The translations under genes and the position numbers were made by a program. DNA of 64,000 nucleotides from a virus: IMG/VR virus record IMGVR_UViG_3300047157_000105, positions 32,001 through 96,000 of that record. One strand, written 5' to 3'. Of the stretch, positions 1-64,000 are shown piece by piece (within the stretch, counting starts at the first letter, position 1; each line of letters begins with the position of its first letter). Below the pieces are notes generated by a model that was given only the letters and a program-made list of their open reading frames with translations, did not search any database and was not told where the DNA came from.

Positions 1-1
1 T

Positions 2-130
2 GAGAGCCGCACGAAGTATGGTGTAATGGAGCTATGGAATACATATTATGAAAACCCACAGGAACACGATGATGACCATGAACACGGAGAAGAGAATCCA
101 GAAGCACACATTGACTGGCACGAAAAGTAA
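2..130 (+). CDS. C-terminal fragment of upstream gene (…ENPQEHDDDHEHGEENPEAHIDWHEK*), truncated by window
   Basis: Frame open from base 2 to TAA 128-130; overlaps the over-extended start of the gp16 ORF. Confidence 0.6.
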   Translation, partial: ESRTKYGVMELWNTYYENPQEHDDDHEHGEENPEAHIDWHEK

Positions 131-470
131 AATCGATCAGGACTTCGAAAGAGTCCGTAGAGATTTATTTGATTTGTCAACGCAAGGTGAAGAAGCTATA
201 GAGCTTATGATGGAACTTGCACGTGAGTCTGAGCACCCAAGAGCTTTTGAAGTTCTTGGGCAATTAATTAAACAAAATGCTGAGATAGGCGAAAAAGTTT
301 TAAAGCTTCATAAGAGCAAGAAAGAACAGGATAAAACTGATGAACCTACAGCAATTGCTCAACAAGCAGCAACGAATAACAATGTTTTTATAGGTAGCAC
401 AGCAGAGCTACAGAAGATGTTACGTGATGAAAAGGTAATAGAAACAGAACCGGATTTATTTGAAAAATGA
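48..470 (+). CDS. gp16: terminase small subunit (true start probably downstream, ~78-112)
   Basis: ESEHPRAFEVLGQLIK and NNVFIGSTAELQKML motifs of T4-like gp16; directly upstream of gp17. Confidence 0.85.
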   Translation: MKTHRNTMMTMNTEKRIQKHTLTGTKSKIDQDFERVRRDLFDLSTQGEEAIELMMELARESEHPRAFEVLGQLIKQNAEIGEKVLKLHKSKKEQDKTDEPTAIAQQAATNNNVFIGSTAELQKMLRDEKVIETEPDLFEK

Positions 471-2033
471 GAGAAACAAACTACTTAGGCAATCCGAATG
501 TTCGGGGGTGCCGATGTAGAACATCCATGGACTAAAGAGGAATTAGTTGAATACAAAAAATGTTTAGATGACCCTAAATATTTTGCTAAGAAGTATTGTA
601 AAGTAATCCACCTCGACAAAGGCTTAATACCCTTTGACCTATACCCGTATCAAGAGAAAATGTTTGACTCATTTACGGCCCATCGCTTTAATATAGTTCT
701 GGCATGTCGTCAGAGCGGTAAATCTATTGCTGTGGTCGCGTATCTTCTATGGTATGCTATATTCAAAGGGGAACAGGTTGTAGGTGTACTTGCAAATAAA
801 GAAGCAATTGCAAGAGAGATGTTAGCACGTATTACTCTCATGTTAGAAAACCTACCATTCTTTCTACAACCAGGGTGTACTGCACTTAATAAGAAGTCTA
901 TAGGCTTCTCAAATAATAGTAGAATCATTGCTGCAGCCACATCATCAAGCTCTATTCGTGGTATGTCACTTAATCTTGTTTACCTCGATGAGTTTGCATT
1001 TGTAGATAACGCTGCAGAATTTTATACATCAACATATCCAGTTATCTCATCTGGTAAAACATCTAAGATTATTATCACATCTACAGCCAATGGTATTGGT
1101 AATATGTACCATAAACTATATGAAGGTGCTGTGCAAGGAACAAATGAATTTACACCAACTCGTGTAGACTGGTGGGATGTACCAGGAAGAGATGAAGATT
1201 GGAAGAAGATGACAATAGAGAATACATCCGAACTCCAGTTTGACCAGGAATTCGGCAATAGTTTTCACGGTACAGGAAACACATTAATATCTGCTGATAT
1301 ATTATTAGCGTTAAGATCTGCAGAGCCACAGGAATACTATAACAATGTAAAGATCTTTGACCACCCTCAAGAAGGTCATAATTATATCATGTTTGTCGAT
1401 GTATCTCGTGGAAGAGGTCAAGATTATTCAACATTTACAATTATAGATATATCATGTAACCCCTTTGCACAGGTATGTACATACCGTGATAATATGATAA
1501 GCCCTTTATTATTTCCTGACCTGTTATACAAGTATGCTACACACTATAACGAAGCTCATGTTGTAGTTGAATCAAACGATGCAGGACAAGTTGTATGTAA
1601 TGGTTTATATTATGATTTAGAATATGAGAACGTATTCGTAGAATCTATGGTGAAAGCAAATGCAATCGGTGTTACTATGACAAGTAAAGTTAAAAGGATT
1701 GGATGTTCTAACCTTCGTGATATTATGTCACAGAAGAAGTTAATAATAAAAGATGAAGAAACAATTCGAGAAATGTCGACATTTGTAGCAAAAGGATCTT
1801 CATACCAAGCAGATTCTAACTCACATGATGATCTTATGATGAATTTAGTGATGTTTGGATGGTTCACATCCACACCATTCTTTGCAGAATCAACCGATAT
1901 TAATATGAAAACATTGTTATATAAACAAAAAGTACAGCAATTAGAAGATGAAGTCATACCTGTAGGGCATATGCCTCAGCATGAAGAAGGCAATCATCCG
2001 TTCGGGCCTGGGTGGCAAACCTATAAACCTTAA
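467..2033 (+). CDS. gp17: terminase large subunit; apparent +1 frameshift in G5 run 504-508
   Basis: ATG 467 gives MRETNYLGNPNVR, which joins GADVEHPWT… if one G is removed; CRQSGKS Walker A, YLDEFAF Walker B, RNase H-like nuclease (DVSRG, HDDLMM). Confidence 0.95.
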
Positions 2034-2037
2034 TAAG

Positions 2038-2087
2038 TATAAATAAGTATATTGAGAAAATTCGTATTATGATAAATCTTATAAATA
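2038..2087 (+). promoter_or_regulatory. two T4-type late promoters TATAAATA (2038-2045, 2080-2087)
   Basis: Exact gp55 consensus upstream of gp18. Confidence 0.85.
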
Positions 2088-2106
2088 ACATGACAAAGGA
2101 ATAAAT

Positions 2107-3798
2107 ATGGCAGATCTATACTCACCTGGCGTACAGGTAAAAGAAATTGATTTGACTAATGTCGTACCGTCGGTATCATCTACAATAGGAGCTATGGCTG
2201 GAGCATTCCAGTGGGGCCCATGCGAAGAGATAACTACTGTAACTAGCGAAACGGAATTAGTAGATCAGTTTGGAAAACCAAATGCAGATACGTTTGAAAG
2301 CGTTCTGTCGGCAGCCCAATTTTTAAGTTATGGCAACGCGCTAAAAGTTGTCAGAGCTGTAGGAACATCAGCACGTAACGCGACAGCGTCAGGTACTGGA
2401 ATTTTAGCAAAAAATGATAGCCACTTTGATACATTAACAATTGCAGCTGGAGATTGGGTTATGGCCCGTCATCCTGGTGTTATAGGTACGGCGTTAACTG
2501 TAGAAGTTGCAACTGATCCATCATCTTGGACAGCTAACGCAAGTTGGAAATTATGGACTGATAGTGCTCCTGGCACATCAGCTGGAGCCGCTGCAGTAGG
2601 TGGTTCAAATGATGAAATTCATATCGTAGTTAGAGATTTTACTGGTGCTATAACAGGAACAGCTGGTTCAGTTCTTGAATCTTTTCAACACTTAAGTCAA
2701 GCTAATGATGTTAAAGCAGAAGACGGTACAACTCTATACTATAAAGATCATATTAATGCAAGATCAAAATGGATTCGTATCGGAAATCACTCAGCAGCAA
2801 GTGGAAAAGCATTAACAGATGCAGGAGAATCAGCAGCAGGTAATGCATTTACAAGAGTGAATGTATTCTTTTCTAATCTGTCTGGTGGAGTAGATGATAA
2901 TGCGTTAACTTTAGGTGAAACTACTGCTATGTATAATAAATTTGCTGATGCAGAAACAGTTGATTTAAGTTTAGTGTTCCAAGCAAACTCAGGATTAAGC
3001 AATACTGAGACAAGAACATTAAGTAATTATATAACTGCACTATGTGCAGCAAGAAAAGATGCAGTGGGTTTTGTCTCTCCTGAAAGAGCGGCAACGGTTG
3101 GCGTAGCAGTACCGCTTACTCCGGTAGCAGCATGGAGAACAAATTTAACTTCAACGTCTTACGGCTTTGCAGATTCAAGTTCTCTATATGTTTACGATAA
3201 GTACAATGATGTTTATCGTTGGATATGTGCAGCTGGATCTATGGCAGGACTAGCAGCAAATGCGGATTTAACTGCAGATGCATGGTTCTCACCAGCTGGA
3301 TTCACGAGAGGTAATGTTCGAAATGTTACTAAACTAGCATGGAACCCTAACCAAGCGGATAGAGATGAGTTATATAGGACAGGTGTAAACCCGATTGTAA
3401 CTTTCCCTGGTCAAGGTACAGTGTTATTTGGTGACAAAACAATACAATCTAAAGCAAGTGCATTTGATAGAATCAATGTTCGTAGATTGTTTATTGTTCT
3501 TGAGAAAGCAGTATCTACAGCGTCGAAAGCATCATTATTCGAATTTAATGATGAATTTACGAGAGCTCAATTTAGAAATATGGTTGAGCCATTTTTGAGA
3601 GATGTTCAGGGAAGAAGAGGTATTACAGACTTTAAGGTTGTTTGTGATGGTACTAATAACACTGGTAACATTATAGATAGCAATAAGTTTGTTGCTGATA
3701 TTTATGTCAAACCTGCAAGATCTATTAACTTTATAACATTAAACTTTATTGCCACGAGAACTGGTGTTGAGTTTAGTGAAATTGCAGGAGGTAATTAA
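2107..3798 (+). CDS. gp18: tail sheath protein
   Basis: SPGVQVKEIDLT N-terminus; WFSPAGFTRG; FDRINVRRLF. Confidence 0.97.
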   Translation: MADLYSPGVQVKEIDLTNVVPSVSSTIGAMAGAFQWGPCEEITTVTSETELVDQFGKPNADTFESVLSAAQFLSYGNALKVVRAVGTSARNATASGTGILAKNDSHFDTLTIAAGDWVMARHPGVIGTALTVEVATDPSSWTANASWKLWTDSAPGTSAGAAAVGGSNDEIHIVVRDFTGAITGTAGSVLESFQHLSQANDVKAEDGTTLYYKDHINARSKWIRIGNHSAASGKALTDAGESAAGNAFTRVNVFFSNLSGGVDDNALTLGETTAMYNKFADAETVDLSLVFQANSGLSNTETRTLSNYITALCAARKDAVGFVSPERAATVGVAVPLTPVAAWRTNLTSTSYGFADSSSLYVYDKYNDVYRWICAAGSMAGLAANADLTADAWFSPAGFTRGNVRNVTKLAWNPNQADRDELYRTGVNPIVTFPGQGTVLFGDKTIQSKASAFDRINVRRLFIVLEKAVSTASKASLFEFNDEFTRAQFRNMVEPFLRDVQGRRGITDFKVVCDGTNNTGNIIDSNKFVADIYVKPARSINFITLNFIATRTGVEFSEIAGGN

Positions 3799-3800
3799 TC

Positions 3801-4352
3801 ATGGCGATTTTAGGCGTAGATGATATAAAAGCCCAATTACAGGGCGGCGGAGCAAGACCTAATCTATTCCAGGTCACTATGAACTTTCCAGCTGGTATAA
3901 CTGGCAGAGCAAGCAACTTGACTGGGGCTGGACAAACTAAAGCTAGTTATATGTGTAAAATGGCTTCATTGCCAGGTAGCACTATTGCACCAATTGAGGT
4001 TCCTTTTAGGGGTCGTAAATTGCAAATAGCTGGTGATAGAACATTTGATCCTTGGAGTATTACTGTAATAAATGATACTGACTTTGGTGTACGTAACAAA
4101 TATGAAGAGTGGATGAACGAGATTAACGAGCATAAAAGAAATACTGGATTAACAGATCCTACTTCTTATATGGCTGATATGATTGTTGATCAACTTGATA
4201 AAGATGGTACAGTACTAAAGAGTTATGATATCAGAGGAACTTTTCCTACAACTTTAGGACCGATCGAGCTTGACTATGGCTCAGAGAACGTTATCGAAGA
4301 GTTTGAGGTTGAGTTACAAATACAGTATTGGGAGTCTAATACAACAACGTAA
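3801..4352 (+). CDS. gp19: tail tube protein
   Basis: GGGARPNLF; FRGRKLQIAGDRTFDPW; synteny. Confidence 0.96.
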   Translation: MAILGVDDIKAQLQGGGARPNLFQVTMNFPAGITGRASNLTGAGQTKASYMCKMASLPGSTIAPIEVPFRGRKLQIAGDRTFDPWSITVINDTDFGVRNKYEEWMNEINEHKRNTGLTDPTSYMADMIVDQLDKDGTVLKSYDIRGTFPTTLGPIELDYGSENVIEEFEVELQIQYWESNTTT

Positions 4353-4370
4353 ATCATCGATATAACATAA

Positions 4371-4395
4371 GGAGTGCCTTCGGGCACTCTTTCTT
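4371..4395 (+). terminator. Rho-independent terminator (GAGTGCC-TTCG-GGCACTC + T-rich tail), followed by late promoter TATAAATA 4402-4409
   Basis: UUCG tetraloop hairpin after gp19 stop. Confidence 0.85.
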
Positions 4396-4444
4396 AAGTG
4401 TTATAAATAATATTTAAGAAAGAGTGTTTAAGGAATAAAATTTT

Positions 4445-5950
4445 ATGGCAGAAAGCAGATCACTATTTGGTTTTGAATTTAAAAGAAAATCAATAGAGCA
4501 AAACAAAAAACCAGTATCGTTTACCCCAGATAACGAGGATGGTGCATATGAGATATCACCAACAGGTGGTTATTTTGGTCAATACATGGATCTTAGTGGA
4601 GATAAGTATCAATCCGATAAAGATCTAATCATGAAATATCGATCGATAGCTGCATATCCTGAAGTAGATATGGCTATTGAAGATATATGTAATGAAGCAA
4701 TTACAGATGAGAATGGTGTTATCGCTAAGCTAAACCTTGATAACCTAGACCAAGCAGATAAAGTTAAAGAGCTTATTCAAGATGAATTTCAAAGGATTCT
4801 TAATTTAACTAACTTCTCATCTACAGCATACGACACATTTAGACGTTGGTATATTGATGGACGTTTATTCTATCATGTTATTATTAATCCAAATAAGACT
4901 GATGCTGGTATAATTGAATTAAGACAGATAGATCCTACAAAGATTCGTAAGATTAAAGAAACTGAGAAGGTTAAAGATCCTAAGACTGGTGCTGATCTTG
5001 TTAAAGAAGTTGCTGAGTATTATTTGTACCAAGATGATTCAATGACTCAAAATGGTGAGGGTTTACGTATTAACACTGATGCTATTATTCAGGTTAACTC
5101 AGGAATGTTAAATGAAGAACGTAATAAGGTTGTTGGCTATTTAAATAAAGCCCTTAAACCTATTAATCAATTAAGTATGATGGAAGACTCACTTGTTATC
5201 TATCGTATATCTAGAGCACCTGAACGTAGAATATTTTATATTGATGTTGGTAATCTACCTAAAGGTAAAGCAGAAGAATATTTAAATAGCACGATGAATA
5301 GATATCGTAATAAGATCGTATATGATCCTGCTACGGGTAATATTAAAGATGAGAAGGTTCATCGTAATATTATGGAAGATTTTTGGTTACCACGTAGAGA
5401 GGGCGGTCGTGGTACTGAGATTGATACTCTACCTGGTGGTTCTAACCTTGGTGAGATCGAAGATATTCAATACTTCCAAAACAAATTATATAGGTCTTTA
5501 AATATACCTATGTCAAGATTGACTGAAGCAGATGCATTTTCTGTTGGTCGATCTTCAGAAATTACGCGTGACGAACTTAAATTCCAGAAATTTATTGATC
5601 GTATTCGTAATAAGTTCTCAACACTATTTTATGAAGCACTGAAAAGGCAGTTAATCCTGAAGAAGATTATTGTGCCAAGTGACTGGGTAAATATCCGCGA
5701 AGATATAGTTGTTGAGTATTCTAGAGATAACTACTATGCTGAATTGAAGGATGCAGAAATCCTTCGTGAAAGAATAGAAATGGTACAAATGTTAGATGAA
5801 TATATTGGTACGTTCTGGTCTAAAGACTGGGTACGTAGAAATATTCTTAAACTTACTGATGAAGATATTAAACAAATCGCTAAGGATAATAAAGATGATC
5901 CAGTTACACCGGATGATTTCAATCCTGATTTGTCTAATTCAGCGATATAA
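4445..5950 (+). CDS. gp20: portal vertex protein
   Basis: YRISRAPERRIFYIDVGNLPK; EDFWLPRREGGRGTEI. Confidence 0.98.
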   Translation: MAESRSLFGFEFKRKSIEQNKKPVSFTPDNEDGAYEISPTGGYFGQYMDLSGDKYQSDKDLIMKYRSIAAYPEVDMAIEDICNEAITDENGVIAKLNLDNLDQADKVKELIQDEFQRILNLTNFSSTAYDTFRRWYIDGRLFYHVIINPNKTDAGIIELRQIDPTKIRKIKETEKVKDPKTGADLVKEVAEYYLYQDDSMTQNGEGLRINTDAIIQVNSGMLNEERNKVVGYLNKALKPINQLSMMEDSLVIYRISRAPERRIFYIDVGNLPKGKAEEYLNSTMNRYRNKIVYDPATGNIKDEKVHRNIMEDFWLPRREGGRGTEIDTLPGGSNLGEIEDIQYFQNKLYRSLNIPMSRLTEADAFSVGRSSEITRDELKFQKFIDRIRNKFSTLFYEALKRQLILKKIIVPSDWVNIREDIVVEYSRDNYYAELKDAEILRERIEMVQMLDEYIGTFWSKDWVRRNILKLTDEDIKQIAKDNKDDPVTPDDFNPDLSNSAI

Positions 5951-6013
5951 ACATAATGTATACATAAAGTTTACTGGAAATAAACATTTTTATAAATACT
6001 TAACAGAGAGATT

Positions 6014-6235
6014 ATGAACACAAGAGAATTAATTGATAATATAAAATCGGGTGATGCGCAAGCAAGCAACAATACTTTTAATAGTATTATGCATGATAAA
6101 TTGATTGACGCATTAGATAATCATAAACAAGAAGTTGCTTCTAAAATGTATGGAGCATCTGATAACGCTCCTGCAGTTGAAGAACCTGCGATGGAGACAG
6201 AGACAGGAGAAGTTGAAGCGGATGCTGACGTTTAA
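6014..6235 (+). CDS. prohead core protein (gp67-like)
   Basis: Small protein with acidic tail between portal and protease; late promoter 5991-5998. Confidence 0.6.
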   Translation: MNTRELIDNIKSGDAQASNNTFNSIMHDKLIDALDNHKQEVASKMYGASDNAPAVEEPAMETETGEVEADADV

Positions 6236-6452
6236 GGAATCATTTAATGAAGTAATCGAAGCTAAATTAAAGCTCCCGAAAGGTGAAAAGGTAGCCAAGG
6301 AATTAAAAAAACTTGGAAAAAAGAAAAATGTGAGTGCTGTTATCACAAGCAAGTTTAATCTTTATATTGATGGCGTTAAGCTTGATAAGTTTAAAGATAT
6401 GGCTAGTGCTGAAAAAGCAGTTAAAGAATTCATCAAATTAATGGGAGCATAA
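6222..6452 (+). CDS. prohead core / internal protein (gp68 position); start revised to ATG 6222
   Basis: MLTFKESFNEVIE N-terminus resembles the capsid-targeting sequence; Lys-rich; synteny. Confidence 0.55.
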   Translation: MLTFKESFNEVIEAKLKLPKGEKVAKELKKLGKKKNVSAVITSKFNLYIDGVKLDKFKDMASAEKAVKEFIKLMGA

Positions 6453-7103
6453 ATGAAGTTAATCACAGAATATACTCAGAATCAGTTGGGTTATTCTATC
6501 CAAGAGGATAAGAAAACTGGCAAGAAGAATGTCGTACTTGAAGGCGTCTTCATGCAAGCTGAGAATAAGAACAAGAATGGTAGAATTTATACTAGAGAAG
6601 TTCTTACAAGAGCCGTTGATAAATTTGTTAACGAGCAAGTAATTACAGGCCGTGCAGTTGGTGAGCTAAATCACCCTGATGGGCCTTCCATTAATTTGGA
6701 TAAAGTTTCTCACAGAATTACCGAACTTAATTGGGATGGTAATAATGTGATGGGAAAAGCACTTATTTTGGATACACCTATGGGACAGATTGTAAAAGGT
6801 CTTGTTGAGGGTGGCGTTCAACTAGGAGTGTCAAGTCGTGGTATGGGAAGCCTTTCAATGAAGAATGGTGTTAACTATGTAGCTGATGATTTCATGCTAA
6901 ACACAGTTGATATTGTTCAGGATCCTTCTGCCCCTAATGCGTTTGTTAACGGCATTATGGAAGGAGTTTCTTATGAGCAGGATAGACCTGGTCATTTTGT
7001 GAAGGTAATTGATGAAGGTGAGACAGAAGTGAAAGAATCTAAAGAGATGTTCTCGGAAGAGCAACAGATCGCAGGTTTTGAGCATTTCCTCTCTAAACTA
7101 TAA
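6453..7103 (+). CDS. gp21: prohead protease
   Basis: GELNHPD, GVSSRGMGS, DIVQDPSAPNAFV. Confidence 0.97.
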   Translation: MKLITEYTQNQLGYSIQEDKKTGKKNVVLEGVFMQAENKNKNGRIYTREVLTRAVDKFVNEQVITGRAVGELNHPDGPSINLDKVSHRITELNWDGNNVMGKALILDTPMGQIVKGLVEGGVQLGVSSRGMGSLSMKNGVNYVADDFMLNTVDIVQDPSAPNAFVNGIMEGVSYEQDRPGHFVKVIDEGETEVKESKEMFSEEQQIAGFEHFLSKL

Positions 7104-7123
7104 TCTCTATAGGAGAAAACATA

Positions 7124-8233
7124 ATGTCTGAAGTTAAAGACGAAATTGTTGAAGATGTAGCAGAGGTTATCGTAGAGGATACGGAAGTAGAAGCAACGGT
7201 AGAAGTACCTGAAGCACCTCTTACGGAAGCTCGTACAGTATCAGCAATACAAGCCTCTATGACAGGAATGTCTAAAGAGGGCCTTGACGCCATCTTTGAA
7301 GCAGCGAAAAAAGCAGAAGCGAAAGCTAAAGTGGAAGACGATGAAGAAGAAGAGGACGATGAAGGTGATGAGGACGAAGGCGATGTAGAAGAAGGAAAGT
7401 CTAAGAAAGAGCAAGTAGACGGAGAAAAAGATCTAGACACAGCTAAAGCTAAGAAAAAGAAAAAGACAGCTGATGATGGATCTGAAATCGAAGTAACTGC
7501 TGAGAAGAAGAAATTTAAAGAAGATGTTGAAGCGTTAATTAAAGACGAAGATACATTATCTGAAGGTTTCAAAGCGAAAGCTGAGACTATTTTTGAAGCT
7601 GCACTGCAATCAAAAATCATTTCTGAAACTGCAAAATTAGAAGAGAGATATGCTTCTGATCTAGCAGGTGAAGTTGAAGCTATTAAAGAAGATTTAGTTG
7701 ACAAGGTTGACGGCTACTTAACATATGTAGTTGAAAACTGGATGAAGGATAACGAAGTTGCGATTGAGCATTCTTTGAAGTCTGAAATCACTGAGTCATT
7801 CATTGATTCACTAGGCCAGTTATTTGCTGAGCATCACATCAACGTTCCTGAAGATAAAGGTGACATCTTAGATGCACTATCTGAAGAAGCGAAAGATGCT
7901 AAAGCTCAATTAAATGACGAAACTGCAAGAGCTATGGAACTTGCTGAGCAAGTTAAAACTTACCAACGTAAGGATATCGTAGCAGAAGCATGTGAAGGCT
8001 TAGCGGCAACTGAAGCAGCAAAAGTAAAAGAATTAGCAGAGGCTGTTGAAGCTGATGATAATCAAGCTTTTGCATCTAAAGTAGCTACAATTAAGGAATC
8101 TTACCTTAAGAAAGATACCGCGGTAGAAGCAACTCCGGAAGTTGATGCTATTACTGAGGATACACAAGAACAAGATGTTTCTGATAATATGAAGAGATAT
8201 CTAAGCGCAATCGAGCGCACAACATCCATCTAA
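7124..8233 (+). CDS. gp22: prohead scaffolding protein
   Basis: Acidic coiled coil; KVDGYLTYVVENW; lies between gp21 and gp23. Confidence 0.93.
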   Translation: MSEVKDEIVEDVAEVIVEDTEVEATVEVPEAPLTEARTVSAIQASMTGMSKEGLDAIFEAAKKAEAKAKVEDDEEEEDDEGDEDEGDVEEGKSKKEQVDGEKDLDTAKAKKKKKTADDGSEIEVTAEKKKFKEDVEALIKDEDTLSEGFKAKAETIFEAALQSKIISETAKLEERYASDLAGEVEAIKEDLVDKVDGYLTYVVENWMKDNEVAIEHSLKSEITESFIDSLGQLFAEHHINVPEDKGDILDALSEEAKDAKAQLNDETARAMELAEQVKTYQRKDIVAEACEGLAATEAAKVKELAEAVEADDNQAFASKVATIKESYLKKDTAVEATPEVDAITEDTQEQDVSDNMKRYLSAIERTTSI

Positions 8234-8247
8234 TAGGAGAATTTTAA

Positions 8248-9549
8248 ATGGAAATTAATAGACAAGTATTACAGGAAAAATGGGCTCCTGTACTTGAGTC
8301 TCAAGAAGCTGGCAAGATCGGTGATGCGCACAAGCGTGCCGTAACTGCTGTTGTTCTTGAGAACCAAGAAAAAGCGTTTCAAGAAGAGAAGCAGTTAAAT
8401 GAAACTGCTGCTAACGCTACTGGCTCAAACATTGATAATTGGGATCCTGTCCTAATTAGCTTGGTAAGACGTGCGACTCCTGCAATGTTAGCATTTGATC
8501 TAGTTGGCGTACAGCCAATGACTGGACCAACTGGCCTAATCTTTGCTATGAAGTCTAAGTACAGCACACAAGGTGGTACTGAAGCATTGTTCAACGAAGC
8601 TGACACTGGTTTTTCTGGTGCTGCTTCTGGCGATACTGGTGCTGCTGACGCTGGCAACAACGATCCGTTTTCTGGTGACGATCCTTCTTCAGGTGGTTCA
8701 GTAGGTACTGACTCTGACTCTGTTGCTGAGTATATGCCTGGTTCAGGTAACACTACAGCGGTTGCTGAAGCGCAAGGTAACTCTGGTGCTGCTATTCCTC
8801 AAATGGCGTTCTCAATCGATAAGACTACTGTGACTGCAAAGTCTCGTGCTCTTAAAGCTGAGTACACAACTGAGTTAGCGCAAGACCTTAAGGCTATCCA
8901 TGGTCTTTCTGCTGAAACTGAATTGGCAAACATTTTGTCAACTGAGATTCTTGCTGAAATGAATCGTGAAATCATCCGTTTAGTTAACATTGGTGCTAAA
9001 GTTTCTACTCGCGGTAACGCTGCTGGAACTTTCAATGCAACTAATGCTACTGACAACGGTGGTGCTAGATGGTCAATTGAGCGTTACAAAGCTCTAGTTC
9101 AAGCAATTGAGCACGAAGCTAACCAAATTGCTGTTGACACTCGTCGCGGTAAGGGTAACTGGGTACTAGTATCTAACAACGTTGCTGCAGCTCTAAATGC
9201 TGCTGGCGTTATGGACACTGGTATGGGTGCGTTAGGTGCACAGCAAATGGATTCAGATGTAACTGGATCTCTACTTGCTGGTACTTTAAATGGTAACATT
9301 AAAGTGTATGTTGATCCATACGCTGGTGTAGACTATTTCAACGTTGGTTATAAGGGTACTAACCCATATGACGCTGGAATGTTCTATTGCCCATATGTTC
9401 CATTAAGCATGATGAAGACAATCGGTGAGAATGATTTCCAACCGAAAATCGGATTCAAAACTCGTTACGGTATTGCTGACAATCCTTTTGTCACTGCAGG
9501 AAATAACAACAACGTATACTACAGAAAACGTAAGGTCACTGGCCTATAA
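8248..9549 (+). CDS. gp23: major capsid protein
   Basis: GVQPMTGPTGLIFAM; KSRALKAEYT; FQPKIGFKTRYG. Confidence 0.99.
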   Translation: MEINRQVLQEKWAPVLESQEAGKIGDAHKRAVTAVVLENQEKAFQEEKQLNETAANATGSNIDNWDPVLISLVRRATPAMLAFDLVGVQPMTGPTGLIFAMKSKYSTQGGTEALFNEADTGFSGAASGDTGAADAGNNDPFSGDDPSSGGSVGTDSDSVAEYMPGSGNTTAVAEAQGNSGAAIPQMAFSIDKTTVTAKSRALKAEYTTELAQDLKAIHGLSAETELANILSTEILAEMNREIIRLVNIGAKVSTRGNAAGTFNATNATDNGGARWSIERYKALVQAIEHEANQIAVDTRRGKGNWVLVSNNVAAALNAAGVMDTGMGALGAQQMDSDVTGSLLAGTLNGNIKVYVDPYAGVDYFNVGYKGTNPYDAGMFYCPYVPLSMMKTIGENDFQPKIGFKTRYGIADNPFVTAGNNNNVYYRKRKVTGL

Positions 9550-9569
9550 TTTTCTAAATATACACAGTG

Positions 9570-9597
9570 AAATCCCCCTTAATTGGGGGATTTTTCT
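9570..9597 (+). terminator. Rho-independent terminator after gp23, followed by late promoter 9599-9606
   Basis: AAATCCCCC-TTAATT-GGGGGATTT + T run. Confidence 0.85.
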
Positions 9598-9611
9598 TTA
9601 TAAATAACATT

Positions 9612-10073
9612 ATGCCAAGCACTAATTTTTTAAATCCATCATCGTTTGTAATGTCTTTAGACAGCCAGACATATTCTGGGGTAGAATTCACTGTGCAATC
9701 TGCTTCAATACCTGATGTCTCATCTGAAGGAGCAATATTATCATTTAAATCTGTTAATACTGCAATGGCAGCAGATAAGATTACATATAGCCCCCTTGAA
9801 TTATCTTTTTTAATTGATGAAGATCTTTTAAATTATAAAGAAATATATGATTGGATTAAATCTAATGTAGAAACTGATCAACCAGTTACTAATCATGTGC
9901 GTGACTTAACGCTAACAATTATGAATTCATCAAATAACGTAGCAAAACAAATACGTTTTATTGATGCTCAACCAATAAACCTCTCATCCTTACCATTTGA
10001 AATTACTACAGTAGATGCAGAATATCTAACTGCTGTCGTATCATTCCAATATTCTTATTACGAATTCGTATAA
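9612..10073 (+). CDS. gp3: tail tube terminator (gp3-like); start revised to ATG 9612
   Basis: NFLNPSSF…FLIDEDLLNYKEIYDWI…FQYSYYEF; typical position after gp23. Confidence 0.85.
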   Translation: MPSTNFLNPSSFVMSLDSQTYSGVEFTVQSASIPDVSSEGAILSFKSVNTAMAADKITYSPLELSFLIDEDLLNYKEIYDWIKSNVETDQPVTNHVRDLTLTIMNSSNNVAKQIRFIDAQPINLSSLPFEITTVDAEYLTAVVSFQYSYYEFV

Positions 10074-10079
10074 CACCTA

Positions 10080-10107
10080 TGTACATTGGGTAAAAATATG
10101 ATATAAT
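10080..10107 (+). promoter_or_regulatory. early/middle promoter TGTACA-N16-TATAAT
   Basis: Member of the recurrent promoter family. Confidence 0.8.
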
Positions 10108-10136
10108 ATAATCATTATAAGTATAACTAGATTATT

Positions 10137-10583
10137 ATGAATATTGAACAAGTACTAGAAATGTGGAAGGAAGATTCCATAATAGATGATTTAAAATTAG
10201 ATGACACTACTATTAAGATGGCACGTGTACATAGTAAGTATCTTGAATTAATTACTATTTCAAAGATGCGTAGAAAGAAAAAAGATCTTGACTATAAAAC
10301 ATTGCTTAAAGATAAGTGGTTATATTATAATGGTAAACTATCTAAAGATCAGATAGATGCATTCAATTGGGAATACGATCCATTTGGTGGTCTGAATAAA
10401 CCACTGAAAGGTGACATGAATTATTATTATGATGCAGATACTGATATCCAAAAAGCTCAAGCAGCACTTGAATATGATAAGGTTCTCATTGAAACCTTAG
10501 AAGAAATTATGTCTACCATACGTTGGAGACATCAGAATATTGGTAACATAATTAAATGGAGAAGTTTTGAAGCAGGAGTTTAG
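10137..10583 (+). CDS. uvsY: recombination mediator UvsY
   Basis: HSKYL, KWLYYNGK, NIIKWRSFEAG. Confidence 0.92.
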   Translation: MNIEQVLEMWKEDSIIDDLKLDDTTIKMARVHSKYLELITISKMRRKKKDLDYKTLLKDKWLYYNGKLSKDQIDAFNWEYDPFGGLNKPLKGDMNYYYDADTDIQKAQAALEYDKVLIETLEEIMSTIRWRHQNIGNIIKWRSFEAGV

Positions 10584-10794
10584 TCGCAAGACACTTGAGT
10601 TATTACTCGTACACTATAACAATATAAACAAAGACTTAAAGCCATGTGCTGAAAAGGCTAAGTTTGAGAAGTTAATTAAAGAGACTGAAGAGAAATTAAA
10701 GTCTGCACCATTAGATAGAGTTTATCCAGATGGAATGACTGCTATGGAATTTGCATTACACTTAGCACATGGAAGAAATAACAGTACAGACTAA
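10567..10794 (+). CDS. hypothetical protein
   Basis: ORF overlapping both neighbours, which suggests translational coupling. Confidence 0.55.
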   Translation: MKQEFSRKTLELLLVHYNNINKDLKPCAEKAKFEKLIKETEEKLKSAPLDRVYPDGMTAMEFALHLAHGRNNSTD

Positions 10795-12265
10795 AGATAA
10801 TGCCTTTATCTATGTAGATTGTGACGATAAAGGAATCATACAAGAACTAGCAGAGTATTTTACATTCTTTGTTCCTGGTTATAAATTCATGCCACAATTT
10901 AGAAATAAGATGTGGGATGGTAAGGTAAGACTACTTAATCTCAGAGACCAGTCTATATACGCTGGTCTATACAAATATATTGCAGCATTCGCTGCAGAAA
11001 GAAATATAAAACTTACAGTTATACCAAGTGCAAAGCTTGGTTATAATCTACCTAATGTCTATGTTGATGTTGACATGTCTTTTATAGATGAATATGTATT
11101 ACCATTTCCACCAAGAGATTATCAATTAGCCGCGGTCAAGCATGCACTCGAGAATAGAAAAGCGTTAATGGTATCTCCTACAGCCTCAGGTAAATCATAT
11201 ATTATATACCTTATGATGAGATATTTCTTAGATATGAGTTATGATTTAGAGGCTGATAAAGTATTATTGATTGTGCCTACTACATCACTTGTTAAACAAA
11301 TGGTGGGAGACTTTGCGAAGTACTCAGAGAATGATCCTAACTTTGATGTAAATGAATGCCATGAGATTATGGCAGGTTTAGATAAAGGTCATAAGACAAA
11401 AAGAATATATGTGTCTACATGGCAATCAATATACAAAATGCAGAAAGGTTATTTCCAGCAGTTTGGCATGGTAATTGGTGACGAGGCTCATGGATTTAAA
11501 GCTAAATCACTTACGAGTATTCTTACTAAATGCACAGAAGCTGGATATCGATATGGCTTAACAGGTACATTAGATGGTACACAAACACATAAGCTTGTCC
11601 TCGAAGGTTTATTTGGACCACATAAGAATATCACAACAAGTAAAGAATTAATTGATCGTGGTGATCTTGCCAATATAAAGATTGATATATTATTGCTCAA
11701 GCATCCTGAGGAACATTGTAAATTAGTGAATGGTATGAAATACCAAGATGAAGTAGATTGGATTGTTACATCATCTAAACGAAATAACTTTATAAAGAAT
11801 TTAGCTATCGATCTAAAAGGTAATACATTAGTATTATTCCAATATGTTGAGAAGCATGGTGAACCACTGTTTAGATTAATAGATGGTGCAACAGATGATA
11901 AGCGCAAAGTGTTTTATGTAAGCGGTAAGACACCTGCAGATACGCGCGAAGAAATTAGAGCTATCACAGAGACAGAGTCTAATGCTATATTAGTGTGTTC
12001 ATATGGCACATTCTCTACAGGAATAAATATAGTTAACTTACATAATATTATATTTGCATCACCGAGTAAGAGTCAAATACGAGTATTGCAAAGTATTGGT
12101 AGAGGATTAAGAAAGAGTACATTAGATACCACAGTTTATGACATTGCAGATGACTTACATTGGAAAGCAAATAAGAATTATACCTTAAATCATAGTGGTG
12201 AGAGGGTTAAAATATACAGTAAAGAAAGGTTCAAATTCAAGATACATGAGGTTAAATTATTATAA
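10769..12265 (+). CDS. uvsW: SF2 DNA helicase UvsW
   Basis: SPTASGKS, DEAH, QSIGRGLR. Confidence 0.97.
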   Translation: MEEITVQTKDNAFIYVDCDDKGIIQELAEYFTFFVPGYKFMPQFRNKMWDGKVRLLNLRDQSIYAGLYKYIAAFAAERNIKLTVIPSAKLGYNLPNVYVDVDMSFIDEYVLPFPPRDYQLAAVKHALENRKALMVSPTASGKSYIIYLMMRYFLDMSYDLEADKVLLIVPTTSLVKQMVGDFAKYSENDPNFDVNECHEIMAGLDKGHKTKRIYVSTWQSIYKMQKGYFQQFGMVIGDEAHGFKAKSLTSILTKCTEAGYRYGLTGTLDGTQTHKLVLEGLFGPHKNITTSKELIDRGDLANIKIDILLLKHPEEHCKLVNGMKYQDEVDWIVTSSKRNNFIKNLAIDLKGNTLVLFQYVEKHGEPLFRLIDGATDDKRKVFYVSGKTPADTREEIRAITETESNAILVCSYGTFSTGINIVNLHNIIFASPSKSQIRVLQSIGRGLRKSTLDTTVYDIADDLHWKANKNYTLNHSGERVKIYSKERFKFKIHEVKLL

Positions 12266-12273
12266 ATATATAC

Positions 12274-12639
12274 ATGGATAAAGACTTCCCAGATCACATA
12301 TCAGATTTACCTGTCAAACTATTCAAATTAGTATCAGGTGAACAAATTATTGCATACACTCATAACCTAGATGACGAATCTAATGGTGCACTCATTGGTA
12401 TAGAAGAACCGATGAAAGTATCAGTAGAAGAAGACCATCATTATGTTATGACACCATGGCTACCATTCTCTAGTCAGACATTACATGTCATAGAGGATTT
12501 TAATATTATGATTACTACAGATGTTACCGATGATGTGAAGGCACATTATATGAAGATTATATTGGATGAGATACAAACAGATAAACAGTTAATGGAAGAG
12601 CAAGTAAAGATGCTTAAAGGAAACGCCACCACCCATTAA
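12274..12639 (+). CDS. conserved T4-like hypothetical (Sm-like fold) upstream of gp55
   Basis: KLFKLVSGEQII pattern; late promoter 12261-12268. Confidence 0.7.
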   Translation: MDKDFPDHISDLPVKLFKLVSGEQIIAYTHNLDDESNGALIGIEEPMKVSVEEDHHYVMTPWLPFSSQTLHVIEDFNIMITTDVTDDVKAHYMKIILDEIQTDKQLMEEQVKMLKGNATTH

Positions 12640-12670
12640 TACTGTCTCCCCCCGCAGAGAGTACTCTCTT

Positions 12671-12700
12671 ATTATACCATATAAATAGGGTAAAGTACAT
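12671..12700 (-). promoter_or_regulatory. antisense early-type promoter (TGTACT-N17-TATAAT on - strand) containing a + strand late promoter TATAAATA (12680-12687)
   Basis: Reverse complement reads GTATGTACTTTACCCTATTTATATGGTATAAT. Confidence 0.7.
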
Positions 12701-12721
12701 ACTTTTTGCAAAATAAATATT

Positions 12722-13540
12722 ATGAAATATAAAGATTATTTTCTTATAGCTTGGATAGATATTACAACATATTGTAATGCAGCTTGTCCTCAATGTCATA
12801 GAACAAACCCCGATAATTTAAATAAGGTTGATTGGTTACCATTAGTTCAATGGTCGCTTAAAGATTTTATGATATCATTTACCACTGAAGATATGATAAA
12901 AATTGATAAATTTGAATTATGTGGAACATGGGGTGATCCTATTATGAATAAAGACGTAAAAGAAATTATTGAATATATTATAGAGAATAGTAATTGTAAT
13001 ATTCAAATAAATACAAATGGCGGTGTTCGCGATGAAGATTGGTGGTGGGATTTAGGAGTTATTGGTAGAGAAAGATTAGAAGTCTATTTTGATATTGAAG
13101 GAATAACTCCAGAAATGCATTCTAAATATAGACAAAAAGTTGATTTAGAAAAACTTAAAGAAAATATACATGCGTATGTGGGTACAGGCGCTACAGCGAA
13201 TGCCCATGTAATTGCTTTTAAACATAACGAAGATTATTTATATGATATTGTTAATATGATTGATAATGAATTAGGAATTAAAGGTGATATTATTATTCAA
13301 ACTTCTAATAGGTGGGATGAATATCATAAAAAAATGACGTATACTTATAAAGGTAAAGAAATAACAATTGAAGAAGTAACAAATAAAAATCATCCATTAC
13401 TTCAAGATATTGCTCCAATACGCGATAGAATTAATAGAAACGATTTTAATCTTCCAATAAATACTAAACTAAATCAATATACTAAAAGAACTGATCGTTT
13501 AACTAATGATGGTGTTATAACAGTTTTAGTAAAAAAATAA
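12722..13540 (+). CDS. radical SAM protein
   Basis: CNAACPQC motif; GTWGDP; INTNGG. Confidence 0.9.
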   Translation: MKYKDYFLIAWIDITTYCNAACPQCHRTNPDNLNKVDWLPLVQWSLKDFMISFTTEDMIKIDKFELCGTWGDPIMNKDVKEIIEYIIENSNCNIQINTNGGVRDEDWWWDLGVIGRERLEVYFDIEGITPEMHSKYRQKVDLEKLKENIHAYVGTGATANAHVIAFKHNEDYLYDIVNMIDNELGIKGDIIIQTSNRWDEYHKKMTYTYKGKEITIEEVTNKNHPLLQDIAPIRDRINRNDFNLPINTKLNQYTKRTDRLTNDGVITVLVKK

Positions 13541-13923
13541 TGGAAAAATCAAATAAAAATAATATTATTTGTAGATGGATTGAAGATGATAAATTTCTTG
13601 TAAATCCAGATAAACAAGTTTGGCCGTGCTGTTATTTAGCAAACGGCGGTTATAAATGGAGAGTGACTGAATTACATAATGACCCAGAGATTCTTAATAG
13701 AGGTGTAGATGATATTACAAATCCTATAATGCAAAAATATTATGAATATGAAGATGAATTAAATCTTATGAATAATTCTCTAGATAATATTTTAAATCAC
13801 AAATGGTTTACAGAAATATTACCAGAATCATGGAATACAGATAATCCACACAGACTTTGTAAATTAGTATGTTCAAGAGATTTAGATGAATCAATAATTC
13901 CTTTAGATAATGATACCCTGTAA
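13540..13923 (+). CDS. SPASM/twitch-like Fe-S domain protein
   Basis: C…VWPCC…CKLVC pattern; TAATG coupling to the upstream radical SAM gene. Confidence 0.7.
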   Translation: MEKSNKNNIICRWIEDDKFLVNPDKQVWPCCYLANGGYKWRVTELHNDPEILNRGVDDITNPIMQKYYEYEDELNLMNNSLDNILNHKWFTEILPESWNTDNPHRLCKLVCSRDLDESIIPLDNDTL

Positions 13924-14914
13924 AGCTCCATTTAATAATATGTATTTTAATGTTCGTGGAAGAGTTTCCCCTTGTTGGAAGCTTCCTGGATATTGTGATA
14001 ATTGGTCACAAGATAGATCTATAAAAGATATCTGGTTTGGTGATAAATTCCAAATGTATAGAGATGCATTAGAAAAAAATATATTCTTAAATCGTTGTAA
14101 AGAATGTGAAAAGAATATTAATGAAGGTGTTTGGCCGCTAGCTAAAGCTTATGAAGATTTTCCTATGAATCAATATCCAAGTATGATGGAGCTTGAATTA
14201 AGTAATCAATGTAATCTTGAATGTATAATGTGTAATGGTGATTTAAGTAGTGGTATACGTAAGAATCGTGAAAACCTTCCACCTTTACCTATGATTTATG
14301 ATGACTTATTTAGAGAACAACTACATGAATTTATTCCACACTTAGTTGAATTAAGATTTAATGGTGGTGAACCATTTGCTCAAAAAAGTGTATTAGATAT
14401 ATGCGATGATGTTGCCCGTATTAATCCATCACTAAAAATTAATGTGGCAACTAATGGTACAGTAATTAATAAAAGAGTTAGGCATATTATGGAAAATAAT
14501 AATTTACATCTTAATATTTCTATCGATAGTTTAATTCCTGAGAGATATGAAGAGATTCGTATTAATGGTAAGTTCAATAAACTAATCAAAAATACTGAAA
14601 TATTTGCAGAGTATTGTACTAAAAATAATCGCGAATTAGCAATTATGGTTAATCCTATGAGAAATAATTGGGATGAGATGGATAACTATGTAAAGTTTAC
14701 TGAAAAACTGAATGCAAATTTGTGGTTTAATACCATACTTTATCCTAAACATTTAGCAATTTGGAATTTACCATCTGATGAATTAAATAAAATTTATTAT
14801 AGAATGAAAGTTCAATTAAATAAACTTGATAAATCACTAAATAATTATCATATATTAGAACATTTAATAGAGAAACAAATTAAAAATTGGCTATTAGATA
14901 GCTATATTATTTAG
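13910..14914 (+). CDS. radical SAM protein with N-terminal SPASM-like domain
   Basis: CKAPF…VSPC…CKEC followed by CNLECIMC; GGEPF; ATNGT. Confidence 0.9.
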   Translation: MIPCKAPFNNMYFNVRGRVSPCWKLPGYCDNWSQDRSIKDIWFGDKFQMYRDALEKNIFLNRCKECEKNINEGVWPLAKAYEDFPMNQYPSMMELELSNQCNLECIMCNGDLSSGIRKNRENLPPLPMIYDDLFREQLHEFIPHLVELRFNGGEPFAQKSVLDICDDVARINPSLKINVATNGTVINKRVRHIMENNNLHLNISIDSLIPERYEEIRINGKFNKLIKNTEIFAEYCTKNNRELAIMVNPMRNNWDEMDNYVKFTEKLNANLWFNTILYPKHLAIWNLPSDELNKIYYRMKVQLNKLDKSLNNYHILEHLIEKQIKNWLLDSYII

Positions 14915-14922
14915 AATAAGTA

Positions 14923-14950
14923 TGTACAATCGCGCGAAATATGTTATAAT
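14923..14950 (+). promoter_or_regulatory. early/middle promoter of gp55
   Basis: TGTACA-N16-TATAAT with extended -10 TG. Confidence 0.8.
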
Positions 14951-14980
14951 GGTAATACATTTGAACTAATAGGAAATATT

Positions 14981-15562
14981 ATGCCTGAAAAAATTAAACC
15001 TCGTGATAAACCCCATTACGTAAACAATAGAGACTTCTCATATGCAGTTGTTGAATATGTTGAGAAAGCAAATGCGGCAAAAGAAAGTGGAGAGAAGAAT
15101 CCAGTTGTACCTGATTATATCGCAATATGTTTTATGAAGATCTGCGAAGGATTATCTCATAAGCCAAACTTTGTAAGATATACATATCGAGATGAGATGG
15201 TCATGGATGGAGTTGAGAATTGTTTAAAAGCAATATACAACTATAGAATAGATGCAAGCACAAGAACTGGTAAGCCTAATGCATTCTCATATTTTACACA
15301 GATAGCTTACTTTGCTTTTATACGTAGAATTGTAAAAGAAAAGAAACAAGCTGATATCAAATTTAAATTCATGGAGCAAGCAAACATTGAAGAGTTTGTA
15401 TCTGCTATTGATATGAACAGTCCAATCGATCAAACATTCCTTGATACACTTCGTGAAAAGATTTCAAAGATTCAAGAGATTGATAAGCAAGTAAAAGACT
15501 TTGCAAAGGAAGAGAAGGAAAAGAAAAAGAAAGGATTAGAATTACACATGGCTTATGCATAA
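14981..15562 (+). CDS. gp55: late transcription sigma factor
   Basis: HYVNN, NFVRYTYRDEMVMDGVENC, NAFSYFTQIAYFAFIRRI. Confidence 0.97.
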   Translation: MPEKIKPRDKPHYVNNRDFSYAVVEYVEKANAAKESGEKNPVVPDYIAICFMKICEGLSHKPNFVRYTYRDEMVMDGVENCLKAIYNYRIDASTRTGKPNAFSYFTQIAYFAFIRRIVKEKKQADIKFKFMEQANIEEFVSAIDMNSPIDQTFLDTLREKISKIQEIDKQVKDFAKEEKEKKKKGLELHMAYA

Positions 15563-16490
15563 AATATATATTACTGGTATCGCTGGTTTTATTGGGTTTC
15601 ATTTAGCAAAAAAATTAGCTGAGGAAGGCTATGAAGTTGCAGGCTTAGATAACTTTAATGGCTATTATGATACACAATTAAAGTATGATAGATCATCAAT
15701 ATTGCATACACAATATGGTATTATTACAGATGCACATAGTTTAGATACTCAATATTGTGGTGCATTAAATTTATTAAAAGAACCAGTTGTACATGATTAT
15801 GATGCAGTTATTCATTTGGCTGCATATGCTGGTGTCCGACACTCACTAGAGAATCCCCAAACCTATATTGATAATAATATAACAGGTACACAAAAATTAA
15901 TTACAACATGTGAAGAACATGGAATACCTGTTATATATGCATCATCATCTTGTGTAGATTCTGATCATCTTAATCCTTATGCTTGGTCTAAATATGTGAA
16001 TGAAAAACAATTTGAGACATCTAAATTACTTTCAAGCGGCTTGAGGTTTTATACGGTTTACGGAGAGTATGGTAGACCTGATATGGCTTTACATACATTC
16101 GCAGATCTTATGTCTCAAGGTAAAGCAATAGACATCTATAACCATGGTGATATGCAACGTGACTTTACTTATATCGGTGATTTAGTTGATGGCATTGAAA
16201 TTATATTAGAGTATATGCTCAATCAGCCTCAAGAGAATCAACATGAAATCTATAATCTTGGTACAGGTAAATCAAATGAGCTTATGGATTATATAGAATG
16301 TTTAGAGAATGAATTAGGAAGAGTGGCATTAAAAAACTATTTGCCTATGCATCCTGCCGATGTTAAATCTACACAAGCAAATATAGGTAAGGCTCAATCA
16401 TTAGGATATAACCCAAAGGTGTCAATCCAAGAAGGAATTAAACACTTTGCAGACTGGTTTAAAGATTACCACAAAGGTATGTACTTTTAA
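15555..16490 (+). CDS. NAD-dependent epimerase, UDP-glucuronate 4-epimerase-like
   Basis: TGIAGFIG, HLAAYAGVRHS, YxxxK, FYTVYGEYGRPDMA, RDFTY. Confidence 0.88.
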   Translation: MHKIYITGIAGFIGFHLAKKLAEEGYEVAGLDNFNGYYDTQLKYDRSSILHTQYGIITDAHSLDTQYCGALNLLKEPVVHDYDAVIHLAAYAGVRHSLENPQTYIDNNITGTQKLITTCEEHGIPVIYASSSCVDSDHLNPYAWSKYVNEKQFETSKLLSSGLRFYTVYGEYGRPDMALHTFADLMSQGKAIDIYNHGDMQRDFTYIGDLVDGIEIILEYMLNQPQENQHEIYNLGTGKSNELMDYIECLENELGRVALKNYLPMHPADVKSTQANIGKAQSLGYNPKVSIQEGIKHFADWFKDYHKGMYF

Positions 16491-16507
16491 ACAATTTGTG
16501 TTATAAT
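16480..16507 (+). promoter_or_regulatory. early/middle promoter giving a probably leaderless mRNA
   Basis: TGTACT-N16-TATAAT, ATG 7 nt downstream. Confidence 0.75.
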
Positions 16508-16514
16508 ATACAGA

Positions 16515-17306
16515 ATGGAACGACGATTATTAATAATAGGATATGGCGTAGTAGGCAGAGCTGTATTCACAGGTTTAATTAGAGATAAAAATAATACTAT
16601 AGATGTATTAGATAGACCTGCTGGTTATGACTTACCTGATTTAAAATATTCAGATTATGATGGTGTTATATTATGTTTACCTACACCCGAAGGGCCAATG
16701 GGTGAATGTGATGACATGATGGTAGAGCAGTATCATAGAGATATTAGATCTGAATTGCCATGGATACCTATTCTTATTAAGTCAACTATATCACTTGAAT
16801 TAATTAAATTACTTGAAGACGATATGGCTCTTACATATAATCCAGAATTTTTAAGAGAGGATGGCGGAGATGAACAATTTATAAAACAAGACTTTGCAAT
16901 ATTTGGTGGTAGCAATTCACGATTTTGGTATTATGTATATGTTAATGCTGATATAACAATGAGCAAAGTAAGATTTACATCTTTAATTAATGCAGGATAT
17001 GCTAAGTATGCAATCAATACATTCCTTGCCACAAAGGTTGTATTCTTTAATGAATTAAGAAATATGTATTCTGATGAGAGATTTGATGAGTTAACAGATC
17101 TTATATCACTTGATGAAAGAATAGGCAATAGCCATATGATGGTTCCTGGGCCTGATCAAAAATACGGATTTGGTGGTAAGTGTTTTCCAAAAGATACAAG
17201 TGCATTTGCAGTATCTGCAAGAAGTATTGGATCACCATTAAAGCTTTTAGAAAAAGCTATAGATATAAACAAGGAGTTAAGAGATGAAAATAGCTTTATT
17301 AAATGA
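16515..17306 (+). CDS. UDP-glucose/GDP-mannose 6-dehydrogenase family (short form)
   Basis: GYGVVG, CLPTP, IKST, NPEFLRE, GFGGKCFPKD. Confidence 0.9.
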   Translation: MERRLLIIGYGVVGRAVFTGLIRDKNNTIDVLDRPAGYDLPDLKYSDYDGVILCLPTPEGPMGECDDMMVEQYHRDIRSELPWIPILIKSTISLELIKLLEDDMALTYNPEFLREDGGDEQFIKQDFAIFGGSNSRFWYYVYVNADITMSKVRFTSLINAGYAKYAINTFLATKVVFFNELRNMYSDERFDELTDLISLDERIGNSHMMVPGPDQKYGFGGKCFPKDTSAFAVSARSIGSPLKLLEKAIDINKELRDENSFIK

Positions 17307-18348
17307 TACACATTGCGGTGTAAGAAATAGTTCAGAGATATTCATAGACTTCCAAGAGAGATTCTATGAGCAAGTATTCTTTCCATATTGTAAAGATAAT
17401 GATATAAAACATATCATACATCTCGGTGATTATTATGACCATAGGAAATTCGTAAACTTTAAGGCATTAAATGCTAATCGTAGACATTTCCTTGAGCCTA
17501 TGAAACAGAATGGTATGACCATGGATATTATTCCAGGTAACCATGATGTATTCCATAAGAACACAAATGATCTATGTTCTCTTAAAGAACTATTAGGTTA
17601 TTATACAAGCAATATTAATATTGTTATGAAACCATCAACGTTAAACTATGATGGGTGTGATGTACATTTAGTGCCATGGATTAACTCAGAGAATTGGGAT
17701 TCATCAATGAACTTCTTGGCAAGTAACAAAGGTATTATGATGGGTCATTTAGAGTTGCAAGGCTTTGAAATGATGAGAGGTATTAAACAACCTATGGGTC
17801 ATGGTATGGGTGTAGAACCTTTTGCACACTTTGACTTATGTTTATCAGGTCATTATCATGCAAGTTCACAACAAGGCAATATCAGATACCTAGGATGCCA
17901 AATGGAATTTACATGGGCAGATGCTGGTGATCAGAAATACTTCCATGTATTCGATACAGACACAAAAACAATAGAGGCAATACCTAATCCGCTCACGTTA
18001 TTTGAGAAAATATATTATGATGATACAGATACAGATTACACAAATTATGATATAAATACACTTACAGGCAAATTTGTTAAAGTAATTGTTGGGAATAAGT
18101 CTAACCCATTCATGTTTGACAAATTTATTGAACGGATATCAGAGCTAGATACACACGATTTAAAGATAGCTGAAAATTTCTCTGAGTTCTTAGGTGAGAA
18201 TGTTCTTACCAATATAGAAGATGTAGAAAATACAACAGACTTAATGGCAAGTTATATTGATGGTGTGAATACAGATCTTGACAAAGAGAAGCTCAAGACT
18301 CTGATGAACAGTCTCTATAATGATGCCATAGATATGGAGATACAATAA
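17284..18348 (+). CDS. gp47: recombination endonuclease subunit (Mre11/SbcD-like)
   Basis: DTHCG, GDYYD, PGNHD, SGHYH. Confidence 0.96.
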   Translation: MKIALLNDTHCGVRNSSEIFIDFQERFYEQVFFPYCKDNDIKHIIHLGDYYDHRKFVNFKALNANRRHFLEPMKQNGMTMDIIPGNHDVFHKNTNDLCSLKELLGYYTSNINIVMKPSTLNYDGCDVHLVPWINSENWDSSMNFLASNKGIMMGHLELQGFEMMRGIKQPMGHGMGVEPFAHFDLCLSGHYHASSQQGNIRYLGCQMEFTWADAGDQKYFHVFDTDTKTIEAIPNPLTLFEKIYYDDTDTDYTNYDINTLTGKFVKVIVGNKSNPFMFDKFIERISELDTHDLKIAENFSEFLGENVLTNIEDVENTTDLMASYIDGVNTDLDKEKLKTLMNSLYNDAIDMEIQ

Positions 18349-18509
18349 TGAAAATGAAAAAAATTTCAAAATCAAGATGGGGAATACTAGCACTCGTGGT
18401 AGTAGGTCTTATTGTTTTATTTAATGTAGCTGGATGTTCTGTAGTGCAGAGCAGTTGGGATAAAATAAACCCAAATAAAATTGAAGTTCCAGTTTGTGAA
18501 GGATCATGA
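18348..18509 (+). CDS. small lipoprotein, 53 aa (not in ORF track)
   Basis: MKMKKISKSRWGILALVVVGLIVLFNVAG-C: basic n-region, hydrophobic h-region, lipobox. Confidence 0.7.
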   Translation: MKMKKISKSRWGILALVVVGLIVLFNVAGCSVVQSSWDKINPNKIEVPVCEGS

Positions 18510-19060
18510 GAAGCATGCGAGGATATAAGAGGTTAGTATTACTATCATTCCTATTGCCAATATTGGCTTGGGCAGAGATCGAACAAGTATGGACAGATTT
18601 CAGCCCAAAGCCTGAGGTTGTATATGATATAGCACCTGAACCAACGAAGAGTGCAGCAGCAATCGTTAAAGAAGTTCAGGAAGTTCAGATCGAAGCCAGA
18701 ACTGATGAGACTGGTACAGAGAATTTAGACAAAGAAAAGTATAGATCATACTTTGAAGATAAGTCTCTTGTGCTTATGGTCTTAGGTGGAGTAGAATATT
18801 GGAAAATGAATTGCGGTGAGTTATCAGTGCAAGGTAACTATTTCATGAAGCTTGCAATCAAAAAGCATGAAATAGACGAAGAGGAAATGCATATGGATAT
18901 GAGTTTCCAAACAGGTTTATTTGCTGCTCAACTATATAATAGCTGTGACCACTTTTTACAACAAGTAAAATCGATTGGATTAGATATGATGTTTGTAGTA
19001 GACCCAGATGTCGTACCCTCACCAGAAGCAATAAATAATATAAGCAATCCAGAAACATAA
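18506..19060 (+). CDS. exported hypothetical protein
   Basis: Sec-type signal peptide ending LAWA; two Cys. Confidence 0.65.
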   Translation: MRSMRGYKRLVLLSFLLPILAWAEIEQVWTDFSPKPEVVYDIAPEPTKSAAAIVKEVQEVQIEARTDETGTENLDKEKYRSYFEDKSLVLMVLGGVEYWKMNCGELSVQGNYFMKLAIKKHEIDEEEMHMDMSFQTGLFAAQLYNSCDHFLQQVKSIGLDMMFVVDPDVVPSPEAINNISNPET

Positions 19061-19063
19061 GTA

Positions 19064-19091
19064 TGTACAAACCATACTTTAGTGATATAAT
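19064..19091 (+). promoter_or_regulatory. early/middle promoter giving a leaderless gp46 mRNA
   Basis: TGTACA-N16-TATAAT; ATG 6 nt after -10; no SD. Confidence 0.8.
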
Positions 19092-19097
19092 ATACCC

Positions 19098-20759
19098 ATG
19101 ATATTATTCAAAGAACTCACATACAAAAACTTTCTCTCAACTGGTAATAATGCAATAACAATAGATCTCAATAAGTCGAGATCAACTCTTATTGTAGGTA
19201 CTAATGGTACAGGTAAGTCTACCATATTAGATGCCATATCATTTGCTTTATTTAATAAGCCTCATCGTAATGTCAAGAGAGGTGGCTTAGTTAACTCAGT
19301 AAATGGTAAAGGTTGTGAGGTTACCATAGAATTTGAAACCGCTGGTCATACGTGGAAAGTATTACGTGGTATTAAACCAAATAAGTTTGAAGTCTATCAA
19401 GATGGTAACATGATAGATCAGCAAACAAATGTAAGAGACTATCAAAAGTTCTTAGAGCAAAACATCTTAAAGCTTAATCATAAATCATTCCATCAGATTG
19501 TGGTATTAGGATCATCTTCCTTTATACCGTTTATGCAACTGAAAGCATGGGACCGTAGAGATGTGATTGAAGATCTATTAGACATTGGTGTGTTTAGTAA
19601 GATGAAGACAGTATTAAAAACACGTAATGCTCAATCAAAAGAATGGGCAAAGAATTCACACATTGCATTAAATAATCAGAAAGACAAAATAGAATATCAA
19701 AAGAAACACATAGCACAATTAGAATCAATTAATGAAGATGCAAAGAAATCATTTAATGAAGAGATAAAAGAAACACAAGATAAAATTGATTCTCTAAAAT
19801 CTGATTTGGATAAATATCCGGTTGGCTTACGCGGCACTCTCAACTCCTTAAGGAAAGTCAGAGAAGGTCTAAATACTGAGAAAGGTAAACACTCACATTC
19901 TATGAAAGAGCTTGTAGGTAAAGCAAAGTTCTTTGAAGTGAATACTGCTTGCCCTACATGTACTCAAGAGATCAGCGAAAGTGTAAAGACTTCTATGTTG
20001 ACTGATGTACGTACACAAGCAAAACAAACTCAAAAGGATATAGATCTAAATAAAACAAAGTTCGATGAGACTATTAAAACACTAGAGGATGTGCAAACAC
20101 AAATCTCTGAAATAGCTGATATTAATTCACAAATATCAACACAAACAACTACAATGACAAAGCTAGTCAATAAGCAAGTCAAAGAAGTTGATATTGATGC
20201 ACCTGCCAAAGAGCTTGTTGATATGACCTATGATCTAATTGATATACAGGATAACCTCACGGAAGCTGAGGATCAGGTATTATATAACAATATTGCCGCT
20301 GAGATGCTCAAGGATACAGGTATTCGAACGAAAATTATCAGAGAATACTTACCTGCCATGAATGCCCTGATCAATAAATACCTCCAGACACTTGAGTTCT
20401 TTGTTGCATTTCACCTTAATGAGAACTTCGAAGAGTCAATCAAGTCAAGACATAGGGACGAATTTGTATATGCTAACTTCTCTGAAGGTGAGAAGATGCG
20501 TATTGATTTGTCATTGTTGTTTGCATGGAGACAGATAGCAAAGATGAAAAACTCTACAAACACAAATCTATTAATCCTTGATGAGACATTTGATTCATCT
20601 CTTGATGATGAAGGTACAGACAATCTAATGAAGATCTTAAAGACATTAGAGAAAGGCACAAACACATTTATTATATCACATAAGCCTGATGTTCTTGAAT
20701 CAAAAATGGAACAAAAAATACAATTTACTAAGAAAAATAATTTCTCAGAAATCGCATAA
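19098..20759 (+). CDS. gp46: recombination endonuclease ATPase subunit (Rad50/SbcC-like)
   Basis: GTNGTGKS, CPTC zinc hook, FSEGEK, LILDE. Confidence 0.97.
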   Translation: MILFKELTYKNFLSTGNNAITIDLNKSRSTLIVGTNGTGKSTILDAISFALFNKPHRNVKRGGLVNSVNGKGCEVTIEFETAGHTWKVLRGIKPNKFEVYQDGNMIDQQTNVRDYQKFLEQNILKLNHKSFHQIVVLGSSSFIPFMQLKAWDRRDVIEDLLDIGVFSKMKTVLKTRNAQSKEWAKNSHIALNNQKDKIEYQKKHIAQLESINEDAKKSFNEEIKETQDKIDSLKSDLDKYPVGLRGTLNSLRKVREGLNTEKGKHSHSMKELVGKAKFFEVNTACPTCTQEISESVKTSMLTDVRTQAKQTQKDIDLNKTKFDETIKTLEDVQTQISEIADINSQISTQTTTMTKLVNKQVKEVDIDAPAKELVDMTYDLIDIQDNLTEAEDQVLYNNIAAEMLKDTGIRTKIIREYLPAMNALINKYLQTLEFFVAFHLNENFEESIKSRHRDEFVYANFSEGEKMRIDLSLLFAWRQIAKMKNSTNTNLLILDETFDSSLDDEGTDNLMKILKTLEKGTNTFIISHKPDVLESKMEQKIQFTKKNNFSEIA

Positions 20760-20811
20760 CTGCTCTATCGGGGTACCGCACCCCGCAACATCAACACTGG
20801 CAATACATTCT

Positions 20812-20846
20812 CTGGCACACCAACTCGCCGCATCTGGACCAGTAAA
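20812..20846 (+). repeat. 35-bp promoter-associated repeat, copy 1 (promoter 20851-20879)
   Basis: CTGGCACACCAACTCGCCGCATCTGGACCAGTAAA, identical at 22056 and 56901. Confidence 0.95.
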
Positions 20847-20911
20847 AGGTTGTACATGACTGGTGAAACAGTGTATAATGGTACCATAATCAATTAAAAA
20901 AGGACTAAATT

Positions 20912-22054
20912 ATGAATAAAGTGATCGAACAATTAATGACAAAATTTCCAAAAAAGACTGAATTTACAGCTAAGATGATTAAAGAAGCTGCTATTGCTGT
21001 GGGTGAGAATCCTAGATCAGCTTATGTAAATATCAGATATACAAACAATGCACCTACGGTACGTCGCGGTGTATATAACTTAGAATCTATGATGCCAAAA
21101 TCTGCTCGTCCAGCTAAAGCTGTTCCTGAAATGGTTAAAGGTGTTGAGTCGGTTTCAAATGACGAAGTCTTTGTTCCTGACTTTGATCCTACTTTTGTTC
21201 CATGGGGTAACTTTGCTGAGATCGTGAAAGTGCTTAAGTCTGGTATGTTCTATCCGACTTTTGTATCTGGTCTATCCGGTAACGGTAAGACTTTCCAGAT
21301 CGAACAGGCATGTGCTAAACTTAATCGTGAATATGTACGTGTTCAGATTTCTCCTGAGACTGACGAAGATGATCTAATCGGTGGTTTTCGTTTAATCAAA
21401 GGTGAGACTGTGTTTCAAAAAGGTCCAGTGATCAAAGCTATGGAAGCTGGTGCTGTTCTTATGATTGACGAGATCGATCGTGGAACTAATAAAATCATGT
21501 GTTTACAAGGTGTGCTTGAAGGCAAGCCAGTTCTGATCAAAAAGACTGGTGAAGTTGTTGAGCCTGCCGATGGTTTCAACGTGATTGCCACTGCGAACAC
21601 TAAAGGTAAAGGTTCAGAAGATGGACGTTACTCTGGTGCGACTGTTATTGACGATGCATTCCTAGAGCGTTTCACTATTACTCTTGAACAGACTTTCCCT
21701 ACTATTGCTACTGAAGAGAAAATCGTTATGAAGCATATGTCAAAGTTTGAAGCTGTTGACGAAGAATTTGCTAAGCTACTTGTTGGTTGGGCAGATGCTA
21801 TTCGTAAGACTTTCTATGATGAAGGTATTGACGAAGTTATTTCAACTCGTCGTCTATGCCACATCGTTCAGACTTTCTCTATCTTCGGTAAGAGAGACAA
21901 AGCGATTGCTCTTTGTGTAAACCGTTTTGACGATGACACTAAAGAAGCTTTCATAGATCTTTACGAGAAAGTTGATGCTACTATCAATGATCCTGAGCCG
22001 GAAGTTGACATTGAAGCTGCTGACTCATTTAATGACTCATGGGATGATGAATAA
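20912..22054 (+). CDS. MoxR/CobS-like AAA+ ATPase
   Basis: GLSGNGKT, IDEIDR, ATANTKGKG, FLERF. Confidence 0.9.
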   Translation: MNKVIEQLMTKFPKKTEFTAKMIKEAAIAVGENPRSAYVNIRYTNNAPTVRRGVYNLESMMPKSARPAKAVPEMVKGVESVSNDEVFVPDFDPTFVPWGNFAEIVKVLKSGMFYPTFVSGLSGNGKTFQIEQACAKLNREYVRVQISPETDEDDLIGGFRLIKGETVFQKGPVIKAMEAGAVLMIDEIDRGTNKIMCLQGVLEGKPVLIKKTGEVVEPADGFNVIATANTKGKGSEDGRYSGATVIDDAFLERFTITLEQTFPTIATEEKIVMKHMSKFEAVDEEFAKLLVGWADAIRKTFYDEGIDEVISTRRLCHIVQTFSIFGKRDKAIALCVNRFDDDTKEAFIDLYEKVDATINDPEPEVDIEAADSFNDSWDDE

Positions 22055-22055
22055 T

Positions 22056-22090
22056 CTGGCACACCAACTCGCCGCATCTGGACCAGTAAA
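22056..22090 (+). repeat. 35-bp promoter-associated repeat, copy 2 (promoter 22095-22123)
   Basis: Identical to copy 1. Confidence 0.95.
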
Positions 22091-22154
22091 TAGTTGTACA
22101 GCTGGTCCAAAACGTGATATAATGTACACATAACGAATTAAAAAAGGACATATT

Positions 22155-24314
22155 ATGAATTTATCAGCTCAAGAATACCTAGCCAAACTACTTGCTAAAG
22201 AGAACTTGTCTGTTCAACACGGCAACTATTCTACAGCTAGTTTTGACGTTGTTAACAGAGTACTTCGTCTTCCTCTTTGGAAAGACAAAGGTAAAGACGT
22301 TTATGATCTTTTAGTTGGTCACGAAGTTGGCCATGCGCTTTATACTCCTGCTGATGGATGGCACGATTCTGAAAAGAAGATCGGTAAGATTCCACGTGCA
22401 TATCTTAACATCGTTGAGGATATCCGCATCGAACGTAAAATCATGGAGACATATCCTGGTATCGTTCGTCGTTTCAAGAATGGTTATAAAGTTCTTTTCG
22501 ATACTGATCTTTTTGGTACTAACGAGAGAGATATCAACAAGGCTGGACTTATGGACAGACTGAATGTTTCTTCTAAAGGTCGTGGTTATGTTCCTGTTGA
22601 ATTCTCTGATGAGGAATCTCCATTAGTCAAAGAAGCTATGGAAGTTAAAACATGGGATGACGTTGTCAATGTTTGTAAAAAATTATATGATTTCATCGAA
22701 GATCAAAAAGATCAAGAAGAAGATAAAGATGAAATGGAAATGGGTATGCCAAGTGCTGACGAGGGTGAATCTCCTGAGAACGAAGGTGAAACTCCTATCT
22801 CTGGTGATGAGGAAAGCGATGACTCTGGTGAAGGTAATGGTGACTCTGATGGTGAAGATGAATCTGACGAAGAGCCTATAAGTGCTGAAGTTGCAGATGA
22901 TGAAGCTCCTGAAGGTCATGAGACTTGGACTGAAGATACTCAAAGAGAACGCGAAGAAGATCTTCTTGAAAAATCTCCTGAGCGTAATTTCGAAAGAAGT
23001 GGTCAGCCTCAATACTCAAGCGGCATGAGCGATGAGAATATCGAAAAGATTCTTTACTCTTATGACTATGCTAAATCATTACGTGACGAGTATGTAGAAG
23101 ACTTAATGGGTGAAAGACTTCGCTATGGCGATGACCATAGTGCTTATACTCACGTAGCTTGTAGAGAAGATTTCAATGAGACTAAACTAGTTTACAAGCA
23201 GCAAGCAAATCTTATGGCGAAAGACTTCGAACGTAAGAAAGCTGCATTCGAATATTCACGTGCGAGGACTGCAAAGTCTGGTAAACTTGATCCTTTAAAG
23301 TTACACGCATACAAAACTTCAGAAGATATTTTCTTGACTACTACTCAGTTAGCTCAAGCAAAGTCACACGGTATCGTAATGTTCCTTGATCTTTCTGGTT
23401 CAATGTGTGAGATCATCGAAGATGTTACTGCTCAAGCAATTACTATTGCTATGTTCTGTCGTCAAGTCAATATTCCTTTCGAGGCATATAACTTTACTTC
23501 TACTTCATACTGGAGAGAACGTGGTAAGGGTATTCGTGAGATGGACCACAAAGCTGGTGAGTTGCATTCTGACGGAACTAAAGTTGTTGAGATGTTCTCT
23601 TCAAAGATGAATAAGAAAACTTTTGACGAAGCTGCTTATGTTTCATTTGCTATTGCCAAGGCACATAGCTACACTAACAAACACATTAGTTACCACATAT
23701 CTGGTCACTATCTTCATGCTCTTGATGCTATGGGTTCAACTCCTCTTATTCAGACTGCAATGCTTGCAGCTAAATTGACTAAGGCATTCACACGTAAACA
23801 TGCGATACAAAACACAAACATTATGTTCCTAACTGACGGTTATCCTGATGGAATCAATATTGAACATGATTCAGATGCTACTGTTATGACTTCACGTGAG
23901 GCAATGATTAAATTTGACGGTAAGTTGATACGTGGCCAGGGTGGTCGTAAGATCTATGAGGCTGTTCTTCACAGACTTAAAGAGATAACTGGTGCAACTA
24001 TTATGGGTTTCCACCTTGCGTATGATGCATCTACTTTCGGACAAGGTTATGTTAACGTTGATGACAACAGAGAATTTCCTAAGGTAATCAAAGAGTGGAG
24101 AAAAGTTGGTTTTGGTGCTTGGAAAAATGTTAAAGGTTACGATGACTATTTCATTATCAAGATCAATCGTTCAGCAAGGTTTGATGCTGATGTGTTTGAG
24201 CCTAAAAAAGCTGACACTATCAATGATATTAAACGTGAGTTCAAGAAGTTTGCGAAGACTAAGAAGGGTAACAAGCAATTAGTTTCACGTATTACTGATG
24301 CGGTTGCTGCTTAA
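22155..24314 (+). CDS. CobT-like protein: HExxH metallopeptidase-like N-terminus, acidic linker, VWA domain
   Basis: HEVGH; MIDAS DLSGS…T…LTDG; partner of the adjacent MoxR ATPase. Confidence 0.85.
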   Translation: MNLSAQEYLAKLLAKENLSVQHGNYSTASFDVVNRVLRLPLWKDKGKDVYDLLVGHEVGHALYTPADGWHDSEKKIGKIPRAYLNIVEDIRIERKIMETYPGIVRRFKNGYKVLFDTDLFGTNERDINKAGLMDRLNVSSKGRGYVPVEFSDEESPLVKEAMEVKTWDDVVNVCKKLYDFIEDQKDQEEDKDEMEMGMPSADEGESPENEGETPISGDEESDDSGEGNGDSDGEDESDEEPISAEVADDEAPEGHETWTEDTQREREEDLLEKSPERNFERSGQPQYSSGMSDENIEKILYSYDYAKSLRDEYVEDLMGERLRYGDDHSAYTHVACREDFNETKLVYKQQANLMAKDFERKKAAFEYSRARTAKSGKLDPLKLHAYKTSEDIFLTTTQLAQAKSHGIVMFLDLSGSMCEIIEDVTAQAITIAMFCRQVNIPFEAYNFTSTSYWRERGKGIREMDHKAGELHSDGTKVVEMFSSKMNKKTFDEAAYVSFAIAKAHSYTNKHISYHISGHYLHALDAMGSTPLIQTAMLAAKLTKAFTRKHAIQNTNIMFLTDGYPDGINIEHDSDATVMTSREAMIKFDGKLIRGQGGRKIYEAVLHRLKEITGATIMGFHLAYDASTFGQGYVNVDDNREFPKVIKEWRKVGFGAWKNVKGYDDYFIIKINRSARFDADVFEPKKADTINDIKREFKKFAKTKKGNKQLVSRITDAVAA

Positions 24315-24333
24315 TTTATTTAGGGTGAGGGTA

Positions 24334-24361
24334 TGTACTTTCACCCTTTACGTGTTATAAT
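24334..24361 (+). promoter_or_regulatory. early/middle promoter
   Basis: TGTACT-N16-TATAAT. Confidence 0.8.
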
Positions 24362-24387
24362 ATTACTATATTTGAAAAAGGACCTGT

Positions 24388-24663
24388 ATGAAATTTAATG
24401 AATTAGAAAACATCAATCAGTTGACAACATATGTTGAGAGCACATACTCTAAACATTATGCTGCTCCGAATGGTGTACAAAGTATGGATCTGATCTCAGC
24501 TTCTGGCTTAGGTTTAGATTTTTGTCTTGGCAATGTATTAAAGTATGCGTCAAGATATGGTAAAAAGAATGGAGCAAATCGTGAAGATCTTATGAAGATC
24601 ATGCACTATACTCTATTGGCAATTAATGAACATGACTTAAAGGAGTCGAATAATGAAACTTAG
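24388..24663 (+). CDS. DUF3310-like protein
   Basis: HY…FCLGNVLKYASRYGKK…EDLMKIMHY. Confidence 0.8.
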   Translation: MKFNELENINQLTTYVESTYSKHYAAPNGVQSMDLISASGLGLDFCLGNVLKYASRYGKKNGANREDLMKIMHYTLLAINEHDLKESNNET

Positions 24664-25345
24664 TAATGAAATAAAAGATGTATTGAGCAATTTTCAAACG
24701 ATTAATAGTAATATTGCTCTAGGTGAAGACAATGGAGTTATTCGAACCATGTCCACTTCTAAAACCCTTATGGCAAAAGCAAACATAAAGTTTGATTCTC
24801 CATATCCATTTGGCATATATGACTTAGGTGAATTCTTAAGTTGTCTTAATATGTTTGATGATCCTACATTGTCTTTTGACGATGACAAGAAGTTTGTTAA
24901 AATTACTGATGGTATCACATCATTCCAGTATTACTTTTCGGATATCGACATCCTAACAGTCCCTACAAACGATATTAATCTACCATGTGAAGATCTACAA
25001 TTTACTCTTACTGATGAAGAGTTAAACAAGTTGCGTAAAGCTTCTTCTACTCTTAAGACAAGTAATTTGAGTGTGCGTAAGACTAATATGGGTGGACAGT
25101 TTATTGAGTGTGTTATCCTTGATAAACAGAATCCAACATCTAACCAATTCACAATGAATATTGCAAATTGCAGTATAAATACAGATGCAGAGTTTGATTT
25201 TGTGTTTGATATAAACAATTTCAAATTTAAACCTGCCGCTGAATATGTCTTCGGAATAGACAAAAAGCAGGTAGCATTGATAAAGGCCGGCGACACAGAT
25301 TACTGGGTTGCTCTAGATAAAACTACAACATTTAAGGAACAATAA
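24653..25345 (+). CDS. gp45: sliding clamp
   Basis: MKLS…NFQTINSNI; FGIYDLGEFLS; YWVAL. Confidence 0.93.
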   Translation: MKLSNEIKDVLSNFQTINSNIALGEDNGVIRTMSTSKTLMAKANIKFDSPYPFGIYDLGEFLSCLNMFDDPTLSFDDDKKFVKITDGITSFQYYFSDIDILTVPTNDINLPCEDLQFTLTDEELNKLRKASSTLKTSNLSVRKTNMGGQFIECVILDKQNPTSNQFTMNIANCSINTDAEFDFVFDINNFKFKPAAEYVFGIDKKQVALIKAGDTDYWVALDKTTTFKEQ

Positions 25346-25623
25346 TGGCAGAAGATAAAGCAATGGGACAAAAAGAGTTTGACGAAGTAGCAGCACAAGT
25401 TGATGCTCCAGCTCCGGAAGGTCCAACAGATGATCAGCTTAACCTAAGTGACATTCGTGCGTGTGTATCAATTATTGATATAGTAACAAAACGTGGTGCA
25501 TTTGAAGGCAGTGAATTAGCTGACGTTGGTGCAGTTCGTAACAGAATCGATTCATTCTTGACAAAAGCTGCAGAGGCACAAGAAGCTGCAAACCCAACTG
25601 AAGCTCCAGCACCAGCTGAGTAA
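25345..25623 (+). CDS. hypothetical protein
   Basis: IIDIVTKRGAFEGSEL motif, a viral small-protein pattern. Confidence 0.65.
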   Translation: MAEDKAMGQKEFDEVAAQVDAPAPEGPTDDQLNLSDIRACVSIIDIVTKRGAFEGSELADVGAVRNRIDSFLTKAAEAQEAANPTEAPAPAE

Positions 25624-25626
25624 GTA

Positions 25627-25654
25627 TGTACTTTTAACAAAAGCATGGTATAAT
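25627..25654 (+). promoter_or_regulatory. early/middle promoter followed by leaderless mini-ORF MLIIL* (25661-25678)
   Basis: TGTACT-N16-TATAAT; ATG 6 nt downstream. Confidence 0.75.
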
Positions 25655-25685
25655 AATATCATGCTTATTATATTATGAGGTGTAT

Positions 25686-26615
25686 GTGAAAGAATTTTTA
25701 TTCGTAGAAAAGTATAGACCAAAAACCATTGAGGATTGTATTCTCCCTAAAGACTTAAAGGAAACATTTCAAAAGATAGTCGATAAGGGAGAACTTCCCA
25801 ATATGATGTTTACTGGTTCAGCTGGTGTAGGTAAGACTACGGTAGCCAAAGCATTATGTCATGAGTTAGATCTTGACTATATGTTAATCAATGGATCAGA
25901 AGATGGTAACATTGATACCCTTCGTGGTAAGATCAAACAGTTTGCAAGTACTGTATCATTACAAGGTGGATTCAAAGTAGTTATCCTCGACGAGGCTGAT
26001 TATCTTAATCCTCAATCTACACAACCTGCTCTTCGTGGTTTCATTGAAGAGTTTAGTGATAACTGTAGGTTTATCCTTACTTGCAATTTTAAGAATCGTA
26101 TTATTGATCCTCTCCATTCGAGATGTTCTATATATGAATTCAACATAGGAAACAAAGCTTTGATGGCAGAGCAGTTTATGAAACGCCTTCAATTCATTCT
26201 TGATTCCGAACATATCATATATGACAATGCAGTGATTGCAGAACTCATTATGAAATACATACCTGACTGGAGACGTGTCATCAATGAATGTCAAAGATAT
26301 GGTATGAGTGGTCACATTGATACCGGCATTCTTGTTACTCTATCTGAGTCAAGTGTCGCTGGTCTTATGGAAGATCTTAAGACTAAGAACTTTAAAAAGA
26401 TGCGTAAATGGGTAACAGATAATATTGACGTAGAATCATCAAAGTTATTTAGATTAATTTATGATAACATGTCAACTTATGTAGAGCCTTCAAGTATTCC
26501 ACAATTGGTGCTTATACTTGCTGACTATTCATATAAAGATAGTTTTGTTGCAGATCATGAATTGAATGTAGTGGCATGTATGACTGAGATTATGTCACAA
26601 ATTAATTTTAAATAG
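25686..26615 (+). CDS. gp44: clamp loader large subunit (GTG start 25686 likely)
   Basis: FVEKYRPK, GSAGVGKT, ILDEAD, SRC. Confidence 0.96.
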   Translation: MKEFLFVEKYRPKTIEDCILPKDLKETFQKIVDKGELPNMMFTGSAGVGKTTVAKALCHELDLDYMLINGSEDGNIDTLRGKIKQFASTVSLQGGFKVVILDEADYLNPQSTQPALRGFIEEFSDNCRFILTCNFKNRIIDPLHSRCSIYEFNIGNKALMAEQFMKRLQFILDSEHIIYDNAVIAELIMKYIPDWRRVINECQRYGMSGHIDTGILVTLSESSVAGLMEDLKTKNFKKMRKWVTDNIDVESSKLFRLIYDNMSTYVEPSSIPQLVLILADYSYKDSFVADHELNVVACMTEIMSQINFK

Positions 26616-26622
26616 GAGACTT

Positions 26623-26769
26623 ATGGTACAGGAATTGGCAATGTACGGACAGATAATTACAACAGTGGGTATAGTTATGATACTGTGGCAGCTAGAAAAG
26701 GCTGGCAGATTATTACAACTAATGAGTAAATTCTTAGCGGAGGCAGTAGAAGAGCATGACAAAAATTAA
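26623..26769 (+). CDS. small membrane protein, 48 aa (not in ORF track)
   Basis: SD AGGAG; MVQELAMYGQIITTVGIVMILWQ… single hydrophobic segment. Confidence 0.6.
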   Translation: MVQELAMYGQIITTVGIVMILWQLEKAGRLLQLMSKFLAEAVEEHDKN

Positions 26770-27049
26770 TATTAGTGGTAATAATCTATATGAAGATCTT
26801 AAAGATTTCTTAAGTGATGAAATCATTGAAGTAGCTTTTACCAAAAAGAATGGTGAAGACCGTGTAATGAAATGCACACTTATGCCTAAAGAGATCCCTG
26901 CTGAAATGGCACCAAAGAATATTGGTAATCCACCAGATGAAGAGAACAGAGACTATCTAAATGTCTTTGATGTTGAAGCTCAAGGCTGGAGATCATTTAT
27001 TTTATCTAGTGTTAAATATGTAAAGACAAATCTCAATGAATCCGTTTGA
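26756..27049 (+). CDS. WYL_2/Sm-like SH3-fold protein
   Basis: FTKKNGEDRVMKCTL…VFDVEAQGWRSF. Confidence 0.8.
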   Translation: MTKINISGNNLYEDLKDFLSDEIIEVAFTKKNGEDRVMKCTLMPKEIPAEMAPKNIGNPPDEENRDYLNVFDVEAQGWRSFILSSVKYVKTNLNESV

Positions 27050-27407
27050 ATTAATTAAATCTATATCTAGTACAAAGAAGGATATACTTGAGAATGAGAA
27101 AGACTACAATGCCTTTATGGTGAATCGTGGTCTTTCATATTTCCCTGATACTGTTATATACGCTAACGAAATGAATAGGTTTCACCACCTGGATAGCCGT
27201 CTACAGTATCAATTTCTTATAAATACTATTAGAAAACGTAATCGTTTTTCTAAGTGGAACAAGTCGATTGAATCTGATAATATCAGTGCTATAAAGCAAT
27301 ATTATGGTTATAGTAATGAAAAAGCTCGTGATGTACTTCCGCTTTTAAGTAATGAAAATCTTAAATATATAAGAGGAAGAATACAGCATGGCGGAATTCA
27401 ACGATGA
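27036..27407 (+). CDS. gp62: clamp loader small subunit
   Basis: YNAFMVNRGLS; RKRNRFSKW; YYGYSNEKA. Confidence 0.94.
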   Translation: MNPFELIKSISSTKKDILENEKDYNAFMVNRGLSYFPDTVIYANEMNRFHHLDSRLQYQFLINTIRKRNRFSKWNKSIESDNISAIKQYYGYSNEKARDVLPLLSNENLKYIRGRIQHGGIQR

Positions 27408-27798
27408 ACTGGTAAATTGGAAACCAGAGATGATGTTAGAGGTAATACTGGCAGAGCCAGATGATTTTCTAAAGATACGTGAAACTCTCACGAGAATAGG
27501 AGTAGCTTCTAAAAAAGATAATAAATTATATCAATCATGCCATATACTACACAAACAAGGTAGATATTTTATAACTCATTTTAAAGAGTTATTCTTATTA
27601 GATGGTAAGCCTTCTAATCTCACAGAGAATGATCTTAAACGTAGGAACACAATTGTCAAGCTAATGGATGATTGGGGATTACTTACTACAGTTGCTCCAA
27701 TTGGAGAGACAGCATCATTAAACCAAATTAAAATTATATCTCATAAAGATAAAAACGATTGGGAATTATGTCCCAAATATAATATAGGTATTAAGTAA
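27388..27798 (+). CDS. regA: translational repressor RegA
   Basis: DDFLKIRETLTRIG; LYQSCHILHKQGRY. Confidence 0.98.
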   Translation: MAEFNDELVNWKPEMMLEVILAEPDDFLKIRETLTRIGVASKKDNKLYQSCHILHKQGRYFITHFKELFLLDGKPSNLTENDLKRRNTIVKLMDDWGLLTTVAPIGETASLNQIKIISHKDKNDWELCPKYNIGIK

Positions 27799-27848
27799 AA
27801 CCTGTATAAATAAAACTGAATATGCCTAACGGGTATTCATTTTTTTAA

Positions 27849-27868
27849 CCTTGCTATAAAATAGGAGG
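27849..27868 (+). promoter_or_regulatory. ROSE-like RNA thermometer hairpin occluding the hsp20 SD; late promoter at 27805-27812
   Basis: CCTTGCTAT-AAA-ATAGGAGG: UUGCU pairs with AGGA leaving a bulged G. Confidence 0.65.
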
Positions 27869-27873
27869 ACAAT

Positions 27874-28329
27874 ATGTCAAACTTAGCATTTAACTTCCCG
27901 AGAGATACATTCTTGGGTTTTGATCAACTCTTCAACACATTACAAAATACTAATCTAGAAACCGTTCGCGGTGCTGGATATCCCCCGTATAATGTAATCA
28001 AAAGAGATGACGGTCATTTTCTAATTGAGATCGCTGTTGCGGGATTTAAAAAGGAAGACATTGACCTAACACTTGAGAAAGGTGTTTTAACTATCGCTGG
28101 TAAGAAAGCTACTGGTACAGATGTACGAGAGTATGCTCACCGCGGTATTTCTCAAAGGGCGTTTGAACGTTCATTTACTTTAGCCGACACACTTAAAGTT
28201 GTTGGTGCCGATATTGTAGATGGCATGCTTGTTGTTATTTTGGAGAACAATATTCCAGAAGAAGATAAGCCTCAAACAATCAATTTAGGTGACCTGCCGA
28301 AATCAGCGAAGAAGCTGTTACTAGGCTAA
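27874..28329 (+). CDS. hsp20: small heat shock protein (IbpA-like)
   Basis: YPPYN, IAVAGF, HRGISQRAFERSFTL. Confidence 0.95.
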   Translation: MSNLAFNFPRDTFLGFDQLFNTLQNTNLETVRGAGYPPYNVIKRDDGHFLIEIAVAGFKKEDIDLTLEKGVLTIAGKKATGTDVREYAHRGISQRAFERSFTLADTLKVVGADIVDGMLVVILENNIPEEDKPQTINLGDLPKSAKKLLLG

Positions 28330-28343
28330 ATACTAAGGAGCAC

Positions 28344-28733
28344 ATGGCATATTCAGACAAAGTTTTAGATCATTACGAAAACCCACGCAATGTGGGAACG
28401 ATGGATCAACATGATCCTAATGTAGGTACTGGTATGGTAGGTGCTCCTGCTTGTGGCGATGTTATGAGACTACAAATAAAAGTAGAAGATAACATGGTTA
28501 CAGATGCAAAATTTAAAACATATGGGTGTGGATCAGCAATTGCTTCAAGCTCATTATTAACCGAGTGGGTAAAAGGTAGAACGGTAGAAGAAGTTCAAGC
28601 AATTAAAAATACTGAAATTGTTGAAGAGCTTCAGCTTCCACCAGTCAAGATACACTGTAGCGTATTAGCAGAAGATGCAATCAAGTGCGCAATCAAAGAT
28701 TATATGAATAAACAACCAAGGAATCACAGATGA
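28344..28733 (+). CDS. iscU: Fe-S cluster scaffold IscU
   Basis: YSDKVLDHYENPRNVG, GAPACGD, GCGSAIASSS, LPPVKIHCS. Confidence 0.97.
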   Translation: MAYSDKVLDHYENPRNVGTMDQHDPNVGTGMVGAPACGDVMRLQIKVEDNMVTDAKFKTYGCGSAIASSSLLTEWVKGRTVEEVQAIKNTEIVEELQLPPVKIHCSVLAEDAIKCAIKDYMNKQPRNHR

Positions 28734-29011
28734 ATGAAATTAGATTAGTTCGACTCACGTCGGGTGAAGAGTTATTATGTAAAAAGACAAACGAATCAGG
28801 TTTAACAATAACAGTAACAGATGTTGTTGCTTTAATTCCTACAGAGGAAAGATTAGGATTTATGCCTTATTTACCATACGCTGAAATAGAACAGCTAGTA
28901 ATCAAAAAAGATCACATCATGTTTGATCTTAAACCAACACAAGAGTTAGAAGCTCAGCATGTTTTAATGCACCAAGACACTAACATAGTTACTCCGGAGA
29001 AACCAGATTGA
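28730..29011 (+). CDS. conserved T4-like hypothetical upstream of gp43 (Sm-like)
   Basis: IRLVRLTSGEELL; synteny. Confidence 0.7.
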   Translation: MNEIRLVRLTSGEELLCKKTNESGLTITVTDVVALIPTEERLGFMPYLPYAEIEQLVIKKDHIMFDLKPTQELEAQHVLMHQDTNIVTPEKPD

Positions 29012-29038
29012 ACATTATAATAATTGTATAAGCAAGTA

Positions 29039-29067
29039 TGTACATTTAGTTTGATTCGTGTTATAAT
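29039..29067 (+). promoter_or_regulatory. early/middle promoter giving a leaderless gp43 mRNA
   Basis: TGTACA-N17-TATAAT; ATG 6 nt downstream. Confidence 0.8.
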
Positions 29068-29073
29068 ACACCC

Positions 29074-31586
29074 ATGAATCAAAACTTTTATACGTCAGCC
29101 TTTCGGCATGGAAAGGTCATTAAATATTTGGGCTATGAGAATGGTGAGAAAGTAAAGTTCACTGTTCCGTATCGCCCGACTCTATTTGTCACAAGCAAAC
29201 AAAACAATGCACATGATTGGCATTCCCTAGATGGTAAACCAGTAGAACCTATTCAGTTCGGTTCTATGGGAGAAGCCACTGACTTTATTAAGTCTTATGC
29301 AGATGTTCCTGGCTTTGATGTCTATGGCAATACCAACTATGTTGTTCAGTATCTTAATGAAGAGTTCCCTGGTGTAATCAAATGGGATCGTAACACAATC
29401 AATGTTACCTCTATCGATATCGAAACAAAGTTCGGTGATGGTTTCCCTGAGCCTAAAGATGCTGACCAGGAAGTGACAGCAATCACAATGAAGAATAACA
29501 TCGATGATACCTATTACACATTTGGTTGTGGTGAGTATGATGTAGAGAATTCTCTTATGCAAACACATTCGGTCGTTTATGTCAAGTGTGCTGACGAGAG
29601 AGAACTCTTACACAAATTTGTTTATCATTGGTCTAAGACTTCCCCTGATATTGTTACAGGTTGGAACTGTGAGTTCTTTGATATACCATATCTAGTAAAC
29701 CGTATTAGACGCATCTTTGATAATGGTCGTGAGAAGTTCCTATCTCCATGGCGAATGATTGATGAGCGTGAGACACATACTGGTTATGGTCAATCCACAC
29801 TTAAATACGAAATCAAAGGTGTAGCCATCTTAGATTACATGGCAATATTCAAGAAGTTCGGTTATTCGTATGGTCCACAAGAATCATATAAGTTAGATCA
29901 TATTGCAAATATTGTTCTCGGTGAGAAGAAGCTTGACTTCGGTGAAGCATCTGACCTTAATGAATTGCATGCAAATGACTATCAAAAGTTTATTGACTAT
30001 AACATCAAAGACGTAGAACTCATCGACCGTATGGAAGACAAGCTCGGTCTTATTAGTCTATGTCTTACCATGGCTTATAAAGGTGGTGTAAACTATGAGC
30101 AAGTGCTTGGCACTGTGGCTATATGGGATTCACTGATCTATCGTGACTTACATGCTAAGCGTATAGCTGTACCACAAAACGAAGAGTCATTTAAAGGTGC
30201 ATATCCTGGCGGTTATGTAAAAGAACCACATGTTGGTATGCATGATTGGGTATGTTCATTTGACTTAGCTTCTCTATATCCGTCAATCATTATGCAATAC
30301 AATATGTCTCCAGAGACTATCCTACTTGATGATGAGCCTGGTGTGAATGTAGAATCAGTCTTAGCTGGTCATATAAAGAATAATACACCAAACACGGCAT
30401 TAGCTGTAAACGGTGTTCGTTTCGATACAAAGAAGCTCGGTATTATTCCAGCCATTATCCAAGAGATCTATAATGATCGTCAAACATTTAAACAAGCACA
30501 ACTCAAAGCTGAGCAAGAGCTCGAGCTATGTGGTGTAAAGTCAGAGGTCTATGCCTTAGAGAAACGTATTGCTATTGCCAAGAACCAACAAATGGCATTA
30601 AAGATCCTACTCAACTCTTTGTATGGTGCAATGGGTAATAAGTGGTTTAGATATTTCGACATGCGTATTGCCGAAGGTATCACACTTACTGGTCAAGCAA
30701 CCATTCGTTGGGCAGAGAATAACTTGAATGATTACCTTAACAAAACCTTACAAACTAAAAAAGATTATGTAGTTGCTATTGATACCGACTCTGTCTATGT
30801 TTGTCTTGACGAGTTTGTTAAACGTCTTGGTCCAGCCAAGCCGGTAGACTTCCTTGACCAAGTATGTTCAGGTGCATTAGAAGGTGCACTCACTGAATGC
30901 TATGATCGTTTATTTAAAACACTAGGCGGTATAGAAAACAAAATGGTTATGGAACGTGAGGTAATTGCTGATCGTGGCATATGGACTGCCAAGAAGAGAT
31001 ACATACTCAATGTGCATGACAATGAAGGTGTTCGTTATGCTCAACCTAAATTAAAGATTATGGGTATCGAGGCAATCAAATCATCTACACCAGCTATATG
31101 TAGACAAGCCCTCAAAGATATCTTTCGCAGGATCATTGAGACTGATCAGGCAACCGTACAATCAGACATAGCAAACTTTAAAGCAGCATTTAAACAAGCG
31201 TCTGCCGAAGAGGTAAGCTTTCCTCGTGGTGTAAACAATCTAAATAAATGGACCGATAGGGAAAACATTTACAAGAAGGGAACACCTATTCATATTCGTG
31301 GTGCAATACTACACAATAATCTTATTACAAAACAAAATTAGGTAGAAGTATTCAGAAGATAACTAGTGGTGACAAGGTCAAGTTTACATATCTTGTCAAG
31401 CCGAATCCAATCAAAGAGAATGTGATTGCATTTGTAGATTATCTCCCACGTCAATTTAAACTTGAGAAATATATAGATTATAACCTACAGTTCGAGAAGA
31501 CATTCTTGGGTGCAATCGAACCGGTATTAGAAGCAGTTGGATGGACCAGTGAGCATGAAGTATCATTGGAAGATTTTTTTGTTTAA
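29074..31586 (+). CDS. gp43: family B DNA polymerase; frameshift near 31335 (one A missing)
   Basis: DIET exonuclease, DLASLYPS, KILLNSLYG, IDTDS. The -1 frame continues LGRSIQKITSGDKVKFTYL…SLEDFFV* to 31586, ending in a clamp-binding motif. Confidence 0.96.
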
Positions 31587-31590
31587 GGTA

Positions 31591-31618
31591 TGTACTTTGA
31601 ACAAAAGTGTGATACAAT
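31591..31618 (+). promoter_or_regulatory. early/middle promoter (TACAAT -10) of the gp43-uvsX insert
   Basis: TGTACT-N16-TACAAT. Confidence 0.7.
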
Positions 31619-31666
31619 ATAACATATGAGTAAATTAGACTACGTAATATTAAAACTCGGAGACTT

Positions 31667-32326
31667 ATGTCAGCAGATTGGGTAAACGATATTAATCGTA
31701 TGCATAACAAATATGGTGTACGTGATTGGATAAATCATGCCACACCATTTCAATTAAAGAAGTTCTTAGAATTTCGTTTAGACTTTATCAAAGAAGAGTA
31801 TGATGAAACACGTGAAGCATTAATTATGGAAGATAGTGAAGAGATCGTAGATGGTCTTATCGACTTATGTGTTGTAGCTATCGGTACATTAGATGCTATG
31901 GGTATTAATGCTCATAAAGCATGGGATGAAGTATATCAAGCAAACATGGCAAAAGAAGTTGGTGTAAAAGAATCACGTCCAAATCCATTAGGTTTACCAG
32001 ATCTAATTAAGCCAGAAGGTTGGACAGCACCTGTACACTTTCCTAATTATGGTATATTAGAATCAGCATGGAGTGATGAAATTACCAAGAGAGCCATGGC
32101 AGCGAATGCTGCAAGAACAGAATTAGTAGGTGAAAATCCAGAGATTAATTCTCAATGGACACCAGATGCAGAAAAGCGTATGGATATTATTGGTCAAAAT
32201 GGTAATGATGGTTTGCATTATACACCTGGACCAGGACCATTAGATGGTACACAAGCAAAGATAGATTGGACTAAAGATTCGGAGTACATAAGATTATATG
32301 GCACAGCAGAAGATCCAAAAGTCTAA
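31667..32326 (+). CDS. MazG/PRA-PH-like NTP pyrophosphohydrolase (candidate dCTPase)
   Basis: EEYDE…EIVDGLID; VYQANMAK; DLIKPEGW. Confidence 0.8.
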   Translation: MSADWVNDINRMHNKYGVRDWINHATPFQLKKFLEFRLDFIKEEYDETREALIMEDSEEIVDGLIDLCVVAIGTLDAMGINAHKAWDEVYQANMAKEVGVKESRPNPLGLPDLIKPEGWTAPVHFPNYGILESAWSDEITKRAMAANAARTELVGENPEINSQWTPDAEKRMDIIGQNGNDGLHYTPGPGPLDGTQAKIDWTKDSEYIRLYGTAEDPKV

Positions 32327-32453
32327 TTTTAATTATCGTAGATGGTTGCTTATATACAAAGGCAAAGATCTAGATAAGTTGACAGTTGAAGAGCATACTA
32401 AGTTTAGTAAGCAATTCGCTGCTTGGAAAGTAGGTAACATTGAGAAAGTATGA
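32298..32453 (+). CDS. hypothetical protein, 51 aa (not in ORF track)
   Basis: MAQQKIQKSNFNYRRWLL…; fills the gap and overlaps the next ATG. Confidence 0.5.
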   Translation: MAQQKIQKSNFNYRRWLLIYKGKDLDKLTVEEHTKFSKQFAAWKVGNIEKV

Positions 32454-33376
32454 ACTATTCCCTTACATTATTTAAAAGTATATTCGATAACAAGACTGAC
32501 AAACGTATGGACTTTACGTCATATGCACAGTTTGAAGGTTTGTTATTTGATCTAGCCCAGCAGAAGCGTGAAGATAAGAAGTCGGCTCCCCTTATATCTC
32601 CTGCAACCTATGTAGAAGGTACGACTCGTGCAAATGATAATGTAATCGGTTGGGCTGGTTGGTGCGCGGTAGATGTAGATGAACATGTATTCGATGGTAG
32701 TCTTGAGCAAGAACTATTAGATCGTTATGGAAAATGGAATCATGTTGTTTACTCTACTGCTTCATCAACTCAAGAGCATCCTAAGTTTAGAATAGTATTT
32801 CCACTATCTGTTGATGTACCTAAAGATAAGATTAAACACTTTTGGTTTGCATTAAATAAAGAGTTAGGTGACATTGGTGATCCTCAAACAAAAGATCTAT
32901 CACGTATGTATTATGTTCCAGGCAAGTATAAAGATGCATACAATTTTATATTTAATAATTTCTGTGGTGTAGATATGGATCCATATGAGATTATGGCAAA
33001 GCATGATTACGTTGAGCGTAGTGGTTCATTATTAGATAATCTACCACCTGAAATACGTAAGGCTATGCTGGCACACCGTAAGAATGAAATGGTAAACACA
33101 AATGTGACATGGAGTAATTACAAAGATTGTCCATTTGTTAATAAGAAGTTAGTGAAAGAGTATAATGAAATCACTGACACAGGCTGGTATACAAAGATGT
33201 ATGCCATCATGGTTTCAATTGCAGGTAATGCGATACGTAACAAATATCCTATTACTGCACAAGAGATCACTACATTATGCAAGGAGATAGACTATGAAAA
33301 CGGCAATTGGTACAAGACAAGACCATTCGACAAGGAGGCAGATCGTGCAATCGAATTTGTTTACAGCAACGGATGA
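32450..33376 (+). CDS. AEP-superfamily primase/primase-polymerase-like protein with PriCT-like C-terminus
   Basis: AVDVD (DxD); YSTASS…PKFRIVFPL; D…SRMYYVP. Confidence 0.7.
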   Translation: MNYSLTLFKSIFDNKTDKRMDFTSYAQFEGLLFDLAQQKREDKKSAPLISPATYVEGTTRANDNVIGWAGWCAVDVDEHVFDGSLEQELLDRYGKWNHVVYSTASSTQEHPKFRIVFPLSVDVPKDKIKHFWFALNKELGDIGDPQTKDLSRMYYVPGKYKDAYNFIFNNFCGVDMDPYEIMAKHDYVERSGSLLDNLPPEIRKAMLAHRKNEMVNTNVTWSNYKDCPFVNKKLVKEYNEITDTGWYTKMYAIMVSIAGNAIRNKYPITAQEITTLCKEIDYENGNWYKTRPFDKEADRAIEFVYSNG

Positions 33377-33803
33377 ATGGTTAATTCAATGTTGGAATAA
33401 AAAAGATTTATATAATATTCCAGGAGGACCATTATATGAATTTCCTGAATTTGCTCAAGTGGCAAATCCAGATAATATAGAAGTATTTCCAAGTGACGGA
33501 GTTTGGGAATGGGATACGACTGAAGGTGAAGATCGTAATGATTATGGATATTATTCATCAGATGGCATGTCAATTGAAACTCCAAAAATGTCGAAAGTAA
33601 CAAATGCAAAACTAGGTATAATAACTCATTTTAAACCATGGCACTTTGGTCAAGATGAAGAAAAATGGGTAGAGAAATTTTCAACTTGGGATGTTGAAGC
33701 AGGTGAACAATTTCCATATATAATACTTGGAAAAATTCCAGCATTAGAAGTATTAGAATATTGTAACAAAAATAAAACAAAAAGATATGTACTTCCGCTG
33801 TAA
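33294..33803 (+). CDS. hypothetical protein (start uncertain)
   Basis: Open frame, AT-rich, no recognised motif. Confidence 0.5.
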   Translation: MKTAIGTRQDHSTRRQIVQSNLFTATDEWLIQCWNKKDLYNIPGGPLYEFPEFAQVANPDNIEVFPSDGVWEWDTTEGEDRNDYGYYSSDGMSIETPKMSKVTNAKLGIITHFKPWHFGQDEEKWVEKFSTWDVEAGEQFPYIILGKIPALEVLEYCNKNKTKRYVLPL

Positions 33804-33816
33804 AGTGTGGTATAAT
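33788..33816 (+). promoter_or_regulatory. early/middle promoter of the DNA-modification operon
   Basis: TGTACT-N17-TATAAT. Confidence 0.8.
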
Positions 33817-33842
33817 ATACACATATCAATCGAGGAGTAAAC

Positions 33843-34181
33843 ATGCAAAAAGAATCAATCATAGTTCTGCAAGAATGTGCAGAGCTTCAATCTAAAAAGT
33901 CAGAAGACTATCAAAACCCAAATTCACAAGTAAAACAAGCAATGCATTATCGTCGCGGTGTCGATTCTATTCATGACACTATGCACGGCAAAATGCTTCG
34001 TGCTCAGTCTTTACTTGAATCCGGTCAAGCTAATAACTTTGAATCACTCGAAGACACATACAAAGATCTTATTAACTATGCATCATTTGCTGTAGCTTAT
34101 ATTCGTGGCAAGATGGAAGGTCAAGATCCTTCACTAGATTACTTAAACAATCCTAAATCAAATGTTGATACGTCCGTATAA
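33843..34181 (+). CDS. nucleotide modification associated domain 1 (DUF1599-like)
   Basis: KKSEDY…ESLEDTYKDLINYA pattern; adjacent to the hydroxymethylase. Confidence 0.75.
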   Translation: MQKESIIVLQECAELQSKKSEDYQNPNSQVKQAMHYRRGVDSIHDTMHGKMLRAQSLLESGQANNFESLEDTYKDLINYASFAVAYIRGKMEGQDPSLDYLNNPKSNVDTSV

Positions 34182-34851
34182 AGTCACTGACGTTCGTGAC
34201 TACTTCATTGGTGCCAAGCAAGGTGGTGGCTACGGTCAGACTATAGATAAGACTGGTGTAAAGTGTATTGAATTAATCGGTGCATCATTTCTAGCAGATG
34301 AACCTGCAATATTTGGTACACCTAATGATGAATATATTAAAAAAGAAATCGACTGGTATAAATCACAGTCAAGAAACATTAATGACATATATGGAATAGG
34401 TTCTATGCCACCAGCAGCATGGCAATATGCAGCAAACAAAGATGGTATGATTAATTCTAATTATGGTTATCTAATATGGTCAAGTGATAATGGCAATCAA
34501 TATGATAAGTGTTTAGCTGAATTAAAATCTAATCCTAATTCACGTAGAGCTCTTATGATTTATAATAGACCGGAGATATGGGATGAGTATAATCTTGAAG
34601 GTATGTCAGATTTTATATGTACTAATTCAGTAGCTTACTATATTCGTAATGATGAATTACATTGTTCAGTCTCCATGAGATCTAACGATGTCGTATATGG
34701 ATATAAGAATGATTACGCATGGCAACAATATGTACTAAATGAATTAGCTAATGATTTGAATATTGAACCGGGTAATATGATATGGCAAGTACAAAACTTG
34801 CATGTCTATGAAAAACATTTTGATTTAGTTAAACCAAAGAGATATGCCTAA
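34162..34851 (+). CDS. gp42: dCMP hydroxymethylase (thymidylate synthase fold)
   Basis: INSNYG, SDFICTN, MRSNDVVYGYKND (Asp at the site equivalent to T4 D179), LHVYEKHF. Confidence 0.88.
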   Translation: MLIRPYKVTDVRDYFIGAKQGGGYGQTIDKTGVKCIELIGASFLADEPAIFGTPNDEYIKKEIDWYKSQSRNINDIYGIGSMPPAAWQYAANKDGMINSNYGYLIWSSDNGNQYDKCLAELKSNPNSRRALMIYNRPEIWDEYNLEGMSDFICTNSVAYYIRNDELHCSVSMRSNDVVYGYKNDYAWQQYVLNELANDLNIEPGNMIWQVQNLHVYEKHFDLVKPKRYA

Positions 34852-35881
34852 ACAGTGGTTAAATGAAGAAGCACTTGATGTGCTAGTTAATTATTACTAT
34901 CCTAAAGCTGGATGGTTACAAGACAATGTCAATTGGGGAACACTTGATTACGAGGGTCCAGAAGCAAATGAGATTATTAATGATCCTTTACTCCAGAAGA
35001 TAGACATCTATGATTGTAAACATAGAGCAGCCGCTGGTTTCTCTAATGTATTACAAGACTTACGGTTTGGTTCAAAGACTCCTAAATGGAGATGGCAAAA
35101 CGAAAGACGTAGAGAGATTAATACTTGGAATGATCAAATCACATGGGGAGTATCCACATGGCTTTTTGTTATGATGTGTCACCGTATTACAGGTTCGGGT
35201 GCATCATTTGAGAATGACCACGGATACCGTAACAATATTATACAGTATTGGGGTACACAGTTTGGTAAGGACGGTGTACATCAGATGTGTGAAGATCTGG
35301 TAAAAAGAAAAGAGGAAGGACCAATATTTACTTCTATTGGTAACCAACCACCTGCTCCAAAGAAGGGCACGAGCAATGTAGACTTTATGACAAAAGAACT
35401 ACCACCACTAATTTATAAATTTACCGATTGGTTATTATATGAAAAGATAGACGGTAAAGAAATGAAGACACATAAACAAATTGTTGATTATTTAAATGAA
35501 TATAATAAATCAGCAGGACATAGAAAGTTTAACTTCCAATATGCAGCATTCTCTATGGATTGCTCAGACTATTTTCCTGAAGCAGTAGATAAAGATTCAC
35601 ATACATACTTAGGCAACAACGCTGTTCGTTGTTTAAAGAAGTTATCATCTGGATATAGTCATGATGAGTTCATGAATATATTAAGAGAACGTACAGGCGG
35701 AAGACCAAAAGATCTTGAAGATGTTATGTGTGACTTTGTAAGGTTTGGTCAGAATTATGTACCAAGAGGTAACGGCACATTTGACCATATTCCTAGCACT
35801 ATAACTAATAACAGCGGATGGGTATCTGGTTGGAAGCAAAGACAAGGTACACCACCACAAACTAATACACTACCAATATAA
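34844..35881 (+). CDS. aGPT-Pplase-superfamily (HhH-like) DNA base-modifying protein
   Basis: LGNNAVRCL and DLEDVMCDFVRF resemble the GPGAxRGL and DIExxLCEFxKY motifs; operon context. Confidence 0.6.
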   Translation: MPKQWLNEEALDVLVNYYYPKAGWLQDNVNWGTLDYEGPEANEIINDPLLQKIDIYDCKHRAAAGFSNVLQDLRFGSKTPKWRWQNERRREINTWNDQITWGVSTWLFVMMCHRITGSGASFENDHGYRNNIIQYWGTQFGKDGVHQMCEDLVKRKEEGPIFTSIGNQPPAPKKGTSNVDFMTKELPPLIYKFTDWLLYEKIDGKEMKTHKQIVDYLNEYNKSAGHRKFNFQYAAFSMDCSDYFPEAVDKDSHTYLGNNAVRCLKKLSSGYSHDEFMNILRERTGGRPKDLEDVMCDFVRFGQNYVPRGNGTFDHIPSTITNNSGWVSGWKQRQGTPPQTNTLPI

Positions 35882-36756
35882 TGCCACACAATAAACATGT
35901 AGAAGATGGGTTCAATATCGATGTCGGTATGATGCAACCTGATGAAGCAAAGAATTATTATTTAGATCTTGCAGGTGATTGGGAAGATCCTAATCCAGCT
36001 CCACGTATTGTTGAGCATGAAGGTATTCGAGTTGTAAGAGATGATGACTTAGTTGGATCGAAGGTCCGAGGTGGTGATTGTTTAATATCAAGTATTAAAG
36101 AAGATACTATTGTGTATGTGCAACCAAGGACTGGTTTAGCTGGTGTAAGTATATTAGATGTAGCAAAGAGACATAATAAAGCTGTAAGATTATTTATGCC
36201 ATCATCTAAAAAGATCTCACATCACCAAGCATGTTGCATAGAACAAGGAGCAGAAGCATCCTTCCATCGTATTGCAGCTATGCCTAATCTAAATAAGATA
36301 GCAAAAGACTGGGCTGATCAGAATCCAAATGCATTCTTTGTGCCATTAGGACTGAAACATAAATTAGTCACCGCTGGAATGGTGAAGGTTGCTAGTAAGA
36401 TTAAAGAGCCTGAACTGGTGTATGTTGCTACTTCGACAGGTGTACTTACAAGATCTCTACAGATTGCTTGGCCTAATGCCGAGTTTGTCTCTGTTGCTGT
36501 AAGTAGAAACATGAAGGCTGGTGAATTAGGTAGAGCAAAGGTTATATCTGAGCCACGGGCTTTCACGGCTCATGAGAGTAAAGAGAACTTACCACCATTT
36601 CCAAACATAGATACTTACGATGGTAAGGTATGGAAATATATTCCTAAACATTCTGGTAAAGATATATTATTTTGGAATGTAGGTAAAGAACCAGAATTAC
36701 ACGATGATACAATATATGAAACTGAAAGCTATAGAGATTGGGATAAGAACTTATGA
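35881..36756 (+). CDS. fold-type II PLP-dependent enzyme
   Basis: VRDDDLVGSKVRG (PLP lysine), ATSTG phosphate loop, YDGK, LFWNVG. Confidence 0.8.
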   Translation: MPHNKHVEDGFNIDVGMMQPDEAKNYYLDLAGDWEDPNPAPRIVEHEGIRVVRDDDLVGSKVRGGDCLISSIKEDTIVYVQPRTGLAGVSILDVAKRHNKAVRLFMPSSKKISHHQACCIEQGAEASFHRIAAMPNLNKIAKDWADQNPNAFFVPLGLKHKLVTAGMVKVASKIKEPELVYVATSTGVLTRSLQIAWPNAEFVSVAVSRNMKAGELGRAKVISEPRAFTAHESKENLPPFPNIDTYDGKVWKYIPKHSGKDILFWNVGKEPELHDDTIYETESYRDWDKNL

Positions 36757-37697
36757 TTACAGGAACATTTAATAAAATACCACGTAAGAAGAATAGTCAT
36801 GGATATGGCTGGGCCAGAACATGGGCAGAGAATCTTATGACAACAATTAACCATGAGGGAGATCCTGTTGAGATATTATACTTAGACCATGGCGTAAACT
36901 TTGGCGGTGGTTTAAATCTATTTGGTGGATTCGATGATAAATTAAAACGAAGAGTAGATAATTTTTTATTAGCTGATAAAGTCTATTCACTTGATATGCC
37001 TATGCCAAGGTATGGTGATATGCTAGCCAAGAGAAAAGATGTGACTGACAAAGAATGGTGTGCTCGTGTTCAAGCTAAATGCGATGGTGCACAAACACTA
37101 CTATCTACAGATCTTGACACAACATGGTTAACCATTGGTGATTCTCATACGGCAGCATTTGCTCCACACGATAGCATGGTCATTAAGACAAATGGTCTTA
37201 CACTCAATGGACAAATTCAATCTAACTTCCAATATGTTCGTGACCATATGGCTAAATGCAATAACTTACAAGGTATCACACTCAGCTTTGGCAATATAGA
37301 TGTAAGACATCACTTATGCAGATTAGGTATTGATCCAAGAGATATGTGGATTAAATTAAAAAGGTTTGGTGATAGCTTGCCAATACCAGTAGAATATTCT
37401 GTACCTTGGCCTATAGAGTTTGAAGGTAGAAGATTACCAAAGACTGGTTATTATAAGAACCAACCATTTTGGGGTACACACTTTGAAAGATCACAAATGC
37501 TTGAAAGAATTCTTGAGACCATGGATATGGTGAGCATGAATAAAGTTATGTATCCGGAAGAGTGGTTAAAGCTTGATCCACAAGATTTTGCAAAGAGAAA
37601 AATGGAAGGCACAAGCTCAGTACATATATCACCAGAAGTTTACAGACGAAAAGAATTTGGTGAAGAGTATGTACTTTTAACAGATTTCATGATATAA
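36753..37697 (+). CDS. hypothetical protein with SGNH/GDSL-like domain
   Basis: IGDSH, FGNIDVRHH, SVHI; occupies the T4 beta-gt position. Confidence 0.55.
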   Translation: MITGTFNKIPRKKNSHGYGWARTWAENLMTTINHEGDPVEILYLDHGVNFGGGLNLFGGFDDKLKRRVDNFLLADKVYSLDMPMPRYGDMLAKRKDVTDKEWCARVQAKCDGAQTLLSTDLDTTWLTIGDSHTAAFAPHDSMVIKTNGLTLNGQIQSNFQYVRDHMAKCNNLQGITLSFGNIDVRHHLCRLGIDPRDMWIKLKRFGDSLPIPVEYSVPWPIEFEGRRLPKTGYYKNQPFWGTHFERSQMLERILETMDMVSMNKVMYPEEWLKLDPQDFAKRKMEGTSSVHISPEVYRRKEFGEEYVLLTDFMI

Positions 37698-37698
37698 T
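37670..37698 (+). promoter_or_regulatory. early/middle promoter of uvsX
   Basis: TGTACT-N17-TATAAT. Confidence 0.8.
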
Positions 37699-37742
37699 GT
37701 ACACATCAAATTAACTATTAGAGGAGAACTATTATCGGTATA

Positions 37743-38786
37743 ATGGATAAATTAGCGAAGAACTCTCGTATCAAAGAGTCTTCCCAACTTGACAAAAGCA
37801 AGTTGTTTAGTAATAAGGACATGGTGACTACACCTGTTCCAATGATTAACGTTGCACTATCAGGTGATCCAGACGGAGGTCTGAGTTCTGGTTTAACAGT
37901 ATTAGCTGGACCATCGAAGCATTTTAAGACTTCTTTTGGCTTGTTAATGGCAGCAGCTTACTTAGATAAGTATGAAGACGCTGTACTGTTGTTTTATGAT
38001 TCAGAGTTTGGTAGCCCGCAACAATATTTTAAGTCGTTCGGTATTGATACTTCCCGCGTACTACATAGTCCCATTACTAATGTAGAAGAGCTGAAGTTTG
38101 ACCTAATTTCTCAGCTCGAGAATATCGAACGCGACGACAAAGTCATTATTATGATTGACTCTGTCGGTAACCTAGCTTCAAAGAAAGAGCTAGAAGATGC
38201 TATGAATGAAAAGTCAGTAGCAGATATGTCGAGAGCAAAAGCTCTCAAAGGTCTATTTAGAATGACAACACCCTACCTAACAATGAGAGATATTCCATTG
38301 ATAGCAATAAACCATACATATCAAGAAATAGGCTTATTTCCGAAGGCGGTCGTATCAGGTGGTACAGGTATTTACTACTCCTCAGATAATATCTGGATCA
38401 TTGGCCGCCAGCAGGAAAAGAAGGGAACAGAAATTACAGGATATAACTTTGTCATTAATGTAGAGAAATCAAGGTTTGTCCGTGAGAAGTCTAAGATTCC
38501 TATTAATGTTACATGGGAAGGTGGTATCGAATCGTATTCAGGTTTATTAGATGTAGCAATAGAAGGTGGATATGTAGTTAAACCATCTAATGGTTGGTAC
38601 TCAAAGGTTGACCGATCTACTGGAGAAGTAGAAGATAAAAAGGTTCGTATTGCACAAACACTTGAAGCAGAGTTTTGGCAAGACATTTTTGCAAAGTCAG
38701 ACTTTAAAGATTATCTTAAAAACAAATATGAAGTTGGTCATGCTGAAATGATTAAACAAGATAACCCTGAGGACTTGGATATTTAA
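37743..38786 (+). CDS. uvsX: RecA-like recombinase
   Basis: AGPSKHFKT, YDSEFG, IDSVGNLAS, GGTG. Confidence 0.97.
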   Translation: MDKLAKNSRIKESSQLDKSKLFSNKDMVTTPVPMINVALSGDPDGGLSSGLTVLAGPSKHFKTSFGLLMAAAYLDKYEDAVLLFYDSEFGSPQQYFKSFGIDTSRVLHSPITNVEELKFDLISQLENIERDDKVIIMIDSVGNLASKKELEDAMNEKSVADMSRAKALKGLFRMTTPYLTMRDIPLIAINHTYQEIGLFPKAVVSGGTGIYYSSDNIWIIGRQQEKKGTEITGYNFVINVEKSRFVREKSKIPINVTWEGGIESYSGLLDVAIEGGYVVKPSNGWYSKVDRSTGEVEDKKVRIAQTLEAEFWQDIFAKSDFKDYLKNKYEVGHAEMIKQDNPEDLDI

Positions 38787-40147
38787 TGCAGATCGAAACA
38801 TTAATCTTACGCAACTTAATGCTTAATGAGGATTATACCAGAACGGTTATTCCTCATTTAAAAACTATATACTTTGAAGATCCATATAGATCGGTATTTA
38901 ACGAGATTGTTGGATTTGTCAATAAGTTTAATAAGCTACCAAGTTCTGATGCACTCAGTATAGAACTAAGGAATAATCCTAAGATCACATCAGATTCTCT
39001 TGCACTTATACCTGAATTGAGTAAACAAGAAACAGAACAAACTCAGGAATGGTTAATCGAAAAGACAGAGAAGTGGTGTCAAGACCGAGCAATCTATTTA
39101 GCAATCATGGATTCAATTAATATTATTGAAGGTAAGCATGATACATTAGATAAGAATGCATTGCCATCTGTATTGAGTGAAGCATTAGGTGTTAACTTTG
39201 ATATGAGGGTTGGTCACGATTATGTTGATGACTCTGATGGACGTTTTGATTTCTATCACAGGCAAGAAGAACACCTACCATTTGACTTAGAAAAGTTTAA
39301 CACAATCACCAAAGGTGGTCTCGTCAAGAAATCTCTTAATGTTGCTTTGGCTGGTACAGGTGTAGGTAAGTCTTTATTTATGTGTCATGTTGCCGCTGGT
39401 GCTTTAACACAGATGAAAAATGTGTTATATATAACTATGGAAATGGCAGAAGAAAGAATAGCTGAACGTATTGATGCTAACCTTATGAATGTGCCTATTG
39501 ACCAGTTAGAGAATCTAAGTAAGGATATGTTTGATAAGAAGATGCATAAGCTTACTGACAAAGGTGTTGGTAAACTTATTGTAAAAGAATATCCTACAGG
39601 AGCTGCAAGTTCTATACACTTTAGAGCATTGCTAAAAGAATTACAGATCAAACGTGACTTCACTCCTGATCTTATTTGTATAGACTATCTAAATATATGT
39701 GCCTCATCAAGAATGAAATCTATGGGTGGTGCAATCAATTCATATATTATGGTGAAAGCAATTGCAGAAGAATTGCGTGGTTTGGCAGTAGAGTATAACT
39801 TACCTATTGTCACGGCCACACAAACAACTCGTTCAGGTTTTGCATCATCTGATGTAGGACTAGAAGATACAAGTGAATCATTTGGTTTACCGGCTACGGC
39901 AGATCTTATGTTTGCACTTATATCTACTGAAGAACTTGAAGCTATGAATCAAATCATGGTAAAACAATTAAAGAATAGGTATAATGATCCTACAGGTGGA
40001 AACAAGAAGTTTGTACTTGGTATTGACAGGGCTAAGATGAGACTGTATGATGTAGAGGATACGGCCCAAACTCTAAATGTAAGAGATGAGCCAGTTAAAG
40101 TTGCACCTAGATATGACACAATAGGGGAGGGATTTACAATTGAGTAG
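38786..40147 (+). CDS. gp41: replicative DNA helicase
   Basis: AGTGVGKS, IDYLNI, SESFGLPATAD, QLKNRY. Confidence 0.97.
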   Translation: MQIETLILRNLMLNEDYTRTVIPHLKTIYFEDPYRSVFNEIVGFVNKFNKLPSSDALSIELRNNPKITSDSLALIPELSKQETEQTQEWLIEKTEKWCQDRAIYLAIMDSINIIEGKHDTLDKNALPSVLSEALGVNFDMRVGHDYVDDSDGRFDFYHRQEEHLPFDLEKFNTITKGGLVKKSLNVALAGTGVGKSLFMCHVAAGALTQMKNVLYITMEMAEERIAERIDANLMNVPIDQLENLSKDMFDKKMHKLTDKGVGKLIVKEYPTGAASSIHFRALLKELQIKRDFTPDLICIDYLNICASSRMKSMGGAINSYIMVKAIAEELRGLAVEYNLPIVTATQTTRSGFASSDVGLEDTSESFGLPATADLMFALISTEELEAMNQIMVKQLKNRYNDPTGGNKKFVLGIDRAKMRLYDVEDTAQTLNVRDEPVKVAPRYDTIGEGFTIE

Positions 40148-40601
40148 ATTACACGGTAAGGCATGGGGTGATAGATATATCCATTTAGCAAAAGAAATAT
40201 CTACATGGTCGAAGGACCCAAGCACACAAGTTGGTGCTGTAGTGATTGGACAAAATGGTGAAGTATTATCACAAGGATATAATGGTTTCCCAAGAAGTAT
40301 TAAAGATACACCTCAACGATTAAAAGATCGTGAAAAAAAGTACAATTTAGTTGTACATGCAGAGATGAATGCTATATATAATGCTAGTTTAAATGGTGTT
40401 TCTTTAAAAGGATCAACATTATACGTTTATGGTTTGCCTATTTGTAATGAATGTGCTAAAGGTGTTATTCAAGTTGGTATAGACAGAGTTATTGCAACTC
40501 GTCCAGCTGATTACAATAAAGAATGGGACGAATCAATAAAAGATGCCAAAGCTTTATTTAAAGAAGCTGAGGTTGAATATAAAATAGAAGTGGAGAAATA
40601 A
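40140..40601 (+). CDS. cd: dCMP deaminase
   Basis: SKDPSTQVGA, GYNG, HAEMNA, PICNEC. Confidence 0.93.
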   Translation: MSRLHGKAWGDRYIHLAKEISTWSKDPSTQVGAVVIGQNGEVLSQGYNGFPRSIKDTPQRLKDREKKYNLVVHAEMNAIYNASLNGVSLKGSTLYVYGLPICNECAKGVIQVGIDRVIATRPADYNKEWDESIKDAKALFKEAEVEYKIEVEK

Positions 40602-40733
40602 ATGGGAAAATCAATAATACCTACTGCCAAGAAACGGGTAAAAGGTCAACCAAGGTTTGTCAAGGATATGAGTCATAGTACTTATACAAAGAAAAGACAT
40701 CCTAATTCAAAGAGGGTAAAACAAAATGCTTAA
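40602..40733 (+). CDS. small very basic protein, 43 aa (not in ORF track)
   Basis: MGKSIIPTAKKRVKGQPRF…KKRHPNSKRVKQNA; SD GGAG. Confidence 0.5.
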   Translation: MGKSIIPTAKKRVKGQPRFVKDMSHSTYTKKRHPNSKRVKQNA

Positions 40734-41046
40734 AGCTTTATTTAATCAAGGCTATTCGAAAAAGTTCATGGATCGAATAGAATTTAGAAGAAAAGAATAC
40801 TATGAGAAACGTAGGATTCAAACAATCCGTGAAAATGCTATGAAGATGGCACACAATTGGCAACATGAGTATCCTACTGGTACACCATTAGAATATATTC
40901 GTGATGACATTATTGAATGTTGGGAAAGGAATTCAAAGGTTGGTATCTATAAAAACTTAGAAAATAAACAAAACATACCAACACCAAATGTTGTAGATCC
41001 ATTAGATACTATCCCATATAAAATTGAAGGAAAACATGAAAAATAG
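40726..41046 (+). CDS. hypothetical protein
   Basis: Coupled ORF. Confidence 0.6.
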   Translation: MLKALFNQGYSKKFMDRIEFRRKEYYEKRRIQTIRENAMKMAHNWQHEYPTGTPLEYIRDDIIECWERNSKVGIYKNLENKQNIPTPNVVDPLDTIPYKIEGKHEK

Positions 41047-41048
41047 TA

Positions 41049-41077
41049 TGTACAAACCGCTAAAAACATGTTATAAT
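41049..41077 (+). promoter_or_regulatory. early/middle promoter
   Basis: TGTACA-N17-TATAAT. Confidence 0.8.
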
Positions 41078-41102
41078 AGTACTTTAAATGAAGGAGTAAT
41101 AT

Positions 41103-41549
41103 ATGTGGAAATATAAAGTAAAAGGTTTTGTTATTGGTGTTTTAGTAGTTGCTTCTATGCAAGTATTAGCTGCACAGAATATCAGATCAGGTGTAGTCAA
41201 AGATCATTATCATGATGTTGTAGTTATTGAACCGTACTACGTTGAAGTATGTGGTGAACAAACATCTATGGCTGGTGATGTGGCTGTAGGCGCTCTTTGG
41301 GGTGCAATACTTGGTGCAGTTGCAGGAGATGCAATAGATGACAATGGTGGTAGAATACCAGGAGCTGTGATTGGTGGCATGATTGGTGCTAAACATGAAG
41401 AGAATAAAGGTGATGGTACAACAAAAATTGTATGTCAAACTGAACAGCGTAAGACTAAAACTGCTAAAAGAGAGTATTCACACTCAACAATTTATTTTAC
41501 AGTACAAGGTCAGCCATACGAACTAGACTTTATCCGCAACGATCGTTAA
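41103..41549 (+). CDS. glycine-zipper envelope protein
   Basis: Signal peptide; GALWGAILGAVAG…GAVIGGMIG. Confidence 0.8.
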   Translation: MWKYKVKGFVIGVLVVASMQVLAAQNIRSGVVKDHYHDVVVIEPYYVEVCGEQTSMAGDVAVGALWGAILGAVAGDAIDDNGGRIPGAVIGGMIGAKHEENKGDGTTKIVCQTEQRKTKTAKREYSHSTIYFTVQGQPYELDFIRNDR

Positions 41550-41550
41550 T

Positions 41551-41724
41551 ATGTTTAAGACAGGCGATTTAGTAGAAAAAGTAGGTGGTGACTATACATT
41601 TGTAGGTCACGTAGTTGCAGTATTTGAAAAGCTTAGTGGTGCAGTACGATTAGTTGTTGAAGACGATCGTGGTGTACTACATGTCTACAGTGAAAAAATA
41701 TTGAGGCATGTAGATGAAAAATAA
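41551..41724 (+). CDS. DfrB (R67 DHFR)-like SH3-fold protein, 57 aa (not in ORF track)
   Basis: FKTGDLVEKVGGDYTFVGHVV…VVEDDRGVLHVY parallels R67 FGxGDRVRKKSG…GQIVG…VE…GSVQIY. Confidence 0.6.
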   Translation: MFKTGDLVEKVGGDYTFVGHVVAVFEKLSGAVRLVVEDDRGVLHVYSEKILRHVDEK

Positions 41725-42010
41725 AGAAGTACCATTCAAGAAATGGACATTCGTAGATAAAAATGATTTAGATAATGAACATTGGTATATACGATTAGAA
41801 GGTGGAACATTCCATGATGTTATATATCGCTACATGGAAATTAAATTAAATGAGACAACAAAGTCGATAAACTTTGATTATGAAATAGTTGATTACCCAG
41901 GTGATGATCCTCATGGTGAGACAGAGTTTAATGAAGCGGCAGGCGATATTCTCAAAAGTATATTAGATGATGCAATGGCAAAGCAGGACTATGTACTCGG
42001 TAAAAAGTAA
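41714..42010 (+). CDS. hypothetical protein
   Basis: Coupled ORF. Confidence 0.6.
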   Translation: MKNKEVPFKKWTFVDKNDLDNEHWYIRLEGGTFHDVIYRYMEIKLNETTKSINFDYEIVDYPGDDPHGETEFNEAAGDILKSILDDAMAKQDYVLGKK

Positions 42011-42282
42011 TGAATGTAAAAGAAACTCTGACTATATTGTCAGAAGAGTGTGCGGAAGTAATACAAGCTAACTCAAAACTAATTAGATTTGGCCCTTATG
42101 ATGAAGACAATGTGGCTGAATTAGAAAAAGAACTCGGTGATGTAATGGCTATGATATTGATACTTGATTATTATGGTTATGTTTCAACAGAAAATATCAC
42201 AAAGAATGTAGAACCAAAGCTAAAAAAGCTTAAAAAGTACAGCAAAATTAAGAATTTAAATAAGATAATTAAGAATTTATAA
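42010..42282 (+). CDS. MazG-like pyrophosphatase
   Basis: EECAEV…EKELGDV. Confidence 0.75.
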   Translation: MNVKETLTILSEECAEVIQANSKLIRFGPYDEDNVAELEKELGDVMAMILILDYYGYVSTENITKNVEPKLKKLKKYSKIKNLNKIIKNL

Positions 42283-42286
42283 TTAT

Positions 42287-42294
42287 TATAAATA
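42287..42294 (+). promoter_or_regulatory. late promoter of the putative internal-protein operon
   Basis: TATAAATA. Confidence 0.8.
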
Positions 42295-42324
42295 CCTTTA
42301 TATCTATATTTTATAAGGGTTTTA

Positions 42325-43011
42325 ATGCAGTCACTCAAAGGTTATCTATCAGAAGGAAGACACGATCCTTCAATATTCAAAGCGGTTTTTATGGCAGGTG
42401 CTCCAGGCGCAGGTAAATCCTTTGTCGCTGAATCTATGGCACTACCCGCCCAATTAGGATATAAAGAAATTAACTCTGATATAGAGTTTACTCGCTATAT
42501 GAAAGATGCAGGATTAGCTGATGAAAATGGTGCAGTTATCCTTGATCCTAAACAAGAATATGAACGTAACGTAATACGTACTGTAGCAAAGAGACATACT
42601 AAAGCCAAACAAGGTCACGCCATGGTAGGTAGATTAGGTCTACTTATTGATGGTACAGGTGCAAATTCTTCTAAAGTATTAACACAAAAGCAAACACTAG
42701 AAGCGCTTGGTTATGAGACATCTATGATATATGTCAAGCTTGGTTTAGAAGGTTCTATTGAATCTGACAGACAGCGGGGTGAAGCAGGTGGAAGATCTAT
42801 CGGACCAGAACTTGTAACCGCCAAATACAATGAATTAGAGAAGAGTTTAAAACCATTGAAGAGATCATTTGGTAAAATGTTTTTCGAGATAGATAATTCA
42901 GTGAGGGAAAAAACACCAGCCCTAATTCGTAAAGTAGAGAATCAAATTAAAAAATGGTCTAAACAATTGCCTAAAAATAAAGCTGCGAAAACATGGATGA
43001 AAAATAACTGA
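42325..43011 (+). CDS. P-loop kinase (AAA_33/zeta-toxin/PNK-like)
   Basis: MAGAPGAGKS, INSD, LLIDGTG. Confidence 0.8.
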   Translation: MQSLKGYLSEGRHDPSIFKAVFMAGAPGAGKSFVAESMALPAQLGYKEINSDIEFTRYMKDAGLADENGAVILDPKQEYERNVIRTVAKRHTKAKQGHAMVGRLGLLIDGTGANSSKVLTQKQTLEALGYETSMIYVKLGLEGSIESDRQRGEAGGRSIGPELVTAKYNELEKSLKPLKRSFGKMFFEIDNSVREKTPALIRKVENQIKKWSKQLPKNKAAKTWMKNN

Positions 43012-43250
43012 TGAAGACGTTAAAACAAATTAAAGAAGGACCAGGCAGTAAGAGTGAACCATGGGAAAAAGGTTATAAAAGAAGAGTTGTAAAGACCACA
43101 AAGCCTGAGCATACGGAGATGGGGTATAAGTGGAGAATTAAAGGTAAAGATCGTGATGAGATCTCTATTAAACTATATAAGTCTAAACCAGATTTTGCTG
43201 AGTTTAAAAAGCAAATGAGAAGAGTAGCAGGACACGAATTCGGCGGATAA
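43011..43250 (+). CDS. basic hypothetical protein
   Basis: MKTLKQIKE N-terminus. Confidence 0.6.
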   Translation: MKTLKQIKEGPGSKSEPWEKGYKRRVVKTTKPEHTEMGYKWRIKGKDRDEISIKLYKSKPDFAEFKKQMRRVAGHEFGG

Positions 43251-43251
43251 T

Positions 43252-43584
43252 ATGAAAACATTAAAACAAATAGAAGCAATCGATTGTACATGCGAAGAGA
43301 TGTACAAAGAATTAGTAGTTGAAAAGTATGAAGGCAAAACACTAAATGAGCCTATACGTTCACCACAAGGAAGTAAACACAAGTTCCATGTATATGTAAA
43401 GAATGATAAAGGTAATGTTGTAAAGGTTACATTCGGTGATCCTAATTCAGAAATTAAAAGAGATGATCCTGCAAGACGTAAAGCATTTCGTGCACGTCAT
43501 AATTGTGATCAGAAAAAAGATAAAACTAAAGCAGGATATTGGTCATGTTACCAATGGAGAGCTGGTGCAAAGGTAGATAGTTAA
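43252..43584 (+). CDS. conserved phage protein (DUF6321-like)
   Basis: VKVTFGDP…RRKAFRARHNC…YWSC. Confidence 0.7.
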   Translation: MKTLKQIEAIDCTCEEMYKELVVEKYEGKTLNEPIRSPQGSKHKFHVYVKNDKGNVVKVTFGDPNSEIKRDDPARRKAFRARHNCDQKKDKTKAGYWSCYQWRAGAKVDS

Positions 43585-44969
43585 TGCTTTCATTTAAAAC
43601 AAAACAACTAGAAGAAAAAGCTCCTCCCGGTATGAAAGCCCTAGTAAAGGGATTTAAAGCCGATGGTATGGATGACGACAAAGCTTTTGCTATTGCTTGG
43701 TCTATATACAATAAGAAGAAAACTGAAGAGAAAACTCCGGCAAAACCACAAGATGATGATTCAGGTTGGGTAGAAGAGTATATTACAGAAGGTACAACAA
43801 CTGCATCTACTTTATTTGAACTTGTTATTATTGCCTGTATCAATGCTCCAACAAACCGTAAACGCTTTGATGCTTATATGGCGCGTGATAGAGGATATCA
43901 AGGGTGGTTGGCTGCAGCGAATAAAGATAAAAAATGGAATACTGACCCTGACCAATTATTTAAATTTGCTACATTATTAAAAAGATCTACGCGAGGTAAA
44001 TCAGCAACTTCTGCTGGTCAAACTTCTCCAGCAACTTCAACAATGTGGAAAGAAGTTACTGGTAAAGGTTCGGATACTTCTAAAGCTGATGTTAACATTG
44101 ATAAGCATCGAGTATCGGTTAAAGGTCCCGCAGCAAGATTAATGTCTGGTGTAAAAGAAGAAAGCTTAGCCACATTATATGCAGCATTTGATACTTTAGG
44201 TGTAGATGATCTCGGATTAGAATTAGAAAAAATAGTAAATAATTTTGTATCACAGGTAAAAACAGTGGGCGCAGATATGAATACGAAGACTATTAAAGAG
44301 CAAGATCCTAAAACGCTATCGGCTGAAAATAGAAAAGCATTTAAGGATTTAGAAAAACAAGTACAAGTTAAAGTACAAGCTGAAACAGCATTTAAAAAAG
44401 CATTTAACAATAAACAATTTGCTGATGCATTTGCTTGGGAAGCTATGAGCGGCGAAAAGAAATTTGATCGTAAAGAAGGATTTTCTGATGCAATGTTAGT
44501 GTGGAATTATGATTTAAGCGGAGTTGTATGGCATCCTAATTTAAGTTTAAATAATAAGTATACTAAAAAAGTTTCAGGTCAAATGAAGTTTTCTGCTAAT
44601 GTTAAATCAGGTTCATATAAAAAAGCCGGTACTAAGTATGGATATTCCATATCACAAACTGTTGGATTAGCTATGAAAACAGCCGAAGACGAATTTGAAG
44701 TAGCTAAGAATGAAAGTATAGAACAAAGAATGAATTTAGAAAATATGTTAACAGAAGGTAGAATAAATGAAGCAAAATTATTAGATATGCTTAAAGGTGT
44801 TTGGGAAAGATTAAAAAATGCTATAAGAACTGCTTGGACAAAATTACTTAATGTTATTTCTAACTTAGTACAACAAATAAAAGATGCTGTTGATGGCGGT
44901 ATAGATAAAATGTTAAACGCATTTGAATTAGAACCAATAATTAGATTTAACGATAATATAAAACTATGA
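43584..44969 (+). CDS. hypothetical protein with PD-(D/E)xK-like nuclease motif
   Basis: TSKAD…VSVK motif; several L/I-x-E sites. Confidence 0.55.
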   Translation: MLSFKTKQLEEKAPPGMKALVKGFKADGMDDDKAFAIAWSIYNKKKTEEKTPAKPQDDDSGWVEEYITEGTTTASTLFELVIIACINAPTNRKRFDAYMARDRGYQGWLAAANKDKKWNTDPDQLFKFATLLKRSTRGKSATSAGQTSPATSTMWKEVTGKGSDTSKADVNIDKHRVSVKGPAARLMSGVKEESLATLYAAFDTLGVDDLGLELEKIVNNFVSQVKTVGADMNTKTIKEQDPKTLSAENRKAFKDLEKQVQVKVQAETAFKKAFNNKQFADAFAWEAMSGEKKFDRKEGFSDAMLVWNYDLSGVVWHPNLSLNNKYTKKVSGQMKFSANVKSGSYKKAGTKYGYSISQTVGLAMKTAEDEFEVAKNESIEQRMNLENMLTEGRINEAKLLDMLKGVWERLKNAIRTAWTKLLNVISNLVQQIKDAVDGGIDKMLNAFELEPIIRFNDNIKL

Positions 44970-46195
44970 ATTTAAAGACACACATAGCAGAAGCAAAGAA
45001 TACTCACATGACCCATATCGAGGATATGGTAATTGATGGTGGAGTAGACGGAGCAAGATCAGCTATCTTTGCATTAAGAGATTTAAGAGATATGTTGGCT
45101 GGTCATTCGAATGATACCAAAGCAGTTACAGTCAAATGGGATGGAGCTCCTGCAGTATTTGCTGGTATCGATCCATCTGATGGTAAGTTTTTTGTTGCAA
45201 AGAAAGGAATATTCAATAAGAATCCTAAGGTGTATAAATCAGTAAAGGATGTGAAAGCTGATACCTCTGGTGATCTAGCAAAGAAACTAACAGTAGCATT
45301 TCAAGAATTAAGTAAACTTGGTATAAAGAAAGGAGTCTACCAAGGTGACATTATGTTCACAAAACCAGACTTAAAGAAAACAACAATTGATGGGAAGAAG
45401 TATGTAACCTTCCACCCAAATACTATAGTATATGCAGTACCCGTTGAAGCAGCGCAAGAGATTATGAGAGCAAAGATTGGTGTAGTGTGGCATACTTATT
45501 ACTCAGGCTCAACCTTTGAAACGATGAATGCAAGCTTTGGTGTGACCACTGCAGCGTTTAAAAATGTCCGAACGGTATGGCAGAAGTCCGCCAACCTACC
45601 AGATGTTTCTGGTTTAGCCACATTAACCAAAAAGGATACTGATGAAATTACGAAACACATCTCGAATGCAGGAAAGCTCTTTCAAAAAATCGCTGCCACG
45701 ACGCTTAATGACGTGGCTACAAATAAAGATATTAACCTCTTTATTAATACCTTTCGAAATACGAAGGTTAGATCGCAAGATGAAGTCACGGACTCCGCGG
45801 CCTATGTTGAAGAGCTTATCGCATGGATATCAAATCGTTACGACACCGAAAAAGAAAGGCTTAAAAGCGATGCTGGGAAGGATAGGAAGGAAGAAGCGAA
45901 GCTGGCAGCCTTAGAATTCTTCTCAGATGATAACAGAGATAGCCTTATAAGTATGCTTGATATGCAAAATGAACTAGTAAACGCTAAGATTAAGCTATTA
46001 AAACATCTGGACAGTATGGATAGTATAAATACATTTGTAAAGACTAAAGACGGATTTAGAGTAACAGGCGCCGAAGGATATGTTGCTATAGATCATTTAA
46101 CAAACGGTGCAGTTAAAATTGTAGATAGGATGGAATTTTCCTATAATAACTTTAGCAAAGACATAATCAAGGGATGGGAGTCCGAATCACGATGA
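44966..46195 (+). CDS. DUF6267-like ligase-fold nucleotidyltransferase
   Basis: KNTHMTHIED; motif I KWDG, III QGDIMF, IV EGYV, V VKIV. Confidence 0.75.
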   Translation: MNLKTHIAEAKNTHMTHIEDMVIDGGVDGARSAIFALRDLRDMLAGHSNDTKAVTVKWDGAPAVFAGIDPSDGKFFVAKKGIFNKNPKVYKSVKDVKADTSGDLAKKLTVAFQELSKLGIKKGVYQGDIMFTKPDLKKTTIDGKKYVTFHPNTIVYAVPVEAAQEIMRAKIGVVWHTYYSGSTFETMNASFGVTTAAFKNVRTVWQKSANLPDVSGLATLTKKDTDEITKHISNAGKLFQKIAATTLNDVATNKDINLFINTFRNTKVRSQDEVTDSAAYVEELIAWISNRYDTEKERLKSDAGKDRKEEAKLAALEFFSDDNRDSLISMLDMQNELVNAKIKLLKHLDSMDSINTFVKTKDGFRVTGAEGYVAIDHLTNGAVKIVDRMEFSYNNFSKDIIKGWESESR

Positions 46196-46737
46196 AATTA
46201 ATAGACAGATTAGTAAAATCATATACACGTATAGATGAAGCAAGAGTAAAAGATAATCATAGGTGGAATGCCAATGATGAATTAGCTACTATGAATTTCA
46301 TTTATAAAGACTTTAAAAAAGAATTAGGTAGAGATCCAGGTAAACCATACATGGATGATGACGCATTAGTAGTAGGCGATGAGACTGTACTTAATGTTAA
46401 CGACAATACATCAGTCGCTGATATGAAAAAAGCGGTACAAAGCTGGGTTGCAAAAAATGCTAAGCCCGCTGCTGATGAAACTAAAATGGGTAAATTCAAT
46501 GTTAAGTTACCTACTGAATTAGCCGGAGTACTTGGTAATAAAGCATCTAAACTTGAAAATCCACGTGCAATTATTAAAACAGATGCTGGCTCTGCTAAAG
46601 AGATCCAATCAGCTGTTAAAGGCAAAGGTGTAAAGTTTCGTATGATGAAACGTAAAGATCATGTTGCTGTATACCTTGACTTTGATGATGGTAAACTAAT
46701 GCAAGATGCATTAAAGAAAGTAGCAAAGATCAAGTAA
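46192..46737 (+). CDS. hypothetical protein (start revised to ATG 46192)
   Basis: ATGA coupling with upstream stop. Confidence 0.6.
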   Translation: MKLIDRLVKSYTRIDEARVKDNHRWNANDELATMNFIYKDFKKELGRDPGKPYMDDDALVVGDETVLNVNDNTSVADMKKAVQSWVAKNAKPAADETKMGKFNVKLPTELAGVLGNKASKLENPRAIIKTDAGSAKEIQSAVKGKGVKFRMMKRKDHVAVYLDFDDGKLMQDALKKVAKIK

Positions 46738-47561
46738 TGTCACTGCATAGCTTTAAAGAACACTATCTTGAGGAGGCTGCAGCCGAAACTGTAACCTTAA
46801 ATTGGGGACGATTTAATCCTCCAACTATTGGTCATGAAAAACTTTTAGATATATCTATGTCTAAAGGATCTGGTGTACACAGAGTATATGCAACCCAATC
46901 ACAAGATAACAAAAAGAATCCTCTTGAATGGAAAACTAAAATTAAGTATATGCGTAAGGTATTTCCTAAGCATGCAAGACATATACTTATGGATAAGAGA
47001 GCAAAAACAATATTCGATGTTCTGACTATAGCACATGATGACGGCTTTAAGAATGTAGAGTTGTTTGTTGGTCAAGATCGATTAACAGAATTCGAAACAT
47101 TAGTTAACAAATATAATGGTGTAAAGGGTAGGCATGGTTTCTATGACTTTGCATCCATTAAAATACTTAGTGCTGGTGATCGTGATCCAGATGCAGAAGG
47201 CGCAGAAGGTATGTCAGCCTCAAAAATGAGAGCTGCAGCTGCTGAAAATGATCTTATATCATTTACTAAAGGTCTACCACCAAGGTATAGAGATGCCGAA
47301 GCACTTATGACTGATGTGCGTAAAGGCATGGGTTTAAAAGAAGAGAAATCTTTTAGACAAGATGTAAAATTAAAGAAGGCTTCAAATCTTCGTGAGAAGT
47401 TTGTGGCTGGTAAATTATTTAACGTGAAAGATCCTGTGAAAACAAATGATGGCCAAGAAGGTATTATAGATACACTAGGAGCTAATCATGTTAAAGTAAA
47501 GTTGAAAGGAGACGGAAACTTTAAAACTTTCTGGCTTCAAGATATATGTTTAAATAATTAG
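46737..47561 (+). CDS. HIGH-family nucleotidyltransferase (phage cytidyltransferase-like)
   Basis: GRFNPPTIGH, VGQDR, MSASKMR. Confidence 0.88.
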   Translation: MSLHSFKEHYLEEAAAETVTLNWGRFNPPTIGHEKLLDISMSKGSGVHRVYATQSQDNKKNPLEWKTKIKYMRKVFPKHARHILMDKRAKTIFDVLTIAHDDGFKNVELFVGQDRLTEFETLVNKYNGVKGRHGFYDFASIKILSAGDRDPDAEGAEGMSASKMRAAAAENDLISFTKGLPPRYRDAEALMTDVRKGMGLKEEKSFRQDVKLKKASNLREKFVAGKLFNVKDPVKTNDGQEGIIDTLGANHVKVKLKGDGNFKTFWLQDICLNN

Positions 47562-47572
47562 GAGAATATATT

Positions 47573-47896
47573 ATGTCAAATATGGCAGGTGTAACAAAAG
47601 ATATGTACCCCGAAGGAACTGTAGCAGACTTAGACGGTTTCAAAGGACCACATGGTGAAGTATTACTAGGTGTTGAATTTACTCAAGAAGAAGTAGATTC
47701 ATGGAATGGTACAAGCTCGGACTTACCAGCGACTGGCGCTTCGGCTACCAGTAGCGCTAGTCCAGAAGTATCTAAGGTAACAGCAAAATCCACAAAAGAA
47801 GAGATGGAGATAGCGGGCCGTGAAATAGGTATTGAGCTAGATAGACGTAAGTCTAAAAAGACTCTATGGAGTCAATTAAAGAAGGCAATGAAGTAA
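47573..47896 (+). CDS. hypothetical protein with C-terminal HEH/Rho-N-like helical motif
   Basis: TKEEMEIAGREIGIELDRRKSKKTL; SD AGGAG. Confidence 0.6.
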   Translation: MSNMAGVTKDMYPEGTVADLDGFKGPHGEVLLGVEFTQEEVDSWNGTSSDLPATGASATSSASPEVSKVTAKSTKEEMEIAGREIGIELDRRKSKKTLWSQLKKAMK

Positions 47897-47916
47897 AACC
47901 CTAATAAATATATATT

Positions 47917-48273
47917 ATGGAATTGACTAAGAATAACTTCGAGTTATATGCTGCGAAGCATTATCAAAAAGATAAGTGGTCCACCGACGATGATTTTAAA
48001 GAAGATATCTCTCGGTTTAAGTATATTAACAGATTAGTCAATAGGTATTATCGTGATGATGAATTAAAAGAACGATTAATACTAAACCATATTATTGTTT
48101 TAGGTAATGTGTTAGGACCATCAATCTGTGCAGAGATACTAATGCACAAAACTCATCCGGTCTTACAAAGTATTATTAAAACCTTCTTGGTATATTTAAA
48201 CTATTTGCCAGAAGAAGAGTATGTTGAGATTCCATTAGACTCAACTGTTATAGACGTATTAAGGAAGTTATGA
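47917..48273 (+). CDS. conserved T4-like hypothetical protein
   Basis: NFELYAAKHY…ERLILNHIIVLGNV. Confidence 0.75.
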   Translation: MELTKNNFELYAAKHYQKDKWSTDDDFKEDISRFKYINRLVNRYYRDDELKERLILNHIIVLGNVLGPSICAEILMHKTHPVLQSIIKTFLVYLNYLPEEEYVEIPLDSTVIDVLRKL

Positions 48274-48800
48274 GTAGATATTTAAAAGAAGGTGCAGTAG
48301 ACTTATTCATGACGTATAAGTTTATTCGCTTGCTTACAACTAAGTGGAATAAAACTGAAGCATTTAAAACTGGTGTCATTGACGACAAGGGTAAGCTATT
48401 AGTTAAAGGTAAAGATCAGACAGAGAAACAAAAGAAATCTTATCAGTTATTCGACAAATTAGTTTTTAATTTAAAAAGAATCTTAGAGAAAGTACCGTTC
48501 GGAAAATCTCAGATTGCTTCTTATGCTGCAGCATTATTTCTACTTAAAGAAAATACTGATATGGCAGAAGAAGATATCCTCAAGGTGCTTGAGGATTTAG
48601 GTCACGATACTTCAATTGATTTAAACGAAGAGTTTAAAGAACTTCATGAGGGCCAATACATACTAAATCATGATCTGCAAGAAAGCAGTAAAGGGACAAT
48701 TGTGAATTTAGATAATATAGAACCAGTTGGGCAATTCGCTGGTGTTCCTATATATAAAACACAAGAAAAAATTTTTATATCTGTAAACAATATATTATAA
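48270..48800 (+). CDS. conserved T4-like hypothetical protein
   Basis: YKFIRLL…GVIDDKG…FDKLVFNLKR…YAAALFLLKE. Confidence 0.7.
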   Translation: MSRYLKEGAVDLFMTYKFIRLLTTKWNKTEAFKTGVIDDKGKLLVKGKDQTEKQKKSYQLFDKLVFNLKRILEKVPFGKSQIASYAAALFLLKENTDMAEEDILKVLEDLGHDTSIDLNEEFKELHEGQYILNHDLQESSKGTIVNLDNIEPVGQFAGVPIYKTQEKIFISVNNIL

Positions 48801-48803
48801 GTA

Positions 48804-48831
48804 TGTACTTTCACACTTAGTGTGATATAAT
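48804..48831 (+). promoter_or_regulatory. early/middle promoter of nrdA
   Basis: TGTACT-N16-TATAAT. Confidence 0.8.
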
Positions 48832-48853
48832 ATATTTATTTAATTGGAGTGAC

Positions 48854-51160
48854 ATGACGTCTATTAACGTAACCAAGCGCAGTGGTGAAACTGAGCCATT
48901 TAACATTGACAAGATTCACCGAGTGCTTGAATGGGCTTGTCAAGATTTAGTAGGTGTATCAGTCTCTGAAATAGAGATGAGAGCCAATGTCCAAATATAT
49001 GAGAAGATGCGTTCGACATCTATCCATGATCTTCTAATCAAATCAACAGCGGAGCTTATTACTGAAGCTACACCTAACTATCAGACTGTTGCAGCTAGGC
49101 TAATCAATTATAAACTCAAGAAACTTGTCTATGGTGACAAGGACCCATGGGCATTAAAAGATATTATTGACCATAACATTGAGGCTGGAGTCTATGATCC
49201 CGATATATTAAACATGTATTCTGATGCTGAATTAGATTATATTAATGAACACATATTAGATCATTCAAGAGATGATGACTTCACATATGCTGGTATGGAG
49301 CAGATGAGATCGAAGTATCTTGTGCAGAATAGAAGTGATGGTACAATATATGAAACACCTCAGGTGCTTTATATTATGATTGCTATGACATTATTCGGTA
49401 AGTATAATGGTAGACGTATGAAGTTTGTAAGAGAATTTTATAACGCCATATCACAATTTTATATCTCATTACCAACACCTATTATGGCTGGTGTGAGAAC
49501 TCCAACAAGACAATTCTCATCATGTGTTGTATTAGAAACAAATGATTCACTTGACTCTATCAATGCAACATCAACATCAATCGTTAAATACATTTCAAAG
49601 AAAGCTGGATTAGGTATTAATGCTGGTAAGATCAGAGCAGTAGGATCACATATTGGTGATGGTTCAGTTGTTCACACTGGTCTTATACCATTCTTAAAGT
49701 TATTCCAAGCAAGTGTAAAGTCTTGTAGTCAAGGTGGAGTACGTGGTGGAGCAGCAACAGTTTATCTACCGGTGTGGCATTATGAATTCGAAGACTTAGT
49801 TGTCTTAAAGAATAATCGTGGTACGGATGAGACACGTGTACGTAACATGGATTATGCATTCCAATTCAATAAGCTGATGTATGAGAGATTATTAACTGGT
49901 GGGAACATAACTTTCTTCTCTCCTGATGATGTACCTGGATTATATGATGCATTCTTTGAGGATCAAGATTTATTCCAAGAGTTATATGAGAAGTATGAAA
50001 GGTCCCGCAAGATCCGTAAGAAGTCTTTGCCAGCCTTAGAAGTATTCTCTCAGTTCTTGACAGAGCGTAAAGAAACAGGACGAATCTATTTACAAAATGT
50101 AGATCACGCAAATACACATGGTGCATTCATCGAGAAGCAGGCCCCGATACACCAGTCGAATTTGTGTTGTGAAATTAATTTACCAAGTCATGGATTAGAA
50201 TCATACGATGATGCAAACAAAGGTGAGATCAGTTTATGTACTCTATCTGCAATCAATTGGGGATTAATTAATGATCCGAAGGACTTCGAGAAGTATTGTG
50301 ATTTAGCTATACGTTCTCTTGATGCTTTACTTGATTATCAAAACTATCCTATTGTTGCAGCTCAAAGATCTACCATGAATAGACGACCATTAGGTGTAGG
50401 TATTATTAACTTTGCATACTTCTTAGCAAAGAGAGGTTTAAAGTATGATGATGATGCTCTTGAAACAGTTGATGAATATGCAGAAGCATGGTCATACTAT
50501 TTAATTAAAGCGAGTGCTAATCTAGCAAAAGAGAGAGGAACCTGTTATAAAGTGTTAGAAACTAAATATGGGCATGGTATCTTGCCAATAGACACATATA
50601 AAAAAGAGGTTAACGAACTAGTCAAGCACAAAGAAAGAATGCCATGGAAATCTTTACGCGAACAGCTTAAGAAAACTGGTATACGTAACAGTACCATGAT
50701 GGCTATTATGCCAGCTGAAACATCAGCTCAAATCGGTAATGCTACAAATGGTATAGAACCACCTCGTGCACTTGTATCATATAAGCAATCCAAGGACGGA
50801 GTGATGGCACAAGTTGTACCACAAATACATAATCTTAAAAACAAATACGATTTACTATGGGATCAGCAAGGACCCGAAGGTTACTTAAAGATCATGGCAA
50901 TACTTCAGAAGTATGTCGACCAAGGTATATCAGTTAATACAAGTTATAATCCAGCACAGTATGAAGATAATAAAGTACCTATGTCAGAGATGATGAAGGA
51001 TCTTGTTACATTCTACAAATACGGAGGTAAACAATTATATTACTTTAATACAAATGATTTGACAAATGAAGATGAATCTTCTGATGAATTTGATAAATCT
51101 CGTGAAGACTTTGCAACACAAGAAGAGTATGATGACTATTGTGAAAGCTGCGTTTTATAG
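48854..51160 (+). CDS. nrdA: class Ia ribonucleotide reductase alpha subunit with ATP cone
   Basis: VTKRSG, QFSSC, SNLCCEI, LYY, C-terminal CESC. Confidence 0.98.
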   Translation: MTSINVTKRSGETEPFNIDKIHRVLEWACQDLVGVSVSEIEMRANVQIYEKMRSTSIHDLLIKSTAELITEATPNYQTVAARLINYKLKKLVYGDKDPWALKDIIDHNIEAGVYDPDILNMYSDAELDYINEHILDHSRDDDFTYAGMEQMRSKYLVQNRSDGTIYETPQVLYIMIAMTLFGKYNGRRMKFVREFYNAISQFYISLPTPIMAGVRTPTRQFSSCVVLETNDSLDSINATSTSIVKYISKKAGLGINAGKIRAVGSHIGDGSVVHTGLIPFLKLFQASVKSCSQGGVRGGAATVYLPVWHYEFEDLVVLKNNRGTDETRVRNMDYAFQFNKLMYERLLTGGNITFFSPDDVPGLYDAFFEDQDLFQELYEKYERSRKIRKKSLPALEVFSQFLTERKETGRIYLQNVDHANTHGAFIEKQAPIHQSNLCCEINLPSHGLESYDDANKGEISLCTLSAINWGLINDPKDFEKYCDLAIRSLDALLDYQNYPIVAAQRSTMNRRPLGVGIINFAYFLAKRGLKYDDDALETVDEYAEAWSYYLIKASANLAKERGTCYKVLETKYGHGILPIDTYKKEVNELVKHKERMPWKSLREQLKKTGIRNSTMMAIMPAETSAQIGNATNGIEPPRALVSYKQSKDGVMAQVVPQIHNLKNKYDLLWDQQGPEGYLKIMAILQKYVDQGISVNTSYNPAQYEDNKVPMSEMMKDLVTFYKYGGKQLYYFNTNDLTNEDESSDEFDKSREDFATQEEYDDYCESCVL

Positions 51161-51229
51161 AAGATTTTTCTACGTATGATACATTCTATAGAAAATTTTT
51201 ATCTTTTTTAAAAATAGTTCCATTTGCTA

Positions 51230-51294
51230 TGTACAAAGTATATAAATTATGTTATAATAGTTCCATGTTATCAAGATTAGGTTTGGTATAAATA
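51230..51294 (+). promoter_or_regulatory. tandem early-type promoter (51230-51258) and late promoter (51287-51294) upstream of the membrane-protein/tmRNA unit
   Basis: TGTACA-N17-TATAAT; TATAAATA. Confidence 0.75.
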
Positions 51295-51297
51295 ATT

Positions 51298-51441
51298 ATG
51301 GATTTATTAAATTACTTACTATTAGGGGTAGTTCTTACCCTCGGGGCCACAGGATTAATATCCGGGGCTATCTTCCCAATTTTCCTTGAACTGAATGATG
51401 AGCTAAATGAAAAGTTTAAGGACGAGAACCCTTCGAGATAA
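51298..51441 (+). CDS. small membrane protein, 47 aa (not in ORF track)
   Basis: MDLLNYLLLGVVLTLGATGLISGAIFPIFLELNDELNEKFKDENPSR*. Confidence 0.6.
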   Translation: MDLLNYLLLGVVLTLGATGLISGAIFPIFLELNDELNEKFKDENPSR

Positions 51442-51479
51442 GGCTAAACTACTTTTTATAAAACGACATAGGAGAATAT

Positions 51480-51707
51480 ATGTTAGATAAAATCACAAGC
51501 GGCGTTTCAGCTGCAACAGCGGTGGCAATGTCACTGATCGGTTTGGCAATTATGTTGCAAATCGTATTTGGTGGATCAGTACCTTTCTTAGGCGGTGACG
51601 TCATTGGTACAATTATTGGTATCGTAGCACAGCTAGGAGATGCTGGTTTGGTAGGTTTAATTTCTGCAGCGATTTTGTGGAAGTTACTATCACATGATGA
51701 TGCTTAA
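51480..51707 (+). CDS. small two/three-helix membrane protein
   Basis: Strong SD AGGAG; Gly-rich hydrophobic segments. Confidence 0.8.
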   Translation: MLDKITSGVSAATAVAMSLIGLAIMLQIVFGGSVPFLGGDVIGTIIGIVAQLGDAGLVGLISAAILWKLLSHDDA

Positions 51708-51995
51708 TAACATTCATTCAATAATGAAGTGAGCTAGATAACGACGTAAAGGTAAAAGTAGGAGCACTTAACACGCGGGTTCAAATCCCGCCTCCTCCAC
51801 CAAATAGATCTAAAATAGATTTATTTAATGGGGGAGATTCGGCATCGATTAGGTAGCAGAGCCGCTTGAGACTCGTCAGTCAACGAAGACTTTAAAATGA
51901 AAAATTAATCGGCAATCAGTCAGATTATTTACTAGCCGCCTAATGGCTAGTTGAGGTTTTCTTCCGGAGTTCCTTATCACCCAATACTCCGGATC
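51708..51995 (+). ncRNA. ssrA: circularly permuted (two-piece) tmRNA; outer ends approximate
   Basis: T-arm GCGGG-TTCAAAT-CCCGC plus CTCCTCC-A-CCA (ends 51802) precedes the 5' strand GGGGGAG (51830) with G3·U70; PK1 51873-51891; tag GNQSDYLLAA* 51911-51943. Confidence 0.92.
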
Positions 51996-52016
51996 TTCTT
52001 TTTTATACATACACAT

Positions 52017-52328
52017 ATGATAACCTTAACAGACAACGCCGCTGATAAATTAAAGACTCTGGTTACTGGTAGTAAACAGTTAAGAGTATTAGTTAAAGGT
52101 ACAGGCTGTTCTGGTATGGCATATCATTTAGAGTATAACATAATGCAAACAGATATGGATGACTTGTTTATTGTAAAAGATATTCCTATCGTAATTGATA
52201 AAAAATCACAAGTTTATGTTGAAGGTGCTGAGATAGACCATAAGACAAAAGGATTAAATGAAGGCTTTGAGTTTTCTAATCCTAAGGAAAAAGCAAGGTG
52301 TGGATGTGGTGAATCCTTCACTATGTGA
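52017..52328 (+). CDS. iscA: A-type Fe-S carrier IscA/HesB (start revised to ATG 52017)
   Basis: MITLTDNAA, GTGCSGMAY, NPKEKARCGCGESF. Confidence 0.95.
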   Translation: MITLTDNAADKLKTLVTGSKQLRVLVKGTGCSGMAYHLEYNIMQTDMDDLFIVKDIPIVIDKKSQVYVEGAEIDHKTKGLNEGFEFSNPKEKARCGCGESFTM

Positions 52329-52364
52329 TATGTACATTTAACTATATTATGATATAATATACAT

Positions 52365-52535
52365 ATGAGTATAATGAAAGAACCACTAGGTGATGGTACA
52401 GCAAGAGTCACCAAATTCGAAGACTATCAGAAATATAAATTTGACAATCCAGAAACAATGTGGATTGAGGATTATCCGTCAATTATATTTCCTGACTGCG
52501 TGAGAGATATACATATAACTGAGGATAAAGAATGA
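52365..52535 (+). CDS. hypothetical protein, 56 aa, leaderless (promoter 52331-52358; not in ORF track)
   Basis: ATG 6 nt after TATAAT; stop overlaps next ATG. Confidence 0.55.
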   Translation: MSIMKEPLGDGTARVTKFEDYQKYKFDNPETMWIEDYPSIIFPDCVRDIHITEDKE

Positions 52536-53056
52536 ATATATTTTATTTAGATAAAGATGCAAAGACCAGTGCAGAGATGCACCTTGACAAACACTGTAGT
52601 AAGATGCTTGTGGAATACGCACAGCTTATGTCTACAGCTCACCGTGTTCTTGACGGTACAGAGTATTATGACAAAAATAAAATTGGTTCAAAGATCAAAC
52701 GCTGGCGCCATGAGGAAGATGCACTATATAAAGCATCACATGTTAATCATCCGAGCAATGTGTGGCTTCGACAAAGTATAAATAATTACGCATTCCTCTA
52801 TGAGATGTGGTGCCATCTACACGATGAATTTGTTATACGCTATGGCAAAGATCATATGTCATTCGTAAAACTCAAAGAAGTACTAAAGAGCCCACCACGT
52901 AATTGTGGTGATAGTCCATTTACACAACCGACACAAGCCATGCCTGACGATGTCAAGCATAGTGATAGCATTACTGCCTATAGAAATTACTATAAGAAGT
53001 ATAAGCAACATATCGCAGCATGGAAGACGGTTACACCCAGCTGGTATACTGTATGA
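52532..53056 (+). CDS. pyrimidine-dimer DNA glycosylase/DenV-family protein
   Basis: MNIFYLD…HLDKHCSKMLVEYAQLMS; HVNHPS; QAMPD. Confidence 0.8.
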   Translation: MNIFYLDKDAKTSAEMHLDKHCSKMLVEYAQLMSTAHRVLDGTEYYDKNKIGSKIKRWRHEEDALYKASHVNHPSNVWLRQSINNYAFLYEMWCHLHDEFVIRYGKDHMSFVKLKEVLKSPPRNCGDSPFTQPTQAMPDDVKHSDSITAYRNYYKKYKQHIAAWKTVTPSWYTV

Positions 53057-54129
53057 AAAAAAGCGTATTTAAAATAAACACAAAAGGACATCTAGATAAA
53101 AATTTATTCTTTGATGAAGGTGTCGACATTGCAAGATATGACGTAGTCAAATACTCGTCTTTGCAAAAGCTATATGAAAAGATGTTATCGTTTTACTGGA
53201 CCCCTGATGAGATCGATGTCACAAAAGACAAGATTGACTTTGGTAAGTTAACAAAGAATGAGCAACATATATTTACATCCAATCTCAAAAGACAAATCTT
53301 ATTAGACTCAGTACAGGGCAGATCACCTGACTTGGCTTTATTGCCACTTGCAAGTAATCCTGAACTTGAGTTACTCATTGAGACATGGGCATTCTTTGAG
53401 ACTATTCACTCGAGATCGTATACTCACGTGATCAGAAACGTGTATCCTAATCCGTCAAAGGTCTTTGATGAGATTACTTCGATACCAGCAATCTCCGAGT
53501 GTGGTAATGCAATCTCAGAACATTATGACAACCTGATCAATTATAAGGGCCCTCACGGTAGCTATACGCATAAAAAACTGTTATATCTCTGTTTAGTAAG
53601 TATATACATATTAGAAGGAATAAGGTTTTATGTGAGCTTTGCATGTTCATGGGCATTCGCAGAACTTAAGCAAATGGAAGGTAATGCAAAGATTATTAAG
53701 TTAATTGCAAGAGATGAGAACTTACATCTTGCAGCATCGCTAAATATTATACGAACTCTTATCAAAGAAGATGAGGATTATGTAAAGATTAAAGATGAAA
53801 CACATAATGAAGTTATGGCTTTATTTGAAGATGCATTAGTACAAGAAGAAGATTGGTGTGATTACCTATTTGGTAATGGTTCAATGATTGGACTGAATGC
53901 AGGTTTGTTAAAAGAATATGTACGTTGGATTGGTGCAAAGAGAATTAAGAGTCTTAGTTATACCGTTCCATTTTCTGTACATCAGCATAACCCACTACCA
54001 TGGACAGAGAAGTGGATAAGTGGCGGAGCAGTACAAGTTGCTCCACAAGAAACAGAAATAACGTCTTATGTACTCGGTGGAGTTACACATGACGTTGATA
54101 CTAAATCATTCGAGGGATTAAGTTTATGA
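53053..54129 (+). CDS. nrdB: ribonucleotide reductase beta subunit (start revised to ATG 53053)
   Basis: FYWTPDE, ETIHSRSY, EGIRFYVSF, RDENLH, VAPQETE. Confidence 0.97.
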   Translation: MKKSVFKINTKGHLDKNLFFDEGVDIARYDVVKYSSLQKLYEKMLSFYWTPDEIDVTKDKIDFGKLTKNEQHIFTSNLKRQILLDSVQGRSPDLALLPLASNPELELLIETWAFFETIHSRSYTHVIRNVYPNPSKVFDEITSIPAISECGNAISEHYDNLINYKGPHGSYTHKKLLYLCLVSIYILEGIRFYVSFACSWAFAELKQMEGNAKIIKLIARDENLHLAASLNIIRTLIKEDEDYVKIKDETHNEVMALFEDALVQEEDWCDYLFGNGSMIGLNAGLLKEYVRWIGAKRIKSLSYTVPFSVHQHNPLPWTEKWISGGAVQVAPQETEITSYVLGGVTHDVDTKSFEGLSL

Positions 54130-54371
54130 GTACAGCAGTAGTATGGAGTAAAGACAATTGTGTATATTGCACAAAAGCAAAAGACTTTTTAAAGAAAAGA
54201 GATATTAACATAGAAGAGAGAAACGTTCAGTCAGGAGATTGGACAATGACTCAATTGCATGAAGCGGTTCCGAATGCAAGACAATTTCCACAGATCTTTA
54301 TTGATGGCAAATATGTTGGTGGTTATGATAAGATGATGGCACATGTTCAAATGGGAGAATTAAGTTTATGA
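54126..54371 (+). CDS. nrdC: glutaredoxin
   Basis: CVYC; FPQIFIDGKYVGG. Confidence 0.92.
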   Translation: MSTAVVWSKDNCVYCTKAKDFLKKRDINIEERNVQSGDWTMTQLHEAVPNARQFPQIFIDGKYVGGYDKMMAHVQMGELSL

Positions 54372-54562
54372 TATGTCATGAATGTAATAGTCCAGAGTTT
54401 GATGTTACAGTTAAAGAAGAGTTAGGCTACGATAATAATCCAATTGATCTTGGGTTAGAAGTAACTAATTGTCCTTTTTGTGGTGCTAATTTAGAATGGG
54501 CAGAGAGAGGTGGATTTGATGCAGAAGAATACGATCACGATGAAAACAGACTGGACCTATAA
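54368..54562 (+). CDS. zinc-ribbon protein
   Basis: CHEC…CPFCG. Confidence 0.7.
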   Translation: MICHECNSPEFDVTVKEELGYDNNPIDLGLEVTNCPFCGANLEWAERGGFDAEEYDHDENRLDL

Positions 54563-54980
54563 TGGACAGAGATTTACGCCTACTGATGTTGGCGATTATT
54601 ACGGGTTTGTTTATAGGATTACTAATCTCACTAATGGCATGGACTATATTGGGAGAAAGTATTTTAAAACTATAAGAAAGCTCAAGCCGCTTGCGGGGTT
54701 TAAGAGAAAACGTAAGGTCACAAAAGAAACAGATTGGCAAGAGTATTGGGGTTCAAGTAATAGACTCAATGAAGATATAGAGAAGTTAGGTAAAGAAAAC
54801 TTTAAACGTGAGATCATTTGTTTGTGTAAGACTCGAGGTGACACAAACTATATGGAAGCAAAGATACAATTCGATGAGAATGTATTATTGAATGAGAACA
54901 ATTATAACGGTATTATAGCGGTAAAGATAGGAGTAGGTTCAGTTAAAAATTTAGCTGAAGAGTATGTACATCCGCAGTAA
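54540..54980 (+). CDS. GIY-YIG endonuclease, endonuclease II (DenA)-like
   Basis: GFVY…YIGRK, YWGSS, FKREII, NYMEAK; next to nrd genes. Confidence 0.8.
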   Translation: MKTDWTYNGQRFTPTDVGDYYGFVYRITNLTNGMDYIGRKYFKTIRKLKPLAGFKRKRKVTKETDWQEYWGSSNRLNEDIEKLGKENFKREIICLCKTRGDTNYMEAKIQFDENVLLNENNYNGIIAVKIGVGSVKNLAEEYVHPQ

Positions 54981-54993
54981 AACATGTTATAAT
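54965..54993 (+). promoter_or_regulatory. early/middle promoter of rnh
   Basis: TGTACA-N17-TATAAT. Confidence 0.8.
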
Positions 54994-55022
54994 ATACTTT
55001 AAATAATGAATATAGGTAAATT

Positions 55023-55880
55023 ATGGTACTAGTAGATTTTAATGGTTTGGCAATCGGGTCCATCATGGGTCAATTATCACGTGGTGAGGAGCTTAGCGAA
55101 AACTTAGTTAAGCATATTATTATTAATAACCTAAGGATATATCGTAACAAATATAAAGAGGCAGACTACGGTAAGATGGTTATCGCATGTGATAGTTACT
55201 CTTGGCGTAAAGATGTATTCCCAGAGTATAAGGCTGCACGTAAAGCTAATCGTGAATCAGATAAACATGATTGGCCAATGATCTTCGACTTAATAGAAGA
55301 TACTCTAAATGATTTACGTGAGAACTTTCCATACGCTGTTATTAAGATCGATAGTGCAGAGGCTGATGATATTATTGGTGCATTGACTGTACACAAGTCC
55401 ACACCTCTTATTGGTGAGGATGTAGTTATTATATCTGCTGACAAAGACTTTATTCAATTACAGCAATACGGTCATGTCATACAATGGTCACCTATGTTTA
55501 ATAAAATGATTAAAGAAGATAATCCACGTAGATATTTGTTCGAACATTTACTCAAGGGCGATGCGGGTGATGGTGTTCCTAATGCCAATTCTCATGATAA
55601 TGTATTTACTACAGGTTCAAGACAAACACCTATGACACAAAAAGCTATAGAGAAATATTGGGATAATCGTGATGATCTAGAAATGATTATGAAGCCTAAT
55701 GTCTTCCGTAACTTTATGCGTAATGTACAAATGATTGACTTGACTAATACTCCAGATGGTATTCGTGAAGCAGCTATAAATACATACGAGAATTACAAAT
55801 ATCCACCACGTTCTAATATACTAACATACTTAATAGAACACCGTATGAAAATGTTAATTGACAATGCAGCAGAGTTTTGA
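55023..55880 (+). CDS. rnh: RNase H / 5'-3' flap exonuclease
   Basis: LVDFN, YKAAR, EADDII, SADKDFIQL, GDAGDGVPN. Confidence 0.95.
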   Translation: MVLVDFNGLAIGSIMGQLSRGEELSENLVKHIIINNLRIYRNKYKEADYGKMVIACDSYSWRKDVFPEYKAARKANRESDKHDWPMIFDLIEDTLNDLRENFPYAVIKIDSAEADDIIGALTVHKSTPLIGEDVVIISADKDFIQLQQYGHVIQWSPMFNKMIKEDNPRRYLFEHLLKGDAGDGVPNANSHDNVFTTGSRQTPMTQKAIEKYWDNRDDLEMIMKPNVFRNFMRNVQMIDLTNTPDGIREAAINTYENYKYPPRSNILTYLIEHRMKMLIDNAAEF

Positions 55881-56020
55881 GCGAAGACGAACTAAGACAA
55901 TTCATGGAGTATTTCAAAGATGAACTACCTGATCCAGAGCATTATCCGATAAAGGTAATGTGGTTATATAGGTGGTGGAAAAGTATTACATTAAGGAATA
56001 GAGAAGATGCCGACGTATGA
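55877..56020 (+). CDS. hypothetical protein, 47 aa (TTG start; not in ORF track)
   Basis: …LPDPEHYPIKVMWLYRWW; fills the gap. Confidence 0.5.
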   Translation: MSEDELRQFMEYFKDELPDPEHYPIKVMWLYRWWKSITLRNREDADV

Positions 56021-56252
56021 TTTTAAAAGTAATAAGACTGGTAAAGAGTGGGAAGACACAATGTCTTACAAAGATCTAGATGCTTATTACAAAAAACATG
56101 ACTGCCAACAAGTAATCAATAAACAACCTCAAGTAGTCTCAGGTGTTAAATCTTTATGGTCACAAACAGATGACGGATTTAAAGATCGCATGAGTGAGAT
56201 TCAAAAGGTGGCAGGTAAACAAGGAATGAAACAAACTGACTACGATAGATAA
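56007..56252 (+). CDS. FmdB-like small protein
   Basis: MPTYDF N-terminus; DDGFKDRMSEI. Confidence 0.65.
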   Translation: MPTYDFKSNKTGKEWEDTMSYKDLDAYYKKHDCQQVINKQPQVVSGVKSLWSQTDDGFKDRMSEIQKVAGKQGMKQTDYDR

Positions 56253-56899
56253 TGTTTAAACATGAACCCATTGATTTAGGTTATAATGACCTAACTACTA
56301 CAAACAAAGGTGGTAGAAAATATCAAACACCGAATGGTGATTACCCTTCTATAACAACTGTACTTGGTAACCTAAGTAAGAAAGCTATTATGGAATGGAG
56401 AGATCGTGTAGGTCATGATGTAGCAAATCAAATATCTAGACAAGCTGCCGGTAGAGGTACAGCAGTTCACCAAGTCTGTGAAGATTATGTGAACAATAAA
56501 CCTGATTATGACAAAGACTTGATGCCTAATATCTTGCATGACTTCAAGAGAATTAAAAATATACTAGACACAAGAATAGGCACAGTATATGGACAGGAGT
56601 TACCATTGTATTCTGATCACTTAGGAGTTGCAGGTCGAGTTGACTGTGTTGCAGAGTTTGATGGTAAACCGTCTATTATAGACTATAAGACAAGTAGAAA
56701 GACAAAGAAAAAGGAATGGATCCATTCTTATTTCATGCAAGAATGCTTTTATGCTATTGCATGGGAAGAGAGAACTGGTATTCCTATCACACAATTAGTA
56801 ACAATTATCTCTGTGGATGACGCAGAACCGCAAGTATTCATTGAACATCGTGACAACTGGGATAAGGAACTCGTGCAGGTCATACACCAGTATACTTAA
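56252..56899 (+). CDS. PD-(D/E)xK exonuclease (Cas4-like phage exonuclease)
   Basis: YPSITTVL, RGTAVH, AGRVD, IIDYKTS. Confidence 0.88.
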   Translation: MFKHEPIDLGYNDLTTTNKGGRKYQTPNGDYPSITTVLGNLSKKAIMEWRDRVGHDVANQISRQAAGRGTAVHQVCEDYVNNKPDYDKDLMPNILHDFKRIKNILDTRIGTVYGQELPLYSDHLGVAGRVDCVAEFDGKPSIIDYKTSRKTKKKEWIHSYFMQECFYAIAWEERTGIPITQLVTIISVDDAEPQVFIEHRDNWDKELVQVIHQYT

Positions 56900-56900
56900 A

Positions 56901-56935
56901 CTGGCACACCAACTCGCCGCATCTGGACCAGTAAA
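56901..56935 (+). repeat. 35-bp promoter-associated repeat, copy 3 (variant promoter TTACACA…TGATATAAT follows)
   Basis: Identical to copies 1 and 2. Confidence 0.95.
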
Positions 56936-56997
56936 TAGTTACACAAGCACTCGTTTTTATGATATAATATAACTATATTAAACAATAAGGACAGACA

Positions 56998-57228
56998 ATG
57001 AAAGTAGGAAATAGATTAAAACCAGGTAACAGAAATCAAAGAATACAAGACAGACACGCACGTCTTGTTGCTCAAGTTAATCAACTTCAAGATGACAATG
57101 CTCGTCTTCAAAAACAAGTTGATTCTAACAAAGCAGCTTTTGATTGGGCAAGATGTCAAGCTCATATCAATAGGCTTATTGCAGATCGTAATCAGCTTAG
57201 AGCACAACTTGCTGCTCTTACTTCATAA
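56998..57228 (+). CDS. coiled-coil hypothetical early protein
   Basis: SD AAGGA; downstream of repeat and promoter. Confidence 0.65.
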   Translation: MKVGNRLKPGNRNQRIQDRHARLVAQVNQLQDDNARLQKQVDSNKAAFDWARCQAHINRLIADRNQLRAQLAALTS

Positions 57229-57317
57229 ATAAGCACACTATTTCTGTGACTATAAAGTTACACAAGCGATCAAAACTGTGATATAATATTACTATATTAA
57301 ATAAAAAAGGAATTAAA

Positions 57318-57578
57318 ATGGATATAATGAAAATACTTGAAAAATACGAATCACCTGAGAACGAAGCTTCTTTTTACAAAGGCATTCCAATAAAATACCT
57401 TAAAGATGTTCAAAAATCTTTATTGTTTTGGGATAGCTTAGATGGTGTAAAAACTTTTAGATATCAGTTTAGAGGTAAGTCTAAACCTGGTTTTAAAAGA
57501 CCACAAGCATGGTGCCCTAAAGCTCATGCAGAAACATTTGCTGTTTACGAAAAAGGAGTTAACACATGGCTAGTATAA
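57318..57578 (+). CDS. hypothetical early protein
   Basis: Own promoter (~57258-57286) and SD AAGGA. Confidence 0.65.
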   Translation: MDIMKILEKYESPENEASFYKGIPIKYLKDVQKSLLFWDSLDGVKTFRYQFRGKSKPGFKRPQAWCPKAHAETFAVYEKGVNTWLV

Positions 57579-57739
57579 AAAGATCAAAAGAAGTGCAAGA
57601 CTTTATTGATGCTAACCCTGATAAGTTCAGGGTTGTATCACCTGAGGAGACTGCCAAGACTTTGCAAAAGCAAAGTGGCGGTTATTTCAAAGGTCAATCA
57701 GTGATGGGTCCATCTAAAAAGAAAGGCAAATCATCGTGA
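57566..57739 (+). CDS. hypothetical protein, 57 aa (not in ORF track)
   Basis: SD AGGAG; MASIKRSKEVQDFIDANP…. Confidence 0.55.
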   Translation: MASIKRSKEVQDFIDANPDKFRVVSPEETAKTLQKQSGGYFKGQSVMGPSKKKGKSS

Positions 57740-57797
57740 AGAATTTCATTATTATAATGTTAGTTATTATCAATTTTATTATTTGGAGTCAAGTATA

Positions 57798-58037
57798 ATG
57801 TGGATTAAAGAATCAAAGCGTAAGACAATTGACACACTCGAAGGTATTCGTTTAAGATCAGCCAGACTATGGTTAGACAAAGATGGATTCCATCCTTTTT
57901 TAGATCAAGATGATCTTACTAAACCTGACTTACAGAAATCCATGGGCTGTAAGTATGATGAATTACCTAAGGAAGCTTGGGATACTATGGACAGATATGA
58001 TGAAGCATTAGCTAAAGGGAGTATATATGCCACGTGA
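57798..58037 (+). CDS. hypothetical protein
   Basis: SD GGAG before ATG 57798. Confidence 0.55.
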   Translation: MWIKESKRKTIDTLEGIRLRSARLWLDKDGFHPFLDQDDLTKPDLQKSMGCKYDELPKEAWDTMDRYDEALAKGSIYAT

Positions 58038-58620
58038 GATAAAAGATAAAGTAATATTAACTGACTGCGATGGAGTTCTCCTCGATTGGGAATTTCATTT
58101 TTATCGTTGGTTAGAAAAGACTGAAGGTCTACATAGACTTGGTGATGAATATAATGTTGCCAAAGCGGTTGGAGTTGCACAGAAAACTGGTGCAAGGTAT
58201 GTCAACTTGTTCAACAGATCAGAAGAAATGAAGAAGCTATCACCATTACGTGATGCGATTAAATATGTCCGCAAGCTGCATGAAGAGCATGGATATATTT
58301 TCCATGTCATTACTTCACAAACTAATTGCAAGCTTGCACAAGAATATCGTAAAGAGAACTTGCGCAATGTATTTGGTGATGTGTTCGAAGGGTTTACTAT
58401 TCTCAATACTGGTCAAGACAAAGATGAAGTCTTAGTCAATGATTGGGGTGGATCAGAATGTTGGTGGATAGAAGATAAAGGCGCGAACATTAAAATGGGT
58501 AATGATGCTAGTTTAAGGAGTATCATTATCGATCATGCATGGAATAGAGATTGTGAATATGACTGTTATCGTGCAAGAAATTGGAAAGATGTTTATAATA
58601 TAATTGAGGGAATAGTATAA
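58027..58620 (+). CDS. HAD-family 5'-nucleotidase-like phosphatase
   Basis: DCDGVL, ITS, WIEDK. Confidence 0.85.
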   Translation: MPREIKDKVILTDCDGVLLDWEFHFYRWLEKTEGLHRLGDEYNVAKAVGVAQKTGARYVNLFNRSEEMKKLSPLRDAIKYVRKLHEEHGYIFHVITSQTNCKLAQEYRKENLRNVFGDVFEGFTILNTGQDKDEVLVNDWGGSECWWIEDKGANIKMGNDASLRSIIIDHAWNRDCEYDCYRARNWKDVYNIIEGIV

Positions 58621-58835
58621 TGATAGTAACAGCTGAAAATAGAGAACAACACTTTAGATCAAAGAACCAATTTTATGTTGCTGGTTGGGTAGCGAATGAA
58701 CAATGTGAACTACCACAATCTTTACCAGAATCTTGTAGAGATAATCCAGTTATTGCCAAGCAGTATGAAGATTACATTGCTGGCTATGGAGATTGCGTTG
58801 CGAATATCGAATGTTTGAGTGCTGAGATTGTATAA
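58620..58835 (+). CDS. hypothetical protein
   Basis: Coupled ORF. Confidence 0.55.
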   Translation: MIVTAENREQHFRSKNQFYVAGWVANEQCELPQSLPESCRDNPVIAKQYEDYIAGYGDCVANIECLSAEIV

Positions 58836-58863
58836 ATAACCCTATATCACACAGGATAATTTA

Positions 58864-59034
58864 ATGTCGACGACAGAGAAGTTACAAGCGCTTGAAGATC
58901 ATGTTAAGCGTATGGGTATGATGGGGCAGTGGTATCAAAGATATGACATATCTGAGTCTGCTGAAAAATCAAAGAAGATTATTAGAGAATTAAAAAGTGA
59001 ATTGGACCCACCATGTGGTATGAGTAGAAAATAG
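58864..59034 (+). CDS. hypothetical protein, 56 aa (late promoter 58831-58838; not in ORF track)
   Basis: SD AGGA; open frame. Confidence 0.55.
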   Translation: MSTTEKLQALEDHVKRMGMMGQWYQRYDISESAEKSKKIIRELKSELDPPCGMSRK

Positions 59035-59048
59035 AATGGGAGGTAACC

Positions 59049-59357
59049 ATGGCGTTACTCGAAGATATAGTTGATTTTTGTAAGAAGGAATTGAGTATTC
59101 CTCAAGAGATTTTAGTATCTGTTGAGGTTGAAGATATATCAGAAGATAATGTTAAAGGTTGGACCACTGATTCTGCAGAAGATGATGAGTATGATATTGA
59201 GATTGATACAGGTCTTAGTTTCAAAGAGACTATCTTAACCTTGTGCCACGAGATGGTACATGTCCAACAACTACACGAACGTCGTGAGCTTGATGAAAAT
59301 GAAGCTTACGAAAAAGAGAGTGTATTATATAAAAAGTATATAAATAACACTCAGTAG
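59049..59357 (+). CDS. small zincin-like metallopeptidase
   Basis: TLCHEMVHVQQ…ENEAY. Confidence 0.75.
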   Translation: MALLEDIVDFCKKELSIPQEILVSVEVEDISEDNVKGWTTDSAEDDEYDIEIDTGLSFKETILTLCHEMVHVQQLHERRELDENEAYEKESVLYKKYINNTQ

Positions 59358-59409
59358 CTAATCCCTACTCAAAAAAGGATATTTTTGTTTAAATAAAAAG
59401 GAAAGTAAT

Positions 59410-60168
59410 ATGTTTAAAAAACTACTAGTCGCGACGGCGGCAATGGCAGTATCCGCAACTTCGCTTGCAGGTATTAGTCTTTCGGGTTTGTATGAGGGTA
59501 CACTAGATTCACACGGTACATACTCTCAAGACATTCATACTACAATGAAGGGAACTGCAGGTGCGTCAAGCGTAACCGTTGTTCTTGATAAAGATTTCAG
59601 CGTAGATGATATGTATGTAGAGAGCACAGCTGGTGTTCTTACTCTAAAAATTGGTGACTGGTCAGGAGATGATCCTGATGTAACAAAGATTGGTGTAACA
59701 ACTACTCTTGGTGCATACACAGTTGGCCTTAGCCAAGTAAGTGGTGGTTCTACTGAGATTGACGCAAGTGGAACAATTGGTGGTATCGCAGTTGCAGTAA
59801 CTAATGTTGCAAGTGAAGAAAGAGAAACTACCGCATCAATTACATCTGCTGGTGTATCAGCTAAAGTTGTACACAATAAAGTCACAGCAGGACACAATTC
59901 AGAAATTACGGTTGGTACAACTGTAATGGGATTAGGTCTTGAAGCAGTTATGGATAGAAATGCTGGAGCAACGAATGACAATGAATTTTCAGTCTCTCGT
60001 GCTGTTGGTACTCTAGGTACTGTTAAAGGTATTTGGAATAAAACAGATGCAGCAACTCCTGTTACTACAAAGACTGTCGAGTTAACTCGTGGTATTTGGA
60101 CAGGTTCTTGGGCACAAGTTGATAGCGCAGACGCTACAGTTAAGCTTGAGGCAAAACTATCGTTCTAA
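59410..60168 (+). CDS. porin-like outer-membrane beta-barrel protein (late promoter 59339-59346)
   Basis: Signal peptide MFKKLLVATAAMAVSATSLA; alternating beta strands; C-terminal Phe (AKLSF). Confidence 0.8.
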   Translation: MFKKLLVATAAMAVSATSLAGISLSGLYEGTLDSHGTYSQDIHTTMKGTAGASSVTVVLDKDFSVDDMYVESTAGVLTLKIGDWSGDDPDVTKIGVTTTLGAYTVGLSQVSGGSTEIDASGTIGGIAVAVTNVASEERETTASITSAGVSAKVVHNKVTAGHNSEITVGTTVMGLGLEAVMDRNAGATNDNEFSVSRAVGTLGTVKGIWNKTDAATPVTTKTVELTRGIWTGSWAQVDSADATVKLEAKLSF

Positions 60169-60194
60169 CTTAGGTATGGTACTCTAAGTAACTT

Positions 60195-60227
60195 GGGGGA
60201 CTTTCCTTATTAGGTCCCCCATCCTTT
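60195..60227 (+). terminator. terminator-like hairpin after porin gene
   Basis: GGGGGAC…GTCCCCC stem. Confidence 0.7.
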
Positions 60228-60243
60228 AAATAATGGAGACGTC

Positions 60244-60477
60244 ATGGAATATAATAATACAAAACTAATGAGCGAACACTATAAAGATGATGGTAGTGTT
60301 GCAAAGATTTATCAAGTAGTAACAGGAATGGATGGAGAACATTCGTTCTTTTCAATAACATACAAAGATCCAGCCGGTAATCGTATTATGCAAGAAGATT
60401 TTCCGTATAAAGCTTTAGGCTATGTGGAAGATGCTGCAGAGAACTGGACTAAGGGTATCAAATTATTAAAGGGTTAA
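60244..60477 (+). CDS. hypothetical protein
   Basis: YVEDAAENW motif; SD GGAG. Confidence 0.65.
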   Translation: MEYNNTKLMSEHYKDDGSVAKIYQVVTGMDGEHSFFSITYKDPAGNRIMQEDFPYKALGYVEDAAENWTKGIKLLKG

Positions 60478-60479
60478 AT

Positions 60480-60725
60480 ATGGCAGATTTCGATTTTGGT
60501 TTTACTCTTGTAGATGAAGATGAATTAGAAGTTGCACAACAAGCAGTAACAGCAACGGCTTCAGCAGATAACACACAAGACAAACTAGACAAACTATATA
60601 ATGCTATCGGACCATTACTCAATAACTTAAAGGCTAATCCTGAGAAGGAATATATTAAATGGCCTAATCGTGTTGAGAAGGTAGAGGCATTTGAAACACA
60701 CATACAAAAAATTTACAAAGGTTAG
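60480..60725 (+). CDS. conserved phage hypothetical protein
   Basis: DFDFGFT…LKANPEKEYIKWPNR. Confidence 0.7.
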   Translation: MADFDFGFTLVDEDELEVAQQAVTATASADNTQDKLDKLYNAIGPLLNNLKANPEKEYIKWPNRVEKVEAFETHIQKIYKG

Positions 60726-60788
60726 TATGTACTTTACACACTATCTATGTTATAATATATCTAACACACACTAAATAGGATTTACATT

Positions 60789-61175
60789 ATGGCAAAACGT
60801 AAGATGAGTGAAGAGCAAAGAGCAGCCGCAGCGGCTAATCTAGCAAAGGCAAGAGCAGCAAAGAAACCTGCTGCATATAAAAGTATTGCAGCTAATGTTG
60901 TTGCACTAGATGATGACCACGGTTTATCTCTAGTTAACGTAAAGAGATATATCAAAGCAACCACAGAAAAAATGGCAGCATTAAGACGTGGTATCCAAAC
61001 TGGTGAGAGAGGTGCAATTGCTAAGTATGAATCGGCAAGAGTATACAAAAACCATTGTCAAACATATTTAAGAGAAGGTGTATGGTCTCTTGATTTCTAT
61101 GGTGAAGATGAAGAGAAGCCTATTTATTGGGCTACACTTGTTCCAGCTTATGACAAAGATGGGAATCAAAAATGA
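60789..61175 (+). CDS. hypothetical protein (promoter 60728-60756)
   Basis: KRKMSEEQRAAAAANLAKARAAK N-terminus. Confidence 0.7.
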   Translation: MAKRKMSEEQRAAAAANLAKARAAKKPAAYKSIAANVVALDDDHGLSLVNVKRYIKATTEKMAALRRGIQTGERGAIAKYESARVYKNHCQTYLREGVWSLDFYGEDEEKPIYWATLVPAYDKDGNQK

Positions 61176-61402
61176 GTGAGGATCTAAATAAGAAAGCATT
61201 CTCAGGTTTAGTTGAAACATATGTGCGTACTCACAGAGGCTGTCAATACATGGATGCTGTCATAACAGTATGTGAGGACAACGAGATCGATCTTAGGGAC
61301 AGTAAAAAACTGATCTCAAAGGAAATAGTTGACCACATTGAGTATGAAGCAAAGAAACTTAATCTACTGCAAGGTGGACATTCAGCAATGTTGCCTATAT
61401 GA
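61172..61402 (+). CDS. gp33: late transcription coactivator
   Basis: YMDAVITVCE…IEYEAKKLNLL; upstream of gp59. Confidence 0.88.
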   Translation: MSEDLNKKAFSGLVETYVRTHRGCQYMDAVITVCEDNEIDLRDSKKLISKEIVDHIEYEAKKLNLLQGGHSAMLPI

Positions 61403-61977
61403 GAATGACAGGATATGAGGCCTTCACATTACATAACGCAATTAACCTCCACTTTAATGGATCTTACGATTGCTTTAAGTATAATTTTAAAACTAACGTA
61501 ACTGAAAAGACGTATTGGAAAAGGCCAGATAAATTTCAGTTAACAAAGATTGGTAAAAGGTTTAAGAGTAAAGATGATATTATTATGTACTTTGCTGCAC
61601 ATCAAGTAGCAGGTAATAAGTATAGTGGTGATATGATCAGAGACGAAGAGACTTATACCAAGTTCCTAAAAGTTATAGATAGTATGTCTTATGTATTTAG
61701 GAATGAGCTAGAACAGATTTCAGATGTAAAGTTTGATGATCTCTTGGAGATAGAAGAAACATATCCAAGAATTGTCCAGCTTCATCTCGAAGGCACGGTT
61801 TCATTAGAGACTGTGTGTATCATAAACCGCTTGACTGGGTTTATTGATAGGGCAAACAAACAGATCACAGAAACTATTCTATGGCCTGATTTGTTTAATA
61901 AGATATCAAAGTATCAATCTTTCTTAAAGTTTGATGACAATAAGTTTAAAAAGATTATTGTTGATATCTTTAAATAA
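61399..61977 (+). CDS. gp59: helicase loader
   Basis: LHFNGSYDCFKYN; VSLETV; synteny gp33-59-32. Confidence 0.9.
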   Translation: MRMTGYEAFTLHNAINLHFNGSYDCFKYNFKTNVTEKTYWKRPDKFQLTKIGKRFKSKDDIIMYFAAHQVAGNKYSGDMIRDEETYTKFLKVIDSMSYVFRNELEQISDVKFDDLLEIEETYPRIVQLHLEGTVSLETVCIINRLTGFIDRANKQITETILWPDLFNKISKYQSFLKFDDNKFKKIIVDIFK

Positions 61978-61980
61978 GTA

Positions 61981-62008
61981 TGTACTTTTAGCAAAAGTAT
62001 GTTATAAT
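61981..62008 (+). promoter_or_regulatory. early/middle promoter of gp32, followed by mini-ORF MIQIYTNN* (62014-62040)
   Basis: TGTACT-N16-TATAAT. Confidence 0.8.
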
Positions 62009-62052
62009 ATACAATGATACAAATTTATACTAATAATTAAAGGAGATGTACA

Positions 62053-62940
62053 ATGAGTTTTGCAGACTTAAAGGCGAAAGCTAATGACATGAGCGCATTA
62101 GTTGGTGCGGCCGGAACAGGCACCACAGAGAAGAAATCATATGGCGACGATCGTATGTGGAAACCCACGGTAGATAAAGCAGGTAACGGTTATGCTGTTA
62201 TTCGTTTCTTACCGACTGTTGAAGGTGATGACTTACCTTGGGCAAAGTATTGGGACCACTTCTTTCAAGGACCGACTGGACAATGGTATGTTGAGAAATC
62301 ACTTACTACTATTCAGAAGGACGATCCAGTATCTGAAATGAATTCTAAACTTTGGAATACAGGTATTGAAGCTGACAAAGATTTAGCACGTAAGCGTAAG
62401 CGTAGATTACATTATGTGTCAAACATCTATGTGGTTTCGGATCCTGAGAATCCTGAAAACGAAGGTAAAGTATTTCTATATACTTACGGTGCTAAGATCT
62501 TTGAGAAGATTATGGATAGCATGCAACCTAAGTTTCAAGATGAAACACCAGTTAACCCATTTGATATGTGGAAAGGTGCTAACTTTAAAATGAAGATCGC
62601 TAATGTTGCTGGTTACAGGAACTATGACAGATCTGAATTTGCTCCTGCTGAAGCCTTGAATGCCGATGATTCTGTGCTCGAAGGTATCTACAACAAGCAG
62701 TATGCACTAAGTGAGTTTACTGATCCATCATCATTTAAATCTTACAGTGAACTTAATCTTAAGTTGACACGTGTGTTAGGTGAGGAAGTAAAGATGGCAG
62801 CACCAGAAGATGATGCTCCATTTAATGATGCACCTGCAATGTCTGATCCTGTTGCAACAGCCGCTGATCCAGTAGCCAGAGCTGATTCGGACAATGATGA
62901 TACTATGAGTTATTTTGCTAAACTAGCAGCTGAAGCTTAA
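62053..62940 (+). CDS. gp32: single-stranded DNA-binding protein
   Basis: DKAGNGYAVIRFLP, GANFKMKI, NYDRSEF, acidic tail. Confidence 0.98.
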   Translation: MSFADLKAKANDMSALVGAAGTGTTEKKSYGDDRMWKPTVDKAGNGYAVIRFLPTVEGDDLPWAKYWDHFFQGPTGQWYVEKSLTTIQKDDPVSEMNSKLWNTGIEADKDLARKRKRRLHYVSNIYVVSDPENPENEGKVFLYTYGAKIFEKIMDSMQPKFQDETPVNPFDMWKGANFKMKIANVAGYRNYDRSEFAPAEALNADDSVLEGIYNKQYALSEFTDPSSFKSYSELNLKLTRVLGEEVKMAAPEDDAPFNDAPAMSDPVATAADPVARADSDNDDTMSYFAKLAAEA

Positions 62941-62959
62941 GAGTTAATCAGTTATTGAG

Positions 62960-62983
62960 AAGGGGACGAAAGTCCCCTTTTTT
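62960..62983 (+). terminator. Rho-independent terminator between convergent genes
   Basis: AAGGGGAC-GAAA-GTCCCCTT + T run. Confidence 0.88.
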
Positions 62984-62991
62984 AGTAGCTA

Positions 62992-63999
62992 CTATGGGTA
63001 CGCGAGCATATCACTGGTAACGCCTTCAAAAACAGAGCGCAGCTGATAACCATGAACATGCGTGTGATTATTTGTAATCATATCTCCACTATTTCCAGTA
63101 ATAATTGTTGTAGGTCCTCTTGTACCTCCAGATCCAAGAGATTGTAGTCTTTCCTTTTCTTCTACTTTTAAATTAGAAAATAAATCACCATCTCTATCTC
63201 TAGATAATATGTCATTTACTCCGGCAGAATTAAGAATACCAGCAAGCTCATCTACATTCCATCCTAAAAACCCTAACTGCTTTATTAGTTTATCTCTTTG
63301 ACTAGCAGTTTTTGCTTTCATTAATTCTTTAATTTTTGCAATAGCTTTATTTTTTCTATCAGCACTAGAAAAAGCTCCATTGTTCCTATCAGGTGCTAAT
63401 AGTCTAGCAAGTTCATCATTACTATTTGGACCAATTAAATCTGTAGTGTCTGCAGCCACATCATTTATCATTGTGTCTAGAGCTGCTTCAGCTTCTTCTT
63501 CATTTTGTGCATACGACTTCATAGCCCAACTACCTAATTCCCATGCAACCCATGCTCCAAATCCCCAAGGACCCATAAATCTTAATAGGCCTCTTCCAGT
63601 TAAAGATAAACCTCTTTTAAATCCTGGATTAGAATATAATCTTCCGCGTAAACTATTTTTAGGTGCATTTTTATATGTTGTTCTTAATTTATCTCCTACT
63701 TGTTTAGCCACATTTTGAACGATTGTGGCTCTCGATAATAAGGATGCAGTACCTGCCATTATAAACATGTTATCTATACTTTTAGAAAATGCACCTTGTC
63801 CTGGTAAATCAGGTAAATCTTCAGGCGGTAAGACATCACTAGTTAACTCTACATCATTCATCTCTTCGCCGTCATCAGAATTTGCTATACCTAAGAACGA
63901 ACCTGCTAATAGAGTTGCTAAAACAAGCGGCCATCTTCTTGGATTACCTAACATTCCTAGCATTTTCTTTGATAATCTATAGCCTTTAAATATTTTTAA
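62992..63999 (-). CDS. C-terminal part of a probable structural gene (baseplate hub/tape-measure-like), truncated by window
   Basis: Frame stays open to the window end; Gly/Ala hydrophobic segments; convergent with gp32 as in T4-like baseplate clusters. Confidence 0.5.
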   Translation of the reverse strand, partial: LKIFKGYRLSKKMLGMLGNPRRWPLVLATLLAGSFLGIANSDDGEEMNDVELTSDVLPPEDLPDLPGQGAFSKSIDNMFIMAGTASLLSRATIVQNVAKQVGDKLRTTYKNAPKNSLRGRLYSNPGFKRGLSLTGRGLLRFMGPWGFGAWVAWELGSWAMKSYAQNEEEAEAALDTMINDVAADTTDLIGPNSNDELARLLAPDRNNGAFSSADRKNKAIAKIKELMKAKTASQRDKLIKQLGFLGWNVDELAGILNSAGVNDILSRDRDGDLFSNLKVEEKERLQSLGSGGTRGPTTIITGNSGDMITNNHTHVHGYQLRSVFEGVTSDMLAYP

Positions 64000-64000
64000 T

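Follow-up and report, generated by a model that had tools for sequence, protein, structure and literature searches.

Introduction

The thymidine pathways of phages M6, ViI, PaMx11, PhiW-14 and SP10 comprise a dUMP hydroxymethylase, a 5-hmdU DNA kinase, an amino-acid:DNA transferase (aGPT-Pplase2/PF18724), a PLP decarboxylase and other tailoring enzymes; they require the 5-hm-base DNA kinase and use decarboxylation (PMC8989533, PMC11472151). In PaMx11 gp46, Cys-247 is the catalytic nucleophile (PMC11472151). The glucosylation system of T4 consists of gp42, gp56, alpha-gt and beta-gt, and the T4 gene order in this region is 43 – imm – 42 – beta-gt – segA – uvsX. Phages 44RR, 31 and 25 of Aeromonas have gp42 and gp56 without a glucosyltransferase (PMC2993671).

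We describe here an operon of an uncultured marine T4-like phage, found in a window of 64,000 nucleotides (the whole stretch of DNA that was analysed, to which all positions refer). It is reasonably probable, in our judgement, that this operon makes hmC and then further modifies it in the phage's own DNA by a kinase-free route, and the product may be amino-acid-derived. The target of the modification is very probably hmC in DNA, and three of the proteins, P0002, P0003 and P0004, most likely turn it into a chemically undescribed DNA modification.

Results and discussion

Five ORFs, all on the + strand, occupy 33843–37697, in agreement with the preliminary description, and successive ORFs overlap by 20, 8, 1 and 4 nt. 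Upstream, at 33786–33816 on the + strand, there is a phage-specific promoter-like element, TATGTAC-N18-(TG)nTATAAT. The TATGTAC-N18-TATAAT motif class has 17 copies in the window, with 0.01 expected. A motif search of the window showed no further copy between this element and 37668, and the next one, at 37668–37698 on the + strand, precedes uvsX and marks the predicted 3′ limit of the operon. In three marine studies, RNA libraries yielded contigs that cover the operon and run across its gene junctions, which is weak evidence, as DNA carry-over is possible. In such contigs from related strains, the similarity to the window starts at 33801–33807, and their differing upstream ends retain TATGTAC. 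The operon is flanked by gp43 (29074–31341), from which three additional ORFs separate it, and by uvsX (37743–38786). Thus, the single promoter, the overlapping genes and the position between gp43 and uvsX are all as first described, and the T4 gene order confirms that gp42 and beta-glucosyltransferase lie at the equivalent locus. The genes for P0002, P0003 and P0004 occupy the T4 beta-gt slot, from gene 42 to uvsX.

The second gene (34162–34851, + strand) encodes P0001, of 229 aa, which matches T4 dCMP hydroxymethylase (PDB 1b49) with E = 1.8e-73, while the next-best matches, to true thymidylate synthases, have E = 3e-14. The sequence RSNDVVYGYKND of P0001 aligns with RSNDVVFGFRND of T4 gp42, and Asp-184 is therefore the counterpart of T4 Asp-179. 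In the same alignment, T4 E60, S94, Y96, R123/R124, D145, C148 and D179, whose roles have been described (PMC6400193), correspond to E62, S99, Y101, R128/R129, D150, C153 and D184. By sequence, P0001 is clearly the T4 gp42 ortholog, with all catalytic and specificity residues kept. The cytosine-specifying Asp at the N177/D179 site is present in all 82 of the neighbouring TS homologs that were checked.

The first gene (33843–34181, + strand) encodes P0005, of 112 aa, an Nmad1/DUF1599 protein that matches PF07659 with E = 3.6e-7 (30.9 bits, cut-off 25) and also phrog_1485 and phrog_18404 ‘hydrolase’. The Atlas clusters closest to it carry DUF1599, and most related loci have a gene of this type upstream of gp42. 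The module is likewise accompanied, in conserved synteny across most of these loci, by a PRA-PH/MazG-type NTP pyrophosphatase of 219 aa (31667–32326, + strand; PF01503, E = 6e-10), which we propose as a candidate functional stand-in for the T4 gp56 dCTPase. Homologs of gp56 and of gp1, the T4 dNMP kinase, were not found in the record, which is about 78% complete, and this leaves the conversion of hm-dCMP to hm-dCTP unaccounted for.

The third gene (34844–35881, + strand) encodes P0002, of 345 aa. Searches of Pfam (with PF18724 and PF18723), PHROG, NCBIfam and the PDB sequences gave no match to it, and comparing its profile with HMUDK_hel proteins and with PaMx11 gp46 was equally negative. The structure model (pLDDT 86) is all-helical, with an HhH-GPD-type fold. 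In BFVD, it matches uncultured-phage proteins with TM 0.8 and E = 1e-13; one of the best matches is named ‘Amino acid:DNA transferase domain-containing’, and weaker ones are Pplase1 and the helical domains of 5-hmdU DNA kinases. The top 16 PDB structures are all HhH-GPD-type base-flipping proteins, 15 of them DNA glycosylases or DUF2419 and the other PaMx11 gp46, with Z = 8.1 for AGOG. The Z of 8.7 to gp46 (PUGT, 8z2m) is middling for a helical protein, and DUF2419, a free-nucleotide enzyme, scores equally. The residues conserved in 63 diverse members of the family include H113, R114, G117, S118, D239, G257, E292, C296 and D297. The last three form the motif E292-x3-C296-D297, and E-x3-C is common to P0002, its paralog in another locus (L017) and PaMx11 gp46. 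We suggest that P0002 represents a new sequence family, AADT/aGPT-Pplase-like by fold only.

The fourth gene (35881–36756, + strand) encodes P0003, a fold-type-II PLP-like protein of 291 aa, which matches phrog_7093 ‘threonine dehydratase’ with E = 8e-36. P0003 itself has no Pfam match; PF00291 is matched by 18 of 20 close homologs, with a best E of 7.5e-8. A profile of the wider family gave cysteine synthases/OASS in 20 of 23 rows against the PDB, weakly (best E = 0.017). Lys-61 aligns with the PLP lysine of CysK and is a candidate for that role, with Ser-185–Thr-186–Gly-187 as the candidate phosphate loop. Since the weak PDB matches are mainly to cysteine synthases, β-replacement is favoured over the decarboxylation of the thymidine pathways, and P0003 looks like a cysteine synthase rather than a decarboxylase. 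A tblastn search with P0003 gave no match in ViI/M6-type phages. Erythrobacter phage R6L and Microcystis phage Mae-JY30 have relatives, either fused to N6/N4 DNA methylases or encoded next to them, that score above the cut-off for PF00291.

The last gene (36753–37697, + strand) encodes P0004, of 314 aa, with an N-terminal α/β domain (1–120) and an SGNH fold (121–305). Its model (pLDDT 86) has a Foldseek probability of 1.0 to SGNH/GDSL esterases and VIA Z values of 10–11 over 150–170 residues, and nearly all of the top 50 structural matches have the SGNH/GDSL fold, mostly esterases and acyltransferases. The conserved motifs are G129-D-S131-H, G180-N-I-D183, E285 and S289-V-H291, with the Ser and His motifs kept. 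The N-domain aligns collinearly with T4 beta-gt in the N-terminal, acceptor-binding half of the latter, at weak statistical significance, and may be related to it. No beta-gt homolog was found in the record.

These results bear out most of the enzyme assignments in the preliminary description: an Nmad1/DUF1599-like first gene, an Asp-bearing TS-fold enzyme that would be a dCMP-type hydroxymethylase, a fold-II PLP-type protein and a GDSH (SGNH-like) protein. For the proposed HhH/aGPT-Pplase-like protein at 34844–35881, the HhH fold, which is that of amino-acid:DNA transferases, is seen in the predicted structure, but the sequence relationship to PF18724, PF18723 or gp46 is not.

Some 100 related phage contigs keep the three genes together, in the orders HhH-PLP-SGNH, SGNH-PLP-HhH and PLP-SGNH-HhH, and as SGNH-HhH-PLP-TS in other lineages. 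Wherever a related locus has sufficient flanking sequence, it carries the genes for gp42 and for the HhH, PLP and SGNH proteins together, and no P0002-type cassette lacks the PLP gene. Seven metagenomic proteins, and also loci L085–L087, have a P0004-type protein fused N-terminally to a P0002-type domain, and stand-alone SGNH homologs lie near kinase-domain-less PF18723 helical proteins in 54 loci. These sequence comparisons make the SGNH protein a constant, core partner of the helical one, neither an accessory nor an optional tailoring step, which revises the possible acylation or deacylation step of the preliminary description. In the literature searched, we found no published description of the three-enzyme cassette, a widely conserved, uncharacterised set in place of the T4 glucose-adding enzyme.

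Proposed pathway

In the proposed pathway, the gp42 ortholog would convert dCMP to hm-dCMP, and hmC would enter the DNA during replication; this step is well supported. The nucleotide pool is probably shaped in part by Nmad1 and by the MazG-like pyrophosphatase encoded nearby. After replication, hmC would be the substrate of P0002, P0003 and P0004. The SGNH protein, with an N-domain possibly similar to the half of beta-gt that binds hmC-DNA, would act on the 5-CH2OH, most likely by acylation to give a leaving group, replacing the DNA kinase of the thymidine pathways. The HhH protein would flip the base, and Cys-296 would attack C6, with expulsion of the leaving group and addition of the nucleophile, as for PaMx11 gp46. 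The cysteine-synthase-like P0003 would make, load or tailor this nucleophile, which is probably amino-acid-derived. We found no precedent in the literature searched for an SGNH enzyme that O-acylates a DNA base, and we can name no acyl donor.

The SGNH enzyme alone might instead make a simple ester or small adduct of hmC, with the HhH protein as a base-flipping DNA-binding partner and the PLP protein supplying the donor or working elsewhere. The SGNH and helical proteins are a constant pair, sometimes fused, mirroring kinase and HMUDK_hel; the Aeromonas phages have the SGNH-family protein without a P0003 homolog; and the BFVD matches of P0002 include kinase helical domains. We nevertheless regard this as unlikely: E292, C296 and D297 hardly vary anywhere in the P0002 family and a second paralog has the motif as well, which argues for a catalytic and not just a binding role, and all P0002-type cassettes keep the PLP gene. 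It is slightly less likely that a classical thymidine-type pathway acts on hmC, an hm-base DNA kinase encoded elsewhere phosphorylating the base, the HhH protein transferring an amino acid, the PLP protein tailoring it and the SGNH protein adding or removing an acyl group last. The AADT-like fold and Cys motif of P0002 fit such a scheme, and its kinase could be encoded in the missing 22% or so of the genome or be the Zeta-toxin/AAA_33-type P-loop kinase at 42325–43011. However, the latter is in a late operon 4.6 kb away, with no link to the cassette found, and no hm-base DNA kinase or PF18723 match was found in the record, about 78% complete. Furthermore, roughly 100 related loci have no kinase in or beside the cassette, while none lacks the SGNH gene, which is sometimes joined to the helical domain, and P0003 is unrelated by tblastn to the ViI/M6 decarboxylases. 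Thus, of the earlier proposal that thymidine-type chemistry is applied to hmC, the target very probably stands, but the HhH and PLP proteins are not detectably related in sequence to the ViI/M6/PaMx11 enzymes and the kinase was not found.

We consider it improbable that the substrates of the trio are free nucleotides, in salvage or in modification before replication, or another metabolite, and that virion DNA has plain hmC. DUF2419/QNG1, a free-nucleotide hydrolase, does tie as the best structural match of P0002, small molecules are the usual substrates of cysteine-synthase-like enzymes, and nucleotide-sugar and KDO-type genes surround the cassette in one related clade. Arguments against it are that the cassette is strictly linked to Asp-type TS genes and sits at the beta-gt position, that PALP-like domains are fused to DNA methylases, that the SGNH protein N-domain is weakly similar to the DNA-binding half of beta-gt and that DNA-acting families are the best viral structural neighbours of P0002.

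Comparison with related systems

The kinase-free pathway that we favour shares with the thymidine pathways a TS-family hydroxymethylase supplying the 5-hydroxymethylpyrimidine, a PLP-type enzyme in the operon, the logic of post-replicative 5-CH2OH modification and, with PaMx11, a helical HhH enzyme of the gp46 fold with E-x3-C as at Cys-247. It differs in the base, which is cytosine (Asp-184) rather than uracil, in that no DNA kinase or PF18723/PF18724 match was found, in helical and PLP proteins without detectable sequence relationship, the latter being fold-II and cysteine-synthase-like, and in the SGNH-fold protein, which is unknown there and an obligate partner here. The locus resembles that of T4 in the orthologous gp42, in modification genes that follow gene 42 and precede uvsX, and presumably in the target, the same hmC hydroxyl in DNA. 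In contrast to T4, no glucosyltransferase was found, and the catalytic folds are SGNH, HhH and PLP rather than a GT-B sugar-nucleotide domain.

Other uncultured T4-like phages (L094, L130) have inositol-phosphate-synthase (MIPS) cassettes, with an SGNH homolog, a PF18723 helical protein, MIPS and, in some, an FkbM methyltransferase; we found no published account of these. Here too the same SGNH family is paired with a helical protein that is of the same superfamily and has no kinase, next to an Asp-type TS gene and DNA polymerase. However, the helical protein there truly belongs to PF18723 and MIPS replaces the PLP protein, so a different group would be attached. In Aeromonas phages 44RR2.8t, 31 and 25, which are T4-like and have no P0003 homolog, the N-terminal 340 aa of the 795-aa ORF233c belong to the P0004 family (E = 3e-87). 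The C-terminal half is missed by the P0002 profile and has a sub-threshold HMUDK_hel match (E = 0.0036), and a Na+/solute symporter gene adjoins ORF233c.

Results

Five genes lie on the plus strand between the genes for the family-B DNA polymerase gp43 (29074-31341) and UvsX (37743-38786), the latter followed by gp41 (38786-40147). They encode an Nmad1/DUF1599 protein (P0005, 33843-34181), a gp42-type hydroxymethylase (P0001, 34162-34851), a helical HhH protein (P0002, 34844-35881), a PLP-like protein (P0003, 35881-36756), and an SGNH protein (P0004, 36753-37697), and the successive ORFs overlap by 20, 8, 1, and 4 nt. A promoter-like element, TATGTAC-N18-TATAAT with a TGn extended -10, is found directly upstream (33786-33816). 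The next copy of the motif is in front of uvsX (37668-37698), and a motif scan of the window gave no copy between these two. The window has 17 copies of this class of element, TATGTAC-N17/18-TATAAT, most of them with TGn, for example, at 10078, 29037, 33786, 37668, 41047, 48802, and 61979, compared with 0.01 copies expected by chance. All but one of the copies (16/17) are on the plus strand, where they precede gp43, uvsX, and other replication and nucleotide genes. Since the motif is so strongly enriched and has no copy between those two, it is a fair reading of the sequence that one promoter drives the five coupled genes, as the preliminary description proposed. A generic sigma-70 scan of the window was uninformative (25 sites vs. 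22 expected). A tighter downstream variant of the motif, TATAATRTACACAT, has 5 occurrences.

In related strains (90-99% identity), the operon is covered by RNA-library contigs from three marine studies, some of which bridge gene junctions, such as one piece covering 34746-36814. Some RNA runs left parts of the operon without cover, and these were given no weight. The contigs are weak support for transcription of the operon, because carry-over of DNA is possible. The similarity of the RNA-library contigs of related strains to the window begins only at about 33801. A 169-aa ORF without a family match (33294-33803), which overlaps a primase-like ORF (32450-33376) by 83 nt, ends just inside the operon promoter and can be recognised in just a few of the related loci.

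P0001 has the thymidylate synthase (TS) fold (PF00303, E = 2.4e-21). Its match to T4 dCMP hydroxymethylase (PDB 1b49) has E = 1.8e-73, while the best true thymidylate synthase reaches only 3e-14, and its best cultured relatives are gp42 of T-even phages, with about 54% identity. P0001 does have the motif noted earlier, and its alignment with T4 RSNDVVFGFRND makes D184 the counterpart of T4 D179, at the position of Asn177 in TS. An Asp at this position specifies cytosine in the T4 enzyme (PMC6400193). E62, S99, and Y101 align with T4 E60, S94, and Y96, R128/R129 with R123/R124, and D150 and C153 with D145 and C148, and thus the acidic residue three positions before the Cys is kept. The aligned T4 residues are catalytic or diagnostic of hydroxymethylases, whose signature is this acidic residue together with a Ser/Tyr pair that positions water (PMC6400193). 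These alignments make a solid case for a bona fide dCMP hydroxymethylase in this phage, with the cytosine-specifying Asp. The reading of P0001 as a dCMP methylase was rejected, because the signature residues are conserved and the identity to T4 gp42 is about 54-60%.

P0005 matches Nmad1/DUF1599 (PF07659) with 30.9 bits, above the cut-off of 25, and literature searches on the function of DUF1599/Nmad1 gave no description of this cassette. A PRA-PH/MazG-type NTP pyrophosphatase gene (31667-32326), syntenic in most relatives, may encode a stand-in for the dCTPase gp56. No homologs of T4 gp56 and gp1 were found in a search of the IMG/VR virus record, which has 140.5 kb, with the window at bases 32001-96000, and is about 78% complete, so that empty searches of it do not prove absence.

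The strongest evidence comes from gene linkage. A query with the P0002 family gave 80 IMG/VR loci, in which the gp42, HhH, PLP, and SGNH genes occur together wherever the flanks reach, in three orders: HhH-PLP-SGNH, SGNH-PLP-HhH, and PLP-SGNH-HhH. More distant lineages have the order SGNH-HhH-PLP-TS, and there SGNH and HhH form one fused protein in three related loci (L085-L087), as they do in seven proteins of 640-790 aa from metagenomes. Of the neighbouring TS genes, 82 show the motif, and all 82 have Asp at the specificity site. A conserved set of three enzymes is genetically welded to a dCMP hydroxymethylase. The order in T4 is 43 - imm - 42 - beta-gt - segA - uvsX, and thus P0002, P0003, and P0004, the trio, occupy the slot of beta-gt, in agreement with the equivalence to the T4 gp42/beta-gt locus that had been proposed.

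Some clades carry a second, divergent HhH/AADT-like paralog, which is not in this window. In the related locus L017 (8035-8994), it has 319 aa, matches the family profile with E = 1e-10, and ends in N-V-E-D-K-T-C-F-F, with E-D-x-x-C kept. It is also found in L016, L018-L020, L023, L045, and L068; in L016-L020 and L023, it separates the first HhH gene from the PLP gene, and in L045 and L068, it is placed immediately upstream of SGNH. L026 (750-5184) belongs to the SGNH-PLP-HhH clade, where Nmad1 and gp42 are separated by several inserted genes, namely one of the KDO8P/DAHP-synthase family and those for a PEP carboxykinase, a cupin, and a small cytidylyltransferase, and a dCMP deaminase is found between gp42 and the SGNH gene. 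Epimerase-like and UDP-glucose-dehydrogenase-like genes in L026 (8027-9774) are directly downstream of HhH, between the cassette and uvsX, and NAD-dependent epimerase-like and UDP-glucose-dehydrogenase-like genes are located in the window at 15555-17306, far from the operon. These genes may be linked to the modification or may have a separate surface-glycan function.

What is the function of the helical protein? P0002 has no sequence match in Pfam (even at E = 10), PHROG, NCBIfam, or PDB. Neither the operon DNA nor P0002 found anything in 50,697 records of cultured phages, searched at the DNA and protein levels, and P0002 has no close homolog among cultured phages. Marine metagenomes contain 296 of its close homologs, and a library of 1.8 billion proteins has 143 clusters of homologs at 50% identity. 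The AlphaFold model of P0002 is all helical, with pLDDT of 86, and it matches models of uncultured-phage proteins in BFVD with TM = 0.8 and E = 1e-13; a match named as carrying an amino-acid:DNA transferase (AADT) domain has TM = 0.79. Weaker BFVD matches are 'Pplase1' proteins and the helical domains of the 5-hmdU DNA kinases of SP10, PhiW-14, and phiRSL1. The 16 best solved-structure matches are all of the HhH-GPD base-flipping type, 15 of them DNA glycosylases or DUF2419 proteins and the other PaMx11 gp46. The match to PaMx11 gp46/PUGT (8z2m_A) has a VIA Z of 8.7, with rmsd 3.9 over 204 residues; DUF2419/QNG1 ties with it at Z = 8.7, and AGOG is next at 8.1. Thus, the HhH/aGPT-Pplase-like assignment stands as to fold, but membership in PF18724 or PF18723 does not, since neither profile had a match in the about 78% complete record. 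One of 63 members of the P0002 family reaches E = 0.001 with PF18724. Comparison of the P0002 family by hhalign gave no significant match with PaMx11 gp46 (probability 1.5%), with P0509, or with a 43-sequence HMUDK_hel alignment.

The residues conserved in the 63 diverse members of the P0002 family include H113, R114, G117, S118, D239, G257, E292, C296, and D297. The nearly invariant C296 is in the motif E-D-V-M-C-D-F, which resembles E-T-I-L-C-K-W around Cys247 of gp46, and each Cys stands 11 residues short of the point where the structural alignment ends. Cys247 of gp46 is catalytic, and has been proposed to attack C6 (PMC11472151). The similar motif and the equal distance from the alignment end make it plausible that C296 is the catalytic cysteine. 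A complex prediction for P0002 and P0004 gave a score of 0.00, which counts neither for nor against binding.

P0003 matches phrog_7093, 'threonine dehydratase', with E = 8e-36. The invariant K61 of P0003, in G-S-K-x-R-G, aligns with the Lys of the cysteine-synthase/CysK motif G-S-I-K-D-R-I-G, which we take to be the Schiff-base (PLP) lysine, and the invariant S185-T186-G187, assigned by inspection as the phosphate loop, is at the expected place. The description of P0003 as a fold-II PLP enzyme is consistent with these motifs and with the PF00291 (PALP) matches of 18 of 20 close homologs (best 7.5e-8), but P0003 itself does not match PF00291. Most PDB matches of a broader family profile (20 of 23 rows) are cysteine synthases/O-acetylserine sulfhydrylases; the other rows are EvgA and two threonine deaminases. 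These matches, which give the K61 alignment above, are weak (best E = 0.017). PDB searches with a narrow P0003 profile and with P0002, P0003, P0004, and P0005 singly gave nothing useful. No match to P0003 was found by tblastn in ViI/M6-type phages. The cysteine-synthase matches suggest a chemistry of the β-replacement type, not the decarboxylation of the thymidine pathway, and the earlier idea that thymidine-type PLP chemistry operates here was not borne out.

The only cultured relatives of P0003 are PALP genes or domains in Erythrobacter phages R6L and ZS04 and Microcystis phage Mae-JY30. In R6L (gp1, L003:4816-7236) and ZS04, the PALP domain is fused to an N6/N4 DNA methylase, and in Mae-JY30 (L166:4111-5702), the PALP gene comes directly after an N6/N4 DNA methylase gene and adjoins ParB genes. 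R6L gp1 and the Mae-JY30 relative score above the PF00291 cut-off. Because its cultured relatives are fused to or beside DNA methylases, gene context ties the P0003 family to DNA modification. The R6L and Mae-JY30 PALP-methylase genes stand beside ParB/sulfiredoxin genes, and the PALP part in these loci bears the GenBank label 'DNA modification methylase'.

Residues 121-305 of P0004 form an SGNH fold, as predicted from the G-D-S-H motif, with Z of 10-11 over 150-170 residues and a Foldseek probability of 1.0. Nearly all of the top 50 structural matches of this region have the SGNH/GDSL fold, and they are mostly esterases or acyltransferases. G129-D-S131-H, G180-N-I-D183, E285, and S289-V-H291 are invariant in stand-alone and fused members. 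Block III is G180-N-I-D183, in a register shifted from G-x-N-D, and block V is S289-V-H291, with the invariant E285 replacing the Asp of D-x-x-H. P0004 has no match among the Pfam SGNH families, a search of the PDB with its family profile gave nothing useful, and NCBIfam has no name for P0002, P0003, or P0004. Residues 1-120 are a separate α/β domain. An 85-sequence P0004 profile is collinear with residues 2-100 of T4 beta-gt, including the N-F-F-G-G loop, with weak statistics (7.7 bits, E = 1e-4 for a single target, hhalign probability 12%), and the likeness to the N-domain of beta-gt is suggestive only. PF09198 and T4 beta-gt searches found nothing in the record, of which about 78% is present.

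In 54 further loci, an SGNH homolog is near a bona fide PF18723 helical protein that lacks a kinase domain. The two that were read in detail (L094:7395-13174 and L130:8944-13494) contain an Asp-type TS, a dUTPase-like gene, and the SGNH homolog with a myo-inositol-1-phosphate synthase beside it. They also have a small ORF without assignment and the kinase-less PF18723 protein, with the motif E-V-x-L-C-Q-Y, and L130 alone has an FkbM methyltransferase. The T4-like Aeromonas phages 44RR2.8t, 31, and 25 encode a 795-aa protein, of which the N-terminal 340 residues belong to the P0004 family (E = 3e-87). These phages are gp42- and gp56-positive and glucosyltransferase-negative, and their modification is unknown (Petrov et al., PMC2993671). 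The C-terminal half of the 44RR2.8t protein, ORF233c, has only a sub-threshold HMUDK_hel match, and it was not recognised by the P0002 and fusion profiles. In 44RR2.8t (L002:4399-8379, ORF234c and ORF233c), the 795-aa protein adjoins a sodium:solute symporter gene (PF00474, E = 6e-53).

Discussion

We consider it rather likely that 5-hydroxymethylcytosine (hmC) in DNA undergoes further modification by the trio. Replication would bring it into the DNA, and its modification would follow on the polymer, with the SGNH enzyme and the helical HhH enzyme as the constant core of the set. The SGNH enzyme would esterify the 5-CH2OH group. The cysteine of the HhH enzyme would then add to C6, expel the ester, and let a nucleophile add, as proposed for gp46 (PMC11472151), and the PLP enzyme would provide or finish the amino-acid-derived group. 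The third enzyme varies, being a PLP enzyme here and an inositol-phosphate synthase elsewhere, which fits a role in making or tailoring the donor.

We offer the complete proposal only tentatively: the SGNH enzyme, with a beta-gt-like domain that binds hmC, may acylate hmC in duplex DNA, and the Cys-dependent HhH enzyme may swap the ester for a group that the cysteine-synthase-like PLP enzyme makes or loads, giving, without a kinase, a new amino-acid-derived cytosine base in a phage lineage known from the marine metagenomes of over a dozen studies. The SGNH and HhH pair would then be a general two-enzyme 'socket' for varied donor-making enzymes, such as the PLP enzyme and the inositol-phosphate synthase. 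Taken by itself, the specific acyl-activation mechanism is possible but doubtful.

In 5-hmdU DNA kinases, a P-loop kinase domain adjoins the helical domain, whereas here the SGNH domain takes that place. No hm-base kinase, the enzyme that makes the 5-phosphomethyl base on which an amino-acid:DNA transferase works, was found in or near any cassette of the related loci, nor PF18723 in the record (about 78% complete). Since there is no kinase in or near the cassettes and SGNH is in the place of the kinase domain, esterification by SGNH is the most economical model. A classical kinase-dependent pathway would have its kinase elsewhere or in the missing part of the genome. A Zeta-toxin/AAA_33-type P-loop kinase of 228 aa is indeed encoded at 42325-43011, in a late operon, but it is the only candidate seen and no link to the cassette was found; we regard this pathway as unlikely. 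It is also rather unlikely that the ester is the end-product and that the HhH protein, with its base-flipping structural matches and its putative catalytic C296, is merely a base-flipping partner. The substrates of the trio might instead be free nucleotides or other metabolites, in which case the hmC would stay plain; the context of the P0003 relatives is one of DNA methylases, and we find this reading improbable.

The cassette would fall under post-replicative hypermodification of a 5-hydroxymethylpyrimidine. To our knowledge, the enzymatic decorations that hmC carries in phage DNA are sugars (glucose, arabinose, and other glycans) and a carbamoyl group, and amino-acid-type hypermodification, which needs a DNA kinase, is limited to thymidine. 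We know of no SGNH or fold-II PLP fold that works on DNA bases. The literature searched gave no account of the cassette, of a role for SGNH enzymes in DNA hypermodification, or of amino-acid-type modification of hmC. A search on the hydroxymethylase in pelagimyophage papers also gave no description of the cassette, and in a survey of pelagimyophages, the only mention is of 'two thymidylate synthases and a dCMP deaminase'. If the proposal is true, amino-acid-type chemistry is extended to cytosine by a different activation route, and two folds, SGNH and fold-II PLP, are newly brought to the modification of DNA bases. It would also explain, in a way that can be tested, what becomes of hmC in the gp42-positive, glucosyltransferase-negative Aeromonas phages 44RR, 31, and 25, a question of long standing, and the cassette could be a source of new enzymes with which to label 5hmC site-specifically.

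The cassette has hundreds to thousands of homologs in marine metagenomes and 587 confirmed stretches in IMG/VR, and DNA near-identical to the window is present in seawater metagenome runs of more than a dozen studies. Because the cassette is common, such a base could be widespread in ocean viral DNA, where it may bias sequencing and restriction-based methods and would shape the defence interactions of phage and host. Among cultured phages, the closest to the gp43 of this phage are Phage C48C1 (51%) and T4-like cyanophages (45%).

What the first reader, a model, noticed from the sequence alone, without database searches (positions are those of the whole stretch)
51708..51995. Phage-encoded circularly permuted (two-piece) tmRNA with an atypical tag
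Seen: the tRNA-like 3' end (T-arm 51775-51791, CTCCTCC-A-CCA to 51802) comes BEFORE the 5' end (GGGGGAG at 51830). They form a 7-bp acceptor stem with the G3·U70 alanine determinant and are separated by a 27-nt hairpin-forming spacer (AATAGATCTA/TAGATTTATT). TTAGGT (51849-51854) can pair with ACTTAA (51766-51771) as helix 2. An H-type pseudoknot (TCGT/ACGA, AGTC/GACT) precedes a resume context AAAATTAATC and the tag GNQSDYLLAA*. Its stop sits in the hairpin ACTAGCC/GGCTAGT, followed by a second pseudoknot (TGAGG/CCTTA, TCCGGAGT/ACTCCGGA). Established: permuted ssrA occurs in alphaproteobacteria, some marine cyanobacteria and some betaproteobacteria; the phage tmRNAs I know of are one-piece. 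Inference: a compact, possibly independently permuted viral tmRNA with a Gly resume codon that rescues ribosomes during infection, for example under host ribonuclease defence. No smpB is visible in the window, so it would rely on host SmpB.
Basis: partly seen in the sequence, partly recalled or inferred. Interest (0 to 1): 0.88.

Follow-up and report, generated by a model that had tools for sequence, protein, structure and literature searches.

The report
Two-piece tmRNA gene in marine phage
An uncultured marine T4-like phage really does carry a back-to-front (two-piece) gene for tmRNA, the RNA that frees stalled ribosomes, but such genes were already published for this phage group in 2022, so this is a well-supported new family member rather than a new kind of thing.

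Summary
ARAGORN calls a permuted tmRNA at 51710-52034 with tag GNQSDYLLAA*. Rfam's tmRNA_permuted model scores 68.5 bits against a cut-off of 47. The window is a 140.5-kb IMG/VR virus record, a T4-like myovirus related to pelagiphages HTVC008M and Mosig and to OM43 phage Melnitz.

About 60 marine viral contigs carry the same gene in 40 sequence variants. Across them the fold is 97.8% paired, against 33-47% in slid controls, and 17 pairs show compensatory changes. The tag frame is kept in every variant.

The novelty premise fails. Buchholz et al. 2022 (PMC9004378) reported two-piece tmRNA in Melnitz, in 53 phage genomes and in 17 of 47 Melnitz-like contigs. This scan has also found phage two-piece tmRNAs repeatedly on other DNA.

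What differs here:
- The RNA fails the alpha model that the isolates' tmRNAs pass, and it sits nearest the betaproteobacterial type.
- It lies between nrdA and nrdB, not behind the PD-(D/E)XK nuclease gene.
- It has a Gly resume codon and no glutamine riboswitch.

Independent permutation has no support. Maturation into two pieces and activity remain untested.

The parts
51230..51258 (+). sigma-70-like promoter-like site (TGTACA, 17 nt, TATAAT, with TG extension), a candidate early promoter of the unit
   Evidence: 10 of 12 matches. It is a consensus match only. The scan found no promoter-like or terminator-like site between the upstream ORFs and the tmRNA.
51287..51294 (+). TATAAATA, the T4-type late-promoter motif, 3 nt before the first small ORF
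   Evidence: Of 19 copies in the window, 18 are on the coding strand. Only 3 of 100 shuffles give 19 or more copies.
51298..51707 (+). Two small hydrophobic ORFs (47 aa, 51298-51441; 75 aa, 51480-51707) directly upstream. The second stops 3 nt before ARAGORN's tmRNA start.
   Evidence: One search lists the ORFs. Neither has a Pfam match. The end of the 75-aa ORF directly abuts the tmRNA in family members.
51713..51728 (+). Small leader hairpin TTCAT/ATGAA. Whether it belongs to the tmRNA is unclear.
   Evidence: The sequence is nearly invariant in the family, so covariation says nothing for or against it. L038 breaks the stem.
51743..51771 (+). 5'-side strands of helix 2 in the acceptor piece: 2c (51743-46), 2b (51756-58), 2a (51764-71)
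   Evidence: Helix 2a is 99.7% paired and has two pairs with compensatory changes (51767:51853, 51771:51849). Helix 2b has A-U changing to G-C in 9 members. Helix 2c is invariant, partly because those bases were in the search motif.
51775..51791 (+). T-arm (5-bp stem, 7-nt loop TTCAAAT)
   Evidence: 100% paired, and 3 of 5 pairs carry compensatory changes.
51792..51802 (+). Acceptor-stem 3' strand CTCCTCC, discriminator A, then CCA
   Evidence: The stem is invariant in 40 members. Seven members encode CCT instead of CCA.
51803..51829 (+). Intervening segment (27 nt) with a hairpin. It is presumed to be removed during maturation.
   Evidence: Its length is 26-133 nt across the family. The outer hairpin pairs are 100% paired, and 4 of 5 carry compensatory changes.
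51830..51836 (+). Acceptor-stem 5' strand GGGGGAG. G51832 pairs with U51796 as G3.U70.
51849..51877 (+). 3'-side strands of helix 2 in the coding piece: 2a (51849-57), 2b (51865-67), 2c (51874-77)
51878..51891 (+). Hairpin AGTC/GACT after helix 2. A tertiary pair C51884:G51899 is possible and would be a minimal PK1.
   Evidence: U-A changes to C-G in 14 members; the only two members with G at 51884 (L034, L039) are the only two with C at the position of 51899.
51911..51943 (+). Tag reading frame GGC...TAA, encoding (A)GNQSDYLLAA*
   Evidence: In one search the frame is kept in all 40 variants. Tags are 9 or 10 codons, all three stop codons occur, Gly, Leu and Ala show synonymous changes, and every tag ends in LAA.
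51906..51927 (+). Possible weak helix TAATC/GATTA around the resume codon
   Evidence: 100% paired. One pair changes U-A to A-U in 3 related members. The evidence is thin.
51931..51951 (+). Hairpin that holds the stop codon (ACTAGCC/GGCTAGT)
   Evidence: 97% paired, and 3 pairs carry compensatory changes (14, 11 and 7 members).
51952..52004 (+). 3' H-type pseudoknot (51952-56/51972-76 and 51963-70/51986-93) whose second stem plus U-tract looks like an intrinsic terminator
   Evidence: Stem 1 is 100% paired, with U-A changing to C-G in 3 members. Seven of the 8 pairs of stem 2 hold in all 40 members. The outer pair 51963:51993 forms in only 5 of 40, the window among them. The motif CCTT[A/G]TCACCCAA is shared with bacterial beta-type tmRNAs.
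52017..52328 (+). IscA/HesB-type Fe-S assembly gene directly downstream. It served as the anchor for finding relatives.
   Evidence: PF01521, 57.6 bits; 21 related viral loci.

Best explanation
This is a functional, phage-encoded, circularly permuted ssrA gene. It belongs to a conserved family found in uncultured marine T4-like myoviruses of the pelagiphage/Melnitz group.

Shown: the gene order, the fold, the conserved tag frame and the phage context.

Inferred mechanism:
1. The gene is transcribed as the 3' part of a short unit. The unit starts at the promoter-like sites at 51230 and 51287, includes two small membrane-protein ORFs, and ends at the terminator-like stem and U-tract near 52000.
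2. RNase P cuts 5' of G51830. 3' trimming removes the spacer hairpin back to CCA at 51802. Members that encode CCT would need the CCA-adding enzyme.
3. The acceptor piece and the coding piece stay together through the 7-bp acceptor stem and helices 2a-2c.
4. Host AlaRS charges the RNA (G3.U70, discriminator A). Host SmpB and EF-Tu deliver it to stalled ribosomes.
5. Translation resumes at GGC 51911 and adds (A)GNQSDYLLAA. The LAA end marks the protein for host ClpXP-type proteolysis.

The likely benefit to the phage is to keep ribosomes free, and perhaps to recycle amino acids, during infection.

Origin: most likely capture of a bacterial two-piece tmRNA nearest the betaproteobacterial type. 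This would be separate from the alpha-type tmRNA that isolates Melnitz, Mosig and HTVC008M carry at another locus.
For: - Identity: ARAGORN permuted tmRNA. RF04321 scores 68.5 bits against a cut-off of 47 over the full model.
- Phage context.
- Selection on structure: 40 distinct homologues, 97.8% paired against 33-47% when slid, 17 compensatory pairs, 0 of 500 shuffles as good. The precursor folds with z = -5.06.
- Selection on the tag as a coding frame: one-codon length change, all three stops, synonymous changes, an invariant LAA end, and GGC or GGA for Gly.
- Spacer behaves as discarded sequence: 26-133 nt between invariant flanks.
- One transcription unit: promoter-like sites only upstream of the small ORFs, and a terminator-like 3' stem. 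One RNA-library contig spans 51400-51939, which is weak support.
- No smpB in the record.
- Beta-type affinity: RF01850 scores 61.8 bits end to end, against 31.4 bits local for alpha and nothing for cyano. Family member L035 passes the beta cut-off, 88.9 against 84. The family's own model R1 ranks a genuine beta-type bacterial tmRNA first outside the family, at 62.3 bits, against 44.3, 36.8 and 12.0 for the alpha-type phage copies and 28.6 for an alphaproteobacterium.
- Geometry matches the beta type: 325 nt with the tag at 202-234, against 326 nt with the tag at 203-235 in L127.
- Shared local motifs ACTCGTCAG and CCTT[A/G]TCACCCAA.
- Different locus and model class from the isolates.
Against: - No experiment or raw-read data show the two mature pieces, alanylation, SmpB binding or tagging. 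The RNA runs were available only as contigs, which cannot show ends and may include DNA.
- The beta-type affinity is weak. Genuine beta-type tmRNAs score 169-296 bits on RF01850, and ordinary one-piece tmRNAs reach about 50 bits. Overall identity to every lineage is 45-50%.
- No bacterial donor was found.
- The host is unknown, so compatibility with host SmpB and AlaRS is assumed.
- Helix 2c and the acceptor stem never vary, so covariation says nothing about them. The 5' strand of helix 2c was part of the motif used to collect two thirds of the loci.
- A classical PK1 is not demonstrated.
Confidence: 0.85

Rival explanations
1. The gene is the same acquisition as the alpha-type tmRNA of Melnitz, Mosig and HTVC008M. 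It moved to the nrdA-nrdB interval and then diverged fast, so the beta-like scores are convergence or noise.
For: The phages are related. Each genome has exactly one tmRNA. HTVC008M and Mosig also score 56 and 51 bits on the beta model and 44 and 37 bits on the family model R1. Identity to all lineages is similarly low. Mosig's predicted tag also begins with Gly.
Against: The isolates pass the alpha model full-length at 107, 84 and 68 bits, but the window gets only a 31-bit local match. R1 ranks a bacterial beta-type tmRNA above all three isolates. The gene length, the tag position and two local motifs match the beta type. The locus is different.
Confidence: 0.2
2. The RNA is made but its main role is not ribosome rescue. 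For example, it might selectively tag host proteins for amino-acid recycling, or act as a decoy or replacement when the host's own tmRNA or tRNAs are attacked.
For: Buchholz et al. raise selective tagging as an option. The phage lacks smpB and so relies on host factors. The tag differs from bacterial beta-type tags of the form ANDExFAxAA.
Against: All structural and coding features needed for ordinary trans-translation are conserved. Nothing in the sequence points to a different activity. These roles also still require trans-translation.
Confidence: 0.12
3. The permutation arose independently within phages from a one-piece tmRNA.
For: No bacterial tmRNA with the same T-arm and acceptor signature was found among representative genomes. 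The family passes no lineage-specific model at the window's score.
Against: The helix set, order and dimensions are those of known two-piece tmRNAs. The gene aligns end to end to RF04321 and RF01850. One member passes the beta cut-off. The 3' pseudoknot motif is shared with beta-type bacteria.
Confidence: 0.04
4. It is a non-functional remnant, such as an attachment-site fragment or a decaying captured gene.
For: Fragments of ssrA do occur in phages. L006 carries only the 3' T-arm and acceptor 28-mer.
Against: The gene is full-length. It occurs in 40 variants with compensatory changes in nine of the eleven helices tested, and its tag frame is preserved.
Confidence: 0.02

Closest known systems
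Two-piece tmRNA (ssrA) of Methylophilales phage Melnitz and Pelagibacter phages Mosig and HTVC008M (Buchholz et al. 2022, PMC9004378)
   Same: All are phage-encoded, circularly permuted tmRNAs in marine T4-like myoviruses of the same group, with one copy per genome. The tags end in LAA. Mosig's predicted tag also starts with Gly.
   Different: - The isolates' tmRNAs pass the alpha_tmRNA model (68-107 bits). This one does not (31 bits local).
- In the isolates the gene lies after the PD-(D/E)XK nuclease gene. Here it lies between nrdA and nrdB, next to an IscA-like gene.
- No glutamine riboswitch is found here, whereas one is reported for Melnitz and Mosig.
- This gene is shorter: 325 nt against 339-453 nt.
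Betaproteobacterial two-piece tmRNA (Rfam RF01850; Sharkady and Williams 2004, as cited in PMC9004378)
   Same: The element order is the same. The length and tag position are nearly the same: 325 nt with the tag at 202-234, against 326 nt with the tag at 203-235. Both have a 10-codon tag ending in AA, a hairpin after helix 2 with ACTCGTCAG, and a 3' pseudoknot motif CCTTGTCACCCAAG. They are each other's best cross-lineage model scores.
   Different: Genuine members score 169-296 bits. The window scores 61.8, below the cut-off of 84. The resume codon is Gly rather than Ala. The tag is GNQSDYLLAA against ANDExFAxAA. The gene is AT-rich, and the carrier is a phage.
Alphaproteobacterial two-piece tmRNA (Caulobacter type; Keiler, Shapiro and Williams 2000, as cited in PMC9004378; Rfam RF01849)
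   Same: The principle is the same: the acceptor piece is encoded before the coding piece, the segment between them is removed, and the two pieces are held together by base pairing.
   Different: Only the T-arm and acceptor match the alpha model. An alphaproteobacterial example scores 28.6 bits on the family model.

Membership tests
tmRNA (SsrA) | tRNA-Ala-like domain: 7-bp acceptor stem with G3.U70, discriminator A, CCA end, and a T-arm with a 7-nt T-loop | tested here: met
   The acceptor stem is 51792-98/51830-36 with G51832.U51796, followed by A51799 and CCA 51800-02. The T-arm is 100% paired with 3 compensatory pairs.
tmRNA (SsrA) | Long helix 2 that joins the tRNA-like domain to the mRNA-like domain | tested here: met
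   Helices 2a and 2b are supported by compensatory changes. Helix 2c is invariant.
tmRNA (SsrA) | Short internal reading frame with no start codon that ends in a hydrophobic degron and an in-frame stop | tested here: met
   GNQSDYLLAA*, with the frame and the LAA end kept in all 40 variants and with synonymous changes.
tmRNA (SsrA) | Pseudoknot PK1 between helix 2 and the resume codon | tested here: inconclusive
The hairpin 51878-91 is supported. A loop pair 51884:51899 swaps C:G to G:C in two unrelated members, which would give at most a minimal pseudoknot.
tmRNA (SsrA) | Alanylation, SmpB binding and trans-translation activity | not testable with these tools
   No biochemical data exist. No smpB is found in the phage record.
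Permuted (two-piece) tmRNA, Rfam RF04321 | The 3' acceptor strand with CCA is encoded upstream of the 5' acceptor strand, and the score passes the curated cut-off | tested here: met
   68.5 bits against 47, model positions 1-213. ARAGORN flags the gene as permuted.
Permuted (two-piece) tmRNA, Rfam RF04321 | The mature RNA exists as two separate pieces after the intervening segment is removed | not testable with these tools
   Only contigs of RNA runs were available, and they cannot show ends. Indirect support: the spacer varies from 26 to 133 nt between invariant flanks.
beta_tmRNA, Rfam RF01850 | Score at or above the curated cut-off of 84 bits | tested here: not met
   The window scores 61.8 bits. 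One family member, L035, scores 88.9. Genuine members score 169-296 bits and one-piece tmRNAs reach about 50.
alpha_tmRNA, Rfam RF01849 | Score at or above the curated cut-off of 50 bits over the full model | tested here: not met
   The window gets 31.4 bits on positions 90-166 only. The phage isolates score 68-107 bits full-length.
cyano_tmRNA, Rfam RF01851 | Any match to the model | tested here: not met
   No match at E up to 10.
Melnitz-type ssrA with a glutamine riboswitch | A glnA-type riboswitch in the 3' part of the gene | tested here: not met
   The only family that reaches its cut-off in the whole window is tmRNA_permuted. No glutamine riboswitch appears at E up to 10 in 50500-53500.

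The most novel reading that the evidence does not exclude
Marine pelagiphage/Melnitz-type myoviruses captured two-piece tmRNA genes at least twice from different bacterial lineages. The isolates carry an alpha-type copy behind the PD-(D/E)XK nuclease gene. This uncultured clade carries a beta-like copy between nrdA and nrdB. The discarded spacer of the second family also serves as a slot for small genes. If so, tmRNA type could serve as a marker of past host switches between bacterial classes.
Probability: 0.45. Interest if true: 0.45.

Novelty: new member of a known kind. Interest (0 to 1): 0.3.

Why it matters
The finding turns a sequence-only guess into a well-supported annotation. It gives a 40-variant alignment and a base-pair-level model for a phage tmRNA family that two of the three lineage-specific Rfam models miss, and that ARAGORN failed to call in 12 of the 19 anchored loci that carry the gene.

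It also adds a second tmRNA type and a second locus to a phage group in which tmRNA type has been used to argue for a host switch between SAR11 and OM43 (PMC9004378). That argument therefore needs care.

It does not change what is known in principle. Phage-encoded two-piece tmRNAs are published, and what they do during infection is still untested.

Tried and rejected
- **Exact 28-mer of T-arm and acceptor in viral contigs.** There was one hit, L006. It holds only the 3' fragment in an unrelated, GC-richer contig, and ARAGORN finds no tmRNA there. It is probably an attachment-site remnant and is not a homologue.
- **Degenerate T-arm/acceptor 26-mer in 185,579 representative genomes.** There were 27 hits. 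The 13 I checked hold tRNA genes (mostly tRNA-Ser and tRNA-Ala at the match), nothing callable, or unrelated one-piece tmRNAs. No donor was found.
- **Family-level sample around the best beta-type bacterium with model R1.** Nothing scored above 62 bits.
- **Glutamine riboswitch.** None was found.
- **Tag strings in the supplement of PMC9004378.** The tables list permuted tmRNAs but give no tags, so I cannot tell whether this family was among their 17 contigs.
- **RNA-library contigs.** Contigs of three studies stop at 51767-69 and resume at 51827-72, and one contig spans 51400-51939. The breaks fall at the conserved T-arm, where assemblies branch, and no DNA run was laid beside them. I draw nothing from them about processing.
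- The first structure string had the terminator stem one base out of register, corrected. The conclusion rests on the column counts.
- **Unpublished genome.** No claim in this report rests on G030, which one search flagged as unpublished.

Full report
**What is there.** ARAGORN finds one RNA gene in the 64-kb window. It is a permuted tmRNA at 51710-52034 with the tag GNQSDYLLAA*. Rfam finds one family above its curated cut-off in the whole window: tmRNA_permuted (RF04321) at 51742-51943, with 68.5 bits against 47, E 4.6e-11, over the full model.

The T-arm is at 51775-91. The acceptor 3' strand, discriminator A and CCA end at 51802. A 27-nt hairpin spacer follows, and GGGGGAG starts at 51830, with G51832.U51796 as the G3.U70 pair. 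The precursor folds far better than shuffled sequence (z = -5.06, 0 of 200 shuffles as good).

**Context.** The window is bases 32001-96000 of a 140.5-kb IMG/VR virus record. All long ORFs lie on one strand. They include the terminase large subunit, tail sheath, portal, major head protein, a T4-type DNA polymerase, a DnaB-like helicase and NrdA. The only nucleotide-level relatives among deposited phages are Pelagibacter phages HTVC008M and Mosig and Methylophilales phage Melnitz, at 70-75% identity over one gene.

The gene order around the tmRNA is as follows:
- nrdA, 48854-51160
- two small hydrophobic ORFs, 51298-51441 and 51480-51707
- the tmRNA
- an IscA-type gene, 52017-52328
- a conserved 174-aa gene
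- nrdB, 53020-54129

A sigma-70-like site (51230-58) and a T4-type late motif TATAAATA (51287-94) precede the small ORFs. No promoter-like or terminator-like site separates them from the tmRNA. The last tmRNA stem is followed by a U-tract. So the tmRNA is probably the 3' part of a short transcription unit. The phage record has no SmpB.

**A family, and selection on it.** I anchored a search on the IscA-like protein and found 21 viral loci. Nineteen carry the RNA directly upstream: 18 reach the RF04321 cut-off among the 20 loci scanned, and L038 was confirmed by sequence and by the family model. ARAGORN sees only 7 of them. An invariant 5' motif then found 60 marine viral contigs, which give 40 distinct sequences.

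On this alignment my fold has 61 pairs in 11 helices. It is 97.8% paired, against 33-47% when the partners are slid by 1-3 columns. Seventeen pairs show changes on both sides, and no shuffle of 500 reaches the observed values. Compensatory changes support these elements:
- the T-arm
- helix 2b
- the outer pairs of the spacer hairpin
- the hairpin after helix 2
- the stop-codon hairpin
- more weakly, the helix around the resume codon and the outermost pair of the terminator stem

The acceptor stem and helix 2c never vary, so covariation says nothing about them.

G51885 is A in 30 of 40 members with no compensating change, and those bases of the 5' strand are used by helix 2c. A tertiary pair C51884:G51899 swaps to G:C in two unrelated members (L034 and L039). 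That is the only hint of a PK1.

**The tag is a real reading frame.** In all 40 variants the frame that starts at the Gly codon is open and ends in LAA followed by a stop. Tags are 9 or 10 codons long. TAA, TAG and TGA all occur. The Gly codon is GGC or GGA, and the Leu and Ala codons vary synonymously. Variants include GKNDYLLAA, GNQNDYLLAA, GNDSVYALAA and GNQSDYALAA. The tag is therefore ordinary at its degron end. The Gly resume codon is unusual but not unique, because ARAGORN's tag for Mosig is GEDNFALAA.

**The spacer.** The segment between CCA and G1 is 26, 27, 28, 38, 47, 51, 63 or 133 nt long, between invariant flanks. That is what is expected of a segment removed during maturation. 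Seven members encode CCT instead of CCA, and this base covaries with its partner at the 3' end of the spacer hairpin. So the hairpin reaches into the CCA, and these members would need CCA repair.

**Known or new.** Buchholz et al. 2022 (PMC9004378) report:
- a two-piece ssrA in Melnitz
- 53 two-piece tmRNAs among 402 tmRNA-bearing phage genomes, 50 of them marine or aquatic
- permuted tmRNAs in 17 of 47 Melnitz-like contigs

I confirmed permuted tmRNAs in Melnitz, Mosig and HTVC008M, at 113, 94 and 91 bits on RF04321. This scan's earlier notes also hold many phage two-piece tmRNAs on other DNA, including this family in another genome.

**How this one differs.**

| Model | Window | Family member L035 | Phage isolates | Genuine beta-type bacteria | Alphaproteobacterium L125 |
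|---|---|---|---|---|---|
| alpha RF01849 (cut-off 50) | 31.4 bits, local only | not scored | 107, 84, 68 bits, full-length | not scored | not scored |
| beta RF01850 (cut-off 84) | 61.8 bits, end to end | 88.9 bits | 25-56 bits | 169-296 bits | not scored |
| cyano RF01851 | no match | not scored | not scored | not scored | not scored |
| family core model R1 | training set | training set | 44.3, 36.8, 12.0 bits | 62.3 bits full-length (L129); 45.7 and 44.4 bits local (L128, L127) | 28.6 bits |

Ordinary one-piece tmRNAs reach about 50 bits on the beta model.

Gene length and tag position match the beta type almost exactly. Two local motifs, ACTCGTCAG and CCTT[A/G]TCACCCAA, are shared with the beta type.

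Even so, overall identity to every lineage is only 45-50%. No bacterial genome shares the T-arm and acceptor signature in a permuted tmRNA. No sampled relative of the best beta-type bacterium comes closer.

I conclude that the family is nearest the beta type, that it is distant from all sampled bacteria, and that its donor is unknown. Because it is also at a different locus from the isolates' tmRNA and lacks their glutamine riboswitch, a second capture is more likely than relocation followed by divergence. This is not settled. Nothing suggests an independent permutation.

**Expression.** Six marine metatranscriptome runs hold 39-61% of the sampled words of the 1-kb stretch around the gene. Contigs from four of them, laid on the locus, cover most of it, and one contig spans 51400-51939. 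Contigs cannot show ends or strand, and DNA may be present in RNA libraries. This is weak support for transcription and says nothing about processing.

**Verdict.** This is a new, well-characterised member of a published kind. Function is inferred from conservation only.

Noticed in passing
L038:2185-2337 (also L041, L042, L057, L073, L075); free-standing copy at L030:2374-2529: In six family members the tmRNA spacer is 133 nt and holds a 50-codon CxxC...CxxC zinc-ribbon ORF. The last 9 sense codons and the stop codon of this ORF overlap the tmRNA's 5' acceptor strand and helix 2a. The same small gene stands alone upstream of the IscA-like gene in L030, which has no tmRNA. Pfam gives only sub-threshold zinc-ribbon matches. 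Earlier notes of this scan describe genes in phage tmRNA spacers on other DNA.
   Followed up: partly
window 51802 with 51826; family members L018, L019, L055, L058, L063, L071, L087: Seven of 40 family members encode CCT instead of CCA at the acceptor end. The change covaries with the base opposite it in the spacer hairpin (A-U changes to U-A). Selection therefore seems to act on the precursor hairpin rather than on an encoded CCA.
   Followed up: partly
L018-L038: ARAGORN called the tmRNA in only 7 of the 19 loci that carry it. The other 12 are called by Rfam RF04321 or, for L038, by the family model. Routine annotation will therefore often miss this family.
   Followed up: yes
L006:2677-2704 (IMGVR_UViG_3300020477_000122): An unrelated, GC-richer viral contig carries only the 3' T-arm, acceptor and CCA 28-mer, identical to the window's, and has no tmRNA body. 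It looks like an attachment-site remnant of a phage that integrates into an ssrA gene with this 3' end.
   Followed up: partly
window 54510-54980: A SegE-type GIY-YIG homing endonuclease gene (PF19835, 135 bits) sits just after nrdB. This is a classic site for T4-type mobile endonucleases.
   Followed up: no
window 51298-51707: Two small hydrophobic ORFs (47 and 75 aa) with no Pfam family precede the tmRNA in the same apparent transcription unit. The end of the 75-aa ORF abuts the tmRNA throughout the family.
   Followed up: partly
run X14: One run labelled as a freshwater metagenome holds 91% of the sampled words of this marine phage stretch. I did not lay it on the locus, so I draw nothing from it.
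   Followed up: no
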